A DNA stretch of 61,857 bases, filler included. It is 7 parts of 7 records of this genome, joined end to end, with 100 filler letters (N's around TTAATTAATTAA, not from the genome) between each part and the next. Parts side by side here need not be neighbours in the genome. Positions count along the whole stretch, not along the records: positions 1 to 6,485 come from SRR31156797_27559; 6 more parts are not named here. The stretch is one strand, 5' to 3'. The notes under the pieces were generated by a model, which was not told the DNA's origin, did not search any database, and was given only the letters and a program-made list of their open reading frames with translations. The position numbers were made by a program, and so were the translations under genes. Below, piece by piece: positions 1-61,857 of this stretch. How positions within the stretch are numbered: the stretch's first letter is position 1; every line of letters begins with the position of its first letter.

Positions 1-1
1 T

Positions 2-46
2 TATAGAACACTTTGTACGTTTAGGTTTAAAATTGAGAGGAAGTGA
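2..46 (+). repeat. Orphan peptide-coding junction element, copy 1 (YRTLCTFRFKIERK*), truncated by window start
   Basis: Aligns without gaps to 1309-1353: 7/14 aa identical, same TGA position, 29/45 nt. Confidence 0.6.
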
Positions 47-67
47 AATATCTCACAAATATAAAAA

Positions 68-955
68 TCAAGGATTGATATGATAAGATAATAATTTCAC
101 TTCTTTAGAATGATCACCATATACACCCCCCTCAATCAATCCAACATCCTTTTTTAACACCCAATATGAGGTATAAGCAAAATGAGATTGAGGCTTTTCT
201 CTAATAGCTACCGTGTCCTCGTCAGATTCAAACAGGAAAGGAACTCCCGTATAAAAGATAGAAGCACCAATGGCACTGATTCCCCCTGTTGATGTCCAAA
301 AATAAAAATACTCGTTACTGAATTCATCCCATTTTACTCTTCTAACTAATTTTGCCACATCATGAAATTCACGAGGGTACACATAGTTTGAATCATGACC
401 GTAACCAATAAATGTTCCATTAAAATCACATGATAAATATAGTGTATCATTCATTTCGTCATATTGAATTATTTCCCATATCTCACGGCCATTATATTGA
501 TACTCAGACCCATAAGCCCCTACTTCGTATTCCCATTTATTTCCAATAGCTATGGGGAAATAGTTATTATAATTACTGAAATCTATACTTAAATCTATTG
601 TTATTGAATCTTTGGTGATATTACCATCTGTATCTGACACCTCACATCGAACATTTATTATTAAATGATTATGATAGGGAATCAATATTGCTTGGTTTTG
701 TGATGAAATTAAATATCCGCTGTCATTATACCAATTATATGTAAGTGAATCATTATTACTGTCACTTGCAAAACAAATTATTTTCAACGTGTCCCCATTC
801 TTGTATTCATCAAACAACTCTAATACATTTAAAGAATCTATTACCGGTGCATGGTTTGTTTCAAAAGGTTCAAAGTTACAATTATAAAAAACCACTCCAA
901 GAAAACATATGATTAACAAGGAAAATATCTTTTTCTTTAGGGGAGTTTTTGCCAT
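68..955 (-). CDS. Hypothetical secreted/lipoprotein with Ig/PKD-like N-terminal module and YFPxxxGNxWxY domain
   Basis: 295 aa ORF; hydrophobic N-terminus ending FYNC; NHAPVI...D.NNDSLTYNW...VSD.DG Ig-like pattern; NYFPIAIGNKWEY motif; AT-rich. Confidence 0.7.
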   Translation of the reverse strand: MAKTPLKKKIFSLLIICFLGVVFYNCNFEPFETNHAPVIDSLNVLELFDEYKNGDTLKIICFASDSNNDSLTYNWYNDSGYLISSQNQAILIPYHNHLIINVRCEVSDTDGNITKDSITIDLSIDFSNYNNYFPIAIGNKWEYEVGAYGSEYQYNGREIWEIIQYDEMNDTLYLSCDFNGTFIGYGHDSNYVYPREFHDVAKLVRRVKWDEFSNEYFYFWTSTGGISAIGASIFYTGVPFLFESDEDTVAIREKPQSHFAYTSYWVLKKDVGLIEGGVYGDHSKEVKLLSYHINP

Positions 956-999
956 ATAAGCACCATACTTTAGTTTAATAATTATTTTTCTAACTTTAT

Positions 1000-1028
1000 A
1001 AGATAGAATTTACCAATAATAATGTCAA
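1000..1028 (-). promoter_or_regulatory. Sigma70-type promoter for 68-955
   Basis: TTGACA (1028-1023), 17 nt, TATCTT (1005-1000). Confidence 0.55.
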
Positions 1029-1111
1029 TAACTTAAAGTAGCTGCCTGTTCACCCGAAACGTCAGTAGATTATTTATAACTGTCTATATGGCTAAAAAAT
1101 TAATTCTCGGT

Positions 1112-1155
1112 GAGATCCTGAATAAACATGCCGACGGCATATTTTTCAGGATGAC
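1112..1155. repeat. Palindromic intergenic element GAGATCCTGAA...TTCAGGATGAC with inner ATGCC-GAC-GGCAT hairpin
   Basis: Nested inverted repeats visible in the sequence. Confidence 0.55.
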
Positions 1156-1172
1156 TATGTGTATGTGGTTTG

Positions 1173-1202
1173 GTATACGGAACAGGCATGCCTGTTCCCT
1201 AC
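1173..1202. repeat. GTAG-family REP-like palindrome
   Basis: Perfect palindrome GGAACAGGCATGCCTGTTCC followed by CTAC (GTAG on the minus strand). Confidence 0.65.
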
Positions 1203-1257
1203 ACTCCGCATCTCCCCCTCTCCCCCTCTCAGTGCTCCCCCTCAGCTTTTTGTTCAC

Positions 1258-1286
1258 AAAAAGCAAAAACCGCCAATGGCGGTTTT
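1258..1286 (-). terminator. Rho-independent terminator at cassette junction
   Basis: AAAACCGCC-AAT-GGCGGTTTT stem with T-runs on the minus strand. Confidence 0.7.
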
Positions 1287-1287
1287 A

Positions 1288-1353
1288 ATGCGGGGACAAC
1301 GAGAGCCGCACCGAACTCTGTTGATTATTAGGGTTAAGTTGGATAGAAAGTGA
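1288..1353 (+). repeat. Degenerate copy of tRNA-Asp 3' end (att-like) fused to orphan peptide tail, copy 2 (MRGQREPHRTLLIIRVKLDRK*)
   Basis: 1288-1311 matches 2374-2397 at 16/24 nt without gaps (shared GCGGG and ACGAGAG); 1309-1353 is homologous to 2-46. Confidence 0.6.
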
Positions 1354-1452
1354 TCATTTACGAGGGGTTAGGAGTGAATAAAATTCTTATTTAAGGATTA
1401 ACGTATATTATTAGTTCAAAATGCCTGATTATTCGGGAGAAGGTTATCAAAT

Positions 1453-2184
1453 TCAATTAAATGAAAATCCGCATTCAAAATTTATTGCATTCAAATTTAT
1501 CCAATTATCTTTATAATCTACACTTCCCATTGATTGTATTTTTTTTATATGATTAGTGTATGTAATTGCGCAAGATAATCTGTCAGATATTAGTTTGATC
1601 CCGCCATGGACAATCAAGCCCGAATTAACAACATCAGAAATACCATCTGTATACCCTGTTAGACATTCAATATTATCAATGGTATCATCATAATAAACAA
1701 ATTCACCCCAATCATACATTGTATTATCGAAAAGATAATGGAATAGCGCATAACCCATACCAACAAACGGTGCAATGGAAAGAGATTGGTTTATTTCTAA
1801 TAAATATTCTAGTAGTAAATTTAGCTCAATAATATCATAGTTAAGATAAATATCTGAATCACGATGTACCATATCACCTGGCATCACTAGTAAAATATCC
1901 TTATTTAAAATTTCCATTTTGATATCCGTGTATTTTAATCCATATTGCAGGAAGAAATTTTTTCCTAAATGCTTTTTTCGATAATACCCTAAATTGAAGC
2001 TCATTTTTCCAATTTCATCATTTGCAAAAAGTTGAGATCTATTTAAGCCAACAAAGACGGTATTTTTATAATAAGATTTTTCGGAAAGAGAATCAATACC
2101 ATCATTTGCATATATTTGTGTTAAAAAAACAAATAAAACAATTAACGCAATTTTTACTGTAGTTTTTTTACTTGTTTTATTCAT
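1453..2184 (-). CDS. Putative outer-membrane beta-barrel protein
   Basis: Signal peptide (IYA/ND), alternating aromatic beta-strands, C-terminus FECGFSFN; AT-rich. Confidence 0.7.
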   Translation of the reverse strand: MNKTSKKTTVKIALIVLFVFLTQIYANDGIDSLSEKSYYKNTVFVGLNRSQLFANDEIGKMSFNLGYYRKKHLGKNFFLQYGLKYTDIKMEILNKDILLVMPGDMVHRDSDIYLNYDIIELNLLLEYLLEINQSLSIAPFVGMGYALFHYLFDNTMYDWGEFVYYDDTIDNIECLTGYTDGISDVVNSGLIVHGGIKLISDRLSCAITYTNHIKKIQSMGSVDYKDNWINLNAINFECGFSFN

Positions 2185-2326
2185 TTTTATTCAACCTGTT
2201 TAGATGCATTAGTGCGTCTAAAAATCTTCAAAGTTAATTATTAAAATTTCATAGTAAGTTAAGAGATACATTTTAATTTACCAAGTATGATTGTATGCAA
2301 CTTTAACCCGGTGGCTTTTTCATACC

Positions 2327-2367
2327 AAAATAAAAAACGGTCGTTGAACAAGTGTTCTGTACGACCG
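2327..2367 (-). terminator. Hairpin/terminator downstream of tRNA-Asp
   Basis: CGGTCGT...ACGACCG stem with inner GAACA/TGTTC, then T-run on the minus strand. Confidence 0.6.
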
Positions 2368-2373
2368 CTGTTA

Positions 2374-2450
2374 TGGCGGGACTGACGAGAGTCGAACTCG
2401 CAACTTCCGGCGTGACAGGCCGGTGCTCTAACCAGTTGAACTACAGCCCC
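2374..2450 (-). tRNA. trnD: tRNA-Asp (GUC)
   Basis: GGGGCTGTAGTTCAACTGGTTAGAGCACCGGCCTGTCACGCCGGAAGTTGCGAGTTCGACTCTCGTCAGTCCCGCCA; cloverleaf, GTC anticodon, encoded CCA. Confidence 0.97.
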
Positions 2451-2465
2451 GTGAAAAAGCTGACT

Positions 2466-2494
2466 ATTATACGGCATAAAGCATAATTAGTCAA
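2466..2494 (-). promoter_or_regulatory. Sigma70 promoter of tRNA-Asp
   Basis: TTGACT, 17 nt, TATAAT just upstream of the tRNA. Confidence 0.75.
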
Positions 2495-2556
2495 TAACTT
2501 TTTATCATTTGTGAATTTTTTGTTCAAGACAACCCTTGAATAATTAACAATTGAAC

Positions 2557-2580
2557 CCTCCGTAGCTTTAGCGAAGGAGG
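2557..2580. repeat. Small imperfect palindromic element CCTCCGTAGCTTTAGCGAAGGAGG
   Basis: GC-rich hairpin in an AT-rich intergenic region. Confidence 0.45.
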
Positions 2581-2705
2581 AAACAATCGAAGGAAATATC
2601 GAATAACGATTTACGAGGGATATTGAACTGCTACGCAGTTCGTTTATAAAGAAAAATCGATTTCTACTATATTCGACTACTATGTAGTCTCTTTAATTTT
2701 ACTCC

Positions 2706-2743
2706 ATTCACGACCTTTCACGTTTCACGTCTTACGTCTCACG
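2706..2743. repeat. Degenerate heptamer tandem repeat (TTTCACG/TCTTACG/TCTCACG)
   Basis: attcacg-acc-tttcacg-tttcacg-tcttacg-tctcacg. Confidence 0.6.
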
Positions 2744-2810
2744 TCCTATTTTTTGTTTGCATTTACTTGCACAAATCGTATTTTTATATGATACACACAG
2801 GAGAACGCTA

Positions 2811-4628
2811 ATGAATTACCAATTAGACTACTTAAAAACGATGCCGGAAGTTTTTGCCGATGCGCTGCTTGGCGGCATGGACCGTAAACTTTACAATGTA
2901 AAAAGAAATGAAAAATGGGTCAGCTTTACCTATCGTGACGTTAATGAAAACATCCAACGGATCGGTTTTGGACTTTACGCTCTTGGAGCTAAAGCCAAGG
3001 ATCGTGTGGGTATCCTTTCAGAGAATCGACCGGAATGGAATATGTTCGACCTGGCTTGCGCTCATTTCAACATCACCTCTGTCCCGGTTTATCAAACTTG
3101 TATTCCCAAACAGATCGAATTCATTCTTAACCACGCCAAGGTTAAAATTCTGGTAGTTTCTTCAAAAGAGCAGGCCGAAAAGGTCATCTCAATCAAGAGC
3201 ACCCTTAAAGAACTTAAATACATGGTTATCTTAAATGATCATGATTATGATGACAACTGGATCATCTCCTGGGATGATATGCTGAAAAAAGGCGATGAAG
3301 AAAAAGAGACATCAAAACTCACTATGCTGGAAATCGCAGCCAAGGTGAAACCGGAAGATCTTTTCAGCATCATCTATACCTCGGGTACTTCCGGTGATCC
3401 CAAAGGTGTGATGATCTCACAATTCAATATGGCTTCCAACGTTCAGCAGTCACAAGCTGCCATTGGGTTCCAGAAAAATAAGAAATGGCTGTCATTTTTA
3501 CCACTGGCACACAGTTTTGAACGTGTAACTTCCCTGTTTAGCATGTGGATCGGTGCAAATATCTACTTTGCCGAGAGTATTGCAAAAGTTGCAGGAAACA
3601 TGAAAGAAGTAAAACCTCAGTATATGACCACGGCTCCCCGTCTTCTTGAAAAGGTCTACGCGGGTGTTCAGGAAAAGGTCGCCTTGGGTTCACCTATAAA
3701 GCAAAAAATATTTGCTTCGGCACAACGCACAGCGCATGAGGTTGTTTCGAAGTATTTGTCCAAGAACAAAAAGCCAAAAGCTTTGCTTGCCGCACGCTAT
3801 GCGCTGGCAAAAAAATTGGTATTCAATAAGGTCGCTGATGTTTTCGGTGGCGAATTTATTCAATGTGTCAGCGGCGGTGCTCCCCTTTCCGAAGAAGTGG
3901 GTGAATTCATTACCGCAGCCGGTATTGATATAATCGAGGGTTACGGTTTAACGGAAATGTCTCCGGTCACTCACGTCAATCCACCACATATGGATACTAA
4001 ATGGGGAACGGTCGGCCCGGCGGTTCCTGATGTGCAAACCAAGATCGCTGAAGACGGTGAGATCCTGCTTAAAGGACCAAACCGCATGGAAAAATATTAC
4101 GATAATCCGGAAGAAACCGCTGAAGCCATCGATCAGGATGGTTGGTTCCATACCGGTGATATCGGTTTCGTTGATGAAGATGGTTATCTTAAGATCACCG
4201 ACCGCAAGAAGAACATCATCGTTACGGCCGGCGGCAAGAACATTGCTCCTGCTGCTGTGGAACGTGAGATTTGTTCTTCCAAATTCATTGAACAGGCCGT
4301 CGTGATCGGCGACAGGCGTAAATATCTTGTAGCCGTTCTGGTTCCTGCAGTGGATATCTTTGCAAAATGGGGTAAAATGCAAGATCCTGCGGTTGAACTG
4401 AACAGCTATGACGATGTTGCCAAATTCGATGCCGTGCATAAATTGATCAAAGATGAACTTGAAGCTCACCAACAGGAATTAGCCCGTTACGAACAGATCA
4501 AGTATTTCTTTATAGCACCTCAGCCTTTCGCTATTGATACCGGTGAAATGACGGCCAGCATGAAGATCAAACGTAAACATATTATCGAGAAATACAGCGA
4601 AGAGATCGAAAAACTTTACAACAACTGA
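2811..4628 (+). CDS. Long-chain fatty acid-CoA ligase (AMP-forming), paralog 1
   Basis: YTSGTSGDPKG, EGYGLTE, GWFHTGDIG and ITDRKK motifs; ATG 2811 follows AGGAG. Confidence 0.92.
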   Translation: MNYQLDYLKTMPEVFADALLGGMDRKLYNVKRNEKWVSFTYRDVNENIQRIGFGLYALGAKAKDRVGILSENRPEWNMFDLACAHFNITSVPVYQTCIPKQIEFILNHAKVKILVVSSKEQAEKVISIKSTLKELKYMVILNDHDYDDNWIISWDDMLKKGDEEKETSKLTMLEIAAKVKPEDLFSIIYTSGTSGDPKGVMISQFNMASNVQQSQAAIGFQKNKKWLSFLPLAHSFERVTSLFSMWIGANIYFAESIAKVAGNMKEVKPQYMTTAPRLLEKVYAGVQEKVALGSPIKQKIFASAQRTAHEVVSKYLSKNKKPKALLAARYALAKKLVFNKVADVFGGEFIQCVSGGAPLSEEVGEFITAAGIDIIEGYGLTEMSPVTHVNPPHMDTKWGTVGPAVPDVQTKIAEDGEILLKGPNRMEKYYDNPEETAEAIDQDGWFHTGDIGFVDEDGYLKITDRKKNIIVTAGGKNIAPAAVEREICSSKFIEQAVVIGDRRKYLVAVLVPAVDIFAKWGKMQDPAVELNSYDDVAKFDAVHKLIKDELEAHQQELARYEQIKYFFIAPQPFAIDTGEMTASMKIKRKHIIEKYSEEIEKLYNN

Positions 4629-4652
4629 TAAACCATTTCACAGGAGGTTATT

Positions 4653-6467
4653 ATCAGCTATTCTTTGAATTACATCAAGACGATGCCTGCACTTTATGCA
4701 GATGCATTATCAAAACGCCCGGACGTTAAACTTTACAATTACAAGTCAAAAGGTGAATGGAAAAGCCACACTTATCAGGAAGTTTATAATTTACTGCCTG
4801 ATCTTGGTTTTGGTTTACTAGCGCTGGGAATTAAAGAGCAGGAAAAAGTGGGCATACTGTCCGAGAATCGACCGGAATGGTGTTTCTTTGACTGGACCTG
4901 TGCTCATTTTAACTTTGTTTCGGTTCCTGTCTACCAGACATCCATTCCAAAACAAATAGAGCATATTCTCAATCATTCCGGGGCTAAGGTCGTGATCGCC
5001 AGTGACGAAGAACAACTTAGCAAGTTGCGCTCCATCAAAAGCAAGATCAAAGCCGTAAAATATGTCGTGATGCTGGACAACAAAAAGCGTGATGAGGCGT
5101 GGATCCTTACTTTGAAAGAATTGAAAAAAATGGGTAAGGAAAAAAGGAAAGAATCCTCCGTCACTATGCAAGATATTGCAGCAAAGATCAAGCCGGACAA
5201 TCTTTGGAGTATTATTTATACTTCCGGTTCCACCGGTGATCCCAAAGGTGTGATGATCTCGCAGTTCAATGTGGCAGCAAATGTTCAGCAAACGCAGGCA
5301 CACACACAATTCAAGGCAAATAAACGCTGGCTGTCATTCCTCCCCTTAAGCCATACCTTTGAGCGTGTAACTTCCTTGTTCAGTTTTTGGGTCGGTGCCG
5401 AGATCTACTTTGCGGAAAGCATTGTAAAAGTACCTGACAACCTTAAAGAGGTCAAACCGCATTTTATGACGACCGTACCGCGTCTTTTAGAAAAAATATA
5501 TGCCACTGTGATCGAACAAGTTTTAGCAGGACCTGCCGCAAAACAGGAGATATTCAACTGGGCGCAAAAAGTCGGACATAAAGCGGTTGTTAAATATTTA
5601 AAAGACAACAAGACACCATTGGGTCCGACCGGGATCAAGTATGGTATTGCCAAGAAACTGGTCTTTAACAAGATCGCCGCTGTTTTTGGCGGTGAATTCA
5701 AGCGATGCGTCAGCGGTGGCGCTCCTCTCGCTCCCGAGATCGGTGAATTTTTCCTGATGTCGGGTATCCGTGTTATGGAAGGCTATGGTTTAACGGAAAT
5801 GACGCCTGTTACTCATGCAAATCGTAATGATCATCTTGAGTTCGGTACCGTTGGTAAAGCTCTTCCGGATGTACAGACAAAGATCGCCGATGATGGCGAG
5901 ATCTTGCTGAACGGTCCTAACAAGATGCAGGGTTATTACAAAGCTCCTGCCGAAACGGCTGAAGCGATTGACAAGGATGGCTGGTTCCATACCGGTGATA
6001 TCGGGTTCATTGATGAAGATGGTAATTTGAAGATCACAGATCGAAAGAAAAACATCATTGTCACTGCCGGAGGTAAGAATATTGCGCCTGCAGGTGTTGA
6101 ACGGGAAATATGTTCATCGAAATATATCGAACAAGCTGTTGTCGTTGGTGACCGAAGAAAATATCTGGTCGCGATCGTTGTTCCCTCTTTAGATATTGTA
6201 AACAAATGGGGTAAAAAACTTGACACTCCTATGGAATTTGAGACATATAAAGATATGGCAAAATCTAAAGATGTGGAAAAATTGATAAGAGACGAACTGG
6301 ATGTGCATCAAGGAGAACTGGCTCGCTATGAACAGATCAAGTATTTCTTCATTGCGCCCCAGCCATTTGCTATTGAAACAGGTGAACTGACTGCAAGCAT
6401 GAAGATCAAACGCAATGAGATCATCAATAAATACGATCTGGAAATCGAAGAGCTTTATAATAATTAG
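4653..6467 (+). CDS. Long-chain fatty acid-CoA ligase, paralog 2 (start ATC 4653 or TTG 4665)
   Basis: YTSGSTGDPKG, EGYGLTE, GWFHTGDIG; colinear with paralog 1. Confidence 0.92.
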   Translation: MSYSLNYIKTMPALYADALSKRPDVKLYNYKSKGEWKSHTYQEVYNLLPDLGFGLLALGIKEQEKVGILSENRPEWCFFDWTCAHFNFVSVPVYQTSIPKQIEHILNHSGAKVVIASDEEQLSKLRSIKSKIKAVKYVVMLDNKKRDEAWILTLKELKKMGKEKRKESSVTMQDIAAKIKPDNLWSIIYTSGSTGDPKGVMISQFNVAANVQQTQAHTQFKANKRWLSFLPLSHTFERVTSLFSFWVGAEIYFAESIVKVPDNLKEVKPHFMTTVPRLLEKIYATVIEQVLAGPAAKQEIFNWAQKVGHKAVVKYLKDNKTPLGPTGIKYGIAKKLVFNKIAAVFGGEFKRCVSGGAPLAPEIGEFFLMSGIRVMEGYGLTEMTPVTHANRNDHLEFGTVGKALPDVQTKIADDGEILLNGPNKMQGYYKAPAETAEAIDKDGWFHTGDIGFIDEDGNLKITDRKKNIIVTAGGKNIAPAGVEREICSSKYIEQAVVVGDRRKYLVAIVVPSLDIVNKWGKKLDTPMEFETYKDMAKSKDVEKLIRDELDVHQGELARYEQIKYFFIAPQPFAIETGELTASMKIKRNEIINKYDLEIEELYNN

Positions 6468-6485
6468 AATTCCAATACACAGGAG

Positions 6486-6585
6486 NNNNNNNNNNNNNNN
6501 NNNNNNNNNNNNNNNNNNNNNNNNNNNNNTTAATTAATTAANNNNNNNNNNNNNNNNNNNNNNNNNNNNNNNNNNNNNNNNNNNN
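6486..6585. other. Artificial contig linker
   Basis: 44 N + TTAATTAATTAA + 44 N; stop codons in all frames. Confidence 0.98.
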
Positions 6586-6715
6586 CAATGTTCACCAAAG
6601 GTCAGTCCATCCAGCTTCAGTTTCTTCAGTGTTTTGGCAATGAATATAGGCTACTATAATTCATAGTCAAAAACTTTGAACCTGAAGCCGCCTGAACTGA
6701 TGATAAATCCGGGCT
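6586..6715. repeat. Long imperfect palindromic (MITE-like) element at contig end
   Basis: GCTTCAG..TTCAGTGTTTTGGCAATGAATATAG pairs with CTATAATTCATAGTCAAAAACTTTGAA..CTGAAGC (6614-6688). Confidence 0.5.
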
Positions 6716-6726
6716 GTTACGCAGAT

Positions 6727-6764
6727 AAAAAACCCCCTTCGCCATGTAAACGAAAGGGGTTTTT
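6727..6764 (-). terminator. Rho-independent terminator after putA
   Basis: AAAAACCCCCTTCG...CGAAAGGGGTTTTT. Confidence 0.75.
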
Positions 6765-6791
6765 CATTTATACGTGACCTGTTAACTCGCT

Positions 6792-9700
6792 TTACTCAAC
6801 TGATCTATCCCCCAGGTTACCGTATCTATGGTAATTATCGCAGATTGACTGCTGCTGAAAATACTGAAGCAACTCCAAACGCCCTTCCATAAGTACAGGT
6901 GCCCTTGAAATATAAAAACCGACTTTGGCAGCAGCAGTAAACACTTCTACCGGCACTCGGTCCTGATCTGCATACCGGATACGATCAATCTCTCCCATTC
7001 GACCTGCCAGCTCTCCATCAGTTTCACGTAGGACCCTGACTTCCTGTAAAAGCTGTTTTCCATAGTGGGTTTCCAAAAACCTGGTCACACTATTTTCTAA
7101 CGTGGATGGTATACTCAGGGTTGTACAGCACCTTGCCACCCTGGAAGCTGCAACACGAGCAAAGGTATCAAACGGTGAGTCTTCAGAGTGAACACGGATT
7201 ACCATGTTGCGAATCGGGCGGTAACGCAGAATATTATCTTGCCCCCGGAGATGAAAATAATCCTGCTCCTGGCCGAAACGCGCCTCCATATTATAAAGAT
7301 AGCTGTTGATGGCACTGATCAGTTTTTCCAGGTCCTCTTTAATATCAGCCATTTTTCCCCACTGAATCAGCTTACGCCATTCCTGCGCCAGCTGCAGCAG
7401 CTGGTAGTCCTGATCCAGACGTTGCTCAGCCGGATGCGCAACCTCTTCAAAATCCATGAACTGGGCAACATAGTCAGGGCTTCCCGCCTTGAGTCCAGGG
7501 CCCAGTGCGGATTTCCCCATCCCGCCAAATGGCTGACGCAAAACAATGGCCCCGGTTGTTCCACGGTTTACGTACAGGTTACCGGCGAATATCTGTTCTT
7601 TCCACACTTCCTGCTCCCGGTGGTCCAGGGTCTCAATACCTGAGGTCAGGCCATACCCGGTCTGGTTGACCAGGGAGATGGCATGTTCCAAATTTTCAGC
7701 CCGCATGACGCCAAGCAGCGGTCCGAAAAACTCTGTCATGTGAGTGTAACTACCCGGCTGAACCCCATACTTAATCCCTGGAGACCAGATAAAAGGATTA
7801 TCATCAACCATCCCCGGCACCAGCGCCCATTCCTCACCCGAATCCAAGGTTGTGAGACCCCGCTTGAGATCTCCACTGGGCGGTTTAACCAAAGTTGCAA
7901 TCTTGCTGCTGAACGTCCATGCAGAGCCAACCTTCCAACTTGCTGCGGCATCAACCAGTTGCTGTCTGAAATGTGGATCATCATAGATGGTCTTCTCCAG
8001 TACAAGCAGGCTGGTTGCACTGCATTTCTGGCCGCAGTTACTGAAAGCTGAATGAATAACATTTTTAATGGCCTGGTCGCGATCAGCCATGTCGGTAACA
8101 ATGGTAGCATTTTTACCGCCGGTTTCCGCTGCAAGGTAGACTCCCGGAGTCTGCTCCAAAATCTGGAGCCCAGTATCTGTCCCACCAGTTAAAATAATGA
8201 AATCCACATCCTCACTTGCCGTTAACAGCGGCCCGACCTTTGCACCCGAACAGGGTACAAACTGGAGGGTATTTTTAGAAATACCTGCACGCCAGAAACA
8301 CTGGCAAAGTTTCCATGCCGTCATTACCGCGTCCGATGCAGGTTTAAACACAACCGTGTTGCCTGCTGCCAGCGCAGTAACCACTCCTCCGCATGGGATG
8401 GCAATGGGAAAGTTCCATGGAGAAATAACCAACCCGACGCCCTGTCCTTTGGTTTCTATGTTCTCAATATCGTCAAGTTGACTTGCGGTCAGAGGATAAT
8501 ACTCGGCAAAATCAATAGCCTCGGACACCTCCACATCTCCTTCCATGAAGATCTTACCAGTGTCTCCGGCTGCCGTACCCAACAATTCTCCTCGGGCTGC
8601 CCGCAGTTCAAAGGAAACCTTGGAAAGTGCCTCATGCCGCTCCTGAGCACTCAATTTTCGCCAACCGTCGGGATCCTGCTTTGCCGTGGCAATGGCCTTG
8701 AGCGCATCCTCTTCATTTGCCATGGCAAATTTGGCCACACATACTTTTTCCTGAGGCTGGTTGGGGTCGATCACTTCCTTGGTAACGCGCCCCTCATATA
8801 ACTCCTCTCCTCCAATGACCACTGGAATCCGGATGGGCGTGTTACCTGCTGATTTCTTATATTCATCTCGAATACCCTCAGCCCATTTTCGATTAGCCGC
8901 CAAAGCCCAATCCGTATCTGCCTCGTTGACAAATCGGTTGGAATAATACGTGGAAGCGGACGCCGGAAAGGTTTCCATTGACCGATCCTGGATTCGGTTG
9001 GGCCCGTCCTGGGCGAGTTCCTGATGGGCACAAGAGCTAAGAAAACTCCCTTTAAGATAGGCCCATTCATTGGAACCTACTGAAAGATCAGGTGAATAAC
9101 GCAGAAAATTTTCAGGCGCGGTATTTTCATCCAGCCGACGAATGAGATAGGCAATGGCATTAATGAACTCATCTTTCGAGGCCACAGGAGCATAAAGCAG
9201 AACATCACCGTCTCCCTCACTGAGTGCCCGACGTACATGATCAGCCATGCCCTCAAGCATTTCAAAATAAAAATAGGGGTTCAGATTATTTTCCCTGGCC
9301 AGTACCGCTGCATAGGCAAGTTCAAAAAGATTGTGGGAAGCTACCCCAAGATTAACGGCCTTAATATTTTCCTCTTCCATCCCATAGGTGACCATTCGCT
9401 TATAATTAGCATCCACCTCAAGCTTGTTATCGTATGGGGCAAGGGGCCAATTAAAGAGAGCCGACTCCAGTTTCTCCATTTCCATATTAGCGCCTTTTAC
9501 GATTCTCAACTTGACCGGCGCACCCCCGTTTGCAACTCTCTCTTTTGCCCAGTTGGTTAATTTTCGCTGCATCCCGAAACTGTCGGGCAGGTAGGCCTGG
9601 AGCACGATCCCACCGGAATAATCTTTAAACTCCTCTTCGTTCAAAGTCTCAGTAAAGGCGGCATAAGTAATTTCCAGATCCCTATACTCCTCCATATCCA

Positions 9701-10391
9701 GGTTAACAAACTTAGGCACCTGCGTTCCGTCGGAACGAGTGAAATAATTTACCTTGGCTACTCGGTAGATCGCGGCCAGCCTTTCTTTTAAAATTGCTAC
9801 TGTCTCATCAAGGGCCAGCGAATTGATCTGCGAATAAATGGTAGAAATCTTAATTGAAATATACTCAACATCAGGATCTTCCATATCTTTGATATAGGTT
9901 TCCAGGCGATGCCCTGCCTCCTTTTCACCAAGAACCGCCTCCCCGAGATGATTTATGTTCATCCGGATGCCCTGCCCTTTGCGCTTCTGTAGATGAGCAT
10001 GCAACTCTTTATGTTCTCCAGGAATAATAGCCCGACTGCTGCCAGCCCGCATCTGGTCGATCATGGTAGGAACAGCCAGCGAGGAAAAATGTTTGCCCAC
10101 CCCTTTAAACATCTGGATAAAAAGCTTTTCGATACGACTGAAAAACTCAGGAACCCCTTCCACATCAATCAAATGACTCATTTGATCAGCAACCCGTTTG
10201 GAGTTGTGAGATCGAAAGCTCTGATCGATCATTTTACTGAGAAGCACCTTGTCATTGGGATTAGTCAGGAGCCGTTTCATCTGGTCCTGAATATGCTTCT
10301 CTTCTTTGGTTAACAGTTCATTGGCTCGGTTCTGCCATGATTCTGCCAATGCAACGGCTTGAGCATAAATCTCTTCATTGTGAGTAGCCAT
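6792..10391 (-). CDS. putA: Bifunctional proline dehydrogenase / glutamate-5-semialdehyde (P5C) dehydrogenase
   Basis: PRODH motifs NLDMEEY, LQAYL, RIVKGAN, ASHNLF, EMLEGMA, YLIRRLDEN; ALDH motifs SPWNFP, AETGGKN, GQKCSA, EFFGP. Confidence 0.96.
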   Translation of the reverse strand: MATHNEEIYAQAVALAESWQNRANELLTKEEKHIQDQMKRLLTNPNDKVLLSKMIDQSFRSHNSKRVADQMSHLIDVEGVPEFFSRIEKLFIQMFKGVGKHFSSLAVPTMIDQMRAGSSRAIIPGEHKELHAHLQKRKGQGIRMNINHLGEAVLGEKEAGHRLETYIKDMEDPDVEYISIKISTIYSQINSLALDETVAILKERLAAIYRVAKVNYFTRSDGTQVPKFVNLDMEEYRDLEITYAAFTETLNEEEFKDYSGGIVLQAYLPDSFGMQRKLTNWAKERVANGGAPVKLRIVKGANMEMEKLESALFNWPLAPYDNKLEVDANYKRMVTYGMEEENIKAVNLGVASHNLFELAYAAVLARENNLNPYFYFEMLEGMADHVRRALSEGDGDVLLYAPVASKDEFINAIAYLIRRLDENTAPENFLRYSPDLSVGSNEWAYLKGSFLSSCAHQELAQDGPNRIQDRSMETFPASASTYYSNRFVNEADTDWALAANRKWAEGIRDEYKKSAGNTPIRIPVVIGGEELYEGRVTKEVIDPNQPQEKVCVAKFAMANEEDALKAIATAKQDPDGWRKLSAQERHEALSKVSFELRAARGELLGTAAGDTGKIFMEGDVEVSEAIDFAEYYPLTASQLDDIENIETKGQGVGLVISPWNFPIAIPCGGVVTALAAGNTVVFKPASDAVMTAWKLCQCFWRAGISKNTLQFVPCSGAKVGPLLTASEDVDFIILTGGTDTGLQILEQTPGVYLAAETGGKNATIVTDMADRDQAIKNVIHSAFSNCGQKCSATSLLVLEKTIYDDPHFRQQLVDAAASWKVGSAWTFSSKIATLVKPPSGDLKRGLTTLDSGEEWALVPGMVDDNPFIWSPGIKYGVQPGSYTHMTEFFGPLLGVMRAENLEHAISLVNQTGYGLTSGIETLDHREQEVWKEQIFAGNLYVNRGTTGAIVLRQPFGGMGKSALGPGLKAGSPDYVAQFMDFEEVAHPAEQRLDQDYQLLQLAQEWRKLIQWGKMADIKEDLEKLISAINSYLYNMEARFGQEQDYFHLRGQDNILRYRPIRNMVIRVHSEDSPFDTFARVAASRVARCCTTLSIPSTLENSVTRFLETHYGKQLLQEVRVLRETDGELAGRMGEIDRIRYADQDRVPVEVFTAAAKVGFYISRAPVLMEGRLELLQYFQQQSICDNYHRYGNLGDRSVE

Positions 10392-10436
10392 CCTGAAACT
10401 CCCTTCTCTTTACAAATTACAGGTAAATTAATTAGA

Positions 10437-11159
10437 CTATCGTTTCTTTTTTTTCATATACTCGGCAAAACGACGTACATGCTTCTCCGCCATCCTGCTT
10501 GCAGTTTCACTGTCATGATTGGCGATTGCGGTAACAATAACGCGTAGATCCTGGTAATTTTCTTCCAGTTCATTGGGTCCTGCAAAAAGAAATTTGTCAT
10601 AATAGCGACCAATATTTGTGTGTACACTGGTGAGAACAAAACTATACAGTGGATTACCCGCAATTTTGGCAATGGCTTGATGAATTTTTTCATCCACACG
10701 AACAAAGCTGTCCCATTCTCCTATACCCTGTTCACGGCATTTATTGGCGTCCTGCATCAGCCCTTCAAGCTCTTCGCAGTCTAGAGCAGATGCCCGCTGT
10801 GCTGCCAGCCCGCTAACGGCCCCCTCCACTCCTTCACGAAACTCAGCCAAGTGCTCCAAAGACACAGCATCTGATTGGATGAGCATCGCAAGATTTTCCG
10901 CGATAAGCTCTGCGTTGGCATCCTTGACATAGGCACCGCCACTGGCACCAAGACGTATCTCAATGAGGCTTTTCTGCTCCAATATGCGCAGTGCCTCCCG
11001 CAACGTACCCCTGCTGGTTTGAAACATTTCGCACAGATGTCGCTCCGCAGGCAGCTTATTCCCCCTGGGTATTTCCCCATTAAGAATGGCTGTTTGGATC
11101 TGATCCACGACATCCTGATAAACACGTTTTTGCTCGGCTTTATGGAATATTTTTTTCAT
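10437..11159 (-). CDS. GntR-family (FadR/PdhR subfamily) transcriptional regulator
   Basis: wHTH KLPAERHLCEMFQTSRGTLREAL plus FCD-like C-terminal domain. Confidence 0.92.
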   Translation of the reverse strand: MKKIFHKAEQKRVYQDVVDQIQTAILNGEIPRGNKLPAERHLCEMFQTSRGTLREALRILEQKSLIEIRLGASGGAYVKDANAELIAENLAMLIQSDAVSLEHLAEFREGVEGAVSGLAAQRASALDCEELEGLMQDANKCREQGIGEWDSFVRVDEKIHQAIAKIAGNPLYSFVLTSVHTNIGRYYDKFLFAGPNELEENYQDLRVIVTAIANHDSETASRMAEKHVRRFAEYMKKKKR

Positions 11160-11192
11160 TGGCTGCTTGACAGAAGTAAAATTTTTTATAAC

Positions 11193-11220
11193 ATTATAAT
11201 GGTTAAACCATTGGTGTCAA
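11193..11220 (-). promoter_or_regulatory. Consensus sigma70 promoter of gntR-putA with FadR-type operator in the spacer
   Basis: TTGACA (11220-11215), 16 nt, TATAAT (11198-11193); palindrome AATGGT-TAA-ACCATT at 11198-11212. Confidence 0.75.
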
Positions 11221-11575
11221 TATAATCCGCCTCTAATCTAGACAAAATATTATCAGGTTCAAACAGTACTACAAAGTACTTGTCATGGTAATGGACCAAG
11301 AAGCACATAATCTGGTTTGAAAAAGAGGTGGCGCCAACATTCGCGATGTTTCAACCAAAATGACATATAGGCGAAATTGCAGGGTTCCCCTACAGATAAA
11401 TTTATACAGCAAAAAAGTAAGGAATATAATATCAGTAGAGTCGCTGTGTGCAGTTTACGACAACCTTTTAAGAGCAAAAACCTTATAAATCTGTAGGGAA
11501 GACGAATACTAAATAACAGTACGTTACCAGTTAGGTTGAACTACAGAAAAACAAACACTTGACGTGGAGGAAAGT

Positions 11576-12706
11576 ATGTTGCGAAAAAGAGCTTTGTTTA
11601 TGTCTTTACTGAGTTTTTCCCTTATTGCGGGAACAGTAAATGCCGAAGATGTACTAAAAGTAGGTGTTCAAGCACCCATTACCGGCAGCTATGCCAATGA
11701 AGGACAGGGTATTGAAAACGGTGTTCGCCTGCTGGCCGAACAAATCAATGCCAAAGACGGTGTGCTCGGAAAGAAGATTGAAGTTATCACCTGCGACGAT
11801 CAAGGAACCGCAATGGCAGCAGCGATTTGTGCCAAAGACCTGGTCAACAAAGGCGTCAAAATGGTTATTGGTTCCTACACTTCTACCTGTGCTGAAGCTG
11901 CGCAAAAAACATACTTCAAAGCCGGTGTGCTGCAAACTTCTGACGGCACCGCCGACAGCCTGACCGAAAAGGGCTACTGGACCTTCCTGCGAAACTCCTT
12001 TCCAAACAGTGCGGAAGCAGAATTCGCAGCCAAATACCTGGTTGAAGTCAAAAAGTACCAGCGCATTGTTGTTCTCTCCGATTTCTCCACCTATGCCGAC
12101 GGCCTGGCTAACGCCACTGAAGAGGCAATCAAGAAACTGGGCGGCAACGTTGTTTCACGCGACAAAATCAAAGCTGATTCCCAGAACTTCACCCCAGTAC
12201 TAACCAACATCAAGTCCAAAAATCCTGACGCTATCTTCTTTGCTGGCTACTACTCTGACGGCGGTTTGTTGCGTGCGCAGCAGGTTGCTCTTGGTATCAA
12301 GGCCGACTTCTACGGTGGTGACGCCAACGATAACCCAGACTTTGTCAAGCTGGCTGGTTCCGCCGCCAAGGGCGCTTTCATCATTAACGTTCCTGAGCCT
12401 GCAGCCCTGCCTACCCCAATTGCCAAGTCCTTCATCGCTGATTACCAGAAGAAATACGGTGAAATGCCACCTTCAATCTGGGGCCTGATGAACATCGATG
12501 GTATGCGCGCCATCATCCACGCTATGGAGCAAAACGGCGACTTTGACACCAAAAAAGCCGCTGACTACTTACACAACATGGAAAAGCCGCTGGACGGCAT
12601 CACCGGTTCCATCGCCTTTGCCAAGGATGGAAATCGCAAGGGCGGCGCCTACGTCGTCAAACTCATACAGGAAGACGGCAGCTACTCCAACGAGTACGTT
12701 CAATAA
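11576..12706 (+). CDS. livK: LIV-family amino acid ABC transporter substrate-binding protein
   Basis: Signal peptide; LivJ/K pattern (APITGSYA, INAKDGVLGKKIE, DDQG); GGAGG before ATG 11576. Confidence 0.88.
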   Translation: MLRKRALFMSLLSFSLIAGTVNAEDVLKVGVQAPITGSYANEGQGIENGVRLLAEQINAKDGVLGKKIEVITCDDQGTAMAAAICAKDLVNKGVKMVIGSYTSTCAEAAQKTYFKAGVLQTSDGTADSLTEKGYWTFLRNSFPNSAEAEFAAKYLVEVKKYQRIVVLSDFSTYADGLANATEEAIKKLGGNVVSRDKIKADSQNFTPVLTNIKSKNPDAIFFAGYYSDGGLLRAQQVALGIKADFYGGDANDNPDFVKLAGSAAKGAFIINVPEPAALPTPIAKSFIADYQKKYGEMPPSIWGLMNIDGMRAIIHAMEQNGDFDTKKAADYLHNMEKPLDGITGSIAFAKDGNRKGGAYVVKLIQEDGSYSNEYVQ

Positions 12707-12723
12707 CTGACGCCTCGTAACAC

Positions 12724-12756
12724 GCAAGGGCGGGAGGACTCTTCTCCTGCCCTTGC
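12724..12756 (+). other. Intercistronic hairpin after the binding-protein gene
   Basis: GCAAGGGCGGGAG...CTCCTGCCCTTGC with no U-tract; typical mRNA-stabilising stem. Confidence 0.55.
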
Positions 12757-12881
12757 TGTACCCTACAATCGCCACCAGCAACAACCTGCGCAATCTGCCC
12801 TTCAGGCGCGAGTAGAGGACAAGGCCGCCGCCCTCCCCTGGCTCTAGAAAGGCAGCAGCCATCAACCCCGGAGAAGTTTTT

Positions 12882-13778
12882 ATGGACATTTTTCTGCAAC
12901 AGCTGGCTAACGGCCTGACCATCGGCTCCATGTTTGCCTTGGTCGCGCTCGGCTACACCATGGTCTATGGTGTCATGAAGCTCATCAACTTCGCCCACGG
13001 CGATATGGTCGCGGCCGCTGCCTTTGTCGGCCTGACCATCTATACCCAGGTCATGGGTCAAGCCACATCGCCCTTCGCGGTCATCGCCATTTTCCTGCTC
13101 ACTGCCATTTCCATGGCCTGCATCGGTATTATTTTAGAACGCGTCGCTTACCGCCCGTTACGTACTGCCCCAAGACTCTCGGCCGTTGTCTCGGCCCTAG
13201 GTGCGTCAATGATCATCCAGAACGGCATCATGCTGATCTGGGGACCTCGAATGCGTATATTCCCAGAACTGGTCCCGCAGATTTACTGGGATTTTGGTGG
13301 CGTGGTCATCAGTCTGATCCAGGTCATCATCCTGATCCTCTCCCTGGTGCTGATGGTTGCCCTGTACCTGTTCGTTGAAAAAACCCGTATGGGTGCAGCT
13401 ATTCGGGCATCATCAATCGACCAGGATGCTGCTCGACTCATGGGGATCAACGTCAACAATGTCATCGCCCTGATCTTTATCATCGGGTCATCTCTTGGTG
13501 CTGTAGGCGGACTGTTCATAGGGCTCTACTATCGAGGCATCACTTTCAACATGGGCTGGCAATACGGCCTCTACGCCTTTATCGCTGCGATAATGGGCGG
13601 CATCGGCAATATTCCCGGCGCCATGCTCGGCGGTATGTTGCTCGGCCTGTTCAATGCCTTTATTGCTGGCTATGTTTCCAGTACCTGGGCCGACGCCTTT
13701 ACCTTTATGCTGTTGATCGTAATCCTTATTGTCCGCCCCACCGGTATCCTTGGTGAGCGGGTTGCGGAGAAAGTCTGA
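12882..13778 (+). CDS. livH: LIV ABC transporter permease
   Basis: ALVALGYTMVYGVMKLINFAHG, GGIGNIPGA, RPTGILG. Confidence 0.93.
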   Translation: MDIFLQQLANGLTIGSMFALVALGYTMVYGVMKLINFAHGDMVAAAAFVGLTIYTQVMGQATSPFAVIAIFLLTAISMACIGIILERVAYRPLRTAPRLSAVVSALGASMIIQNGIMLIWGPRMRIFPELVPQIYWDFGGVVISLIQVIILILSLVLMVALYLFVEKTRMGAAIRASSIDQDAARLMGINVNNVIALIFIIGSSLGAVGGLFIGLYYRGITFNMGWQYGLYAFIAAIMGGIGNIPGAMLGGMLLGLFNAFIAGYVSSTWADAFTFMLLIVILIVRPTGILGERVAEKV

Positions 13779-14743
13779 TGGAAAAACTCAAACGTTTCAG
13801 CCTTCCGGCCTTTGTTGTTCTAATGGCAATCCTGCCTCACCTGCTAAATGCTCGCTGGCAGGCGGTCGCCATCACCTTTCTGGTGTTCACAGTCGTAGCC
13901 CTGTCCCAAGACATCATCCTCGGTAAAAGCGGAATGTTCCACATGGGACAAGGGTTGTTTTTCGGTATGGGTGCCTATGCCACGGCTATCCTCAACAACC
14001 AATTCGGCTGGCCGATTCTGGCTACCATACCTGTCGCTATCCTTGTTCCGGCACTGTTTGGCATTTTGCTTGCCGGCCCCATCGTTCACCTGCGTGGCGA
14101 CTACCTGCTAGTGGTCACCATCGGCTTCAACATCGTCTTTGTTCAGGTTCTACAAAATAACCTCGGTGGTATCACCGGTGGCCCCAACGGCATCTTCGGC
14201 ATCGATTCTTTATCCATTTTCGGCACTGATCTGATGAGCCAGATCGCGGTCTACTATTTTGCCTTTGTCGTGCTGCTATTTACCTTCTGGGTCATGCACA
14301 ACCTTGAAGGTAGCAAGGCGGGCCGCGCTCTCCACTATTTACGTGAAGATCCGCTGGCGGCGGAAAGTATCGGCATCAACACCCGCGTGTACAAAATTTT
14401 CGCCTTCAGTCTGGGTGCTGGTCTAGCCGGCCTGGCCGGAACCGTTTTCGCCACCCAGTACTCTGCGGTCAGTCCTGAAGCCTTCGGCTTTATCCAGTCC
14501 GTCCTTTTCTTCAGTATTGTTATCGTCGGCGGTTCTTCCATTCCGGGAATCCTGCTCGGGGTGTTCGTAATGTTCGTTCTGCCAGAAATTTTCCGTGAAT
14601 TTGCGACCTGGCGTTATTTCATCTTCGGTTTTGCAATGATTCTGGCAATGATCCTGCGGCCGCGCGGTATCGTTCCTGCCGCCTTCGGCAAAATCCCAAA
14701 ATTTTTAATCAAGGGAGAGGGAGGTAGTCATGGCGCCGCGTAA
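13778..14743 (+). CDS. livM: LIV ABC transporter permease
   Basis: LRGDYL, TGGPNGI, RPRGI; coupled TGATG overlap. Confidence 0.92.
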   Translation: MEKLKRFSLPAFVVLMAILPHLLNARWQAVAITFLVFTVVALSQDIILGKSGMFHMGQGLFFGMGAYATAILNNQFGWPILATIPVAILVPALFGILLAGPIVHLRGDYLLVVTIGFNIVFVQVLQNNLGGITGGPNGIFGIDSLSIFGTDLMSQIAVYYFAFVVLLFTFWVMHNLEGSKAGRALHYLREDPLAAESIGINTRVYKIFAFSLGAGLAGLAGTVFATQYSAVSPEAFGFIQSVLFFSIVIVGGSSIPGILLGVFVMFVLPEIFREFATWRYFIFGFAMILAMILRPRGIVPAAFGKIPKFLIKGEGGSHGAA

Positions 14744-15509
14744 CGAACTGATCCTGACCAACGTCACCAAGCGCTTCGGCGGCCTGACAGCTGTCGATGA
14801 TCTGACCATGACGGTTGAAGACGGTCAGATCTACGGCATCATCGGTCCCAACGGTGCAGGCAAGACCACGGTCTTCAACTGCATTACCGGTATCTACAAA
14901 TCAGAAGAAGGCTCGGTCAACTGGCGCGGCGAGGAAATTCGCGGCCTGACCCCGTACCAGATTGTCGATCGCGGTATAGTCCGGACCTTCCAGACCATCC
15001 GTCTATTCAGCCAGATGTCAGTGGCCGAGAACATAATGAGTGGCCGCCACATCAAAAGCAAGCAGAGCTGGTGGCACGGTATCATCCCCACGCCAGGTAA
15101 GGCGCGAGATGAGATGGAAAACTGGAAAAAGGTCGAGGAACAGCTCGATTTTTTCAAGTTAGGTGAGTTCGCTGCCACGCCGGTCGGCTCCCTGCCCTAC
15201 GGTATTCAGCGCCGGGTCGAGATAGCCCGGGCCATGGCGGTCAATCCGACTCTGCTGATCCTTGACGAACCGGCTGCCGGGCTCAATGACAAGGAAACTC
15301 TGGGACTACTCGAAATGATCTTCAAGATCCGTGACAAAGGGATCACGGTATTGCTGATTGAACACGACATGGATATGGTAATGGAGGTGACTGACTACCT
15401 GACGGTCATCAACTTCGGGCGCAAGATCGCCGAAGGAACACCGACGGAAATCCAAAAGGACCCGGCCGTTATCGAGGCCTATCTGGGAAGTGAGGATGAC
15501 GATGAGTAA
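14730..15509 (+). CDS. livG: LIV ABC transporter ATP-binding protein
   Basis: GPNGAGKTT, LPYG, LDEPAAG, EAYLG. Confidence 0.93.
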   Translation: MAPRNELILTNVTKRFGGLTAVDDLTMTVEDGQIYGIIGPNGAGKTTVFNCITGIYKSEEGSVNWRGEEIRGLTPYQIVDRGIVRTFQTIRLFSQMSVAENIMSGRHIKSKQSWWHGIIPTPGKARDEMENWKKVEEQLDFFKLGEFAATPVGSLPYGIQRRVEIARAMAVNPTLLILDEPAAGLNDKETLGLLEMIFKIRDKGITVLLIEHDMDMVMEVTDYLTVINFGRKIAEGTPTEIQKDPAVIEAYLGSEDDDE

Positions 15510-16224
15510 CGACGCCCTGTTTGAAATAAAAGACCTCGAAGTCTCGTATGGCAGTATCGCCGCCATCAAGGGGATTTCCCTTGAAGTGCGCAAAGGGGAG
15601 ATCGTCACCATCTTAGGTGCCAATGGGGCCGGTAAAACCACCACCATGCGCACTATCAGCCAGCTGCTCAAGGCCAAGTCGGGCTCAATCAAATTTAAGG
15701 GCCAGGAATTGACTCAGTTGCCAGCGCACAAGATCGTCAAGCTTGGCATCAGCCATTCGCCCGAGGGTCGGCGGGTGTTTGGCATCCTTACGGTGGAAGA
15801 AAACCTAATGCTTGGTGCTTTCAGCCTTAGCAAGATGAACAAAGAAACCCTGCAATGGGTCTATGAGCTATTCCCTCGTCTTAAAGAGCGGCGCAAGCAG
15901 CTGGCTGGCACCCTCTCCGGCGGGGAACAGCAGATGCTCGCCATCGGCCGCTCGTTAATGAGCGACCCTGAAATGTTGTTGCTTGATGAACCTTCTTTGG
16001 GTATAGCCCCCATCTTGGTCAAAGCGATCTACGAACAGATCAAAGAAATTGCCAAAAGGGACGTTACCGTTCTGCTGGTAGAACAGAATGCCAAGGCTGC
16101 CCTCAAACTAGCGGACAGGGGATATGTGCTGGAGGTGGGCAAAATAGTTTTTTCGGGTACCTCTGAGGAACTGCTAGGGTCACCGATAATTCAGGAAGCG
16201 TATCTGGGTAAAAAAAGGCATTGA
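15502..16224 (+). CDS. livF: LIV ABC transporter ATP-binding protein
   Basis: GANGAGKTT, LSGGEQQM, LDEPSLG, VEQN. Confidence 0.93.
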   Translation: MSNDALFEIKDLEVSYGSIAAIKGISLEVRKGEIVTILGANGAGKTTTMRTISQLLKAKSGSIKFKGQELTQLPAHKIVKLGISHSPEGRRVFGILTVEENLMLGAFSLSKMNKETLQWVYELFPRLKERRKQLAGTLSGGEQQMLAIGRSLMSDPEMLLLDEPSLGIAPILVKAIYEQIKEIAKRDVTVLLVEQNAKAALKLADRGYVLEVGKIVFSGTSEELLGSPIIQEAYLGKKRH

Positions 16225-16290
16225 CCTAAATCTACCGCATCAACAAACACTACTATTACAAATAGAACCGGTGTCCATCATGGTGCCGGT

Positions 16291-18075
16291 TTATTCAATT
16301 TTGACAACCTGCACCGCCCCCACCTGCCTGACACCAGTCCAGGTAATCCGCGCTCCTTCTACTATGCCAATAACATCTCCCTTCCTTATATAGCCCCATT
16401 CCTTTGCCAACATCATCGAACGGTGCACCATCTCGTTCCGATTGAGTTCCTCCCTGATAATCAAAGGAAAAATGTTGTTATACAGACAAGCGTGGCGAGC
16501 TATATGAACAGATTTGGTTACCAGCAGGGTCGGCACCTTCTTGTTCCACTTTGAAAGCGAAGGGTAGAGAACGCCGTCAGGGTCAAGCAGAAGAGTGGCC
16601 TTTATATTAGCCAGACTGGTAATAGCACCAAGGGCTGGGTTAACAGAGGTATCATCTGTCAATTGCCGGTAATGTTCAGAGGACGTTTCCTTATATTGCT
16701 CCTCCTCGCAAATGATGGAGGCCATGGTTCGCACAACATTGACGGGATCTACCCCTACAGCTGTCTCCTGGGAGAGCATCACCGCATCAGTGCCCTGCCT
16801 GATAGCCATACTGACGTCAGTTACCTCTGCCCTGGTCGGCCGGGAATTGGTGGTCATGGAATCAAGCATTTGAGTCGCAGTAATGACCGGGGTATTATGC
16901 TCCCAACACAACTGAATAATTCGATCCTGAATACGCGGTACCCTTGCAACAGGCAACTCCACCCCCATATCTCCCCTGGCAATCATGATAGCATCAGATA
17001 CCGCGATGATCTCCTTGATGTCCTGTACTGCCTCGGGCCGTTCAATTTTGGCAACAACTTTAATGCTGCGCTTACCTGATCGGCATATGAACTGCTTGAC
17101 CTCGCTAATTTCATCAGCAGTCCGTACGAAGGAAAGCGCCACATAATCGACAGAGTGAACCAGGCCCCACTCCAGGTCCTGCCAGTCCTTTTCAGTAAGA
17201 CTTGGCAGTGAAAGGTTAGTTGAGGGAAGATTGATGCCTTTACTCGACTTCAAGGTACCTCCGGAAACCACCTCACATTCAGCTTCTTCACCATTTGCAG
17301 TAATCACGCGCAGCTCTAGCAAACCTTCATCCAATAAAACAGGATCACCAGGATGCAGATCGCTGAGTATTGACGGCATTATCGTCGAAAATCGTTCAGC
17401 ACTTCCTGTAACGGCCTTTGCCTGGATAGTAGTCTTTGATCCCACCCTAAGCTCTACAGCCCCATTTGCCATGGGACCGGTACGGATTTTTGGTCCACAA
17501 AGATCCTGAATGACTGCAATAGGCTTGTCCCAGATCGCTTCGGACTCTCGAATTGCGCACAAATTTTGCTCATGCTGCTCATAGGTGCCATGGGAAAAGT
17601 TAAGGCGGGCCACATCCATACCGGCAAGCATCATTTTCCCTAAAACCTGAGGGGAGTCGCACGCAGGACCAACCGTACAAACGATACGGGCCATTTTATT
17701 GACGCTGGTATGCGGTTGAGGAGTAATAGTTGCCAGCAGGGCAAACAGGGCTTCAAAATCGACCGGTTTAGAAAAAACATCGAGAACGTTCTGACTCTCT
17801 CTCAGCCGGTGAGTGACATTTTCGTCTTCATAGGCGGCAGTGACGATGATCAACGGCAACTGCGGACAAATAACCTGAATGGCATCAATAAATTTAAATC
17901 CGTCCCAATGGGGCATGCGGATATCACTGATAATGGCGTCATAGGCATTGGATGCTGCCAGTTGAAAACCCTGGTGACCGTTGCTGACGGCCTCAACCTC
18001 ATAACCAGCCTTTTCCAATCTGACCTGTAGCATTTTTTGAACGGGTGCACTGTCTTCCAGAATGAGAATGCGCAT
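16291..18075 (-). CDS. pyk: Pyruvate kinase with N-terminal response-regulator receiver domain
   Basis: aa 1-~118 REC (LED, SDIRMP, VTA, KP); then IVCTVGP, RLNFSHG, GPKIRTG, AKIE, ARGDMGVE, ATQMLDSM, PTRAE. Confidence 0.92.
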   Translation of the reverse strand: MRILILEDSAPVQKMLQVRLEKAGYEVEAVSNGHQGFQLAASNAYDAIISDIRMPHWDGFKFIDAIQVICPQLPLIIVTAAYEDENVTHRLRESQNVLDVFSKPVDFEALFALLATITPQPHTSVNKMARIVCTVGPACDSPQVLGKMMLAGMDVARLNFSHGTYEQHEQNLCAIRESEAIWDKPIAVIQDLCGPKIRTGPMANGAVELRVGSKTTIQAKAVTGSAERFSTIMPSILSDLHPGDPVLLDEGLLELRVITANGEEAECEVVSGGTLKSSKGINLPSTNLSLPSLTEKDWQDLEWGLVHSVDYVALSFVRTADEISEVKQFICRSGKRSIKVVAKIERPEAVQDIKEIIAVSDAIMIARGDMGVELPVARVPRIQDRIIQLCWEHNTPVITATQMLDSMTTNSRPTRAEVTDVSMAIRQGTDAVMLSQETAVGVDPVNVVRTMASIICEEEQYKETSSEHYRQLTDDTSVNPALGAITSLANIKATLLLDPDGVLYPSLSKWNKKVPTLLVTKSVHIARHACLYNNIFPLIIREELNRNEMVHRSMMLAKEWGYIRKGDVIGIVEGARITWTGVRQVGAVQVVKIE

Positions 18076-18229
18076 GAGAGATACTCCGGCAATAAGTTAC
18101 TGATTGAATCCAGATACTATTTATAGCATAGTGCAATCATCAGCAGATTGGAATGAGAACGGTTACGAAAGCTGCTTTTCACCCCTAACAGCCTCTCAAA
18201 AAAAATAATAAAAATGTATGAGGGATGGC

Positions 18230-18529
18230 ATGAATGTAATAATGGATCTTTGCCTGGTACCCATGGGCGTTGGTGTTTCTGTCTCAAAATATGTGGTGGC
18301 CTGCCACCAAGTTCTTAAAGATGCAGGGCTTAAGACAGAGCTTCATGCCTACGGCACCAACATTGAGGGTGAATGGGATGCGGTAATGGATGCCGTTAAA
18401 AAATGTCACGAACAGGTCCATGCTATGGGAGCACCGAGGATAACCACCACCATCAAACTCGGGACACGAAATGACAGAGAACAATCAATGGAGGACAAGG
18501 TACAGAGTGTCCAAACTCAAATGACCTGA
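18230..18529 (+). CDS. MTH1187/DUF77 family thiamine-binding protein
   Basis: VPMGVGVSVSKYV, HAYGTNIEGEWD, MEDKV pattern. Confidence 0.85.
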   Translation: MNVIMDLCLVPMGVGVSVSKYVVACHQVLKDAGLKTELHAYGTNIEGEWDAVMDAVKKCHEQVHAMGAPRITTTIKLGTRNDREQSMEDKVQSVQTQMT

Positions 18530-18623
18530 CTGTCCACATACATGCGACAAAATAAAGGGAGGCTAACTTTTTGCTGCCAACAGAAAGAGTATTTGCATTG
18601 CTTTACAAGCAAACAGGGTTCAC

Positions 18624-19100
18624 TTAATCTTGCTTAAAACCTTCTGGTTTACAAGGACCGTATGTAGGTTCGGCAGGCGGGAAGACCTCTATTTTACCCT
18701 GCCCTGGTGTCCTGACTGAGGTCAGGTTCCATTTTGCATACCAGTACCCGGCATCTGTTCCGTCCGGTGCCTTGATCACAGCACCGGTAAAAGTACACAT
18801 ACTGCTTCGCTGTTGCCTGGTGTTGTTAATCATGGGGGCAAGCTGCTGCTCCGGTTGCGTAAGTGGACTCCAGAAACGTGATACCAGCTGATTTTTTTTC
18901 TGTAGGGCAATAATGGCCACCGGTGATTGCTGGTGCCCGTAATAGTAATAATTGTGTTGCGGGATAATTGTGGCCGAAGAAAAAAGCTTCTTCACCTCAC
19001 TATCCACAACAACCTTGCCCTGCGGAACAGATGCACACCCATAGAAAGAAGCAACATTAAGGATCAGCAACAGATGACAGATGATGTGTTTCATACCCAT
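18624..19100 (-). CDS. Hypothetical lipoprotein
   Basis: Hydrophobic N-terminus with FYGC lipobox. Confidence 0.7.
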   Translation of the reverse strand: MGMKHIICHLLLILNVASFYGCASVPQGKVVVDSEVKKLFSSATIIPQHNYYYYGHQQSPVAIIALQKKNQLVSRFWSPLTQPEQQLAPMINNTRQQRSSMCTFTGAVIKAPDGTDAGYWYAKWNLTSVRTPGQGKIEVFPPAEPTYGPCKPEGFKQD

Positions 19101-19228
19101 AAACCACTTCCTTTATTATAATTGCCCAGACTGGATATCACATTGTTTACAGCTAACAAACAGTCCGCAGCCTTTATCAACACATTATCGACCTGATAAC
19201 TCACATTACCATAACCAAGAGGATAGAA

Positions 19229-19852
19229 ATGCCCAAAAAACATTTTACAATTAACATGATAAGCATATGCCTACTCTTGGTGCTTTTCGGCTGCGGCCCT
19301 TCAACCAAGATTACCTCTTCATGGGTACAGACCCCAGTTCCCAGCGGGAGCATAGACAAGGTCCTTGTTATCGCCCTTTCCAAAGATACAACCTCTCGCA
19401 AACTCTGGGAAAATAGCTTTGTAGAACAGCTTGCAGCTAAAAATGCACCGGCCATTGCCAGCCATACAATTATTGAAAAACCAATTGTACCGCAAGAGGA
19501 AGCTATCTTAAAGGTGATCCGACAGGCACAGGCAGATACAGTATTAATCACCCACTTGGTTGATAGTGACACAACAACCAAGTGGCATCCTGGCACCGTC
19601 CATTATGAACCATCCTTCTATTCAGGGATGTATGGATACTATGGACATGCATACCGGGCAGTATACAGTCCGCCAACAGTAACCACCCGAACTGTTGTAA
19701 GCTTGGAAAGCAATATTTATGATGTCAGCACAAAAAAGCTCGTCTGGGCTGCCCAATCAGACACTGTTAACCCGAAGCTCCTGAAAACTGATTTTGACTC
19801 GATGGTGAAAACGTTTGTAGCAGATTTACAGCGAAAAGGCGTGCTGCATTAA
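19229..19852 (+). CDS. Hypothetical lipoprotein (DUF4136-like)
   Basis: LFGC lipobox; Tyr/Gly-rich segment; ESNIYDV...LVWAAQS. Confidence 0.7.
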   Translation: MPKKHFTINMISICLLLVLFGCGPSTKITSSWVQTPVPSGSIDKVLVIALSKDTTSRKLWENSFVEQLAAKNAPAIASHTIIEKPIVPQEEAILKVIRQAQADTVLITHLVDSDTTTKWHPGTVHYEPSFYSGMYGYYGHAYRAVYSPPTVTTRTVVSLESNIYDVSTKKLVWAAQSDTVNPKLLKTDFDSMVKTFVADLQRKGVLH

Positions 19853-19971
19853 AAGAAGAGGGCCATTAATATGAAAGGGGGGAGGAATTCCCCCTTCTCC
19901 TTAACCACAGGACGAACCTTTTTGGGTTCTTGGTCTGGTTAAAAAGACCCCATCAGATTCGGGCAGATCTT

Positions 19972-20436
19972 TTACAAGTGGTTCCCTTTTTTAATATTGG
20001 TAAACGTCAGGACGTGACTGCCCTTTTTAACGCTGACATATTTTTTATTCTTTTCAGAGGAGATACTTTTCATAGGATACACCTTGTACCCCCCCTGGTT
20101 ATCACGAACCAGATAGCCGCAAGAAGGGCCGCTGCCCCATACCCGTACATTATTCATAACGCACAGTGTGTCGTTCTTTTTCACTGACCAACTAAAAAAC
20201 TCGATCTCCCCTTCATGATGCTTGATACGGATGGTTCCATTATCAGCGAAATATGCTGCATAGGATAAAACCTTACCTGTTTTCTTGTCTTTTTTAGCTT
20301 CAGTTACCTTGATGGTTGTATTCATCAATAACGTAGTTATTTCGCTAGCTTTCAAAACGGAATCAATGGCAAGTGATTGGCTGCACCATACTAAGAATAA
20401 AAGGACACAACTTATACAACCGAATGTTCTTTTCAT
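19972..20436 (-). CDS. Hypothetical secreted protein
   Basis: Signal peptide MKRTFG...SLA; start uncertain (ORF extends to 20466). Confidence 0.6.
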   Translation of the reverse strand: MKRTFGCISCVLLFLVWCSQSLAIDSVLKASEITTLLMNTTIKVTEAKKDKKTGKVLSYAAYFADNGTIRIKHHEGEIEFFSWSVKKNDTLCVMNNVRVWGSGPSCGYLVRDNQGGYKVYPMKSISSEKNKKYVSVKKGSHVLTFTNIKKGNHL

Positions 20437-20673
20437 TATTTTCTCCTGATTCATTTGGGGTATCACATCGTTACAGCAGGTAGTTATCCTTTTCCTTATC
20501 CGTTATCATAGATCCATTATAACTGCCAATAATTAATATTTCGCCTCATCTGGAAAAAAGTAAGATAAAAAACTACACGGCAATGCGGCAGGAAAGGATC
20601 TACAAATATCAATCTTGAAACCAGAGTTTTTAAAACCCTTAAAACAGGAAAAGGCCCTTAGCAAAAATTGCTA

Positions 20674-20773
20674 NNNNNNNNNNNNNNNNNNNNNNNNNNN
20701 NNNNNNNNNNNNNNNNNTTAATTAATTAANNNNNNNNNNNNNNNNNNNNNNNNNNNNNNNNNNNNNNNNNNNN
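20674..20773. other. Artificial contig linker
   Basis: 44 N + TTAATTAATTAA + 44 N. Confidence 0.98.
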
Positions 20774-20800
20774 GAGCTAAGCCCCTTTGGAATCCCTATT
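20774..20800 (-). repeat. Intergenic repeat copy, truncated at contig end
   Basis: CCCTTTGGAATCCCTA is the reverse complement of TAGGGATTCCAAAGGG at 22142-22157. Confidence 0.65.
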
Positions 20801-20848
20801 AGTAAAATCCCGGACGAACTCACGTCCGTCCGGGCTGTAAAAACAAAC

Positions 20849-22084
20849 TTAATCTACGTCTTCGACGTCGCCTTCCTTGATCCATTCGGAACCGGAAGAA
20901 GTCTTGCCTTTGAGACGCAGCCCCACCAGCTTGATAAAGCCTTCGGCGTCTTTCTGGTCGTATACTTCGTCTTCTTCGAAGGTAGCAAGATCTTCACGAT
21001 ACAGGGAGTAAGGAGACTTACGACCTTCGGGAATTGCGTTACCCTTATAGAGCTTCAATCTTACGGTACCGGTTACAGTTTTCTGAGTTTCGTCAATCAT
21101 AGCCTGAAGCGCGATACGCTCAGGAGCAAACCAGAAACCGTTATAGATCATTTCAGCATACTTGGGGATCAGGCTGTCGCGCAGATGCATGACTTCGCGG
21201 TCCATGCAAAGACCTTCGAGATCACGGTGTGCGATGTGCATGATAGTTCCGCCGGGGGTTTCGTACACGCCACGGGATTTCATACCCACGAAGCGGTTCT
21301 CAACCATATCCACACGACCGATACCGTGCTTACCGCCCAGCTCATTAAGTTTTTCAACCAAAGCTGCAGGAGAATACTTTGTACCGTTGATTGCAATAGG
21401 ATCACCCTTTTCAAAATCAATGGTAATGATTTCAGGCTCGTCCGGAGCTTCCTCAATGGGACGGCAGTAGCGGTAAGACTCAGGAGAAGGGGCATTCCAA
21501 GGATCTTCAAGCTCAGCGCCTTCAAAGCTTACGTGCAGCATGTTGGCATCCATGGACCAAGGCTTCTTGCGGGTAGTGGGGATCTCAATGTCATTAGCTT
21601 CTGCGAACTTCATGAGATCGGTACGGGACTTGAGATCCCATTCACGCCAAGGAGCAATATGCTTGAGCTTGGGGTTCATACCCATGCCGCCCAGTTCAAA
21701 ACGAACCTGATCGTTACCTTTACCGGTTGCACCGTGAGCCAAAGCCTGTGCGCCTTCCATTTCCGCAATTTCAACCATTCTCTTGGCGATCAGCGGACGG
21801 GCAATGGAAGTACCGAGCAGGTAACGTCCTTCGTAGATGGCACCGGCACGGAAAGATGGAAAAATAAAATCACGTGCGAACTCTTCGCGCAGATCCTCTA
21901 CGAAAGCCTTGGTTGCACCGGTCTTGAGAGCCTTTTCCTCAATACCGTCAAGCTCTTCACCCTGACCAAGGTCAGCAGTAAGGGTAATAACTTCGCAGTT
22001 GTACTCCTGCTTGATCCATTTCAGAATGATGGAGGTATCCAGACCACCGGAATATGCCAATACTACTTTTTCAATCTTACTCAT
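20849..22084 (-). CDS. argG: Argininosuccinate synthase
   Basis: [33 protein letters not shown]. Confidence 0.98.
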
Positions 22085-22140
22085 CTTATCAAACCTTAAA
22101 AAATAATTTTATATCTATAAAAAACAACTTCACCCTTTTA

Positions 22141-22214
22141 TTAGGGATTCCAAAGGGAATTATCCCCTTTGGCCGCCAGAGGCGAAATCACCAAACAAAA
22201 GCGCGAAGCGCATC
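22141..22214 (+). repeat. Intergenic palindromic repeat between argF and argG
   Basis: TTAGGGATTCCAAAGGG-AATTATC-CCCTTTGG-CCGCCAGAGGCG...GCGCGAAGCGC; second copy at 20774-20800. Confidence 0.65.
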
Positions 22215-22221
22215 ATAATAA

Positions 22222-23199
22222 CTATTCAATAGTATGCATATGCGGAACAGCCTGCACAGGTCCAAGCAGCTTTTCTACAGCATCGTAATCAACTTCAATG
22301 CCATTCACTGCCCATTCAAGGATAGCCTTCTGCATGTGCAGTCTGTTTTCAGCCTGATCAAAAATGATTGACCTGGGGCCGTCCAAAACTTCGGCAGTTA
22401 CTTCCTCGCCGCGATGTGCGGGCAGACAATGCATTACCTTACAATCAGGATCAGCATGCTCAAGAAGCTTATCATTAACCTGATAAGCAGCAAAAGCCAT
22501 TTCACGTTTCTTCTGCTCTTCTTCCTGACCCATGGAAGCAAAAACATCGGTATTGACGTAATGCGCGCCTTTAACCGCTTCAACAGGATCATAACTCAGG
22601 TTAATCTTTGCGCCCATGGACATTGCACGGGAAAGAATGTCGTGATCAGGCTCGTACCCTTTAGGAAATGCAAGAGTCAGATAAAACGGAAAGTATATAG
22701 CAGCATTAATCCAAGAATGAGCCATGTTATTACCGTCACCAACCCATGCAACGTGCACATTTTCAAGATCGGGAGTTCTTTCATAGATGGTCAGCATATC
22801 ACTCAGCACCTGACAAGGATGATACCTGTCAGTCAGGGCATTAATGACCGGAACAGAACCGTGCTCAGCAAGGGTGCGCACTTTATCCTGCCCAAAAGTA
22901 CGGACTACGAGAGCATCCGCATAGCGGGAAAGAACCTGTGCGGTATCTTCCAGCGGTTCACTTCTGCCGAGCTGGGATTCAGCCGGGGTCATGAAAATAG
23001 AATGACCGCCAAGCTGCTCAATAGCAACGTCAAAGGAAACGCGAGTACGGGTGGAAGCTTTTTCAAAAACCATAATAACGGTCTTCCCTTCAAGGGCGTT
23101 ATTCCTGATTTTGTTATCCTTGAGCTCTTTTGCGCGCAGCAGGAGCTGACCGAGTTCTGAACGGGGAACATCATTAATTTTGAGAAGATGTCTGATCAT
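22222..23199 (-). CDS. argF: Ornithine carbamoyltransferase
   Basis: STRTR, HPCQ, GDGNN, HCLP, QAENR; GGAG before ATG 23199. Confidence 0.97.
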   Translation of the reverse strand: MIRHLLKINDVPRSELGQLLLRAKELKDNKIRNNALEGKTVIMVFEKASTRTRVSFDVAIEQLGGHSIFMTPAESQLGRSEPLEDTAQVLSRYADALVVRTFGQDKVRTLAEHGSVPVINALTDRYHPCQVLSDMLTIYERTPDLENVHVAWVGDGNNMAHSWINAAIYFPFYLTLAFPKGYEPDHDILSRAMSMGAKINLSYDPVEAVKGAHYVNTDVFASMGQEEEQKKREMAFAAYQVNDKLLEHADPDCKVMHCLPAHRGEEVTAEVLDGPRSIIFDQAENRLHMQKAILEWAVNGIEVDYDAVEKLLGPVQAVPHMHTIE

Positions 23200-23403
23200 C
23201 GTAAAACTCCAGATATATTTGAGGTGAGCCTTAACTGACAATGAAAAATTGCAATCGGGAATTATTGCCTATAAGACCCGCCATTGTAAACCATAAATAT
23301 ATAATCATGGTCTAAAAAGAGGACAAATACGGGATTTACTCATGCGCAGCATATGGACGCTCCCGGACGGGAACATGCTGCAAGGAAACGGGTTGGCTTT
23401 TAA

Positions 23404-23859
23404 TTATTGCCAACCCAAGATTCGCTGTCGGACCTCGGGAGATACGGATTCAACAGCAGCGTCAGTGAGAGAATACATTTCAGGACCGTGATCATACCCC
23501 GCAAGATGCAGCATTGCATGCGCAAGCAGTCTTACTGTGTGCTCTTCCGGCTGCTGACCGTAGAGTCGGGTTTCACGGGCAAGTGTATCCACAGACAAAA
23601 CTATTTCTCCTAAAAAACTGTTTTCATTCAGATCGGGAGTCTCTGAAAAAGGGAAACTGAGCACGTTAGTCGGCCCCACGCATCCCAAAAATTCTTCATT
23701 AACTTCTGCAATGGCGGCATCATTGACTATTTTTAGGTCAAAGTCAAAACCTTCCAAACCAAGAACCTCAAGCAACATGCCTGCCATACGCAACAATTCC
23801 CTCTTAGTAAGAGGAAAACTCGCATCAAGCGTACATTCTATGCTCAGGTTCACACCCAT
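23404..23859 (-). CDS. ybeY: rRNA maturation endoribonuclease YbeY
   Basis: PTNVLSFP and HAMLHLAGYDH. Confidence 0.95.
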   Translation of the reverse strand: MGVNLSIECTLDASFPLTKRELLRMAGMLLEVLGLEGFDFDLKIVNDAAIAEVNEEFLGCVGPTNVLSFPFSETPDLNENSFLGEIVLSVDTLARETRLYGQQPEEHTVRLLAHAMLHLAGYDHGPEMYSLTDAAVESVSPEVRQRILGWQ

Positions 23860-24839
23860 TACTTACTGCCCCTGCACTCGTAGGAATCATAAGCCTTAAC
23901 GATCCGGGCCACCAGAGGATGGCGGATAACATCGGAATCCTCAAACTTAATAAAGCTGATTCCGTGCACATTCTGCAGAATATTAACGGCTTCCACCAGC
24001 CCGGAAGGCTCGCGGTTGGGCAAGTCAATCTGAGTGATATCCCCGGTAACAACTGCTTTTGAACCGAATCCGAGACGAGTGATGAACATCTTCATCTGCT
24101 CAGGAGTAGTATTCTGGGCCTCATCAAGGATAACAAAAGCGTTGGAAAGGGTCCGCCCGCGCATAAATGCCAACGGTGCGATCTCAATAATATTTTCCTC
24201 GATCATATCCTGTACCTTGCCCATATCGAGCATATCATACAGAGCATCATAAAGAGGCCGCATGTAAGGGTTAACCTTGTCCACAAGATCACCGGGCAGA
24301 AAACCCAGTTTTTCTCCGGCTTCTACAGCAGGACGGGTCAAAATAATCCTGTTAACTTCCTTACGTTGCAAAGCATAAACGGCCATGGCTACGGCAAGAT
24401 AGGTCTTACCTGTTCCGGCAGGACCAACCGAAAAAACCATGTCATTTTCGCGAATAGCGGAAAAATAAGCACGCTGGGTTAAGGTGCGCGGAGTAAGCGT
24501 TTTCTTGGGAGAAACCGCGAAAAGCTCATCTCGGAAAATTTTGATCAAATCGGCCTTGGGGTCACGACATAGAATGCGATAAGCAGCTTCAACGTCCTGC
24601 GGAAAGACCTCTTTACCCGACTTGAGCAGCTTATAGAGCTGGGTAAAGGACTTTGCCACCGGATCAATGAGCTCTTCATTTTCAGAAATAAGCTGCAGAG
24701 AATTCCCCCTGCTCTCAATCCTGACACCGGACTGGCGCGAAATAAGATCAAGGTTTGAGTTCTGGGCACCGAACAGCACACTGGCCAGTCCCACATTATC
24801 AAATTCAAGTTTAACCCGAAACGTTTGTTTATCTGCCAT
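23859..24839 (-). CDS. phoH: PhoH-family ATPase
   Basis: GPAGTGKT, RPAVEAGEKLGFLPG, MRGRT, DEAQN. Confidence 0.95.
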   Translation of the reverse strand: MADKQTFRVKLEFDNVGLASVLFGAQNSNLDLISRQSGVRIESRGNSLQLISENEELIDPVAKSFTQLYKLLKSGKEVFPQDVEAAYRILCRDPKADLIKIFRDELFAVSPKKTLTPRTLTQRAYFSAIRENDMVFSVGPAGTGKTYLAVAMAVYALQRKEVNRIILTRPAVEAGEKLGFLPGDLVDKVNPYMRPLYDALYDMLDMGKVQDMIEENIIEIAPLAFMRGRTLSNAFVILDEAQNTTPEQMKMFITRLGFGSKAVVTGDITQIDLPNREPSGLVEAVNILQNVHGISFIKFEDSDVIRHPLVARIVKAYDSYECRGSK

Positions 24840-24920
24840 TAATTATTTCCCGTTCTTTTTTTGAAAGATGGAATACGGCAGGACGAGCGAAGATGCAACT
24901 GATTAAAATCAAGTTCAAAA

Positions 24921-25289
24921 TTATGATCCGAGAAGGTCATCAATAGCAGCCAATATGGCATTAGCATTAAACGGTTTGGTAAAAGTGTATTTCACCCCGA
25001 ACATCTTGATCCAATCAAGCGAATCATAATTTGCAGAAGAACTGCCACCGGACACTGCGATAATTTTTACATCCGGGTTTTCCTTCATTAATTCCCTAAC
25101 GGTCTGTACGCCTTCTTTCTCCGGCATAAAAATATCTGTGATAACCAAATCGATCAGATTACGGTCGTACCCCTTTACAGCCTTAACTCCATCCTCGGCT
25201 TCCGTAACAAGGTGCCCTTCTTTCTCAAGCATTGCTTTAAGAACCTGACGTGAAATTGGATCATCATCTACGACGAGAATCCGGGGCAT
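24921..25289 (-). CDS. Single-domain response regulator (CheY-like)
   Basis: VVDDD, TDIFMP, SG, KP. Confidence 0.9.
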   Translation of the reverse strand: MPRILVVDDDPISRQVLKAMLEKEGHLVTEAEDGVKAVKGYDRNLIDLVITDIFMPEKEGVQTVRELMKENPDVKIIAVSGGSSSANYDSLDWIKMFGVKYTFTKPFNANAILAAIDDLLGS

Positions 25290-25417
25290 AAAAATCTCCT
25301 TAACTTCCCAAAATAATTACTCAGACAATAAACAATTGCTGTAGGCATCACTACACAACTATCATGATACGAATTAACTTCTAAAAAAATTATTTTCAAG
25401 ACTTTAAAGAAAAAATC

Positions 25418-26584
25418 TTAGTAGCGTGACTTACGGCTACCTTTGAAAATTTCAAATTCCAACAAACGGCATTCAATCTTGGCATTGTAAAAAACCAATC
25501 TACGCGAAGATTTAAGCCCGATAAATTTTGCCAGCTCAAGATTTCCGGTAAAGATAAGACCTTTGTACCCCTGACATTTATTCTTCAGAAAATCACCAAT
25601 AGCAGTATAAATTTTTTCCAGTTTAGTTTTGCTGCCAAGACGTTCACCGTATTCGGGGTTCATCATAATCACCCCGCCACCATCGGGAATCTGTGTTTCG
25701 CGAAAATCACAAACATCAAATTCAATATGATGCTCAACCCCGGCAGCACGGGCATTCTTTTTCGCCGCCTCAACTACTTCAGGATCGATATCGGTAGCAA
25801 TGATCCTACCTTCAATGGAATCATGTTCCCTGTCTTCGGCATCAATGCAGAGGTTGTCCCAGTATTCAGGATTATAGCCGGGAATATTCATAAAGGCGTA
25901 ATTATCACGCATGAGTCCCGGAGCACCATTCAAAGCCACAAGAGCGGCTTCAATAGCAAGCGTCCCGCTACCACACATTGGGGAAACAAAGTTGCCACGA
26001 CCATACCATTTAGCAGCCCTGATCAGGGTTGCAGCCAGAGTTTCCTGCAAGGGAGCCTTGGCCGGGAATTTACGGTATCCGCGACGGGAAAGGGGCACAC
26101 CGGAAGTATCAAGGTAAACAGTACATTCATCGTCCTTCCAGTGCAGAAAGACAACAATACCGGACATATCAGGCCCAGAGGAAGGACGCCTGCCGGTTTT
26201 CTCACGAATACGGTCAACGATGGCATCCTTGACCTTCACATTGGCAAAGCGGGAATCATTAACGGTTTCAGTACGTACGGAAGAAGTTACAGTCAGATAA
26301 TCGTCCGGTCCGAGAATATTTTCCCAAACCATATCCTTGACCTGCTTATACATCTGATCCGGAGTGTCGGCTTTGAAACGCTTAAGCTGATACAAAACCC
26401 GGTGCCCGCAACGCACCCAGAGGTTAAGACGCATACAGTCATTCAGGGAGGCCTTGGTCTCTACCCCGGCAGCAAGTTCAGCCCGAATTTTATATCCCAA
26501 GCGGCCCATCTCTTCAGCAAGATAGGGACTGAAATTTTTAGGACAAGTGACCAACACAATACTATTACGTTCGAAATCCAGCAT
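25418..26584 (-). CDS. THUMP-domain RNA m2G methyltransferase (RlmL/YpsC-like)
   Basis: LSRRGYR, APLQETLAA, PMCGSGT, NPEYG. Confidence 0.88.
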   Translation of the reverse strand: MLDFERNSIVLVTCPKNFSPYLAEEMGRLGYKIRAELAAGVETKASLNDCMRLNLWVRCGHRVLYQLKRFKADTPDQMYKQVKDMVWENILGPDDYLTVTSSVRTETVNDSRFANVKVKDAIVDRIREKTGRRPSSGPDMSGIVVFLHWKDDECTVYLDTSGVPLSRRGYRKFPAKAPLQETLAATLIRAAKWYGRGNFVSPMCGSGTLAIEAALVALNGAPGLMRDNYAFMNIPGYNPEYWDNLCIDAEDREHDSIEGRIIATDIDPEVVEAAKKNARAAGVEHHIEFDVCDFRETQIPDGGGVIMMNPEYGERLGSKTKLEKIYTAIGDFLKNKCQGYKGLIFTGNLELAKFIGLKSSRRLVFYNAKIECRLLEFEIFKGSRKSRY

Positions 26585-26665
26585 GTTAACCTCACAGGGC
26601 AAATGACTGCCCAAAATATATTCTATACAGACAGAGAAAGCTCAGCCTACACTCTTTGATTCAAT

Positions 26666-26700
26666 AAAAAAAGGCCCTGCCCTAGAGCGGGCAGAGCCTT
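26666..26700 (-). terminator. Terminator after putP
   Basis: AAGGC-CCTGCC...GGCAG-AGCCTT with T-run on the minus strand. Confidence 0.7.
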
Positions 26701-26730
26701 ATAAACAGAACTAAGCTAAACAACAAGCTC

Positions 26731-28203
26731 TTATTTCTTAAGAGCCGCCTCCATCTCGTCAAAACCTGCCAGAATCTGTTCATCCTTCTGAGGGGAAAAC
26801 ATATTCACAGTCATGATGGTCAAGAAGTTAGCAACGAATCCGGGAACGATTTCATACATAGTTGCCCCAAGTCCGGCATCTTTCCAGAAGATAAGAACAA
26901 GAGTACCGACTATCATGCCGGAAAGTGCGGAAATCCATGTTGTTTTCCTGCTGAACAGAGAGAACAGAATCACCGGACCGAACGCAGCACCGAATCCGCC
27001 CCAGGCATAAGAAACAAGCCCCAGAACAGTGTTGCCAGGAGTCAAAGCCATACTCATAGCGATGACGGAAATAACCAGAACGCAAAGACGGCCAACAAGC
27101 ATGAGCTCTTTCTCAGAAGCATCACGACGAAGGATCTTTTTGTAGAAATCCTCGGTCAAAGCAGAAGAAGAAACCAGCAACTGAGAATCAATGGTAGACA
27201 TAATCGCTGAAAGAATAGCCGCCAGCAGCACACCGCCAACCCAAGGGTTGAAGAGCTTGGAGATCATATAAATGAAGACCTTCTCCTGTTCACCGCCATG
27301 AAGACCGTCGAACATGGGAATAGCGACCATACCGACGACAACCGCTCCGGCAAGGGAAATAATAACCCAGATAAGAGCAACTGCTGTGGCCTTAGGCAAC
27401 TCTTTGATGGAGCTGATACCCATAAAACGGGTCAGGATGTGCGGCTGACCGAAATAACCCAGCCCCCAAGCCATGGTGGAAATAACGGCAACAATGGAAA
27501 GAGGCGCGCCGGCACCGTTATGAAAAAGACTGGTAGAAATGTGCTTGGCTGCCATTTCAGCTTCAATAACGGAGATACCTCCATTATCAATAGTTCCAAG
27601 AATCGGAACAAGCACAATGGCAAAGAACATCAGACCACCTTGAAAAAAGTCAGTCCAGCACACAGCCATGAATCCACCCAGAAAAGTATAAGAAACAATT
27701 ACGACGGCCCCGGTAATAACAGCCACGGAGTAATCAATGTTAAACATAGACTCAAAGAGCTTACCCGCAGCAACCAGACCGGATGAAGAGTAGATGGTGA
27801 AGAACATCAGAATAATGACCGCAGAACCGACCCTGAGCAGGCTGGTTGGATCATTAAAACGTTTTTCAAAAAAGGATGAGATTGTGAGGGTGTCGGTCAT
27901 CTCGGTATAAGCACGCAGACGGGCGGACACAAAAATCCAGTTCAGGGCAGTACCCACAAACAGGCCGATGGCAATCCAAGCCTCGGTCATACCGCCAAGA
28001 TAAACAGCACCGGGAAGGCCCATGAGCAGCCAGCCGGACATATCACTGGCCTGTGCGGAAAGCGCGGTAACCCAGCCGCCGAGTCCACGTCCGCCAAGGA
28101 TGTAGCCTTCAATATTAGAAGTTCGTTTGTAAAAATACCAACCCACCGCGAGCAGGAAGACCAGATAAACACCAAAAGTAAGCAAAGTCTCAGTCTGAAT
28201 CAC
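26731..28203 (-). CDS. putP: Sodium/proline symporter
   Basis: ALSAQASDMSGWLLMGLPG, WGLGYFGQPHI, MSTIDSQLL, YEIVPGF; probable GTG start at 28203. Confidence 0.95.
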   Translation of the reverse strand: MIQTETLLTFGVYLVFLLAVGWYFYKRTSNIEGYILGGRGLGGWVTALSAQASDMSGWLLMGLPGAVYLGGMTEAWIAIGLFVGTALNWIFVSARLRAYTEMTDTLTISSFFEKRFNDPTSLLRVGSAVIILMFFTIYSSSGLVAAGKLFESMFNIDYSVAVITGAVVIVSYTFLGGFMAVCWTDFFQGGLMFFAIVLVPILGTIDNGGISVIEAEMAAKHISTSLFHNGAGAPLSIVAVISTMAWGLGYFGQPHILTRFMGISSIKELPKATAVALIWVIISLAGAVVVGMVAIPMFDGLHGGEQEKVFIYMISKLFNPWVGGVLLAAILSAIMSTIDSQLLVSSSALTEDFYKKILRRDASEKELMLVGRLCVLVISVIAMSMALTPGNTVLGLVSYAWGGFGAAFGPVILFSLFSRKTTWISALSGMIVGTLVLIFWKDAGLGATMYEIVPGFVANFLTIMTVNMFSPQKDEQILAGFDEMEAALKK

Positions 28204-28535
28204 AATAAATCCTTTTTGAACAAGTAAAGAAAACAAAAACAACCTAAAACGTAAAAAGGGGCTACTATTTAACCACCCTGAGCATTGTGTACAAGTTATT
28301 TTTTTTCAGCGTCGATTGTACGGACTTCTCTGCAATACGGATTAAAATATTCAGTTTTTTATTCAAAAAGTTCATTATTTTCATTTGAAGGATTTTAAAA
28401 ACGAAGAGTAGCACTCAGAACAGTCACTCTAAAAAATTCATTATTCATAATTCTCAACTTGCCCTACTCAACTTGACAGTTTCGCCCACTTCACAGAAAA
28501 AAAGAGTACTCAAACAACGAAAAACGAGGTTAACC

Positions 28536-28916
28536 TTGCCTACATTAATAATCGCAGGAATTGCCCTGCTGAGCATCATTGGAATATCATTTTATGCAAG
28601 AAAGAAAGGCCATAGCGGACTAGGCGTTTTCTTTGCACTCTACTGCATAGTCTCAATCATCGTATATGTTGTAACCCTGCCCGAAGGTAGACCGTTCATG
28701 CTGGTCGACATCCTCGGTCAGATAGGAGTGCTTACCACCTCCGTCGGCGTGATCATAGCGCATGCCAAGGGAGCCAAGAAATTCTTCTACATCCTGCCCG
28801 GGTTGATCATTCTAGCGATCTCGCTATCAATCCACATAAACAAGGTTGCTCCGCCCCAGAACGGGACCGCAACCAATCAGACGGTCATAATGCAATCGAA
28901 CCAGACCAAAGAATAA
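28536..28916 (+). CDS. Hypothetical membrane protein
   Basis: About four hydrophobic segments; GAGGT before TTG 28536. Confidence 0.6.
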   Translation: MPTLIIAGIALLSIIGISFYARKKGHSGLGVFFALYCIVSIIVYVVTLPEGRPFMLVDILGQIGVLTTSVGVIIAHAKGAKKFFYILPGLIILAISLSIHINKVAPPQNGTATNQTVIMQSNQTKE

Positions 28917-28918
28917 AC

Positions 28919-28954
28919 AAAGCCCCTGCCTTGAATCATCAAGTCAGGGGCTTT
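28919..28954. terminator. Bidirectional terminator
   Basis: AAAGCCCCTG...CAGGGGCTTT between convergent genes. Confidence 0.7.
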
Positions 28955-28981
28955 CTAAATATATTTCTTCACATACCCAAG

Positions 28982-29215
28982 CTACTGAACAACCTGCTGC
29001 TCCGGGTTCATCTTCTCAATCACACCATAAATCATTTCCGCAAACTTCCGCAGCCTAGCGGCATACTGTTCGTCCTCAGCCACAGAAGCATCCTGCTCGG
29101 CAAGTATTGCCACTGCCTGCAACTGCACAGCACCCTGAGCCATAGTAATCTGTCCGACCTTCATTTCATCAGATATGAATTTAACTTGGTCCGCGTATTT
29201 CTTTAAGTGGTTCAT
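28982..29215 (-). CDS. Small hypothetical protein
   Basis: Helical-looking ORF ending at the shared terminator; start uncertain. Confidence 0.5.
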   Translation of the reverse strand: MNHLKKYADQVKFISDEMKVGQITMAQGAVQLQAVAILAEQDASVAEDEQYAARLRKFAEMIYGVIEKMNPEQQVVQ

Positions 29216-29402
29216 GGGGGGTATGGATACATTAGGTGGGGAGGAATGCAAGCCCTCAAGCCTTAATGTTCAAAACACATATTAACAACATCAGAAGCTT
29301 GTACTTATACGTTTTTTTAAATAAACACTGAGGAGTTCATTAAGACGACGCTTATTAATACTCAAATCTTTATTACGACCCCGCAGATAAAAAGTAAGTA
29401 CC

Positions 29403-30506
29403 ATGAAAGCATACATCACATCCCACATAGGAATCATAATTCTGATTATGATCTGTAATTCATCACGGCCACTCTATAACTTGTATGAATACTCCGGCGC
29501 ACGTGCGATCTGGGAAAAAGTATCTCCCCCTCCACCAGAATCTATAGACAAGACCTCAAGGCCAAGTACATTCGTATTATGGATTATGAGCATTTATTTT
29601 GTTCTATTTGGTGTAGCATCCAATAGGTATGAACAGACAGTGCATTCATATGAATTAAGAGTTTTAAACTTTCAAACCCAAATGGCTTCTAACTACAGAG
29701 CTGAAGCTTGTGGCAATTTGGCCCGCCTCCAAAAAATGCACGTCCCCATAAAGCCTATCATCTACGATTTCTACGATACTGTCAGCTCTTTCTTTGCCGA
29801 AGAGAAATATGCTGAAGGTCAAAAACTCCTAATCTCTATAGTGGAAATGTACAGATTCGATCTTAAGGAAGCGGATCTTATCGGAGCCAATATATCAGGG
29901 GCATATCTCTACAAAGCCAATCTAACACGTGCTGAGCTGTATAGGGCAAATCTAACAAAAACAAATTTGAAAAACGCAAATCTTAAAAAAGCAGCGCTTT
30001 CAGGGGCAAAACTTATCAATGCTAAACTGACGAAAGCCAATCTCACCAAAGCAGAACTAAAAGGCGTAAATTTAACAAAGGCAAACCTGACAAAAGCAAA
30101 TATGACTGGAGCTAACTTTAAAGGAGCTTACCTTCTACGAGCAACCCTCAAAGAATCCAATCTTCATGGAGCCTACTTGAAAAAGGCTAATCTTAATAAG
30201 GCAAACTTCAAAGGTGCTGATTTAACCAACGCAAACCTGACTGATACAAATCTTACTGGTGCTAATCTTACAAAAGCAAATCTAGAAAATGCTAAGTTAT
30301 CTGGATGCAATCTGACAGGAGCAATCCTAGCACAAACAAATCTTATGGGAATTGATTTTGCCCATGTGGACATAACAAAAGCCAAAACCCTCTACAAAGC
30401 AAAACTCCCTATTTCAACAGAAACAAAGCTAAAAAAAGCATACCCTCAACTATTTACTCAGCCCCATTGGTACAAATATGCCAACACCCCAAAACACGCC
30501 AGCTAA
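29403..30506 (+). CDS. Pentapeptide-repeat protein with N-terminal membrane segments
   Basis: Long run of A(N/D)Lxx repeats over aa ~153-330. Confidence 0.9.
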   Translation: MKAYITSHIGIIILIMICNSSRPLYNLYEYSGARAIWEKVSPPPPESIDKTSRPSTFVLWIMSIYFVLFGVASNRYEQTVHSYELRVLNFQTQMASNYRAEACGNLARLQKMHVPIKPIIYDFYDTVSSFFAEEKYAEGQKLLISIVEMYRFDLKEADLIGANISGAYLYKANLTRAELYRANLTKTNLKNANLKKAALSGAKLINAKLTKANLTKAELKGVNLTKANLTKANMTGANFKGAYLLRATLKESNLHGAYLKKANLNKANFKGADLTNANLTDTNLTGANLTKANLENAKLSGCNLTGAILAQTNLMGIDFAHVDITKAKTLYKAKLPISTETKLKKAYPQLFTQPHWYKYANTPKHAS

Positions 30507-30524
30507 TAAAAATCAAAACAACTC

Positions 30525-30577
30525 AAAAAAACACCCCCTTACAACAGCTATGCGGGGGCTGTAGTAAGGGGGTGTTT
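30525..30577. terminator. Long hairpin/terminator downstream of tRNA-Leu
   Basis: AAACACCCCCTTACAACAGC...GCTGTAGTAAGGGGGTGTTT. Confidence 0.7.
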
Positions 30578-30587
30578 ATATTTGCAA

Positions 30588-30671
30588 TGGTGCGAAAGGA
30601 GAGACTCGAACTCTCACGGATTAACCGCTAGATCCTAAATCTAGTGCGTCTACCAATTCCGCCACTCTCGC
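30588..30671 (-). tRNA. trnL: tRNA-Leu (UAG)
   Basis: GCGAGAGTGGCGGAATTGGTAGACGCACTAGATTTAGGATCTAGCGGTTAATCCGTGAGAGTTCGAGTCTCTCCTTTCGCACCA; long variable arm, TAG anticodon. Confidence 0.96.
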
Positions 30672-30672
30672 A

Positions 30673-30772
30673 NNNNNNNNNNNNNNNNNNNNNNNNNNNN
30701 NNNNNNNNNNNNNNNNTTAATTAATTAANNNNNNNNNNNNNNNNNNNNNNNNNNNNNNNNNNNNNNNNNNNN
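30673..30772. other. Artificial contig linker
   Basis: 44 N + TTAATTAATTAA + 44 N. Confidence 0.98.
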
Positions 30773-32140
30773 CGTCTTAAATCAAAGGGCGGCTCTCCGG
30801 CCGTTCTCCTGGTCTACGGTATCCCATTAAGAATCAAAACAAACGGCCGATCAGGCGATTTCAACGCTTATCAAACTCTGGTCGCCGGCAAAATTGAAGA
30901 AAGCAGAAAGCTGCTAATAGTAATGCTTGAAGAGCTGAATGATTTGATAGGAAGCAAGGAACTTGAAATAAAGAAAGAAGAAATAAAAGAAAATGAGTCT
31001 TTCAACAACCTGTTTGCTAAAACCGGCGCGGCAATAACCATTGCATTAAAATATTTATCTTCGCAAAACAACCGGAACGTGGATGAATTTACCAAACTGA
31101 AAATTTCTTCATTGCTGATAAGGATAAGCGGCATGTCGCCTTTTGCCCGCGATGCTGCTAGAAAAGCTGCTATGAAAAATGGGCCAAATGGTCAAAGGGT
31201 TCGAAAGAGCGATTTGGCGATCTGGTACGGCATATTGAAAACGGAAAAGGATGTAAGCTTATTCAACGGCGTCCTACCGGAAGAAGCCGAAAAGTTTGCA
31301 TCCTCCATCAGGATGTCCGAAGGTGTGGCCGGTGAATTGAAATTCTGGCAAAATGAGATGACTTTACTGGACAAAAAGGAGGATGCGGCATCCGTGGACA
31401 GCGAGCTGTCCATGATAATGAGAGAACAATACCGTATTACAGGATGGCTGCCCAATCCACATCACGATCGCTACGGAAAATTTCCTTTTATAACCGAGTT
31501 GAGGAACAATACCATTATGACAGCCAGGCTTGACGGGCCTACGCCTGCAATGGCTAAGCGCCTTTCCGACGATGCTGTTGAAATTGAAAAAAAAGGTCTC
31601 GAAGGCGTCTTTTATATAGATGGGCGCGGATTAAAAAAATCAGGCGCCATAGGTTCCTATTCATGGTACGACCGGCATTTAAGCAAGCTCGGCGAGTTGG
31701 TAAAGAGTAAAACCAATTTAACTGTTGTTCATGATGATGCTCCCGACCTGTTTCCGGAAGGATCCTGTCCTGATGCGGCGCTGTACTGCGGTTGGTATTC
31801 GCTGAGAAACTATATCGACTCGTTTTTCTGGGTCAAGGGGGCGGTCGGATATCATGTCGCAAGCAGCGAGGCTGTAACCCTGAAAACTCCGGGCAGTAAT
31901 ACCTGGTGTAAAAGGATGATCGAAAAAGGAGTTGCCGCTACAATTGGTCCTGTTCAGGAGCCTTACTTACAGTCTTTCCCATTGCCCGATCATTTTTTTC
32001 CTCTGTTGATGTCTGGTAAGGAACCCCTGATTAAAGTATATTTCAGAACAATCCCCCATGTATCGTGGAGACAGGTATTAATCGGCGACCCCTTATACAC
32101 TCCTTTCAAAACCAATTCACCTATGATGCAAGATCGCTGA
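30773..32140 (+). CDS. TIGR03790-family protein (PEP-CTERM system associated), 5' truncated
   Basis: Frame open from contig start (LVYGIPLRI); AASVDSEL, ARLDGP, ALYCGWYS, GAVGYHVAS, GPVQEPYL, SW..VLIGDPLY.PF. Confidence 0.85.
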   Translation, partial: RLKSKGGSPAVLLVYGIPLRIKTNGRSGDFNAYQTLVAGKIEESRKLLIVMLEELNDLIGSKELEIKKEEIKENESFNNLFAKTGAAITIALKYLSSQNNRNVDEFTKLKISSLLIRISGMSPFARDAARKAAMKNGPNGQRVRKSDLAIWYGILKTEKDVSLFNGVLPEEAEKFASSIRMSEGVAGELKFWQNEMTLLDKKEDAASVDSELSMIMREQYRITGWLPNPHHDRYGKFPFITELRNNTIMTARLDGPTPAMAKRLSDDAVEIEKKGLEGVFYIDGRGLKKSGAIGSYSWYDRHLSKLGELVKSKTNLTVVHDDAPDLFPEGSCPDAALYCGWYSLRNYIDSFFWVKGAVGYHVASSEAVTLKTPGSNTWCKRMIEKGVAATIGPVQEPYLQSFPLPDHFFPLLMSGKEPLIKVYFRTIPHVSWRQVLIGDPLYTPFKTNSPMMQDR

Positions 32141-32360
32141 TTGGCGGCGTAAGGATTAAGTAAAAGACGATTCTACCCGGATCCGGACCAAATGAGAAGT
32201 GTCAGGCGGCCGAAGTCGTTTGGCTCGCAAAAGAACAAAAGCGCCGGATAGGCGCGAATATACGAATGAATGTCTGCTATGATATTTGTGATAAATTCAG
32301 GAATTGTGAATATTTATAATGAAATATGTAATTGCGTGTGGATCTTTAAGGGAAAATCTC

Positions 32361-32699
32361 TTAATTGTCATTCGGTATGGAAGTGATTTCAAAGTTTTTA
32401 TCAAAACAAATAGCCATCCCGTCTTCTGTTGCCCTTAGAACCGCGCCGGTTACTTTTACTAAAGCTTTTTTGGTTTTTATTTTCTTAATTTCGTCAATTG
32501 GTAAAACTATGTCTATTTTGACATCAGTGCCGACCGGCAAAGGTACGTCCGTATGGAAATACGCGCCTCCAGCGCAAATATCACTGGTTATCAACTCCAT
32601 GGATTCGCTGTGTTCGTTGTCCAAAGCGTCCGCACGGGAAAGTCGTGCAGGCAGTTCCAGGCCAAATCGCTCCATTGTTCTTTTTTCCATTCCAGACAC
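32361..32699 (-). CDS. PilZ-domain protein
   Basis: RxxxR (RTMER) and D-x-C-x-x-G (DICAGG) c-di-GMP motifs. Confidence 0.85.
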   Translation of the reverse strand: MSGMEKRTMERFGLELPARLSRADALDNEHSESMELITSDICAGGAYFHTDVPLPVGTDVKIDIVLPIDEIKKIKTKKALVKVTGAVLRATEDGMAICFDKNFEITSIPNDN

Positions 32700-33339
32700 A
32701 GCATTTACCTCGTCGTTGTTCGTATGTTTATTCTTCTTAAGACCTTTTTTTTGTTGGGTTTGGCCTACGTTTAATCACCTTCAACCGTAAATCTTTTATT
32801 TATTGGATCCTATCTGCTTGGATATACTGCATCATATTTCGACAATACTGATATCATACGATTCAACTATTTAGAATGTCAATAAAAAATAAACAAAAAA
32901 AGTCGGTTGCACCCAACAAGGTCTTCATATTTCCTTATTTTTTTTACTCTGATCCTCCCATAGAGAGCACACTATTATTATAAAAGCATTTTGTTTTATA
33001 ATCGCATATATGTAACTATAAAATCAATACGTAACTAATATGGTTTTTCATTTTTATTATTCTGTCAAATCTAATATTTAAGTCTTATTTGCATCGCATT
33101 TTTCTAATACTTTTATCGTATTTGATTTTTCAATTCTTAATCTAAACAAGTAATCACTCAGAAATATTCGTCTATTGGATGTTAGCATATTGGATCTTAA
33201 ATCACTGTAATGACAAAAGATTATTTTAGATTAATAAATTGTGATGGAAAAGCCTCAGATTATAAACTGTTTAAATCGGATCTAGACTGAAACTGGCTCC
33301 CTGCCTGAATAATCAGCGAGGAAGCCAGTTTAATTTGCT

Positions 33340-33379
33340 TTGGCATGGAGAATTTAAAAATAAAAAACTCCATGGCCAA
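33340..33379. terminator. Hairpin downstream of the TPR gene
   Basis: TTGGCATGGAG...CTCCATGGCCAA. Confidence 0.45.
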
Positions 33380-33454
33380 ATTCTTATTTAGGGATAGCGA
33401 TGTAGCCGCAGCTCCGTATATTCGCTTTTCCGGGCCTGATTTCATGCATACGGC

Positions 33455-35863
33455 TTATTCAAGATTAGCCAGCTCCTTTTCAGCATCATCACGGCCCGGA
33501 AATTTTGATCCTTTTTCCAGGGCGTCTTCCAAATATTTTTTTGCCTTGTTTTTATCCCCAAGCTTCAGATAAGTCATGCCGATGTGGTAATTCAATGTCG
33601 GCTTGTTTTCGGCTTTATCCACCACCTGGGTCAATAATTCCATTGCCTTGTTATAATCTCCTTTTCTGTAATATAGCCATGCGACTGTATCTACAATTTC
33701 CGGAGACTTGCTTAATTTTTCAAGTAGCGGCTCTGTCAACTCCAAGCCCTTGGCCAGGTTTTCTTCTGTTGGCTCGTACTCAGCATAATAAAAGGCCAGG
33801 TTATTGGCGGCTATCCAAATATCAGGCCTCTTATCCAATATTTCAATATAAATTTCCTTTGCTTTTTTAGGCTCGTTGTTTAACTCATAAAGCGCGGAGG
33901 AGAGTAAAGAGTAGCGTATATTGTCCGGCTGTTTTTCCCTTGCTTTATTGACGTCTTCAATGGCCTTTTCCACGGACCCGTGTTTCAATTCGATTTGGGC
34001 CAACAAAAACAAGGCTTCCTGGTTGTTCGGGTTAAGTTCCAGGGCTTTTTCAAATGTTTTTCGCGCCAGGTCGTATTCCTTTTTAACACCATATAATTTT
34101 CCTAACACAACATGAAAACTGTCGTTTTCCGGTCTTGATTCGATATGGGCTTTACACTTGGCAATGGCTTCATCGAATTTTTTATCCCTCAGAAAAATAA
34201 GAACCAGTTTGTCAAGGGCCGGAGAATAGTCGGGATCGACTTTCAGCGCTTTTTCAAAAAACTCCGAAGCCCGTTTTTCCTGTTTTTGAAGCAAGCTGAC
34301 TATACCGTTGTAATAAAGCACCGCAGTCGATTCCGGATCAAGCTCCAATAAACGGCTATAATACCCGGCCGCGCCTTCCAGATCCCTTTGTCTTAGGGCA
34401 AACTCGCCCAGGGCCAATAAAGACACCTTGTCATCCGGACGATATTTTATAATTTCTTCCAATTGCTCGCTTGCCCGGTCTAATTTACCTTCTCTTCTCA
34501 ATAGGTCGGCTAGAAGATACCTGGCCTTTACAGCTTTGGGATTGTCATCCAAAATATTGGTTAACGTGTTTTCAGCTAATTTTAACTCTTTGTTTAATAT
34601 GTGCACCTGGGCCAGTTTTACCGCCACATTTACATTGTTGGGCTCTTCATTCATCACGGCCCGATATTCGGATATTGCATCTATGAATTCTTTCTTGACT
34701 GCCAGAATATCGCCTTTCAGAATATGAGCCTTAACATCTCCTGGGCTTTCGGCGAGCACTTCATTGACAAGCTTGAAGGCTTCCTCGGTCCTTTTATTTT
34801 GGAAATAAAGTCTGGCTTTAAGAACTTTAGCCTTGAGAAAAGACGGCCCCGAGCTGACCTTGCTCATGAATTGATTCAATATCTCAAGAGCCTTTTCATT
34901 ATTTTTTTGGGTAATATAGTAACCGGCCAATAGCTGGTAAGCCTGAAAGTCTTCCGGAGAGCTTTTGATTGTATCAGTCAGAAAATTGAGCATTTTATCG
35001 GTCTGTTTTTTTCTTGCATAAAACTGAGCCAAGGCAAGCTTGAATTTCGGTTCCTTCGGATCTTCGGCTATCAGCTCCTTAAGTATGGATTCCGCTTTCT
35101 CCGGTTTGCCGGCCCGATCATAGAAACCGGCTACTGCCTGTTTTAGGATTTTATTATCGGGATCGTTCTCCAACAGTTTTTGATAGTGTTTTGATGCTTC
35201 ATCAAAATTCTTCAATTTTTCAAATGTTTGGGCCAATAATAGCCTGCCGCTTTTGTCTCCCGGTAATTGCTCGAGCATTTCCTGCAGAATTTTAACGGCC
35301 TTATCCAGCTTTTTTTGTTCCATCATTATTCTGGCCAGCAGGATATAAGGATCGTTTTTTTTCGGGTTCTTTTTCTTTACCTGTTCAAGTAACTTTTCGG
35401 CTTCATCATATTTTTTATCCGTTATTAAAATGGCTGATCTTAGCAACAACCCCTCTTCATGTTCAGGTTCCTTTGAAAGCACCATGTCGGCTTTTTCTTT
35501 TGCCTTCTCTTTCTGACGCGCCATCATCAATAGTCTTCCCAGTGCTATCTGTGCGTCATAAAGATCCGGATTCAGCTCTACAGCCTTGCTGAAACTTCTA
35601 AAGGCTCCTTTCCATTTCTTTTTTTGCAACCGGCACATGCCAAGCATGTTATAGGCATCAGCATATTTTGAATCTATTTGAAGAGCATTTTTGAATTCGA
35701 GGGCGGCTTTATCATATTCGCCTTTGTCATATAATTCCTTCCCCCGGTTGAAATACTTCATCTTTTTCTCTTCCGGGCCGCCGCAACCGGATATCAGGAA
35801 CGCGATTACCATGGATATGACAATCACAAATAATGTTTTGTTTTTAATGTAAGAAATAATCAC
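33455..35863 (-). CDS. Long TPR-repeat lipoprotein, PrsT-like (PEP-CTERM system)
   Basis: LISGC lipobox; TPR repeats; EFKNALQID, AANNLA and DTVAWLYY hallmarks. Confidence 0.85.
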   Translation of the reverse strand: MIISYIKNKTLFVIVISMVIAFLISGCGGPEEKKMKYFNRGKELYDKGEYDKAALEFKNALQIDSKYADAYNMLGMCRLQKKKWKGAFRSFSKAVELNPDLYDAQIALGRLLMMARQKEKAKEKADMVLSKEPEHEEGLLLRSAILITDKKYDEAEKLLEQVKKKNPKKNDPYILLARIMMEQKKLDKAVKILQEMLEQLPGDKSGRLLLAQTFEKLKNFDEASKHYQKLLENDPDNKILKQAVAGFYDRAGKPEKAESILKELIAEDPKEPKFKLALAQFYARKKQTDKMLNFLTDTIKSSPEDFQAYQLLAGYYITQKNNEKALEILNQFMSKVSSGPSFLKAKVLKARLYFQNKRTEEAFKLVNEVLAESPGDVKAHILKGDILAVKKEFIDAISEYRAVMNEEPNNVNVAVKLAQVHILNKELKLAENTLTNILDDNPKAVKARYLLADLLRREGKLDRASEQLEEIIKYRPDDKVSLLALGEFALRQRDLEGAAGYYSRLLELDPESTAVLYYNGIVSLLQKQEKRASEFFEKALKVDPDYSPALDKLVLIFLRDKKFDEAIAKCKAHIESRPENDSFHVVLGKLYGVKKEYDLARKTFEKALELNPNNQEALFLLAQIELKHGSVEKAIEDVNKAREKQPDNIRYSLLSSALYELNNEPKKAKEIYIEILDKRPDIWIAANNLAFYYAEYEPTEENLAKGLELTEPLLEKLSKSPEIVDTVAWLYYRKGDYNKAMELLTQVVDKAENKPTLNYHIGMTYLKLGDKNKAKKYLEDALEKGSKFPGRDDAEKELANLE

Positions 35864-36211
35864 TTCGGCCTCCTTTAAATTAGTGACAATTGTCGCCGAG
35901 CACGAGCGTTTGTCTTGGGAACTAAGTAAAACATGGTTTAAGGAATCGAATTCTCACGGAACGATTTTCGAAACCCAAAAAAATCCTTTTTAATGATATC
36001 GGTTTGCATCGTCTCGAGATATTAACCCCAAAACAATTTTAAACGAAGTACTCCTTTGGTACTTATTGGTATTTGTTCTCCGACGCCTGGTGAATCCCCT
36101 CTTGTTAAGCCTCGTCGCCGGCCCCTTATTATAGATGAAAAATACTCATTAGCCAATATAGCTGGATAATACGATTCCATTTTAGCTTATTAAAAATAAG
36201 GTTTTAAGCCT

Positions 36212-37582
36212 TCAAAACAGTCCAGCGGCCAGTCCCTTGACGCCAATAACGGCAAGCACGGCCAAAGTAGATAAGCCGACCGATTTTAACCCCCCGCGTA
36301 GTTCTCCAATAAGAACTTCATAACTGAAGAAAAAAACTATTATTTTTGCCGCCAATAACCCCATGTGGCTGCTTCGAATGCTTTCGTTTCCGCCAATGAT
36401 CGGCACAATAATGGCTATAAAGAGAATGAGGAAATCCATGGGCGTGCTTTTGAAGCCTTCTCTTCTTGAAAATCTCAATGTTATAAGCACAAGGATTATG
36501 AGCAGCACGAATGATAGATTATAAGACCATACCGCTACTTGGTTGTCCATCACTATTAGGCGTGCTTCACTGATGTATACAATAAAGGGAATAATAAGAT
36601 ACAGGCTTAATCTTATCGTCCCCCGCAACCAGTTGGCCCTGTTGCTGAAATAGGCGAATAAAATGAATGCAGCCATACATACGGCCACAAGGGAGAAATA
36701 TGGTGTAAAATCCGAAGCCAGAATACTTGTTGCCAGTAGCAGGGCCGGGATTGCAAATTCAATCGTCCGGAAACAAATCTTTATAACCGTGCGCCTGTCT
36801 ATAATGAAAAAGGATTTGCCCGTATATGTGTCCTTTAGTTTTATTTCACGCCTGAATCTCCACCCGGTTTTATCGGCGTATAAAAAACCTATTATTACGA
36901 GAAAAGAAAAGGAAACATACAGCAATATCAGGAACCAATCGGGGTAATACCTGAAATAAATTGCCGAGCCGGCCAAAAGAGCCTGAAGTATATATATTAT
37001 CAGCACGGATTCGGAATGGGAAAGACCCAACCTCATCAATTTATGGTGAAAGTGGTTTTTATCCGGGTAAAAAGGCGATTTGCCGTCCGCCACGCGTTGA
37101 AACATGACCGTAAATGTGTCAAGTATTGGAAAACCAAGCATAAGCAAGGGCAGAGTCGGGCTGAGTGGAATGTTGCTTTGAGTCAGGTGCAAAGCCAGGG
37201 TTATGGCCAGAAAACCGAGGAATTGGCTTCCGGCGTCGCCCATGAACACAAGCGCGGGATATGTATTGAATCGCAGAAAGCCGAATAGAGCTCCCGTGAC
37301 AGCCATGGCGATTAATACTATTGAATTGTAATCGCAAATATAAGCCAGAAGCCCTATGCTGATAAAAGTCAGCATGGTGATGCCGCCGGCCAGTCCGTCA
37401 AGCCCGTCGGCAAGATTGATGGCGTTGGTCACGCCTACTATTACCACCAAGGTCAGAGGAATGCTTATAACATCCGGGAGAATAAGATCATTAGGCAATA
37501 ACATGCCAAGAGACTTTATCTTTATACCTCCGACAAAAATAACCAGAAGAGCGGCCGCGATCTGACTGGCGAACTTGTACTT
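36212..37582 (-). CDS. MraY/WecA-family polyprenyl-phosphate HexNAc-1-P transferase with C-terminal membrane extension, 5' truncated
   Basis: NAINLADGLDGLA, FNTYPALVFMGDAGS, PDKNHFHH. Confidence 0.9.
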   Translation of the reverse strand, partial: KYKFASQIAAALLVIFVGGIKIKSLGMLLPNDLILPDVISIPLTLVVIVGVTNAINLADGLDGLAGGITMLTFISIGLLAYICDYNSIVLIAMAVTGALFGFLRFNTYPALVFMGDAGSQFLGFLAITLALHLTQSNIPLSPTLPLLMLGFPILDTFTVMFQRVADGKSPFYPDKNHFHHKLMRLGLSHSESVLIIYILQALLAGSAIYFRYYPDWFLILLYVSFSFLVIIGFLYADKTGWRFRREIKLKDTYTGKSFFIIDRRTVIKICFRTIEFAIPALLLATSILASDFTPYFSLVAVCMAAFILFAYFSNRANWLRGTIRLSLYLIIPFIVYISEARLIVMDNQVAVWSYNLSFVLLIILVLITLRFSRREGFKSTPMDFLILFIAIIVPIIGGNESIRSSHMGLLAAKIIVFFFSYEVLIGELRGGLKSVGLSTLAVLAVIGVKGLAAGLF

Positions 37583-37583
37583 G

Positions 37584-37683
37584 NNNNNNNNNNNNNNNNN
37601 NNNNNNNNNNNNNNNNNNNNNNNNNNNTTAATTAATTAANNNNNNNNNNNNNNNNNNNNNNNNNNNNNNNNNNNNNNNNNNNN
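37584..37683. other. Artificial contig linker
   Basis: 44 N + TTAATTAATTAA + 44 N. Confidence 0.98.
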
Positions 37684-39108
37684 ATTTGTTTGGAATGCTA
37701 TTTGGTCAATTACAGAAATAGCTTCACTAATAGCATCAACTTGCGTGTTTATTTCATCCATAGAAGTTGTTGTTTCAGTTGCAAGATTATGACCTTCTGT
37801 TGCAGACTTGGTAAGTTCATTTGCATAAGAAGACATTTTTATAATGTTGTTTGTGTTATTTGTAATATTTGCTGATATTTCTTCAAGAGCAGCAGCAGTT
37901 TCCTCAAGTCTTGCCGCTGCATCACTTGATGCACTACTTAGTCCTTCAACATTATTCAGAAGTAGGTTGGAACTTTTTTGAAGAGTCAAGCCTGTAGCTT
38001 TGCTTTCTGTTAACATTTGAGTTATCAATTTAGAAACATCTCTTAATGCTATTGCAATTTTTCCATTATCATTTTTAACTTCATCTTTAAAGTTTAATTC
38101 TCCAAAACTAATTAGTACATCTAATATTTTGTTAGTACTTCCTGCTATATTTGATTGTAAGTTTTCAAGCATTTCATTGAAGTTTTGTCTAAGAGCTTCA
38201 AGGTTTTCATTTTCAACTTTATTTTCAAATCTGTTAAATAGGTAACCTTTTTTTATCTCTTCAACCATAAGAGAAACTTCATTTAAAAATTTATTGTCAT
38301 CTTCAATCGATTTTTCAATAGTTTTAATGTTTGTGTTAACCACTTTTGCCATATTTGATATTTCATCATTGTTTTTTGCTTCAAGAAGTGGTGCAGAATC
38401 AATCTCTTTATTTAAATATTTAAAGAAACCATTAAGTCCTTCTTGGAAGTTATTAAGAGATTTTGTAATTCTAGAAATGATGTAATAAAACATAATAATA
38501 ATAAATATTGCAATAACTATACCTGTAATTATAGTTTGATATTCAGTAGTCTCAAGTGCTTCATAAATCTCTTTTGATTTTTCTTCATTTTCTTTTAAGT
38601 GTTGTTCTATCCAAATTTCAAGTTGAGATGAAAGTTTTTCTGCAAAAGGGTCAAGCTCTTCCATAACTTTATTTCCCTGTTCATGTCCATCTTTGATATA
38701 TGTATTTGCCATTCTTTTAGCAACAGAATAAAAAGATTTAAAGTTTTCTTTAAACTCTTCAATCTTTTCAACCATAACTGTATCACCCATCTCTTTGTGT
38801 TCATTGATAAGTTTATCTAAAGTTCCTAATCCGTTCTCATAGTATTTTTTTGCTTCATCAAATCCATCATCATACCCTTCTGCAGCTCTTGTTGCAGAAA
38901 TATCAGTTAACCATTGTTGTACTTGGATAACATTTTTTTCTAATATAAAGAAGTTAACAATTTGAGGTAAAATCTCATCTTCTTGTTCTTTTACACTGTT
39001 GTCTATGTCAAATATTTTTGTGGTGACTACAGTTACATTAATTGTATACACTATTACTAAAGTGCTAGCTATAGCAAATAGTAATTTTTTAATCGATAAA
39101 TTATTCAT
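37684..39108 (-). CDS. Methyl-accepting chemotaxis protein, 3' truncated
   Basis: Two TM segments, QVQQWLTDISATR sensor domain, LEETAAALEEI, IDQIAFQTN. Confidence 0.92.
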
Positions 39109-39393
39109 AGATTAAAATCCCTTCAATATTGTATTTAAATTGGAAGGAATTTTATCTAAATGATTTTAATAATAACTAAATTTGAGATGATTTTTTTATT
39201 GTTGGTTTTTACTTTATTTATATAGTTTCAAATAGTATGATTTTTTAAGTTTACTTATTTTGCTGTTATAGTGTCTTTTTGCTTTATTGTGAACTTTAAC
39301 AATTTCAAGATGAAACTTTTAAAATCATTTTCTGTTAAGACAAAAAAATAATATTTAAATTGCATATATAATTTTAAAATATTATTTTTGTTA

Positions 39394-40206
39394 TTAGTTT
39401 ATAAGTTTTTTGAAACTTTCCTCATAACAGCAATTATGTCTGGCTTTTGTAGTGATTGTAAATATTTTTGATTTGTCTTTAAATTTTGCAATAAAAGAAT
39501 CTAAAATCTCTTTTGGAATCACTCTATCTTCACTGCCTATAAGATGGTATTGTTTTATACCTTGAAGTTTATTTGTATAGTTTATAGGGTTTAGACCTTT
39601 TAGCGGGCTTATATTATGATAATTTGTCCATAATGAAGTATTTAGATTACCTGCAATAGTTATAAGAGTTTTAACATCACTTCTATTTGCAGAAAGTATA
39701 GTTGCAATAGCTGCTCCACCACTAAAACCAATCAAATTAAAGGTTTTGTTTTTTGTATTAGTTTTGATGTTTTCAAGCACTTCATTTGAAGCATTTATAA
39801 TCTTTTCACTAAATCTATAACTTGTCCAATCTTTTTTTGAACATAAACTATCTTTTGTGTATTGGCAAACTCTAGCTATATATATTGAGCAGTTTGAAAT
39901 ATCAGTTAACATCAGTTTAAATGCAATAGGATTTAAAGGAGTAGGGTTGCTAGATATCTTACTTCTAGTTATCCAAGCTAAACCATCACCTTCAAAATAA
40001 ATATTTATATTTTCACAAGTGTTTTTTATGTTGCTTATAGTAAAAAATTTGTAAGTTGATGTATTTATAGTTTGTGTTTTATAGTTTTGGGGAGTGATGT
40101 TTTTTATGTTGTTTAATCTCTCTTCTAAAGTTGGGATATTTCTTGAACATCCGCTTAGAAAAATAAGTACTAGCAGAATGAAAGAGGTATAATATTTGAT
40201 TTTCAT
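39394..40206 (-). CDS. Alpha/beta hydrolase lipoprotein
   Basis: LSGC lipobox, YFEGDG, GFSGG nucleophile elbow. Confidence 0.85.
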   Translation of the reverse strand: MKIKYYTSFILLVLIFLSGCSRNIPTLEERLNNIKNITPQNYKTQTINTSTYKFFTISNIKNTCENINIYFEGDGLAWITRSKISSNPTPLNPIAFKLMLTDISNCSIYIARVCQYTKDSLCSKKDWTSYRFSEKIINASNEVLENIKTNTKNKTFNLIGFSGGAAIATILSANRSDVKTLITIAGNLNTSLWTNYHNISPLKGLNPINYTNKLQGIKQYHLIGSEDRVIPKEILDSFIAKFKDKSKIFTITTKARHNCCYEESFKKLIN

Positions 40207-40248
40207 ATTAGAAGTATATCAAAAAGAGGTGACTTCTTTTTATAAAAC

Positions 40249-40980
40249 CTACTTAAAGGATTGGGCTAGGTTTCCAATAATCAATGCCCAACCATCAATT
40301 ACTATAAAAAATATGATTTTAATAGGTAAGGATATCATTACTGGTGGAAGCATCATCATCCCTAGAGACATCAAGATAGAAGCCACAATAATATCAATAA
40401 CTAAAAATGGTAAAAAGATAAGAAAACCTATCTCAAAAGCTGTTTTAAGTTCACTCACAACAAAAGATGGCATTAAAAGTGTCATTGGAACATCATCTAT
40501 ATTTTTTGGATTTTCCTCTTTTTTTATTCTATAAAAAAGAGCCAAGTCCTCTTCTCTTGTATTTTTTATCATAAACTCTTTAAAAGGTTTAACACCTCTT
40601 TCAAAAGCTTGTTCGTAACTGATAGTTTCATTCATATATGGCTGAACACCATCTTCCCATGCTTTTTTTGCATAAGGTTCCATAATAAAAATAGTTAAAA
40701 TCAATGATAATGAAATAATAATCTGATTTGGTGGAGTTGTTTGTAAACCCATTGCTTGTCTAAGTAGTGAAAATACAATAATAAGTCTAGTAAAACTTGT
40801 AATCATAAGTAATAGCGTTGGAGCTAAAACTAGTAAAATAAGAACAATTGCTATGTTGATAGTTTTTACAAATTGTGTTGGTTGTTCTAACGATGCAACC
40901 GATAAGTTTATTAATGGTGCTTGCTCTTGTGCAGCCAAAAATGTAAATGTAAAAAATAATAAAGTAATGATAAATTTCAA
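40249..40980 (-). CDS. fliP: Flagellar export gate protein FliP
   Basis: TSFTR, TPPNQ, SELKTAF, LGMMMLPP. Confidence 0.97.
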   Translation of the reverse strand: MKFIITLLFFTFTFLAAQEQAPLINLSVASLEQPTQFVKTINIAIVLILLVLAPTLLLMITSFTRLIIVFSLLRQAMGLQTTPPNQIIISLSLILTIFIMEPYAKKAWEDGVQPYMNETISYEQAFERGVKPFKEFMIKNTREEDLALFYRIKKEENPKNIDDVPMTLLMPSFVVSELKTAFEIGFLIFLPFLVIDIIVASILMSLGMMMLPPVMISLPIKIIFFIVIDGWALIIGNLAQSFK

Positions 40981-41046
40981 GCAATATCCTCGATTAAAGT
41001 AGAAGGAATAATATCTAAACTATTATTAATAAGATATAATAAACTC

Positions 41047-42825
41047 TTATTTTGTTTTTTTGATATATCCTAGTTCTTCGAGTTTATTATATATTTTAGT
41101 TATTACTTGACCCGCTGCACTACCACCGTGTCCCCCATGTTCTACAAGCATACTAACAACATACTTAGGGTTTTTGTATGGCCCATAAGTTGTTAACCAA
41201 GCATGAGATCTATGATAATATTTAAGCTCACTCTCTTTCATTCTTACTTTTTCAGATTGAGGTATAGTTACAACTTGAGCAGTACCTGTTTTCCCTGCAA
41301 GAGTTACTTTTGAACTTCTTACATGGTAGTATGCAGTACCTTTTTTCTTATTCATAACATCATACATACCTTCTCTTACTAGTTTCATATAACTATCTTT
41401 AAACTCAATAGATTTTGGTTCTATATAGTTTAGTTTAGAAAAGTGTGGTCTAGGTAGTTTACCTGTAGCAATAAATGCAGTATATCTTGCAATTTGCATT
41501 GGTGTCACAGTCATATACCCTTGTCCAATTGAAGCATTAATAGTATCTCCAATATACCAAGGTTGTTTGTATTTTTCTTGTTTCCAGTCTTTATTTGGGT
41601 TTGTAGCATAAAACTCATTATTTAAATCAATACCTGTTTCAACACCAATACCAATTTTTTCTAAAGTTTTTGAGATTTTGTTAATCCCTACTTGCAAACT
41701 TCCTTTATAAAAGAAGTCATCGCAACTTTCACGAATTGCTTTTCTAAATCCAACTCTACCGTGACCTGTTGCTTTCCAACATCTAAACTTTCTTTTCCCA
41801 ATTTGGATTGAACCACTATCAAATACTTCATAGTTTGGTTTTATTCCATTTTCTAAAAATGACAGAGCAATTCCCATTTTGATAGTTGAACCAGGAGGAT
41901 AAATCCCATTTATCAATTTATTTGTAAAGGGATGGTTGAAGTCATTTCTTAATTTATCCCATTCTTCCACAGAGATACCATCAACAAAAATATTGTTATC
42001 AAATTCAGGGTATGAACCAGCGGCTAAAAGTTCTCCATTATTTGCATCCATAACTATGATTGTTCCACTGTTACCTTCAAAAAGAGTTTGAATATATTCT
42101 TGAAGTCTAATATCAATTGATATTTGCAGATTATTGTCTGATGATGGGTCTTTTTCATCTAGTACTTCTATCTCTTTATTTAGTGCATTTACTTTAACAA
42201 TCTTTTCTCCAAGTGTTCCTTGAAGTTTATTGTTGTAAAATTTTTCTAAACCATTTTTACCAATAATTCCACTATATTTAGAAAAATCATTATTTTCTAC
42301 ATCTGTTTTGGAAGCTTTCCCTACATATCCAATAAGGTGAGATGCTACTTTTTTATATGGGTATATTCTTTTGACTTCAGGATTGATTTTTACATCATCA
42401 TTAGAATTAAAAAGTGTATATTTATCAAAAAAATCATCATACGGAATAAACTCAATAATTTTTACAAAATCATGTTTATAGTTTGAGTCAAGTTTTTTGT
42501 ACTCTTTGTATAAATCCTCTTTTGAGTGTTGGGGAAAATGTTTGTTTATTAAAGTTATTAACTCATCAAGTTTCTTTTTGTTTTTATATGACCTTAAATG
42601 TGGTCTTAAGTTTATAGAAAAACCTAGCTTATTCATGGCTAATGGTACACCATTTCTATCTTTTATAATCCCTCTATTTGGAACTTTATAGATTTTTTTG
42701 ATGTAGTTTCTTTTTGATAACTCTTCATAATATGTATTTGATTTAATACTAAGGAAATAAATCCTAGCAAGAAGTGTTATAAGTACAATAATAATAAGTA
42801 TAAAAATTAGATTTAGTCGTTTCAT
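41047..42825 (-). CDS. mrdA: Penicillin-binding protein 2
   Basis: PGSTIK (SxxK), SCD, GKTGTAQ. Confidence 0.95.
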   Translation of the reverse strand: MKRLNLIFILIIIVLITLLARIYFLSIKSNTYYEELSKRNYIKKIYKVPNRGIIKDRNGVPLAMNKLGFSINLRPHLRSYKNKKKLDELITLINKHFPQHSKEDLYKEYKKLDSNYKHDFVKIIEFIPYDDFFDKYTLFNSNDDVKINPEVKRIYPYKKVASHLIGYVGKASKTDVENNDFSKYSGIIGKNGLEKFYNNKLQGTLGEKIVKVNALNKEIEVLDEKDPSSDNNLQISIDIRLQEYIQTLFEGNSGTIIVMDANNGELLAAGSYPEFDNNIFVDGISVEEWDKLRNDFNHPFTNKLINGIYPPGSTIKMGIALSFLENGIKPNYEVFDSGSIQIGKRKFRCWKATGHGRVGFRKAIRESCDDFFYKGSLQVGINKISKTLEKIGIGVETGIDLNNEFYATNPNKDWKQEKYKQPWYIGDTINASIGQGYMTVTPMQIARYTAFIATGKLPRPHFSKLNYIEPKSIEFKDSYMKLVREGMYDVMNKKKGTAYYHVRSSKVTLAGKTGTAQVVTIPQSEKVRMKESELKYYHRSHAWLTTYGPYKNPKYVVSMLVEHGGHGGSAAGQVITKIYNKLEELGYIKKTK

Positions 42826-43262
42826 ATAAATAGTCCAAATATTACAAAGTCTATAATTAAATTTATAAGTAGAGTATAGTTTAGTTGTGCCGTTACATCA
42901 TTGTTAAATGACCACATAATATATATACCTAAATAGAAAACAGCCATATAAATATATGCATTTAAAGAACTAAATGTAAGAACTCTTCTTATATAAGGTG
43001 CAATAAAAATGTATAAAAAAGAAGATAAAAGTGTTAAAGAAAATATTTTAAACCCATTGTTTATTTCTATTAAACAAAAAGTCAAAATAACTAACATTGT
43101 TGAGTAATAAAACTTTCTTTTCAAAGAAACAAAAAAAGCCATAAACAGTAAACCTAAGAATAGAAGTGGAAAAAAGTGTGTAGACGAAAGGATATTAACT
43201 GATACAGCAAAAATACATAGAGAAAATATAAAAATTGGATTGTCAAGATTATTGATTTTCAT
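42822..43262 (-). CDS. MreD-like membrane protein
   Basis: Polytopic, overlaps the start of mrdA. Confidence 0.65.
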   Translation of the reverse strand: MKINNLDNPIFIFSLCIFAVSVNILSSTHFFPLLFLGLLFMAFFVSLKRKFYYSTMLVILTFCLIEINNGFKIFSLTLLSSFLYIFIAPYIRRVLTFSSLNAYIYMAVFYLGIYIMWSFNNDVTAQLNYTLLINLIIDFVIFGLFI

Positions 43263-43317
43263 TTATTGCCAGTCTTATTTTTTGAAGGATTATAATATAA
43301 TTGAACTTACATTAATC

Positions 43318-43608
43318 TCAATAATCTTCTCTTTTGTTTTTTTGTTTTGATGTTAAATCATAAATAAATGCAAATATCTCAGCAACTGCTTTATACATAC
43401 TATCTGGAATCTCTTTATCAATGTCAATTGCAGATAAAAGTTCTATTAAATCCTCATCTTTTTTTATTGGGATTTCATTTTCTTGTGCTACTTTTATAAT
43501 GTTTTTTGCAACAGCTCCCGTACCTTTAGCAACAACTTTCGGTGCAGAGTCATTCTCAATATCATACCCTAATGCAGCAGCTTTTTTTATACTATTTTTA
43601 TCTGCCAT
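43318..43608 (-). CDS. FlhB C-terminal-like (EscU/YscU/HrcU family) protein
   Basis: AAALGYD..APKVVAKG, EIP...YKAVAEI. Confidence 0.9.
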   Translation of the reverse strand: MADKNSIKKAAALGYDIENDSAPKVVAKGTGAVAKNIIKVAQENEIPIKKDEDLIELLSAIDIDKEIPDSMYKAVAEIFAFIYDLTSKQKNKREDY

Positions 43609-43609
43609 T

Positions 43610-45598
43610 TTAAACCCTTATATCCAATCCCATACTTATTTCTTGATTTTGTCCATAAGAGTTTGTAGGTGTTGGTTCTTTTTTGTTTGTTTCTTTAGGT
43701 ATTTCTATTATTTTTAAGCTAGTTGGTATAAGGTCAACTTTATTTAATGCTTGTTTTAGTTTTGTACTATTTTCTCTAAAAGTTTTTTTGAAATCTTCGT
43801 TTGAAACATATACCGTAATATCAAGCTTGTTTTTATCATACATTGATAATAATAATTGAGTTTGACCAAACTCTTTTAAAGACAAGTTTATCTCACAATA
43901 AAATCTTTCTTCATCAAGTTTTTTCATTGAGATTGAGCCTTCGTCTAACATATCCCAAATAAAAGGTATATAAACATTGTTGCTGTTTGAAACAGTTGAT
44001 AAAAGTTGGTGATATTCTATTTGAGTTATGATTCTATCTATTTGTTTAGATGTATCTAAAGAGTTTGTATCTGTTTTACCTTGTAAATCCCCTTGCATTT
44101 GAAGTAAAACTGCTTTCATATCGTGTTGAAGATTGCTGTTTGGGTTTGCTTTATCTGCTAATGCAGGGTTATTGATAAGTGAGTTTGCTATAGTTTCTAG
44201 TTTATCAATATTTTTGAATATTGTATTTTGAAGATTCAAGTTATCTTGACTTGATGAAAGGTTTACAATACTCTCTTTTAGATTTAAAACCAATTCATTT
44301 AAGTTGTTTGCAAAGTTACTTTGAAAATTAGTGTTTTGAGTGTTTTGAAGATTGTTTAGTTCTAAAGGTATATCAACTTTTGAAAACAGATTTTGTATAT
44401 TTAAAAGCTTGTCTATTATTTGGTTTATAAGCTTTGTATCAACATTTGTGATTGAGGAAACTTCACTTTTAAGACTTAAAAGAGTTTGTTGAATATTGTT
44501 CATTAAGTCGTTTTTTTCAACTTGAACATTTTGATTTTGTAAAACTTGACTTTGTAAATTTGTTAACGATTCTGTCTGTGTTTTTAGGTTGTTTACAAGA
44601 TTTGAGATATTTGTGTTTTGTTCAGAAACTTGTTTTGTACTATCTAGTTGAGTTAATTGTGTTAATAGATTTTTAACATCCATTTGTGAAGTGTTTTTAT
44701 TGAATAAATCTTTTGTTTGAATCAAAGTATCAATTTGTTTTATCAAAGATTGACTGTTTGGGATTGTATTGTTTTGTTGAATCTCTGCTCGTAACTGAAA
44801 TAGAGTATCAAGTGTTTTGTTTAAAATTGTTTGTTTATCTTGAACCAAAGTTTGTTGGTTGTTGTTTATTTGTCCTTGGTTTGAAAAATTTTGAATCTTT
44901 GATTCTAAAAGTTGCCCATCATCACTAATAGTTTTTAAAGAGTTAGTTAAATTACTTAGATTTGAAAGTTGGGTATCGCTTAAACCTTTTGACAAACTTT
45001 GAAGTTGAGTAATCAAATCTTTTATTTGGGTTGTTATATTTTCAGTTCCAACTTTTGAAGGGGTTGCTTGTAGTAACTTATCAATTGATGCAGATATGTT
45101 TTTAGCTTCTAAAGTAGGAATATCTTGTAATAATGTTTTTATTTGTGTTAAAAGGTTTTCAAAATTTTTAGGTAAATTTGAAGTTACATTACCTTGATTT
45201 AAAGCTTTTGATTCTAAAAAAACTCCAGATTTAGCGATAAGTTCTTTTAATTGGTTATTGTCTAGTTTACTAATATCTTTTGCAAAGTTTTCAAGCATTG
45301 GTTTATATTTGTCGAAAGATGAATCTAATTGTTCCATAAGAGTTGAAATAGATTTAGAGAAACTTCCAAACTCTTTAAATACATTTGAGTTTTTTAAAAG
45401 TTGTTCAATATTAGACTTATTTTTATCACCTGATTTCAAATCATCAAATAAGTTTTTTAATATATCCCCAACAGAAGTTGTACCTTTTGCAAGGTTTTCT
45501 AATGTTTTTGCATCGGCATTTTTTAGTGTCTCTTTTAGAACATTATTATCATTTGGTAGTAGTATATTTAACAAATTGTTGTTACTTGAAACTATCAT
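43610..45598 (-). CDS. Flagellar hook-length control FliK-like protein
   Basis: N/Q/L-rich body, FliK_C-like C-terminus (CEINLSLKEFG), adjacent to FlhB-like gene. Confidence 0.7.
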   Translation of the reverse strand: MIVSSNNNLLNILLPNDNNVLKETLKNADAKTLENLAKGTTSVGDILKNLFDDLKSGDKNKSNIEQLLKNSNVFKEFGSFSKSISTLMEQLDSSFDKYKPMLENFAKDISKLDNNQLKELIAKSGVFLESKALNQGNVTSNLPKNFENLLTQIKTLLQDIPTLEAKNISASIDKLLQATPSKVGTENITTQIKDLITQLQSLSKGLSDTQLSNLSNLTNSLKTISDDGQLLESKIQNFSNQGQINNNQQTLVQDKQTILNKTLDTLFQLRAEIQQNNTIPNSQSLIKQIDTLIQTKDLFNKNTSQMDVKNLLTQLTQLDSTKQVSEQNTNISNLVNNLKTQTESLTNLQSQVLQNQNVQVEKNDLMNNIQQTLLSLKSEVSSITNVDTKLINQIIDKLLNIQNLFSKVDIPLELNNLQNTQNTNFQSNFANNLNELVLNLKESIVNLSSSQDNLNLQNTIFKNIDKLETIANSLINNPALADKANPNSNLQHDMKAVLLQMQGDLQGKTDTNSLDTSKQIDRIITQIEYHQLLSTVSNSNNVYIPFIWDMLDEGSISMKKLDEERFYCEINLSLKEFGQTQLLLSMYDKNKLDITVYVSNEDFKKTFRENSTKLKQALNKVDLIPTSLKIIEIPKETNKKEPTPTNSYGQNQEISMGLDIRV

Positions 45599-45605
45599 AA
45601 GTTAT

Positions 45606-45614
45606 AGTATATCA
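45606..45614 (-). promoter_or_regulatory. Extended -10 promoter, probable leaderless transcript
   Basis: TG-A-TATACT ends 7 nt before ATG 45598; no SD. Confidence 0.55.
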
Positions 45615-45633
45615 TAAATTTTACAATTATTAA

Positions 45634-45662
45634 TTGACAACAAATTTTATTTTAAGTAAAAT
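45634..45662 (+). promoter_or_regulatory. Sigma70 promoter for the fliW operon
   Basis: TTGACA, 17 nt, TAAAAT. Confidence 0.65.
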
Positions 45663-45686
45663 CAAACAACTTTACAAAGGAAGGAT

Positions 45687-46061
45687 ATGGGGTTTAAAGT
45701 AGTTATACCAATTGATGGTTGTGAAAATGAAACTGAATTTGAATTATCAAAATTAGATGACTTCTTCTCTATAATCACTGGCATTGAGACAGGTGTATCT
45801 CTAAGACTTATGAGTTTTGGTGCACTAAAATCATTGGCTTTTGAATTCCCAGAAGACTTTAAAAATAAATTAGAAATTGAAAGTTTAGAAGATATTTCAA
45901 TTTTTTATATCTTTGTATTACAATCTCAGGTATCTGATTCTTCGATGAATATTTTCTCACCTATTATAATAAACAATAAAACAATGAAAATGGGACAGAT
46001 TCATCTTAACTTAGAAGAATTAGGATTAGAAAGCCTGAATAATATCTTACCAAATTTTTAA
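45687..46061 (+). CDS. fliW: Flagellar assembly factor FliW (divergent)
   Basis: PIDG.E...F.L...DD.F start and MNIFSPIIIN...MGQI end. Confidence 0.7.
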   Translation: MGFKVVIPIDGCENETEFELSKLDDFFSIITGIETGVSLRLMSFGALKSLAFEFPEDFKNKLEIESLEDISIFYIFVLQSQVSDSSMNIFSPIIINNKTMKMGQIHLNLEELGLESLNNILPNF

Positions 46062-46081
46062 AATACTATAAAAGGTTTTAT

Positions 46082-46429
46082 ATGGAAAAAATAGTTATAT
46101 GGCATAATCCAAGATGCTCAAAATCAAGGGATGCTTTAAAATATTTAGAGGAAAAAAATATTGATTTAGAAGTTGTGAAGTATTTAGATGAAACACCTTC
46201 AAAAGAGCAACTAAAAGAGACTTTAAAACTTTTAGGTTTAGAAGCTAAAGAGCTAATGAGAACAAAAGAAGACTTATATAAACAACTAAATTTGAAAGAA
46301 GAAACTTCAGAAGAAAAACTAATCGAAGCAATGGCAAAGAATCCAAAGCTAATCGAAAGACCAGTTATAATAAATGGCAATAAAGCAGTTATTGCAAGAC
46401 CTTTAGAAAATATTGATAAGATAATTTAG
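46082..46429 (+). CDS. arsC: Arsenate reductase (glutaredoxin)/ArsC family
   Basis: HNPRCSKSR, LIERP, IARP. Confidence 0.88.
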   Translation: MEKIVIWHNPRCSKSRDALKYLEEKNIDLEVVKYLDETPSKEQLKETLKLLGLEAKELMRTKEDLYKQLNLKEETSEEKLIEAMAKNPKLIERPVIINGNKAVIARPLENIDKII

Positions 46430-46430
46430 T

Positions 46431-46784
46431 ATGCATGAAAAACAGTTAAGAATTAGATATATTAGAGTTCTTGAAAAGTTTTTTACAAGAACTGTATCTT
46501 TGTTAAAACTTGAAGATTTTAATCATGAAATGTTTAAAGAAAGAACATTAAAAAACTATGAAGATATAAAAAAAGTAAAAGCAGTAGATTTAAACTCACA
46601 ATATTTAACAGAACTTATTGCTTTTATCAATAAAACCTTATCTTATCTAGAAGCACACAGTGAAAGCTTTGAAAATGAGCGAAATATATTATTAAAAGAT
46701 GCAAATCTTTTACAAAAAGAGAAGAAAAGAAATACATATAGAAAAGATAAACATAAAAAATCAAAATTTGATGATGGCTATTAA
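46431..46784 (+). CDS. Hypothetical protein
   Basis: Operonic ORF with basic C-terminus. Confidence 0.7.
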   Translation: MHEKQLRIRYIRVLEKFFTRTVSLLKLEDFNHEMFKERTLKNYEDIKKVKAVDLNSQYLTELIAFINKTLSYLEAHSESFENERNILLKDANLLQKEKKRNTYRKDKHKKSKFDDGY

Positions 46785-47503
46785 TGGCTGAAAAGAATGA
46801 ACTAGAAACTACTGAAAAACTTTTTAATCTATCTGGCGTTTTAAAAAAAGTATTATATAAAAATGAAGATACAAAATTCATAATCGCAGTTATGGATAAT
46901 AACCAAAAAATATGTGGTACATATTTTGATACAGATATTGAAAAAGTAGTAGGTGAAGAGATACTTTTAAAAGGAAACTGGGAAACACACAAAAAATATG
47001 GAGTGCAGTTTCATTTCCAAACTTTAGAGTTAAAAGAAGCAGAAATATTCTTTTTTTTAACAAAAATTGTAAAAGGTATTGGGGCAAAGTTTGCCCATGA
47101 ACTACTTGAAAAATATACAGAAGATGAACTTGTAGAGATTTTAAATAATAACCCAAGTGAACTACTTCAGTTTAAAGGTATCAAAGAGAAAAAGCTAGAT
47201 AAAATAGTTGCTTCTTGGAACAAATTTAAACACCTAAGAGAGTTAGGTTCATTTCTTTCTAAGTTTGGAGTAACATCAACACTGATAAATAAGATTTATT
47301 CCCACTTTAGTGAAGTTGATGATTTGATTGAGAAGATAAAGAAAAATCCATATATTTTGATAAGTATTAAAGGAATAGGATTTAAAAGGGCTGATGAAAT
47401 AGCAAAATCTTTAGGTATTGACCCTAAATCTGATTTTAGAATAAATGCTTGTATTACTTATACTTTGAGAGAATTTTGTGATAACAATGGAAACTCTTCA
47501 ATT
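46784..47503 (+). CDS. recD2: RecD2-like helicase N-terminus, 3' truncated
   Basis: W.THKKYG.QF, KGIG HhH motifs, NPY.L..IKGIGFKRAD.IA. Confidence 0.85.
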
Positions 47504-47603
47504 NNNNNNNNNNNNNNNNNNNNNNNNNNNNNNNNNNNNNNNNNNNNTTAATTAATTAANNNNNNNNNNNNNNNNNNNNNNNNNNNNNNNNNNNNNNNNN
47601 NNN
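47504..47603. other. Artificial contig linker
   Basis: 44 N + TTAATTAATTAA + 44 N. Confidence 0.98.
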
Positions 47604-47785
47604 CATCATCAAAGATCCGAGAGTTTCTAAAGAAATAGTTTTTGGTCGCTGCTTTTTTATGTCATATTGTCAAATTGCCTTTTTGGCAACTATCTTTCAA
47701 GCTTCAACCATTTGAAAAGATTGACTTTCATCATTGGAACAGTTATTGCTCTATACGTTTGTTATTTTTGATTTGAGGGGACAGC

Positions 47786-48814
47786 ATGGAAAGAAAGTTC
47801 AACGTTGCAGTTGTGGGAGCAACAGGTGTTGTTGGCAGGGAATTTATAAACCTGCTTGACGAAAAAGAATTTCCTGTCGAAGAGCTTTTTCCTTTTGCGA
47901 GTGAAAGATCTTTAGGTGAAACAGTCAGATATAGAAAAAGAGACAGAGATATCATCGTTCTAAACAAGGAAGAAGTTATCTCCAGAAAGATTGATATAGC
48001 TTTTTTCAGTGCAGGGTCCGCAGTTTCAAAAGAAATGGCAGACCTTTTTGTCAAGAACAACTGCTATGTTATCGACAACAGTTCAGCTTTTAGAATGAAT
48101 AAAGACGTTCCGCTGGTTGTTCCGGAAGTTAATGGACATGTTTTAAAAAAGCTTAAAAAGCCAACCATTATTGCTAACCCTAACTGCTCAACCATACAGA
48201 TGGTGCCGTTCTTAAAGATACTTGATGACAACTTTGAACTTAAATCTGTTACTGTAAGCACTTATCAAAGCGTTAGCGGTGCAGGGAAAAAAGGAATAGA
48301 TGAATTGAGAACACAGATCTCAATGCTATTTAATGCAAAACATGTTGAACCTGTTGTGTTCCCACAGAGAATAGCTTTTAACGTCATTCCACAAATTGGC
48401 AACTTCTATCCTGATGGATACTGTGAAGAAGAAATGAAAATGATAAACGAAACTAAAAAGATCCTTCAGAACGAAGAGCTTGATGTTGAAGTTACAACTG
48501 TCCGTGTACCAACATTTTACTCGCACGGAGAAACAGTTGTCGCCAACACCGTTGATGACATTGATCTTGAACTTTTAAGAAAAGAGATCGATGAACACGA
48601 AGAAATGGTTCTGATGGATGATACCGAAAACCTTCTTTACCCCACCATGCTTGACAGTTCAGGAAAAAATGAGGTTTTTATAGGAAGATTAAGAACCGGT
48701 ATCGGTAACAAAAAAAGGATCAATGCCTGGATAGTTGCGGACAACATTAGGAAAGGTGCCGCATATAACGGCTTGAGAATAGCAGAACAAATAATCGGGG
48801 GTATAAATGAATAG
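47786..48814 (+). CDS. asd: Aspartate-semialdehyde dehydrogenase
   Basis: VGATGVVG, DNSSAFR, ANPNCST, QSVSGAG, DNIRKGAA. Confidence 0.97.
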   Translation: MERKFNVAVVGATGVVGREFINLLDEKEFPVEELFPFASERSLGETVRYRKRDRDIIVLNKEEVISRKIDIAFFSAGSAVSKEMADLFVKNNCYVIDNSSAFRMNKDVPLVVPEVNGHVLKKLKKPTIIANPNCSTIQMVPFLKILDDNFELKSVTVSTYQSVSGAGKKGIDELRTQISMLFNAKHVEPVVFPQRIAFNVIPQIGNFYPDGYCEEEMKMINETKKILQNEELDVEVTTVRVPTFYSHGETVVANTVDDIDLELLRKEIDEHEEMVLMDDTENLLYPTMLDSSGKNEVFIGRLRTGIGNKKRINAWIVADNIRKGAAYNGLRIAEQIIGGINE

Positions 48815-50882
48815 GCTCTTAGCTTTTTTTCTTTCAATTCTACTTTGGATTCCTCTTTTTTCTGATACGAACTATCTTGAAGATTTGAGAACCGACCCTG
48901 AACATAGTGAAGTTAGCGCAGAGGGCTCCATTGACATCCTGTTTGACCTTCCACAACACAGCCTTGTTGAATCAGCCTATCTTTCAATAACTGTCAATAA
49001 CGAGATCATCCGTATAAACAATACAACTCTGGATGGATCCGACCTTGCCTATCTCAACAACAAGATAACGGTTCCAGGAGCTGAACTCTACGAGATTTTT
49101 GAAAAAAAACGTTCTGGATTCAACTTACAGCCGTACTCTAATTACGCTGCGTTATCAGATGATGACTCGTTGCCGGATGATGATTCAGACATTGCTGATA
49201 ATAATGAAACCCCTGAGGTTGATTCTGAACTACCAGATGAAGATTCACAAGAAAATGATGAAACCGAGGCAGACCAGGACTCTATTCAAAACGACACAGA
49301 GGTTGACGACTCAGATACCGGCAGCTCTGATGACAAAACCTGGGCAGATAAAATATATGAAATAAAACTTACCCTTGAAATGGACACTTCGGGCAACAGT
49401 GAAGACGATGAAACTGATGACAGCGACACATCTTCATCAACTACCACAACTATCCCTGTAACCGTTGAAGAGACCATACAGATCAGATTTGACAATACTC
49501 CTCCTAGTGCTCCGGAATCTGCAGAGACTGAAGGTGGTGATAAGCGGATCATTTTTAGAGTTACACCTCCTGTCTTTAGCAACGACGAGCATGACCTAGT
49601 TGGAACATATCATGTTGTGCTTACAGGCCTATTTGACAATGAAGGAACTGAAATTGAAAAAACCATTGAGTACTCTGACACTGTAGGCTCAGACTCCTAT
49701 GACCAGACATGGGAATTCACAATAAGCGGGAAAGATGGTTACGAACTAATAAACAATGACACTAACGACCCTAAATACATTTACAAGGCTGTCATTACAG
49801 CTGAAGACCTTGCTGGAAACAGAGATCCGGAAAACTCACTGACCATAGAAACTTTCGCTGTCACAACATACGGGTTCTGGTCGAACTATGAAAAAAGCGG
49901 TGGGAATGATGATGGTGGATTCTGCTTTATTGCAACAGCAGGATTTGGAAGCTACTTTCATCCCAACGTTGAGATCTTGAGAGATTTTAGAGATTCTATA
50001 CTCTCTAAATCTAGCTTTGGAAAAGAATTTGTTGAGTTTTATTACAACAATGGAAAAGCTCCGGCACAGTTTATAAAAAAACATCCTGTACTTAGAACTT
50101 TTTCAAGATCGATACTGATGCCTTTCGTTATCTTCGCATGGCTTCTGACCAGCACCCTGGGAAACATTGTGCTTGCATGTTGGCTCATGGTTCTCGGCAT
50201 TTATTTCTTCAGGAGACAAAAAGCTGTCGTTTTTGGAGCATTTCTTCTTCTAATCTTCGTCTTTCCAAACCTGCGCGCGGTAGACATAGATGGAGAAGTA
50301 AATTTTAACAGCTCTTTCTATTACCCGGGAAAAATTGACGAAGAGCTTCCCGGCACCCCCTTAAAAGACATCGGTGGCGACTCGCTTAGATACCTTCCTG
50401 TACTTAATTTCGGGCTGAGAGCTCCATTACTTAAAAACTATATTAGATGGACATTCACTGGCGGTGTCGGATACACTAAAATGTCAGGAACAAGCATAAA
50501 GGCTGACGGAGAAAAATCAGCGGATAAAAGCAATCTCCATCTCATTCCTCTAACTGGAGAGACAAAGATAAGGCCTGTTTATTCCTTTCCTGTCTATCCC
50601 TACGCATCCATTGGCCTGGACTACTATATCTGGTGGATCAGAGAGCATGGGAAAACTGCTGAAGAAGGTGGAACATTCGGCTTTCACGGGAACTTTGGAG
50701 TTTTTATCAGCTTAAACTGGCTAGACACTAAATCATCAAGAAAGCTTGAAGAAGCCTCAGGAATAACCAACACCGGGCTATTCGTTCATTATCATGTTGA
50801 AAAAATTGATGATTTTGGCAAGGACAAAAGCATGGATCTTAGCTGTAACCGCTTTGAATTCGGAATAATTTTTGAATTCTAA
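48807..50882 (+). CDS. Secreted protein: acidic linker, FN3-like region, CFI-box domain, TM segments, C-terminal OM beta-barrel
   Basis: GGFCFIATAGFGS..HP.V..LRDFRD..L...G..FV.FYY; barrel ends FEFGIIFEF. Confidence 0.75.
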   Translation: MNRLLAFFLSILLWIPLFSDTNYLEDLRTDPEHSEVSAEGSIDILFDLPQHSLVESAYLSITVNNEIIRINNTTLDGSDLAYLNNKITVPGAELYEIFEKKRSGFNLQPYSNYAALSDDDSLPDDDSDIADNNETPEVDSELPDEDSQENDETEADQDSIQNDTEVDDSDTGSSDDKTWADKIYEIKLTLEMDTSGNSEDDETDDSDTSSSTTTTIPVTVEETIQIRFDNTPPSAPESAETEGGDKRIIFRVTPPVFSNDEHDLVGTYHVVLTGLFDNEGTEIEKTIEYSDTVGSDSYDQTWEFTISGKDGYELINNDTNDPKYIYKAVITAEDLAGNRDPENSLTIETFAVTTYGFWSNYEKSGGNDDGGFCFIATAGFGSYFHPNVEILRDFRDSILSKSSFGKEFVEFYYNNGKAPAQFIKKHPVLRTFSRSILMPFVIFAWLLTSTLGNIVLACWLMVLGIYFFRRQKAVVFGAFLLLIFVFPNLRAVDIDGEVNFNSSFYYPGKIDEELPGTPLKDIGGDSLRYLPVLNFGLRAPLLKNYIRWTFTGGVGYTKMSGTSIKADGEKSADKSNLHLIPLTGETKIRPVYSFPVYPYASIGLDYYIWWIREHGKTAEEGGTFGFHGNFGVFISLNWLDTKSSRKLEEASGITNTGLFVHYHVEKIDDFGKDKSMDLSCNRFEFGIIFEF

Positions 50883-50974
50883 CGCATAAATTTGATTTTT
50901 ATATGTAGTCAAGTAGAATTTCAGCTTGAATTTTTGGTCATTTTTTTATTTAAATACCTTAGAAGGAGGTACTC

Positions 50975-52537
50975 TTGAAAAGAACTTTATTTGTAATCAT
51001 GCTTATCGCAGTTGCTTTTGCTTTTACAGGCTGCCCGAAAGCAAAAAAAGCCGAGCCAAAGGAAAAGGTTAAACTTTCATTCCACGTAATGACAAAATGT
51101 CCTTATGGCGCTCAGGTTGTAAAAGGCGTTAAACCAGCTCTTGACAAGCTTGGCAACGCAGTTGACTTTGATGTCAACTACATTGGAAACCAGAAGGGAG
51201 ACAAATGGCTTCCTATGCATGGCGAAAAAGAACTTCAGGGTGACACTATCTCTGTTTGTGCAAAAAAACACTATCCTGAAAAATACGTGGACCTTCTTTT
51301 CTGCATGGCTGAAAGTTTCAGAAAGATCCCTGAAAACTTTGAAGAGTGTGCTAAAAAAGGAAAATTTGATGTTGCAAAACTCAAAAAGTGTTCTGACGGT
51401 GAAGAAGGAAAAAAACTTATTGTTGATAGTTACAAGTTTTCTAAAGCTCAGAAAGCATCCGGATCACCAACAATTTTTCTCAATGGTGAAAAATACAAAG
51501 GTGGAAGAACCGGAACAGAATTTTTAAGATCTCTTTGTGGCGCTTTCAAAGGAACTAAACCTGAAGCATGTACTTCAATTCCTGAGCCTCCAAAAGTAAA
51601 ACTCACTCTTCTTTCAGACAAAAGATGCGTAAAGTGTAACCCTCAGAGACTTACTCAGAGCTTAAAGAGAGTTTTCCCGGGTCTTACATCTGAGACTCTT
51701 ATGTATGGCGACGCAAAAGGTAAAAAACTTTATGACGAGCTTGCTGCACAAGGACACAAACTTCTTCCTTTCGCTATCTTTGACAAATCAATTGAAAAAG
51801 TTGAAGGTTATGAAAAGATCAAAAGATTTGTAAAACCTGCAGGAGATAAAGTTCTTCTTAGAGTTGGTGCAAAGTTTGATCCTTCAAAGGAAATTTGTGA
51901 CAACAAAAAAGATGATACAGGAAACGGAAAAATTGACTGTGCTGATGACGATTGTAAAAGCCAGCTCATGTGTCGTAAAGAGATCAAAAACACTGTTGAC
52001 CTCTTTGTTATGAGTCAGTGTCCTTACGGAACAATGGCACTTGATGCACTTAAAGAAGTAAAAGAAGCTTTCAAAGGCGACAAACTTGATATAAACATCA
52101 ACTTCATTGCAAACGAAACTTCACCTGGAAAATTCAGAGCTCTTCATGGACAGCCTGAAGTTGACGAGAACATTCGTGAACTCTGTGCTATCAAACATTT
52201 CCCGAAAGACCATATGGAATATATCTGGTGCAGAAACAAAAACATCCGCAGCAACGAATGGAAACCTTGTGCAAAAGGCAAGATCAAAGCATCAGTTATT
52301 GAAAAATGTTCAACAGGAAAAGAAGGCATCAAGCTTCATAGTGACAATATTAAGATCGCTAACGGACTTGGAATTGGTGCAAGCCCAACATGGATCATCA
52401 ATAACAACCAGAAAGCAAGTGGTGTTTCTGCAAAAGATATCCAGACAAACATCTGTAAACACAATCCTGATCTTAAGGGATGTAAAGCAAAGATCGCTGC
52501 TCCTAAAACTAAGAAGCCTAAAGGCCAGTGCAACTAA
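50975..52537 (+). CDS. Cys-rich lipoprotein with two GILT/DsbA-like thioredoxin domains
   Basis: FTGC lipobox; duplicated VM(T/S)xCPYG...(M/L)HG..E......C...(G/A)SPT units; AGGAGG before TTG. Confidence 0.75.
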   Translation: MKRTLFVIMLIAVAFAFTGCPKAKKAEPKEKVKLSFHVMTKCPYGAQVVKGVKPALDKLGNAVDFDVNYIGNQKGDKWLPMHGEKELQGDTISVCAKKHYPEKYVDLLFCMAESFRKIPENFEECAKKGKFDVAKLKKCSDGEEGKKLIVDSYKFSKAQKASGSPTIFLNGEKYKGGRTGTEFLRSLCGAFKGTKPEACTSIPEPPKVKLTLLSDKRCVKCNPQRLTQSLKRVFPGLTSETLMYGDAKGKKLYDELAAQGHKLLPFAIFDKSIEKVEGYEKIKRFVKPAGDKVLLRVGAKFDPSKEICDNKKDDTGNGKIDCADDDCKSQLMCRKEIKNTVDLFVMSQCPYGTMALDALKEVKEAFKGDKLDININFIANETSPGKFRALHGQPEVDENIRELCAIKHFPKDHMEYIWCRNKNIRSNEWKPCAKGKIKASVIEKCSTGKEGIKLHSDNIKIANGLGIGASPTWIINNNQKASGVSAKDIQTNICKHNPDLKGCKAKIAAPKTKKPKGQCN

Positions 52538-52637
52538 TAAGATCTCCTAAAAAAGTCTAAACTTATTCTCTGTAAATAATCTAAATTTCTTGAAATGTTT
52601 TAATTGAATTGTTCAGAAAGAAATTGTTTGAAAAGAA

Positions 52638-53159
52638 TTAACAACAACCGTCTCCACAGCCGTCGCCACCTTTGTCATCTCCACCGCAGCCACAGCCACA
52701 AGAGTGATTTTCTTCAAGACTAGGAATTTCAACTCCGATCTCAATAAGCTCAATTTCAAATGTGAGTTTCTTTCCTGAAAGAGGATGGTTTGCATCAATT
52801 GATACTTCCTTCTCATTTTCATCAACAACTACAACTGGAATAACCTGTCCCTGCTCACCATGCATCTCAAATACCGCACCCTTTGTTATCTGGGCATCTT
52901 CCGGGAACATCTCTCTTCCAACTGTGAAAACATTTTTTTCACTTGATTCGCCATATGCATTTTCAGGATCAATATCGACCTTTTTCTTATCACCAATATT
53001 CATTCCTAAAACAGCATCATCAAAACCCTTGATAACCATTCCTTTACCAACCTGGAACTTAAAAGTCTCTCCAGACTCAATAGATGAGTCGAACTTTTGT
53101 CCGTCTTCAAGCCAACCAGTATAATGCACCGCTACCTTGTCACCAACTTTTACAGTCAT
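52638..53159 (-). CDS. slyD: FKBP-type peptidyl-prolyl isomerase SlyD
   Basis: VHYTG.LEDG..FDSS, DANHPLSGK, Cys-rich tail. Confidence 0.92.
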   Translation of the reverse strand: MTVKVGDKVAVHYTGWLEDGQKFDSSIESGETFKFQVGKGMVIKGFDDAVLGMNIGDKKKVDIDPENAYGESSEKNVFTVGREMFPEDAQITKGAVFEMHGEQGQVIPVVVVDENEKEVSIDANHPLSGKKLTFEIELIEIGVEIPSLEENHSCGCGCGGDDKGGDGCGDGCC

Positions 53160-53321
53160 GAAAATCTCCCAAAAAAATTAAAAATGATCTTTACCTGAAA
53201 AGATCAGGTCAGCCGATATTATCATAATTATTCCTCAGGGCAAGGATTAGATATATATTTGTCAAAAAACCATCTTTGAGTTAAAATGCTACGTTTTTAA
53301 TTATTATCTTAGGAGTACATT

Positions 53322-53762
53322 GTGAACAAACATTCAAAAGTGATAATTACCCTTTTAAGCTTGGGGTCACTACTTCTACTTTTCCTTCACATAAAAACGC
53401 TTAAAACAAACTCAGAACTTGAAACCAGTTTGGAAATACTAAAAAAAGAAAAGATAGCCTTGCTTACCGAACATGAAACATGCCTGAAAGAAAAAGAGGA
53501 AACTCTTAAAAAAGAACTTACTAGTCGCTACCTGGACTTTATGATAGATCTAAGGAACAAACTTGAGGCTGGATATGTACCAGAGGAAAAAGAAGTTAAG
53601 AATTTTTCAGACAGAAACAAGTTTGTCATTGAAAACATTGGCCTTCTAAAGCTAACAACAAAGGAAACAACTCAGTACCTCACATTTCTTGCAAAAATGA
53701 GCAAGCTTGTAGATGAAGTTGTAAAAAAACAGCAAAAAAACAACTCAGACAATCAAAAATAA
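53322..53762 (+). CDS. Hypothetical membrane-anchored coiled-coil protein
   Basis: AGGAG before GTG; N-terminal TM. Confidence 0.65.
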   Translation: MNKHSKVIITLLSLGSLLLLFLHIKTLKTNSELETSLEILKKEKIALLTEHETCLKEKEETLKKELTSRYLDFMIDLRNKLEAGYVPEEKEVKNFSDRNKFVIENIGLLKLTTKETTQYLTFLAKMSKLVDEVVKKQQKNNSDNQK

Positions 53763-53838
53763 CCGTTTTTTCTTGAAAAAACAGTTGCTTTTGTTTAGGA
53801 TTGCAACCGTGTTGTAAAACTCAACAACGAGGCTTTAG

Positions 53839-54273
53839 ATGGGAAAATACAGTAAGTTGGCAAAAAACGCTTCTTCTGATGCTCAAAAAACCCGATTCAC
53901 TTTTATCAAAGGGAAATACTCAGGTGGGGAGTTCTATATTAAAGATGGACAGAAGCTTCTGATCGGTCGAGACATCTCTTCTGACATTGCTATTGTTGAC
54001 TCTAAAGTCAGCCGTCACCACGCAGTGATCATATCACGTGCAGGAAGGATCTTTGTTGAAGACAAGGGAAGTACCAACGGCACTTTTATTGAAGAAGAAA
54101 GAATTGAGGCTTCAAAACCTGTTGAGGTTTTTCCAGGAACCATTTTCAGTATTGGGGATTCTTTTATTGAAATAGTAAAAGAAGGCTCGCAAGAGGCTGA
54201 AATCCCAGAGAAAACACCCAAGAAAAAAACTAAGTCGATACCTGTTGCACAGAAAGGCAATTCAAAAAAGCTC
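53839..54273 (+). CDS. FHA-domain protein, 3' truncated
   Basis: IGR, VSRHHA, D.GSTNGTF. Confidence 0.88.
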
Positions 54274-54373
54274 NNNNNNNNNNNNNNNNNNNNNNNNNNN
54301 NNNNNNNNNNNNNNNNNTTAATTAATTAANNNNNNNNNNNNNNNNNNNNNNNNNNNNNNNNNNNNNNNNNNNN
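54274..54373. other. Artificial contig linker
   Basis: 44 N + TTAATTAATTAA + 44 N. Confidence 0.98.
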
Positions 54374-54472
54374 ATGTGCTTTAGATTTAGACAATCATTA
54401 TAACTGCTGTACAATTAATAATGATTAAGCTATAATTACTATATAAAATTAATACATAAAAGGAGTTACAAT

Positions 54473-55117
54473 ATGATAAAACACATCAAAACTTTCGTTA
54501 AACTATCGATATTTTTCATACTTTTCTCAATAGCTTGTATCTTTATAGCTGACATCACTATTGAAAACTATGTATCAGGAAAAGTTTATGACTCCACGAC
54601 AACAATTCCACACAACAAAGTTGGACTTGTTCTTGGAACGAGTAAAATTTTATCAAACGGTAGAATAAATCTATACTATAAATATCGTATTGATGCAACT
54701 GTAGAGTTATTTAACGCTAATAAAATTGATTTCATTCTAATAAGTGGAGATAATTCCAATAAAGATTATGATGAACCCTCTACTTTTAAAAATGATCTAG
54801 TTGTTGAGGGTATTCCTGCTGATAAAATCTATCTGGATTATGCAGGTTTTAGAACTTTGGACTCAATCGTCAGAAGTAAGGAAATCTTTGGACAAAACAC
54901 TATTACTATTATTTCCCAAGAGTTTCATAATAAAAGAGCTATTTATATTGCAAAGCATAAACAAATAAAGGCAGTTGGATTTAATGCAAAAAATGTTACA
55001 GTCTATTTTGGCTTAAAAACTCAGCTTCGAGAAAAACTTGCAAGGGTAAAAATGCTGTTAGATTTAATTTTTGGAAAGAAACCTAAATTTTTAGGTGATA
55101 GTATTGAGATAAAGTAA
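54473..55117 (+). CDS. sanA: SanA/YdcF (DUF218) family protein
   Basis: GLVLGT, ISGDN, YDEP, DYAGFRTLDS, SQEFH..RA, RE.LAR. Confidence 0.92.
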   Translation: MIKHIKTFVKLSIFFILFSIACIFIADITIENYVSGKVYDSTTTIPHNKVGLVLGTSKILSNGRINLYYKYRIDATVELFNANKIDFILISGDNSNKDYDEPSTFKNDLVVEGIPADKIYLDYAGFRTLDSIVRSKEIFGQNTITIISQEFHNKRAIYIAKHKQIKAVGFNAKNVTVYFGLKTQLREKLARVKMLLDLIFGKKPKFLGDSIEIK

Positions 55118-55122
55118 AAAAC

Positions 55123-55158
55123 AAAAAAAGTGTTTCGCTTATCCGAAACACTTTTTTT
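55123..55158. terminator. Bidirectional terminator
   Basis: AAAAAAAGTGTTTCG...CGAAACACTTTTTTT. Confidence 0.85.
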
Positions 55159-55163
55159 ATATT

Positions 55164-55700
55164 CTATCTCAAATCAACTTCAAGACCAGTCCAACCCCAA
55201 TTAAAAAGATTATTTTTCTCTAATTTTTTATTAATGCTATCAGCCATTGATTCAGCAAACTTCGCCTCTTCCGATCCCTCCTCAGCATTATAGATCTCTG
55301 AACTATCCTCAAAATCTCCACCGATAGTTTCCTTTTTTTTATTAATTTGCGTAACTATTGTGTAACCTTGCTCAGTTATTTTTGCTTTTAATATGATTTC
55401 TGTGGAATAACTTGTTAAACCTTTTTTCTTGCCCATGACAGTTTCTGCTAATCCTACAACAGTTGAAGTTGTATCAGCAAAGCTATCGAATTCTCTCCAT
55501 CCGCTTTCTATTTTTCCGTATTTAGTATCGAACTTTTTAATCATAAATCCATTATCTTTGAATGTTTCAAATATTGCATCCATAACAACCGTACTTTTAA
55601 GCGAACCAGACATTTTCGGCAGCTCTTTAGGCTCAAGGCTTGAGCAGCCTATTAAAGTTAATATAAATAAAATTCCTAAAATTTTATACAATTTTTTCAT
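55164..55700 (-). CDS. Hypothetical lipoprotein
   Basis: MKKLYK...LIGC lipobox; SD before ATG 55700. Confidence 0.7.
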   Translation of the reverse strand: MKKLYKILGILFILTLIGCSSLEPKELPKMSGSLKSTVVMDAIFETFKDNGFMIKKFDTKYGKIESGWREFDSFADTTSTVVGLAETVMGKKKGLTSYSTEIILKAKITEQGYTIVTQINKKKETIGGDFEDSSEIYNAEEGSEEAKFAESMADSINKKLEKNNLFNWGWTGLEVDLR

Positions 55701-55840
55701 TTCATCTCCACCTTTCTTAATTTTTTGTACATAATTATCCAAAAAAATTATACTCCTGAAATTTCAAATAAAACACTTTTTATTTAGTTATCATTAATAG
55801 TATTTTCTCAAAAATATTAAGAGCTGTTTCGATATACTAA

Positions 55841-57532
55841 TCAGCTCATTTTTCCACAAAACATCTTCTTCCCAGTTACTCCATTCTCAAGTACCTGCAT
55901 CTCATCATCAATAAATTTAAATGTCCATTTACCTTTAGAAGCATAACCAATCAGCTCATACTCTATCTCAAAAATATTTTCATCTATCCAGTTTCCCCTC
56001 GCTGCATATTTGCCTCTATATGATTCGCTAAATTGATAAATATTATCCAAGCCTACTTTGATACTAACTTCATTCCAGCCTATTGAATATTTTAATTGTA
56101 CATAATTTTGATTTTCAGTAAAATCCAGCTCAAAATTATTGTACTGAAAAGGGTTTTGCTTTAATCCCAAATCCATTTCATAAATTTTTCCTGATATTTT
56201 TTTAGTAATTTTTGGCAATGAATTCATTAGTGTTTTTTCATTTACTATTTCAGGAGAATTTGAATATTTTTTCAACTCCATCCAAGCTTCACTATTCTCT
56301 ACTATAGCTTCATCTGATACTATAGAAGGAATTACATACTCTTTCACCCAATCAACTATCATAAAAGTCTTTAGGCCCTTCATTTTGGCAGTTATTGTAA
56401 CTATTAATTGCTTAGCAGGAGCTATAATTATAAACTGCCCTCCTACTCCTATAGCTGAGAATATACCTTCTTTATCAAGCCACCATTGATAACCGTAAGC
56501 ATCGTTTAATGGTCTCTTAAAATTATTTACAAGCCAATTTGCTCCGCTGGTTTTCCAGTCAATTTTTCCGTCACTTCCATATACAAATTTATATTGCTTA
56601 GGAAACGAGTGCGCCTTAATTGATTCCTCAACCCATTTTTCAGATATAAGCTGCTGATTTCCCCACTTTCCTTTTTGCAGATACAACAATCCAAATTTTG
56701 CCATATCATGTGGTTTCATCCAGCAACGAGCAAAACCCTGATGTATTCCTTGAGGGTTAGCCTCCATATATACATCCTTTATTCCAAGTGGTTCAAATAA
56801 ATTATCTTTTGCAAAAGTAAATGTGTCTATTCCAGTTGTTTCTGCTATTATCGCCGATAACATAAAGGTTGCCATATTACTATAGTCGAAGTATTTACCA
56901 GCTTTTGATTTAGTTTTTAGATTCAAAATATACTCAACCCAATCATCAGAAAGCTGCATCTCAAACAAACCTTCCCATTGATATAAAAATGAATCTCTCG
57001 TATGCAGTCCTGACTGCATTGTTAGTAAATCTTTAATAGTTATTTCCTTAATTCTAGGATCAGAGTTATTTATCTTTTTATCTTTAAATATCTCAATGAT
57101 TTTTTTGTTGATATTATCTATATAAGCTTTATCAATAGCAATTCCAATTAACGCAGAAATAATACTTTTAGTACATGAGTTTATCACATGCTTAGTATCC
57201 TTTGGAAAAAGAGGATTAAAATACATATCTGTAACTATTCTTTGGTTCCTGATTATTGTAATAGTATCAATAAATACATCTTTATCTTTTTCAGAAATAT
57301 CTTTATATTTATTCAGCATTTCCAATAATTTAATCGAATTCATACCTTGTTTTTCCGGACTTGAATATTTCCATTCACTAGTTGGATAATAGTCTAATTC
57401 GTCAGGTGTATACTCTATATCTTTCATTTTATGTTTTTTGAACATGCTGTAAAACGCAAGTATTGTCCAAATAATCAAAGCTAGAAATGCTGTATTTATT
57501 ATTAAAACAATTCCGATTATTATTATTTTCAT
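55841..57532 (-). CDS. Serine hydrolase, beta-lactamase (AmpC/NylB-like) fold
   Basis: SCTK (SxxK), LLTMQSG, FDYSN, YGYQWW. Confidence 0.88.
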   Translation of the reverse strand: MKIIIIGIVLIINTAFLALIIWTILAFYSMFKKHKMKDIEYTPDELDYYPTSEWKYSSPEKQGMNSIKLLEMLNKYKDISEKDKDVFIDTITIIRNQRIVTDMYFNPLFPKDTKHVINSCTKSIISALIGIAIDKAYIDNINKKIIEIFKDKKINNSDPRIKEITIKDLLTMQSGLHTRDSFLYQWEGLFEMQLSDDWVEYILNLKTKSKAGKYFDYSNMATFMLSAIIAETTGIDTFTFAKDNLFEPLGIKDVYMEANPQGIHQGFARCWMKPHDMAKFGLLYLQKGKWGNQQLISEKWVEESIKAHSFPKQYKFVYGSDGKIDWKTSGANWLVNNFKRPLNDAYGYQWWLDKEGIFSAIGVGGQFIIIAPAKQLIVTITAKMKGLKTFMIVDWVKEYVIPSIVSDEAIVENSEAWMELKKYSNSPEIVNEKTLMNSLPKITKKISGKIYEMDLGLKQNPFQYNNFELDFTENQNYVQLKYSIGWNEVSIKVGLDNIYQFSESYRGKYAARGNWIDENIFEIEYELIGYASKGKWTFKFIDDEMQVLENGVTGKKMFCGKMS

Positions 57533-57684
57533 TGATCTCTCCTTGTGTTTTCTTTTTAAAGACTACAATATCATTATACCCGATTATAAGCCCAAAAGAA
57601 CCTCAGATTATTTCAATATTTCCGTGCAAATCATAGCATGCTGCGATATAATATTATATAAATTCAAATCAGGAGGCATAAATT

Positions 57685-58335
57685 GTGAACTATAAATATA
57701 TTTTATTTGATTTAGATGGTACTTTAACTGATCCAAAATTAGGAATTACAAAAGCCGTAGCTTATGCATTAAATAAAATGAAAAATCTTGAGGTAGATAT
57801 AGATGATTTAACTAAATTCATCGGTCCTCCATTAAAAGATTCATTTATGACTTTTTATGATTTTACGGAAAAAGAAGCTGAACAGGCAATATCATATTTT
57901 AGAGAATATTATCAAGACAAAGGAATCTTTGAAAATTTTGAATATAAAGGTGTTAAAGAATTATTAGAATTTTTAAAAACTAATAAACATACTCTGGCTG
58001 TTGCGACATCTAAGCCAACATTTTTTGCAAATACTGTTCTTAAACATTTTAATTTGGATAAATATTTTGATTGTATCGTAGGAAGCAACCTAGACAATAC
58101 AAGGACTAATAAAGCTGAAATTATAGAAGAGGTCTTATCTCAACTGACAATAATACAAAAAGAAAAAGTGATAATGATAGGGGATAGAAAACATGATATT
58201 TTAGGTGCTAATAAAACCGGAATAGATTCTATCGGTGTAGAATATGGCTATGGCTCATTGAAAGAGTTAGAGGATGCCGGCGCAACTTATATAGCTAAAA
58301 ATCTTAATGATTTAAAAAATTTACTAAACAATTAG
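57685..58335 (+). CDS. HAD-family phosphatase (5'-nucleotidase/phosphoglycolate phosphatase-like)
   Basis: FDLDGTL, ATSK, IGDRKHD. Confidence 0.9.
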   Translation: MNYKYILFDLDGTLTDPKLGITKAVAYALNKMKNLEVDIDDLTKFIGPPLKDSFMTFYDFTEKEAEQAISYFREYYQDKGIFENFEYKGVKELLEFLKTNKHTLAVATSKPTFFANTVLKHFNLDKYFDCIVGSNLDNTRTNKAEIIEEVLSQLTIIQKEKVIMIGDRKHDILGANKTGIDSIGVEYGYGSLKELEDAGATYIAKNLNDLKNLLNN

Positions 58336-58350
58336 GAATAGGAGAAGTCA

Positions 58351-58914
58351 ATGCATTACGAAGATCAGGAATTTAATAATTTAATCAAAAAAGAAGAAAA
58401 CTTTATGAATCATATTTTTATCAACTGCAGTTTTGAAAAATGTGATTTTAGCAACTCAAATTTCCAATATGCTGAATTTGAAGATTGTACTTTTCAAAGT
58501 TGCAATCTATCATTTATTCAAATTGGAGGAGCAAAACTTAACGGAGTGGAATTCATCGATTGTAGCTTTCGAGGAGTCAATTTCTCCGAAACATCACAAT
58601 TATTTAGCGATTACTCTTTTAATAATTGCATATTGAACAACTCATTTTTTATTAATATGAAACTGGATAAATTCATATTTGACGGTTCCGATATCATCGA
58701 AAGTGAATTTATGAATACTTCTCTAAAAAACAGTAGTTTCAAGGATTGCAATATGGATAAATCTAAATTTGCTAATTGTGATTTGATGAATGCAAATTTT
58801 CTAAAAGCTAAAAATATCGGAATAGATATTACAAATAACAATGTAAAAAATCTAAAGATTCTTAGAGAAGAAGCTGTTAATCTGCTAATTCCTTTTGGAA
58901 TGAAAATAAAATAA
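58351..58914 (+). CDS. Pentapeptide-repeat protein
   Basis: (C/S)xF/L periodic repeats throughout. Confidence 0.88.
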   Translation: MHYEDQEFNNLIKKEENFMNHIFINCSFEKCDFSNSNFQYAEFEDCTFQSCNLSFIQIGGAKLNGVEFIDCSFRGVNFSETSQLFSDYSFNNCILNNSFFINMKLDKFIFDGSDIIESEFMNTSLKNSSFKDCNMDKSKFANCDLMNANFLKAKNIGIDITNNNVKNLKILREEAVNLLIPFGMKIK

Positions 58915-58924
58915 TTCTTATTTG

Positions 58925-58962
58925 AGCAGTTATGATTAATTTTTAATTGTAACTGCTTTTTT
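58925..58962 (+). terminator. Rho-independent terminator
   Basis: AGCAGTTATGATTAA...TTAATTGTAACTGCT followed by T-run. Confidence 0.7.
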
Positions 58963-59058
58963 ATTTGATTCTTTTTTCTTTAAGAGGAAATTCACTAACT
59001 AAGCATAATAGTGTTAGTAAGAAAACCAAAATAACTAATACAATTTGGAGGTGGTTTC

Positions 59059-59331
59059 ATGATTAATATCGAAATGATTGTATCAGGAGTTGTTCAAGGA
59101 GTTGGATTCCGTTACTACACAGAGAGAACGGCTAATAAATATGGAATAAACGGTTATGTTAAAAATAGATATGATGGAACTGTATATATAGTTGCAAGTG
59201 GTGATAAGGAAAATATGGATAAATTTGTTGCTTGGGTTAAAATAGGACCCAGATCTGCAGCTGTCTCTAATGTGAAAATTAATGAACTTAATGAACCATT
59301 ACATTTTAGAGGATTTAGTGTTAAATATTAG
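59059..59331 (+). CDS. acyP: Acylphosphatase
   Basis: VSGVVQGVGFR, GYVKN..DGTV, GP..A.V. Confidence 0.95.
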   Translation: MINIEMIVSGVVQGVGFRYYTERTANKYGINGYVKNRYDGTVYIVASGDKENMDKFVAWVKIGPRSAAVSNVKINELNEPLHFRGFSVKY

Positions 59332-59503
59332 CTTATTTAGAGGTGATTAAAATGTGATGTTGTTTTTATACCTTTCTTAAATTAAGAAGCTTACTTGAAG
59401 TTTATTAAAAAAAAAAGTAATATTATAGTATTGGGATATTTTCATATTATTCGGATAATAATTTTATTTTCTCTTAGCATCAATTATTCAAGGAGGCGAT
59501 ACT

Positions 59504-60052
59504 ATGGTACAAGATTTTTATCAAAAGGCTATTAGATTTACAGGCGAAAAACATTTTAATCAAAAAATGCCAGGTTTTGAAGCGAATTATTTGGTACATT
59601 TATCCAATGTAGCTATGGAAATCCTTGTTGCTTATCAAAAGAAAAACAATTTCAATGTTGAATTAGCAGTCCAAGCGGCTATACTACACGACACTATCGA
59701 AGATACTGAAACTACTTTTGCAGAAGTCAAAGAAACCTTTGGGACACAAGTTGCAACAACAGTTTTAGCTCTAACAAAAGATAAAACACTAAAAACTAAA
59801 GAAGCGCAAATGAAAAATTCTCTAACACGTATCAATTCAACTTTTAAGGAAGCCGGGATAGTTAAACTAGCAGATAGAATAACTAATCTGCAAGATCCAC
59901 CTAAACATTGGTCAAAAGAAAAAATTGAAAGTTATAAAACTGAATCTCTACATATTCTTGACTCTTTACGGGGTAAAAATGAATATCTGGAAAACAGATT
60001 GAGTATGAAAATAAAGGATTATGATAAATATCTTAATGAACAAAATGAATAG
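59504..60052 (+). CDS. Stand-alone RelA/SpoT-type HD hydrolase (small alarmone hydrolase, Mesh1-like)
   Basis: YLVH, LHDTIEDT, LTKD, KLADRITNL. Confidence 0.85.
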   Translation: MVQDFYQKAIRFTGEKHFNQKMPGFEANYLVHLSNVAMEILVAYQKKNNFNVELAVQAAILHDTIEDTETTFAEVKETFGTQVATTVLALTKDKTLKTKEAQMKNSLTRINSTFKEAGIVKLADRITNLQDPPKHWSKEKIESYKTESLHILDSLRGKNEYLENRLSMKIKDYDKYLNEQNE

Positions 60053-60091
60053 TAATAATTAATACTAAAAATACACACACAAGGAGCACTT

Positions 60092-60721
60092 ATGTACAAA
60101 CACATAATTTGGGACTTTGACGGGACACTTTATGATTCATATCCACCTATGATAAACGCATTTATTGAAACCCTGAGTAACGAGGGGATTATTGAAACCA
60201 AAGAAAATATATCTAAACTTATGCGGATCTCTATGAAGCATTTACTTAATTATTGTAATAATAAATATACTTTACCTTCAGATTTTATCTCTAAATTTAA
60301 AATCATTAGAGAAAAACATGAAGATCAAATATTGAAACCTTTTGATGGGGGAATCGAACTTTGTAGAGAAATAACTAAAAATGGTAAAAAAAATTATATC
60401 TTTACCCATAGAGGAAATTCAACTATAAACTATCTTAAAAAATTTGATATCTACGATGAGTTTACTGAAATTATTACCGCAGATGATAATTTTGAACGAA
60501 AGCCTAGTCCTGAGGGAATTTTATACTTCATAAATAAGTATAAGATAAATAGAGAAGAGGCTATAATTATTGGAGATAGGGAACTTGATCTTTTATCAGG
60601 AAAAAATGCTGGAATAAGCTCATGTTATTTCAATGTTTTGGATACTAATAATTTGGAATCAGCTGACTATATGATTCATTCTTTAAAAGATTTATACTTT
60701 CTCATAATAGAAAAAACATAA
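60092..60721 (+). CDS. HAD-IA family hydrolase
   Basis: WDFDGTL, THR, RKP.P, IGDRELD. Confidence 0.9.
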   Translation: MYKHIIWDFDGTLYDSYPPMINAFIETLSNEGIIETKENISKLMRISMKHLLNYCNNKYTLPSDFISKFKIIREKHEDQILKPFDGGIELCREITKNGKKNYIFTHRGNSTINYLKKFDIYDEFTEIITADDNFERKPSPEGILYFINKYKINREEAIIIGDRELDLLSGKNAGISSCYFNVLDTNNLESADYMIHSLKDLYFLIIEKT

Positions 60722-60763
60722 AAAGATCTCTTGAAAATCAAGAGATCTTTTTATGTTTTTTCT
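60709..60763. terminator. Bidirectional terminator with 26-bp perfect stem
   Basis: AGAAAAAACATAAAAAGATCTCTTGA-AAA-TCAAGAGATCTTTTTATGTTTTTTCT. Confidence 0.85.
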
Positions 60764-60773
60764 GCTTTATAAT

Positions 60774-61805
60774 TTAATCCGCAAGGATAATGTATCTGTC
60801 TTTCCCCTGTTTTTTCGCTTTATACAACCTACTATCAGCTCTTTTGAAAATTGATAATATATTATCATCTGCTTTTATTCTAGTAATTCCGGCACTAATC
60901 GTTACAGACTGAGTTTCTCCAGCTCTGATAAACCTCACTTCATTAAAAAACTCCTCTATTTTACCCAAAAGTTCCCATTTAGGAGCGAAAACTATTACGC
61001 AAAATTCATCTCCTCCCCATCTGGAGATAAATGAATTGTTATTTAATACTTTTTTTGCTGTCATACCTAATTGCCGGATGATTTTATCACCCTCATTATG
61101 TCCAAATGTATCATTAATAGATTTAAAACAATCAATATCAAATAGGACTATCCATGTTTCTACTTCCAAATGTTTTCCTGTACTTAAAACTTCTTTTAAT
61201 TTTTCATCAAAAGCACGCCTGTTATTTACTTTCGTCAAAGGATCATGCATCGCCAAATATGTCAACTTTTCATTTGCTTCTTCCAATTTTTTCTTATCTT
61301 CAATATATGAATTGGCAAATTGCACCAGTATCCAGTAACCTGCTATTAAAGTTAAAGGTACTTGAAACAATCTGTCAAAATATTGACTCTCCAAAGAGTA
61401 ATCTCTAGCTATTCCCGGCATATAACGCTCCAAAAAGAACAAGAAAAACACTATAAAAATCAGAATTGTGACCAAAATATTTCTTTGTTTTTTAGGGAAT
61501 AAAAATGCTGTTGTAAGCATTAATAAAAATACATACGATATACTATTTGCTATTGCACCTCCGGCATCTATCCATCCAATTGGAATCAAGATCATTATTA
61601 CTCCAAGAAAATAAACAAATTTCAGGTTACTTTGTTTTTGAAAGATCAAAATAATTGAAGTAACAAAAGTAAAAATCCATTTCACATTAACAATAAAATC
61701 TAAACCTATAATTAGGTTTCCAATAATTGAAAGAAATGACAATGTCATTATTCCTTTTACTAATATTTTATATATTTTATTTTGCAGTTCAAATTTGTCG
61801 TTCAT
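60774..61805 (-). CDS. Membrane-bound diguanylate cyclase
   Basis: Multiple N-terminal TMs; DPLT..NRR, DID.FK.IND.FGH..GD, RWGGDEF. Confidence 0.92.
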   Translation of the reverse strand: MNDKFELQNKIYKILVKGIMTLSFLSIIGNLIIGLDFIVNVKWIFTFVTSIILIFQKQSNLKFVYFLGVIMILIPIGWIDAGGAIANSISYVFLLMLTTAFLFPKKQRNILVTILIFIVFFLFFLERYMPGIARDYSLESQYFDRLFQVPLTLIAGYWILVQFANSYIEDKKKLEEANEKLTYLAMHDPLTKVNNRRAFDEKLKEVLSTGKHLEVETWIVLFDIDCFKSINDTFGHNEGDKIIRQLGMTAKKVLNNNSFISRWGGDEFCVIVFAPKWELLGKIEEFFNEVRFIRAGETQSVTISAGITRIKADDNILSIFKRADSRLYKAKKQGKDRYIILAD

Positions 61806-61857
61806 TATTTCTCCCTATTTCGCTAAATATAATGATTGTCTAAATCTAAAGCGCATT

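Follow-up and report, generated by a model that had tools for sequence, protein, structure and literature searches.

Gene Content of the tRNA-Asp Locus

A layout that occurs twice lies to the left of a tRNA-Asp gene in the first 2450 nucleotides of the window (i.e., the whole stretch of DNA analyzed, 61.9 kb, from an uncultured marine bacterium). This repeat had been described in a sequence-only reading, and every listed feature was checked and is present at its coordinates, with unit lengths of 1086 and 1307 bp. From the tRNA leftwards, the locus comprises the following features, in which LSR stands for large serine recombinase, J for the junction element and R1 for a sequence model of J built from seven copies:

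2374-2450, minus strand: tRNA-Asp(GTC), the insertion target (ARAGORN; Rfam, 65.5 bits)
2300-2373, plus strand: P-arm remnant, the last ~20-25 LSR codons (aligns with the LSR 3′ ends of loci L067 and L124)
1453-2184, minus strand: cargo gene 1, an ORF of 243 aa with a signal-like N-terminus
1287-1358, plus strand: J1, complete junction element of core and recombinase tail (R1, 69.2 bits, E = 4.7e-20)
1266-1286, minus strand: hairpin B of the type-1 module, intrinsic-terminator-like (fold and terminator scan)
1243-1262, no strand assigned: hairpin A of the type-1 module (fold; compensatory stem changes between copies)
1205-1240, plus strand: C-rich box of the type-1 module, G-rich when read in the tRNA direction (read from the sequence)
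1000-1028, minus strand: promoter-like site 5′ of the 295-aa gene (TTGACA, 17-nt spacer, TATCTT; 10/12 consensus match)
68-955, minus strand: cargo gene 2, an ORF of 295 aa; signal-like N-terminus, then Cys
2-47, plus strand: J2, partial junction element, distal recombinase tail or P′ arm (R1, 36 bits, E = 1.1e-9)

Besides the tRNA, Rfam has no match in window positions 1-4000. Both cargo genes lie on the minus strand and are AT-rich, as had been claimed (G+C of 0.22-0.41, compared to 0.40-0.50 for the neighbouring ligase genes). The 243-aa protein belongs to no Pfam or NCBIfam family and shares 61% identity with a 250-aa protein that is located between two J copies at locus L109; its family is also present in other arrays. 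The 295-aa protein appears lipoprotein-like, judging its N-terminus by eye. Pfam returned weak, sub-cut-off Ig matches for it, NCBIfam returned none, and a JGI metagenome scan yielded no relative. The gene had been credited with its own promoter, and a site with 10 out of 12 matching positions is indeed found at 1028-1000, but shuffled sequences contain such sites about as often (15.6 versus 18 here).

A hairpin had been noted in each unit. Both fold, but they differ in kind: positions 1266-1286 form a hairpin of the terminator type (z = -5.3 when folded together with 1243-1262), while the one at 2327-2367 (z = -3.5) is, judging from its alignment, a remnant of the preceding LSR codons, which now probably ends the tRNA transcript. 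In inverted orientation, the first half of the P-arm remnant is recognized by the J model (R1, 2347-2372, minus strand, E = 0.023). The type-1 box and its two hairpins also follow uninterrupted tRNA-Asp genes (L002, L005), and an identical counterpart of hairpin B lies ahead of J copies in L001, L060 and L069. Neither unit contains a recombinase gene according to the ORF list, in agreement with the earlier reading; a tblastn search of the window with two LSRs gave nothing at E ≤ 10, and positions 1-6500 hold no IntI-type ORF.

A Junction Family Tied to tRNA-Asp

Within one Candidatus Neomarinimicrobiota family, 13 out of 33 genomes carry J, which is approximately 70 nt long (38 matches). In a sample of the phylum, matches to J occur in 15 out of 151 genomes, 13 of which are these same family genomes while two give weak matches; 118 of the 120 genomes without a strong match elsewhere in the sample show no match. 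The weak matches, in G086 and G120, are located in high-G+C DNA away from any tRNA and were disregarded. Copies form same-strand arrays of two to about ten, with two to five junctions on other contigs and eight over ~20 kb on one metagenome contig. J is confined to arrays, nearly always at tRNA-Asp: in all 10 contigs that hold both, it lies 3′ of tRNA-Asp(GTC) on the opposite strand, as expected from the serial insertion at the tRNA 3′ end that had been proposed. Some J units are found at a non-tRNA locus where no tRNA fragment is in view. These comparisons show a junction family and its tie to tRNA-Asp.

Within the 61.9-kb window, the 12-mer GCGGGGACAACG has a single occurrence, so the element is local to this spot and no dispersed repeat. 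A REP or MITE was rejected on the same ground, as 62 kb hold one full and one cut J. A search of IMG/VR with the 18-nt core gave two matches in high-G+C phage contigs, both lacking the tail and attributed to chance, and the J tail pattern gave none; hence, J was not found in viral contigs. HUH transposases (PF01797), present in 27 out of 33 genomes, are unrelated to J: G019 and G013 carry J and no PF01797, while G026 has 10 matches and no J.

The core motif is found in 25 out of 35 J copies, and a stable hairpin lies upstream of 34 of them. By analogy with these copies, the motif and hairpin that had been predicted left of position 1 may be present as well. Ahead of the core, the first half of J is repeated in inverted form; the inverted halves of J are ~23 nt long and ~10 nt apart. 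Such a dyad is the layout expected of a serine-integrase attP. Around the exchange point, ~17 nt are common to all copies. The core resembles the tRNA 3′ end over ~19 nt, with changes, and a near-exact 26-nt fragment of that end is present in L069. Within the window itself, positions 1288-1320 score 26 against the tRNA 3′ end, which is at chance level given scores of 25-28 at unrelated places in a 62-kb search; this likeness is convincing only through the J family and its context, and a gapless repeat finder missed it. Whichever strand is folded, most of the J tail remains unpaired, and the hairpins fall outside J. A codon-position test on the tail was not significant (entropies of 0.80, 0.50 and 0.85; p = 0.083).

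J1 translates to MRGQREPHRTLLIIRVKLDRK followed by a stop codon. J2, which is cut by the window edge and covers model positions 24-69, reads YRTLCTFRFKIERK and then a stop in the J frame; it is 91% identical to the J copy adjoining the 250-aa cargo homologue in L109.

J Prolongs a Large Serine Recombinase Gene

At locus L124, a 545-aa LSR gene in convergent orientation to tRNA-Asp reaches 10 nt into the tRNA 3′ end, where it closes with ...TTVKRD. Its product carries the Pfam Resolvase and Recombinase domains and a catalytic-serine stretch, YIRVSTKHQ; the best NCBIfam matches, XisF and CcrB/C, are below cut-offs. A second LSR gene adjoins the tRNA in L129 with a 64-nt overlap, and overlap of a tRNA 3′ end by the LSR gene is seen in 11 of the 21 LSR loci examined. 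Antisense to the tRNA, window positions 2389-2415 encode SNSQLPA, the C-terminal end of 9 out of 42 homologues.

The connection to J comes from two further sequences. In L067, positions 1137-1845 are a frameshifted LSR remnant, 68-82% identical to residues 309-545 of P0002, which enters J (1840-1906) in frame and ends in ...KVFGTTAIMRGQRRSSRTLFTYRFKLDKK. P0044, an independent and short database ORF, has the same LSR end with a different tail, ...KVFGTTAIMRGQRRSSRTLFSFSIKLSEV. In its integrated form, the LSR terminates in ...KRD or ...MRD, where the tRNA provides the stop codon, and the form joined to J runs 21 codons further; J1 agrees in frame and register with the LSR genes of L124 and L067. 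Based on these reading frames, J is best described as the last ~21 codons of a tRNA-Asp-specific LSR gene with an attachment site inside its 3′ end, and J1 in function is an attR-type scar. Support for this link comes from a single broken gene, a short database ORF and the agreement of reading frames. The gene ends of L124, L067 and P0044 bear out two earlier suggestions, i.e., an attP within the recombinase's own gene and a C-terminal tail separated by integration. Two others have to be revised: the enzyme is a large serine recombinase and not a tyrosine integrase of the SSV1/Mx8 type, and J, though similar to the tRNA end, stems from the recombinase gene and not from the tRNA. A recombinase ending in such a tail, which had been anticipated, is found as the broken gene of L067 and the P0044 ORF, but a search for an intact LSR gene with the full tail found none. 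J is absent from 11 LSR loci examined. Among the J-positive genomes, which are mostly incomplete MAGs, only one out of 13 (G025) has an LSR of the tRNA-Asp family, as a remnant. Three of the 33 family genomes, all J-negative, have the serine recombinase domain PF00239.

Traces of the LSR gene also persist at junctions that lack it. In 14 such junctions, including that of the window, the ~75 nt before the core align with two LSR gene ends, and the likeness to the LSR gene begins at about one place. Six of the 14 share a further stretch of ~50 nt that is not LSR sequence, despite different cargo.

Unit Content Varies among Relatives and within the Source Sample

A comparison of related genomes showed that both the number and the order of units vary, as the sequence-only reading had foreseen. 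Four different modules are found upstream of the J1-type tail, and tails and modules occur in varied combinations, which places the exchange at the core. A unit encoding a 339-aa protein is part of the tRNA-Asp array in L115 and is found with the same ends at another locus in L112, and one two-gene unit is present in both L067 and L069. From one genome to another, shared units have 72-85% identity, which marks the events as old. The linkage of cargo and tail is not strict: the 243-aa family in L109 bears another J subtype and its likeness at the DNA level is limited to the gene. L071 and L112 were considered as an empty and occupied site pair, which was rejected as the neighbouring secreted-protein genes differ too; the comparison shows different unit content at one locus and not a single insertion.

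Variation extends to the probable source sample. In its contigs, the 243-aa unit has a depth of 18.1 compared to ~50 for both flanks, and one contig with a depth of 41.9 joins position 1250 to position 2376, with AAGCGGATGTTG, a variant of the type-1 hairpin, preceding the tRNA end. The form without the 243-aa unit is the more abundant one. This ‘empty’ form, known from assembled contigs with 30-nt overlaps, has other hairpin variants from 1250 on and hence is the form of another strain rather than a simple excision product. No source-sample contig extends past window position 1, and no circular junction was seen.

The cargo consists mostly of surface proteins, as was supposed, with a type IX sorting domain in 20 out of 56. 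Its orientation is mixed, as in L060 and L061, where both strands carry cargo genes. The genes are preceded by intergenic stretches of 100-500 nt, and J directly follows the stop codon of many of them, before a terminator.

Origin of the Units

We consider it likely that both units are integrated elements without a recombinase gene, stacked at the tRNA-Asp 3′ end by a tRNA-specific LSR. In the mechanism that we propose, attP would lie inside the last ~45 codons of the LSR gene, so that integration into the tRNA end would split this gene. The body of the LSR would remain beside the tRNA and terminate early at the stop codon supplied by the tRNA, while its last ~21 codons would be moved to the far end of the insert. 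The separated tail, together with the crossover core, would constitute J (1287-1358 and 2-47), the crossover itself probably falling in the G-run of the core. The hairpin at 2327-2367 would correspond to the codons just before the crossover and may double as the new terminator of the tRNA. The array would grow by repeated insertion at one tRNA end, with the newest unit adjoining the tRNA. To our knowledge, attL is not used as a target by standard serine integrases, so serial stacking would require a laxer LSR family. Whether units without an LSR (att halves plus cargo, ~1-3 kb) can still be moved in trans by an LSR is about evenly balanced; one unit at two loci and presence and absence in one sample are hints that make such movement plausible.

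The principal alternative is decay, in which the units arrived complete with their own LSR, lost it by deletion in place and never move. The truncated gene of L067, frameshifted and down to its last ~240 codons, looks like the intermediate of such a process, the 72-85% identity of shared units indicates old events, and a deletion must spare the hairpin that terminates the tRNA, which alone could explain uniform remnants. Yet the likeness to the LSR starts at about one place in all 14 LSR-less junctions, six of which share the additional ~50 nt of non-LSR sequence with different cargo. Decay also sits uneasily with the 339-aa unit having the same ends at two loci, with an LSR-less unit that is both present and absent within one sample, and with J occurring in 13 out of 33 genomes compared to one intact LSR of the tRNA-Asp family. 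We therefore hold decay as the sole process to be rather unlikely. It is also conceivable that no site-specific step is involved and that J and the hairpins are a conserved 3′ UTR and terminator module, with cargo swapped by homologous recombination between conserved flanks (minimal mobile elements). This would fit the position of J directly after many cargo stop codons and before a terminator, as well as the uncoupling of cargo and J subtype. We deem it very improbable, however, as J is found only in arrays and almost always at tRNA-Asp (one full and one cut copy in 62 kb), is missing from 118 of the 120 genomes without a strong match elsewhere in the phylum sample, and is an in-frame LSR gene end. 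Moreover, the stretch common to all copies at the exchange point is only ~17 nt, which is short for RecA-driven exchange.

Other recombinases may be envisaged as well. No recombinases other than the two Xer-like genes are shared by all J-positive genomes, and host Xer enzymes could move the units as in dif modules or IMEX elements; the same genes, however, occur in J-negative genomes, no 11-6-11 dif-like layout is seen in J with its inverted halves, and the LSR reading frame directly explains the J sequence, all of which renders this exceedingly improbable. The array-like layout, in which every gene is followed by a conserved site with a hairpin close by, recalls units inserted by a tyrosine recombinase, either IntI-like or with an internal attP as in SSV1 and Mx8, with J as an attC-like site. 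We give this almost no credence. The Pfam integrase family (PF00589) is present in 33 out of 33 genomes, five J-positive genomes hold only the two Xer-like genes that are universal to these genomes, and none of the PF00589 matches listed lies close to an array or shares a contig with one. In addition, J prolongs the reading frame of a serine recombinase, its tail lacks an attC-type fold-back, and cargo genes occur in either orientation.

Going beyond LSR-mediated stacking as such, the arrays may tentatively be regarded as a serine-recombinase counterpart of the integron, a possibility that we rate at somewhat below even, in which an LSR captures small circles of attP plus a gene and builds and reshuffles the array in Marinimicrobia populations. 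The tRNA-Asp LSR would then be resident or visiting, and the circles would hold only attP and one promoter-bearing gene. They would enter between the LSR 3′ end and the tRNA, restoring the C-terminal tail of the LSR each time, and the reshuffled array would diversify surface proteins secreted by the type IX system.

Comparison with Known Systems

The closest known system is that of the ssrA islands of Dehalococcoides, which are arranged in tandem downstream of a tRNA-like gene and bounded by short direct repeats of its 3′ end (McMurdie et al. 2011, PMC3146451). According to the sections of that paper on these islands, insertion takes place in the T-loop region with a conserved motif beside the repeat, a gene for a serine recombinase of ~540 residues adjoins attL on the reverse strand, and about half of the islands lack an integration module, for which the authors suggest cis-mobilizable elements. 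The window likewise has tandem units with repeats resembling the target 3′ end, at two junctions. An LSR gene next to attL that reads into the target is found in L124 and L129, with a remnant in L067, while the window keeps only its last ~20-25 codons. The ssrA islands differ in targeting tmRNA and in their size of ~12 kb, compared to tRNA-Asp and often single-gene units of 1-3 kb here. Here, the LSR frame crosses the attachment site and the scar is the enzyme's own C-terminal tail, which those sections of PMC3146451 do not state for DsiB; unlike the islands as described there, our arrays reveal neither a second, small recombinase nor further genes of an integration module, and their cargo consists of surface proteins.

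CIMEs and tandem accretion, as in ICESt1/ICESt3, offer a second parallel, with att-flanked, recombinase-less elements at one target for which the enzyme of a relative is presumed. In the window, both att sites are present without a recombinase, with J on one side and the P-arm remnant on the opposite side. CIMEs of this type depend on tyrosine integrases and conjugative helpers, whereas a serine recombinase is implicated here and no transfer genes are in view. Tandem accretion of the CIME type is also named in PMC3146451. The arrays resemble integrons in their rows of small, mostly single-gene units, each with a conserved site, in their fixed insertion point and in their strain-variable content. 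They differ in having no IntI beside the array, a J that is not a folded attC, cargo with putative promoters of its own and in either orientation instead of mostly promoterless one-way cassettes, and insertion at a tRNA end.

The integrases of SSV1 and Mx8 extend across attP (PMC4383910). The same is seen here, in that the attachment site lies in the recombinase gene and integration separates or replaces its C-terminal codons, thereby altering or removing the C-terminus. Those enzymes are viral tyrosine recombinases, however, whereas the present one is an LSR with Resolvase and Recombinase domains. Islands are defined by the Islander paper through a tRNA gene with a displaced direct 3′ fragment, a tyrosine integrase gene and a length of at least 2 kb (PMC4383910); the units described here have no integrase ORF and measure 1086 and 1307 bp. 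According to that 2014 paper, tRNA genes were no known target of serine-family integrases (PMC4383910). A keyword-level search of open-access main texts retrieved no report of such arrays in Marinimicrobia, nor of LSRs with an attP in their own gene at tRNA-Asp.

Our findings supply a concrete enzyme and attachment site for the recombinase-less gene arrays behind tRNA-Asp. Compared to the 2014 statement in PMC4383910, they indicate that LSRs routinely target tRNA genes in at least one phylum (11 out of 21 loci). The short defined sites, an attP of ~56 bp and the tRNA end as attB, could serve as integration tools. For the bacteria themselves, the arrays suggest a route to the strain-to-strain variation of secreted surface proteins in abundant uncultured members of the ocean community.

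Organization of the tRNA-Asp array

The arrangement of two units behind tRNA-Asp that the sequence-only reading had claimed holds, with the following features found in their proposed places.

2374-2450, minus strand: tRNA-Asp(GTC)
2327-2367: long hairpin, left of tRNA-Asp
2184-1453, leftward reading: ORF of 243 aa
1287-1358: junction element J1
1266-1286 and 1243-1262: two adjoining hairpins
1205-1286: the two hairpins together with a C-rich box to their left
955-68, leftward reading: ORF of 295 aa
2-47: second junction copy J2, incomplete (cut)

Compared with the acyl-CoA ligase genes lying right of tRNA-Asp, both genes have a lower G+C content. The ligase shows 80-82% identity to relatives in metagenome-assembled genomes named Candidatus Neomarinimicrobiota, and the organism therefore belongs to this group (Marinimicrobia). 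The 310-nt spacer that lies upstream of the 295-aa gene holds two more palindromes (1128-1140 and 1173-1204); contigs from the probable source sample end at the former, with a different loop sequence there. Immediately upstream of the first ligase gene, runs of 6-7-nt repeats (CACGTC/TTACGTC-like) occupy positions 2709-2746; such runs of variable length are also present in relatives (L001 6180-6330, L005 590-690, L006 520-620).

Junction elements and their distribution

Taken by itself, the resemblance between positions 1288-1320 and the tRNA 3' end does not exceed that of chance matches found at other places in the window. In a contig of a relative (L001), two full and one partial copies of the junction element (J) separate three unrelated surface-protein genes behind tRNA-Asp. 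A sequence-only model made from seven J copies (R1) recovers the two copies of the window with E-values of 4.7e-20 and 1.1e-9, and 13 of the 33 genomes belonging to the same family score as J-positive. Of 151 genomes sampled across the phylum, 15 match, two of them weakly and in high-G+C DNA; no convincing J was found by R1 in this sample outside those 13 genomes. The copies form same-strand rows of two to five per contig, spaced 1 to 3.5 kb apart, and a 108-kb metagenome contig has eight J within about 20 kb, one of its units being 11 kb long and multi-gene. In all contigs having both J and tRNA-Asp (10/10, or nine independent cases, as L001 and L111 appear to represent the same arrangement), J is found 3' of the tRNA gene and on the opposite strand.

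A second J locus occurs between a queA-like gene and a 392-aa gene (L071 2880-4490, L112 1950-5260); its J-bounded units differ in number and content between the two genomes, and no tRNA or tRNA fragment is in view. Two other genomes, compared at L072 2337-2540 and L063 7000-7710, are 96% identical over the ligase genes and wholly different beyond: in one of them two units follow tRNA-Asp, and in the other an inverted J borders directly on the region upstream of the ligase, suggesting that the array has been inverted. A REP-like short palindrome recurs in intergenic DNA (window 2559-2583, L073 about 6840-6885, L061 about 6625-6670) and also sits within the core of two J copies, splitting it by about 45 nt.

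Cargo of the units

Among 56 proteins encoded by units, 20 carry a type IX secretion sorting domain and six carry GLUG motifs; BNR/sortilin, PD40 or FecR domains also occur, and one long unit comprises sugar kinases, a transporter and a TonB-type receptor. Of the 37 families for these proteins, the 25 listed include no recombinase. The 243-aa and 295-aa proteins of the window match no family in Pfam or NCBIfam.

The junctions as probable recombinase gene ends

The sequence-only reading had cited the integrases of SSV1 and Mx8 as parallels, but the arrays are not accounted for by tyrosine recombinases. Each of the 33 genomes has the Pfam integrase family, five of the J-positive ones have only the two Xer-like genes common to all, and no integrase match lies at an array among the matches listed. 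HUH transposases are common, their presence being unrelated to J. A Resolvase domain is found in three genomes of the family, and it is the frame of a large serine recombinase (LSR) that J continues.

In contig L124, a 545-aa LSR gene (521-2158) converges with tRNA-Asp (2149-2223) and overlaps it by 10 nt, such that the protein ends in ...TTVKRD and its stop falls inside the tRNA gene; the same arrangement, with a 64-nt overlap, occurs in another genome of the phylum (L129). SNSQLPA, the C-terminal end of 9 out of 42 database homologues, is also the product encoded antisense to the window tRNA-Asp (2389-2415). The closest homologue, P0002, ends in ...AIMRD. The decisive link between LSR and J is a frameshifted LSR remnant in L067 (1137-1845; P0002 residues 309-545, 68-82% identity by tblastn), which continues in frame into J at 1840-1906 and ends ...KVFGTTAIMRGQRRSSRTLFTYRFKLDKK. 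The proposal of a separated C-terminal recombinase tail at the junction is thereby upheld. The same LSR end, with a different tail (...RGQRRSSRTLFSFSIKLSEV), is present in P0044, an independent database ORF of 74 aa. The window J1 reads MRGQREPHRTLLIIRVKLDRK in the LSR frame, followed by a stop. Of 36 J copies, 34 keep this frame open and 24 have the stop position in common. Because of the L067 and P0044 joins and the frame across copies, J represents the last ~21 codons of the recombinase itself, and a derivation of the junctions from the recombinase gene is very probable.

The LSR query matches 21 of 401 genomes in the phylum sample, and in 11 of 21 loci examined the LSR gene overlaps a tRNA 3' end (two Asp, eight Asn, one Arg). 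LSR genes run into the 3' end of tRNA-Asn(GTT) in L131, L133, L134, L138, L139, L140, L147 and L148 and likewise of tRNA-Arg(TCT) in L145, by 22-42 nt over these cases jointly. Small GIY-YIG nuclease-like genes lie behind tRNA-Asp-like pseudo-copies (L002 2110-2655; L124 2290-3180, two modules in tandem), located 5' of the real tRNA-Asp; part of the tRNA promoter region is duplicated along with them. The 81-aa L002 protein, without an NCBIfam match, is a GIY-YIG candidate judged by eye from its sequence motif.

Two kinds of sequence directly precede the J core. Type 1 is the hairpin pair with C-rich box, as at window positions 1205-1286; since L002 and L005 have this module straight after an uninterrupted tRNA-Asp gene, it constitutes the native downstream flank of tRNA-Asp. 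Type 2 is a long hairpin like that at 2327-2367, which precedes many internal J copies and, in the window, L001 and L006, comes after the real tRNA-Asp. Its first half repeats the initial 26 nt of J in inverted orientation (R1 opposite-strand matches in the window, L069 and L123), so that the core is flanked by inverted arms of about 23 nt. Type 2, including window positions ~2300-2373, aligns with ~75 nt of the LSR gene just before the J tail. Separately, tRNA-Ser(GCT) of genome G001 (L020 1002-1640) has an apparent displaced copy of its last bases about 410 nt downstream, accompanied by the two-hairpin and G-rich module; the region is uninterrupted in another contig (L025 1-110).

In the proposed mechanism, the attachment site would be situated within the recombinase gene. 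Upon integration, the gene body would stay at the tRNA, shortened by a stop borne on the tRNA, and the recombinase tail would go to the far junction. The earlier interpretation as serially acquired, recombinase-less cassettes at a tRNA gene thus stands in part, with the enzyme family, the nature of the junctions and the origin of the tRNA-side hairpin now identified.

Mobility of recombinase-less units

Whether units without a recombinase gene move in trans is about evenly balanced. At 14 junctions lacking such a gene, likeness to the LSR gene begins at about the same place, and six of them have another ~50 nt in common that is not recombinase sequence, despite differing cargo, which looks like one backbone being reused. 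J tails and upstream modules combine in different ways. A 339-aa unit that belongs to the tRNA-Asp array in L115 is found with the same ends at another locus in L112, and a two-gene unit adjoins the tRNA in L067 and holds the second position in L069. Against movement, units common to different genomes are only 72-85% identical, the 243-aa family carries the other J subtype in L109, and L067 is a decay intermediate. In contigs of the one public run containing the window, probably its source, the 243-aa unit has a depth of 18.1 versus about 50 for both flanks, and in one contig, of depth 41.9, position 1250 connects with the tRNA end, these data coming from assembled contigs with 30-nt overlaps rather than reads. 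The hairpin variant of the depth-41.9 contig also occurs in a further one, connected there to a J1-type tail and, after it, the end of a secreted-protein gene. However, the 'empty' form given by the join at 1250 departs from the window sequence starting within hairpin A (1243-1262) and is therefore another strain's form, not an excision product. No circular form of a unit was seen in the sequences examined.

Relation to known systems

Keyword searches of the open-access literature found no paper on such arrays in Marinimicrobia. Mx8 and SSV integrases reach across attP, and tRNA genes were not known as targets of serine-family integrases, according to passages of the Islander paper (PMC4383910). 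The closest described system is that of the ssrA-specific islands of Dehalococcoides. According to PMC3146451, these lie in tandem, have a 20-bp repeat of the tmRNA gene end at their borders, and place a serine recombinase of ~540 residues beside attL; about half of them have no integration module and are suggested to be cis-mobilizable. Like these islands, the Marinimicrobia arrays consist of tandem units at a tRNA-type gene and involve a serine recombinase; their recombinase-less units are reduced to kilobase size and carry surface-protein genes. The system is one of serine-recombinase tandem accretion at a tRNA-type gene, here brought down to such small surface-protein units.

Follow-up and report, generated by a model that had tools for sequence, protein, structure and literature searches.

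Two short intergenic stretches of the 61,857-nt window (the whole stretch of DNA analysed here, made of seven contigs with N-TTAATTAATTAA-N linkers between them) encode similar peptides ending in TGA, raising the question of whether they are related and, if so, what left them there. Positions 2-46 read YRTLCTFRFKIERK and positions 1309-1353 read HRTLLIIRVKLDRK. The two agree at 7 of 14 residues and 29 of 45 bases (10, 13 and 6 of 15 at codon positions 1, 2 and 3), and the codons differ at five of the seven shared residues (AGA/CGA, ACA/ACT, CTT/CTG, AAA/AAG and AGG/AGA). Both lie tail-to-tail with minus-strand genes, at 68-955 and 1453-2184. A sequence-only reading of this DNA had reported the seven identities, the five synonymous differences and the tail-to-tail arrangement, all of which we confirmed. 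We conclude that the two stretches are genuine copies of a repeat marking cassette insertion beside a tRNA gene. Each most probably contains the severed final ~20 codons of a gene for a serine recombinase, one that extends across its own attachment site.

Among the 2356 stop-ended 14-codon tails in the six frames of the window, the two copies are each other's best partners (score 37, with runners-up at 20 and 21). Ungapped scanning of copy 1 over both strands gave at least 26 of 45 matches only at 1309, with a runner-up of 25. In the shuffle test that the sequence-only reading had suggested, 1 of 200,000 shuffled versions of copy 2 reached 29/45. Chance alone would nevertheless be expected to produce ~7 pairs scoring this high when all tails in the window are compared with one another (2.5e-6 x 2.77 million pairs), and the in-window statistic is thus not decisive by itself. 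What we regard as decisive at the sequence level is the profile search: a profile built exclusively from copies in other genomes matches both 1290-1354 (E 7.8e-14) and 2-47 (E 4.5e-10). Together with the existence of 38 distinct relatives, this refutes chance similarity in AT-rich intergenic DNA, an explanation that the expected ~7 pairs would have favoured and to which we now give practically no weight.

Copy 1 (2..46, plus strand) comprises the outer part of the P′ half-site (the element-side half-site), the last 14 codons and the TGA, corresponding to profile model positions 21-66. The core expected ahead of it is missing at the contig end, and the matching Logan contig, from one run, likewise begins at window base 1. 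Cargo gene 1 (68..955, minus strand, from the ORF list) has its stop 21 nt from this TGA and encodes 295 aa with a lipoprotein-like N-terminus. Pfam gave only weak Ig-domain matches below the cut-off, and no relatives were found in the genome or metagenome contigs with this gene as query.

Beyond cargo gene 1 lies a block defined as Part A (1211..1287), a C-rich stretch with a hairpin at 1245-1264 and a terminator hairpin plus T run at 1270-1282. The hairpins show compensatory changes between copies. In relatives, this block aligns directly 3′ of tRNA-Asp (locus L001 of genome G002 and L020 of G005), and we therefore interpret Part A of the window as a displaced tRNA-side flank (B arm). It is followed by Part B, a ~64-nt repeat composed of a core resembling the tRNA-Asp 3′ end and then 14 codons and a stop. 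In copy 2 the core (1288..1308, plus strand) resembles the reverse complement of the tRNA-Asp 3′ end, translates in frame as MRGQREP, and includes the inner P′ half-site and the presumed crossover at a shared GCGGG. When counted by hand from the sequences, this GCGGG holds the symmetry centre of a GTTC-N40/41-GAAC repeat. The copy 2 tail (1309..1353, plus strand) holds the GAAC (1313-1316) of the outer P′ half-site, followed by the last codons of the recombinase frame and its TGA.

Cargo gene 2 (1453..2184, minus strand, from the ORF list) encodes 243 aa with a signal peptide and has no Pfam family. Metagenome contigs L063 and L071 have this gene as well (blastn 71%), flanked by two Part B copies. 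The possibility that cargo genes 1 and 2 are paralogues was rejected (BLASTP E 0.34). The integration target, tRNA-Asp (GTC), is at 2374..2450 on the minus strand (ARAGORN and Rfam, 65.5 bits), and its 3′ end corresponds to the B′ half-site. Directly 3′ of it is a hairpin (2338..2367) that is the present terminator of the tRNA and presumably the P arm of the last element. The GTTC of this hairpin (2354-2357) is 36 nt from the GAAC of the tRNA gene (2394-2397), and a weak profile match (E 9e-4) falls on the reverse strand at 2348-2372. Hairpins of this type are also found elsewhere: in G019 (L043) one stands ahead of a Part B copy, and in G003:C214 one stands ahead of a partial copy of tRNA-Asp. 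One contig of the same run joins window positions 1250 and 2376, skipping 1125 nt; this corresponds to the insert-free form, probably that of a relative, and is a hint of integration or excision.

With a protein profile, the Part B tail was detected in 12 of 35 genomes of one class of Candidatus Neomarinimicrobiota and in 11 of 401 genomes of the phylum; DNA searches found Part B in 14 of 41 relatives of G001. Tails near-identical to copy 1 occur in G009, G011, G019 and G022, and G003:C214 has an ortholog of copy 2 (86% identical). The two tails belong to different subtypes, and it is plausible that they record two independent events. At six loci (the window, L002, L056, L057, L059 and L060), arrays of 2-5 copies in a single orientation lie directly downstream of the tRNA-Asp 3′ end, beside fadD-like genes. 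Every Part B copy is preceded by a terminator hairpin. The commonest hairpin type was seen at 8 places in 4 of 5 genomes, all of them within such arrays, and a genome-wide REP element was dropped on this ground. Exact 24-25-nt copies of the tRNA-Asp 3′ end identify the junctions in G003:C214 and G002:C93 as fresh; the former adjoins a further gene that we take to be ORF6N-like. The cores of Part B have diverged from tRNA-Asp. In many cases the repeat directly adjoins the stop codon of a type IX secretion cargo gene, and the C-terminal domain plus repeat (~290 nt) is 70-86% identical between otherwise different cargo genes. The peptide at the G003 junction had no long frame in the 401 genomes. 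No free or viral form was detected, the viral contigs having no match to the repeat pattern or to the recombinase P0002.

The sequence-only reading had proposed that the stretches are detached C-terminal tails of a recombinase split at attP, leaving open whether this was of the serine or tyrosine type. The proposal is supported, for a serine recombinase, by sequences from outside the window. In G005:C148 (L092), a degraded gene for a large serine recombinase leads into the tail without a break in frame: the frame at 1225-1566 runs from the recombinase C-terminus through the hairpin to MRGQRRSSRTLFTYRFKLDKK*, and shares 82% identity over 94 aa with P0002, a 546-aa protein with Resolvase, Recombinase and zinc-ribbon matches that ends in ...AIMRD. 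Pfam searches of the L092 fragments returned a zinc-ribbon match alone, below the cut-off (E 0.049). The second case is G009:C2 (L060), where a frame matches P0002 over its 22 C-terminal residues (524-545, E 2e-4) before continuing into its own tail. Moreover, G018 and G166 have intact genes with Resolvase and Recombinase matches directly adjoining tRNA-Asp: that of G018 (550 aa) has its stop within the tRNA gene and that of G166 (566 aa) overlaps it by ~64 nt. Recombinase genes ending inside tRNA-Asp are the state expected after integration.

In the window itself, tblastn with P0002 revealed no recombinase gene or remnant, and over the fetched loci it identified a remnant in L092 only. None of the 34 tail matches in the 35 class genomes is within an open frame of >124 aa. 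A search of 5.8 billion proteins for those of 80-2000 aa with the tail as C-terminal region (7398 candidates) returned one 124-aa fragment, so an intact tail-bearing recombinase was not seen. An hhalign comparison of a 45-aa frame profile, mostly of the Part A hairpin type, with P0002 gave no alignment (E 0.3). The tyrosine option was rejected. Across five genomes, 17 tyrosine recombinase matches exceeded the family cut-off; these are Xer-like and located elsewhere in the genomes, and the 12 whose ends were read are all ~280-320 aa with C-termini unlike the tail. As a separate observation, an integrase N-terminal fragment is present at L058:402-845.

The spacing of the putative half-sites differs between the two kinds of junction. 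Inverted GTTC...GAAC motifs are 40-41 nt apart in 10 of 37 junctions of hairpin and Part B, involving four different hairpin sequences, and 35-36 nt apart in 9 of 13 junctions of hairpin and tRNA-Asp; the symmetric GTTC is absent from the other 27 of the 37. To our knowledge, serine integrases do not recombine attP with attR, and second insertions beside an occupied tRNA are thus left unexplained. According to the published account of serine integrase sites, the zinc-ribbon motif of attB is 5 bp nearer the centre than that of attP (Rutherford et al., 2013, PMC3783163). The difference found here fits this rule: an attP-sized inverted repeat of ~50 bp would be paired with a shorter attB in which the outer motif lies ~5 bp inward on the host side. 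Unlike the sites in that account, the motif here is assigned by symmetry alone, from sequence, and its left-arm version is absent from many junctions.

We consider it probable that the junction repeats were left by elements of a large serine recombinase that spliced into the tRNA-Asp 3′ end, with the recombinase gene split at attP. In the free element, the gene would read through the hairpin, across attP and ~20 codons beyond, to a terminus of the form ...MRGQRRS-x-RTL-x-TFRFKL-xxx-stop. Recombination with the tRNA-Asp 3′ end would sever the gene at the crossover. The integrated recombinase beside the tRNA would then end after one or a few codons of the tRNA antisense strand, its hairpin would turn into the tRNA terminator, and the last ~20 codons would land at the far junction, behind the former tRNA terminator. 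Repeated events accompanied by loss of the recombinase gene, or cassettes moved in trans, would give rise to an array of cargo genes separated by units of hairpin, core and tail.

A different account of the tails is that the repeat is conserved as DNA only, as an element-side attachment arm or as a 3′-UTR/terminator module copied with cargo, and that the frame and stop are incidental. Of the changes inferred in the tails, 63, 42 and 78 fall at codon positions 1, 2 and 3, and the ratio of synonymous to non-synonymous changes is 48:103 in frame versus 20:115 and 17:120 in the other two forward frames. Column shuffling of the 38 distinct tails gave a mean synonymous fraction of 0.207, compared with 0.318 observed, and 81 of 5000 shuffles equalled or exceeded the observed value; on its own this codon-level signal is modest (p about 0.016), and one antisense frame approaches it (0.277), as the DNA account would allow. 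Against that account, the lysine codon changed 10 times at position 3, compared with once at position 1 and twice at position 2, and the middle T of NTN codons is kept. Three of the seven identities (R, T and L) arise from a GAAC-containing motif, which belongs to the presumed DNA half-site and matches the tRNA T-loop. This coincidence favours conservation as DNA, and these residues therefore cannot be credited to protein-level selection. Further points for the DNA account are in-frame stops in 6 of 38 tails (including the closest ortholog of copy 2), an unconserved start codon (ATG at a fixed column in 8 of the 24 copies having that column), and the shared ~290-nt blocks at type IX secretion cargo stops. 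There is no stop at codon 15 in 17 of the 38 tails. Conservation nevertheless extends ~30 nt past the 52-bp attP-sized site and ends at the stop codon, no consensus RNA structure was found on either strand (RNAalifold, 25 copies), and at two junctions the frame is continuous with recombinase coding sequence. Overall, we judge conservation as DNA alone to be improbable.

Each copy might also encode its own small basic protein of 16-25 aa, translated in place. The complete copy had been described as having no start supported by a Shine-Dalgarno site, which needs correction, as an in-frame ATG exists at 1288-1290 and opens the frame MRGQREPHRTLLIIRVKLDRK*. The ATG of copy 2 precedes the R codon by 8 codons and recurs in 7 further copies; copies with the copy 1 tail have another ATG, 3 codons upstream of R, and the substitution pattern is codon-like. 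Organisms of the wider group make little use of Shine-Dalgarno sites, and a missing site thus says little against translation. Several copies, however, are without any start (TAG, AAG or a stop 2 codons upstream), the 64-aa frame has no Pfam family, copies are confined to tRNA-Asp arrays, and where a recombinase gene is present the frame is continuous with it. We regard translation in place as very unlikely. Other identities were discarded outright. A structured RNA was rejected, since the two tRNAs were the only Rfam hits above threshold in the window and the regions 1-60 and 1200-1400 gave no hit even when E was relaxed to 10. For an integron attC, Part B showed no consensus fold on either strand, and attC cores, like Xer/dif-like sites and insertion-sequence ends, were dropped by eye. 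A tmRNA-like tag would be on the wrong strand, and read-through extension of the cargo genes was dropped on the basis of the antisense frames.

For the split recombinase gene, the closest known case is that of the Dehalococcoides ssrA islands with DsiB (McMurdie et al., 2011, PMC3146451). As described there, tandem islands lie downstream of a small RNA gene and are bounded by direct repeats of its 3′ end; the gene for a serine recombinase of ~540 aa is beside the target and invariably overlaps the attachment site with its 3′ end, the stop codon being determined by the sequence that follows. Some of those islands have no integration module and were taken by the authors as cis-mobilizable. Comparable features here are the frames overlapping the attachment site or target in G018, G166, L092 and L060, and the tandem units bounded by copies of the target 3′ end. 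Recombinase genes directly beside the target are present in the relatives G018 and G166, and as a degraded copy in G005:C148, with none in the window. The present systems differ in that the target is tRNA-Asp rather than tmRNA, in a different host phylum, and that the recombinase frame would extend through a hairpin as well, one destined to serve as the tRNA terminator. In addition, the detached 3′ fragments are conserved and codon-like, whereas the DsiB ends are reported as divergent (PMC3146451), and nearly all units are single cargo genes without a recombinase.

Two other systems share parts of this arrangement. In archaeal SSV-type "suicidal" integrases, the attachment site is within the integrase gene, which is split by integration into a tRNA gene; a review calls these exclusive to archaea (PMC8371274). 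As that text presents them, they are tyrosine recombinases whose catalytic part is separated, whereas the bacterial serine recombinase here would lose only ~20 C-terminal codons. The Prochlorococcus tycheposons (bioRxiv 10.1101/2020.12.28.424599) also undergo successive tRNA integrations, with partial copies of the tRNA separating elements, older elements displaced outward by newcomers, and remnants dispersed over the island. The "YR" of the figure key in that preprint denotes a tyrosine recombinase among the tycheposon genes, and the preprint is not known to describe conserved coding tails at the junctions.

According to a suggestion of the DsiB authors, the gene may be whole only on the circle, or where a neighbouring island supplies the 3′ fragment (PMC3146451). 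A tentative extension, which we think possible though rather unlikely, is a built-in switch. Full-length recombinase would be made only from the free circle or from a junction with a neighbour's tail, and the integrated copy, ~20 residues shorter, would have changed activity. Conserved tails would complete truncated or incoming genes, and the single-gene cassettes without a recombinase, many with type IX secretion cargo, would be moved in trans. If so, this would be an integron-like cassette platform at a tRNA gene, run by a serine recombinase.

The tails address a question left by the Dehalococcoides work as published, namely whether the part of the gene beyond the attachment site is functional (PMC3146451); their conservation suggests that it is, the tail presumably belonging to the active protein, and serine integrases would then have a control of activity based on gene structure besides directionality factors. 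Both the enzyme and the predicted attP/attB pair are open to direct test. More generally, orphan coding tails at junctions can betray the enzyme that built an island after its gene is lost, and the origin proposed here accounts for the hypervariable cassettes of a widespread marine lineage that is uncultured.

The sequences at positions 2-46 (copy 1) and 1309-1353 (copy 2) read as the sequence-only reading gave them, each a tail of 14 codons and a stop, and agree at 29 of 45 bases and 7 of 14 residues. Both are tail-to-tail with cargo genes, as described there, lying just past the 3′ ends of minus-strand genes at 68-955 (copy 1) and 1453-2184 (copy 2; 243 aa) that have no kinship to one another. 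A minus-strand tRNA-Asp (2374-2450) follows, and beyond it two acyl-CoA-ligase-like genes. These tandem AMP-binding (long-chain acyl-CoA ligase-like) paralogs (2757-6467) form a conserved anchor beside tRNA-Asp, with up to four consecutive copies in relatives (locus L057). A perfect 20-nt palindrome occurs at 1177-1196, just left of a C-rich stretch, and a 26-nt stretch that contains it recurs with 100% identity at 466-491 of locus L005, from another genome, between tRNA-Asp and a fadD-like gene.

Six artificial linkers (44 N, TTAATTAATTAA, 44 N) at 6486-6585, 20674-20773, 30673-30772, 37584-37683, 47504-47603 and 54274-54373 reveal the window to be seven separate draft-genome contigs set end to end, so adjacency across linkers is meaningless. 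Copy 1 is truncated by the end of the first contig (1-6485). In the sole public run containing this DNA, the contig likewise begins at window base 1, as expected where assembly breaks inside a repeat.

The agreement between the copies was reached by one of 200,000 shuffles, and within the window the best partner of each copy is the other, by a wide margin. By chance, about seven pairs this good would be expected from an all-against-all comparison within the window, yet relatedness is settled by copies from elsewhere. The fadD-like neighbour genes led to Candidatus Neomarinimicrobiota relatives (80-82% identical), whose DNA contains the same repeat. A profile built solely from copies in relatives, outside the window, matched window positions 1290-1354 (E 7.8e-14) and 2-47 (E 4.5e-10). 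This confirms that the two tails are related.

The repeat, here called Part B, spans about 64 nt: a core resembling the tRNA-Asp 3′ end in reverse complement, then 14 codons and, as a rule, a stop. Ahead of each unit is a terminator-like hairpin whose sequence varies among copies, with compensatory changes. In three relatives' genomes (G002, G003 and G005), the hairpin block that precedes copy 2 in the window (1211-1287) stands directly 3′ of tRNA-Asp. The commonest hairpin type is confined to these arrays (8 places, 4 of 5 genomes). Units are spaced 1-4 kb apart in uniform direction, and arrays start at the tRNA-Asp 3′ end in six loci. Of the genomes searched, 12 of 35 from the class and 11 of 401 from the phylum contain the family, every one belonging to a single narrow group; 11 metagenome stretches contain it as well. 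Genes between units vary by genome; many are type IX secretion cargo with a stop codon abutting the unit, and homologous cassettes occupy differing array positions across genomes. A homologue of the window's 243-aa gene sits between two units in locus L063.

Type IX secretion cargo genes that otherwise differ share 70-86% DNA identity, between genes and genomes, over their final ~240 nt together with the adjoining repeat (L002 1761-2049, L058 9441-9729 and others), which suggests that the cargo C-terminal domain and junction unit are copied or converted jointly. At 10097-11299 of L102 (contig C214 of G003), a 24-nt tRNA-Asp 3′-end copy gives way to different DNA that carries a 299-aa gene, the start of whose product we take to be an ORF6N/antirepressor-like domain; a different element seems to have inserted more recently in the same place. 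L058 (G005 contig C38) carries, at 402-845 and 5 kb from the array, a 148-aa fragment with phage-integrase SAM-like N-terminal domain matches, and L060 (G009 contig C2) has a GIY-YIG nuclease-domain gene (9230-9661) at the array's outer end.

Whether the tail frame is coding was assessed on 38 distinct tails by parsimony. Changes at codon positions 1, 2 and 3 numbered 63, 42 and 78, and the synonymous to non-synonymous ratio was 48:103 in the proposed frame versus 20:115 and 17:120 for the two remaining forward frames. The synonymous fraction was 0.318, against 0.207 ± 0.05 for column shuffles, 81 of 5000 of which equalled or exceeded it; one antisense frame gave 0.277. Of the 38 tails, 21 have a stop at codon 15 and six an earlier one, the 86% identical ortholog of copy 2 being among these six. 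Eight of the 24 copies having the relevant column show an ATG there, and the R-T-L codons overlap a GAAC motif also present in the tRNA T-loop. No open frame exceeding 124 aa surrounded the tail in 29 distinct copies, nor in 34 places examined before locus L092. The sequence-only reading had seen protein-level selection in the synonymous codons; by itself, the codon evidence at most suggests a coding tail.

In L092 (G005 contig C148), coding sequence upstream of one Part B copy shares its frame, which at 1225-1566 runs from a protein end through the translated hairpin to MRGQRRSSRTLFTYRFKLDKK-stop. Frames upstream encode a CxxC...C zinc ribbon and a coiled-coil stretch, and Pfam matched these pieces alone weakly (E 0.049). 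The L092 frame matched P0002 (546 aa) in a search of 5.8 billion proteins, with 82% identity over 94 aa; the Resolvase, Recombinase and zinc-ribbon domains of P0002 make it a large serine recombinase. Its C-terminus, ...KAVANKVFGATAIMRD, is the ending expected if the frame crossed the hairpin and then met the tRNA-Asp antisense strand. G018 encodes an intact 550-aa homolog (57% identical) with its stop inside tRNA-Asp, and G166 a 566-aa homolog overlapping tRNA-Asp by about 64 nt. Remoter family representatives end in strings resembling the G166 protein's end, which we read as probable tRNA antisense, as checked in G166. A second such array junction, in L060, aligns with the final 22 residues of P0002 (E 2e-4), as well as with the G018 protein end (E 0.04), then continues into its own tail. 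No intact recombinase gene bearing the tail was found in the protein database search, fetched loci or viral contigs. Frame continuity in L092 and L060 and the stop within tRNA-Asp in G018 support, within these limits, the earlier interpretation of the tails as detached recombinase C-termini.

In the window, a 32-aa plus-strand frame (2287-2385), whose product ends ...KKRSLNKCSVRPLLWRD-stop, crosses the hairpin on the tRNA side and continues into the tRNA. DNA from ~20 nt before this hairpin aligns, frame shifted, with the 3′ ends of the L092 and L120 recombinase sequences; the frame may be the final remnant of a recombinase gene that was deleted.

A GTTC in the hairpin 3′ arm lies 40-41 nt before the Part B GAAC in 10 of 37 hairpin and Part B junctions, with four different hairpin sequences; the left-arm motif is absent in the other 27. 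At hairpin and tRNA-Asp junctions the pair is 35-36 nt apart in 9 of 13 (36 nt in the window, GTTC 2354-2357 and GAAC 2394-2397). By hand count, the symmetry centre falls inside a GCGGG common to all junction types. Because the zinc-ribbon-domain motif of serine integrases lies 5 bp closer to the centre in attB than in attP (PMC3783163), the Part B junctions resemble attP (or attL if native tRNA flank forms the left arm), and the tRNA junctions resemble attR.

We found no description of such a system in Marinimicrobia in the literature searched, supplements aside. The tyrosine integrase of Myxococcus phage Mx8 reportedly undergoes a similar C-terminal swap. The closest known case is that of the Dehalococcoides ssrA islands, which stand in tandem at tmRNA and whose serine recombinase DsiB always overlaps attL, leaving its stop codon unclear; islands without an integration module were interpreted as cis-mobilizable (PMC3146451). 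There the overlapping part of DsiB was found divergent and judged unlikely to be functional, whereas the detached gene parts are conserved in Part B tails. As in archaeal 'suicidal' integrases, the site would lie within the gene, but those (PMC8371274) are tyrosine recombinases split near the N-terminus. Islands from successive integrations at tRNAs are described in Prochlorococcus (preprint 10.1101/2020.12.28.424599).

The unit at 1288-2373 contains one cargo gene and lacks a recombinase. One contig in the public run joins window position 1250 to 2376, the state lacking this insert, possibly from a relative. The likely explanation is that the recombinase gene extends across its own attP, so that integration into tRNA-Asp would sever its last ~20 codons. 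The former tRNA terminator would be displaced, with the severed codons left behind it at the far junction, and the element's hairpin would become the new tRNA terminator. Copy 2 with its native-flank hairpin would be one such far junction.
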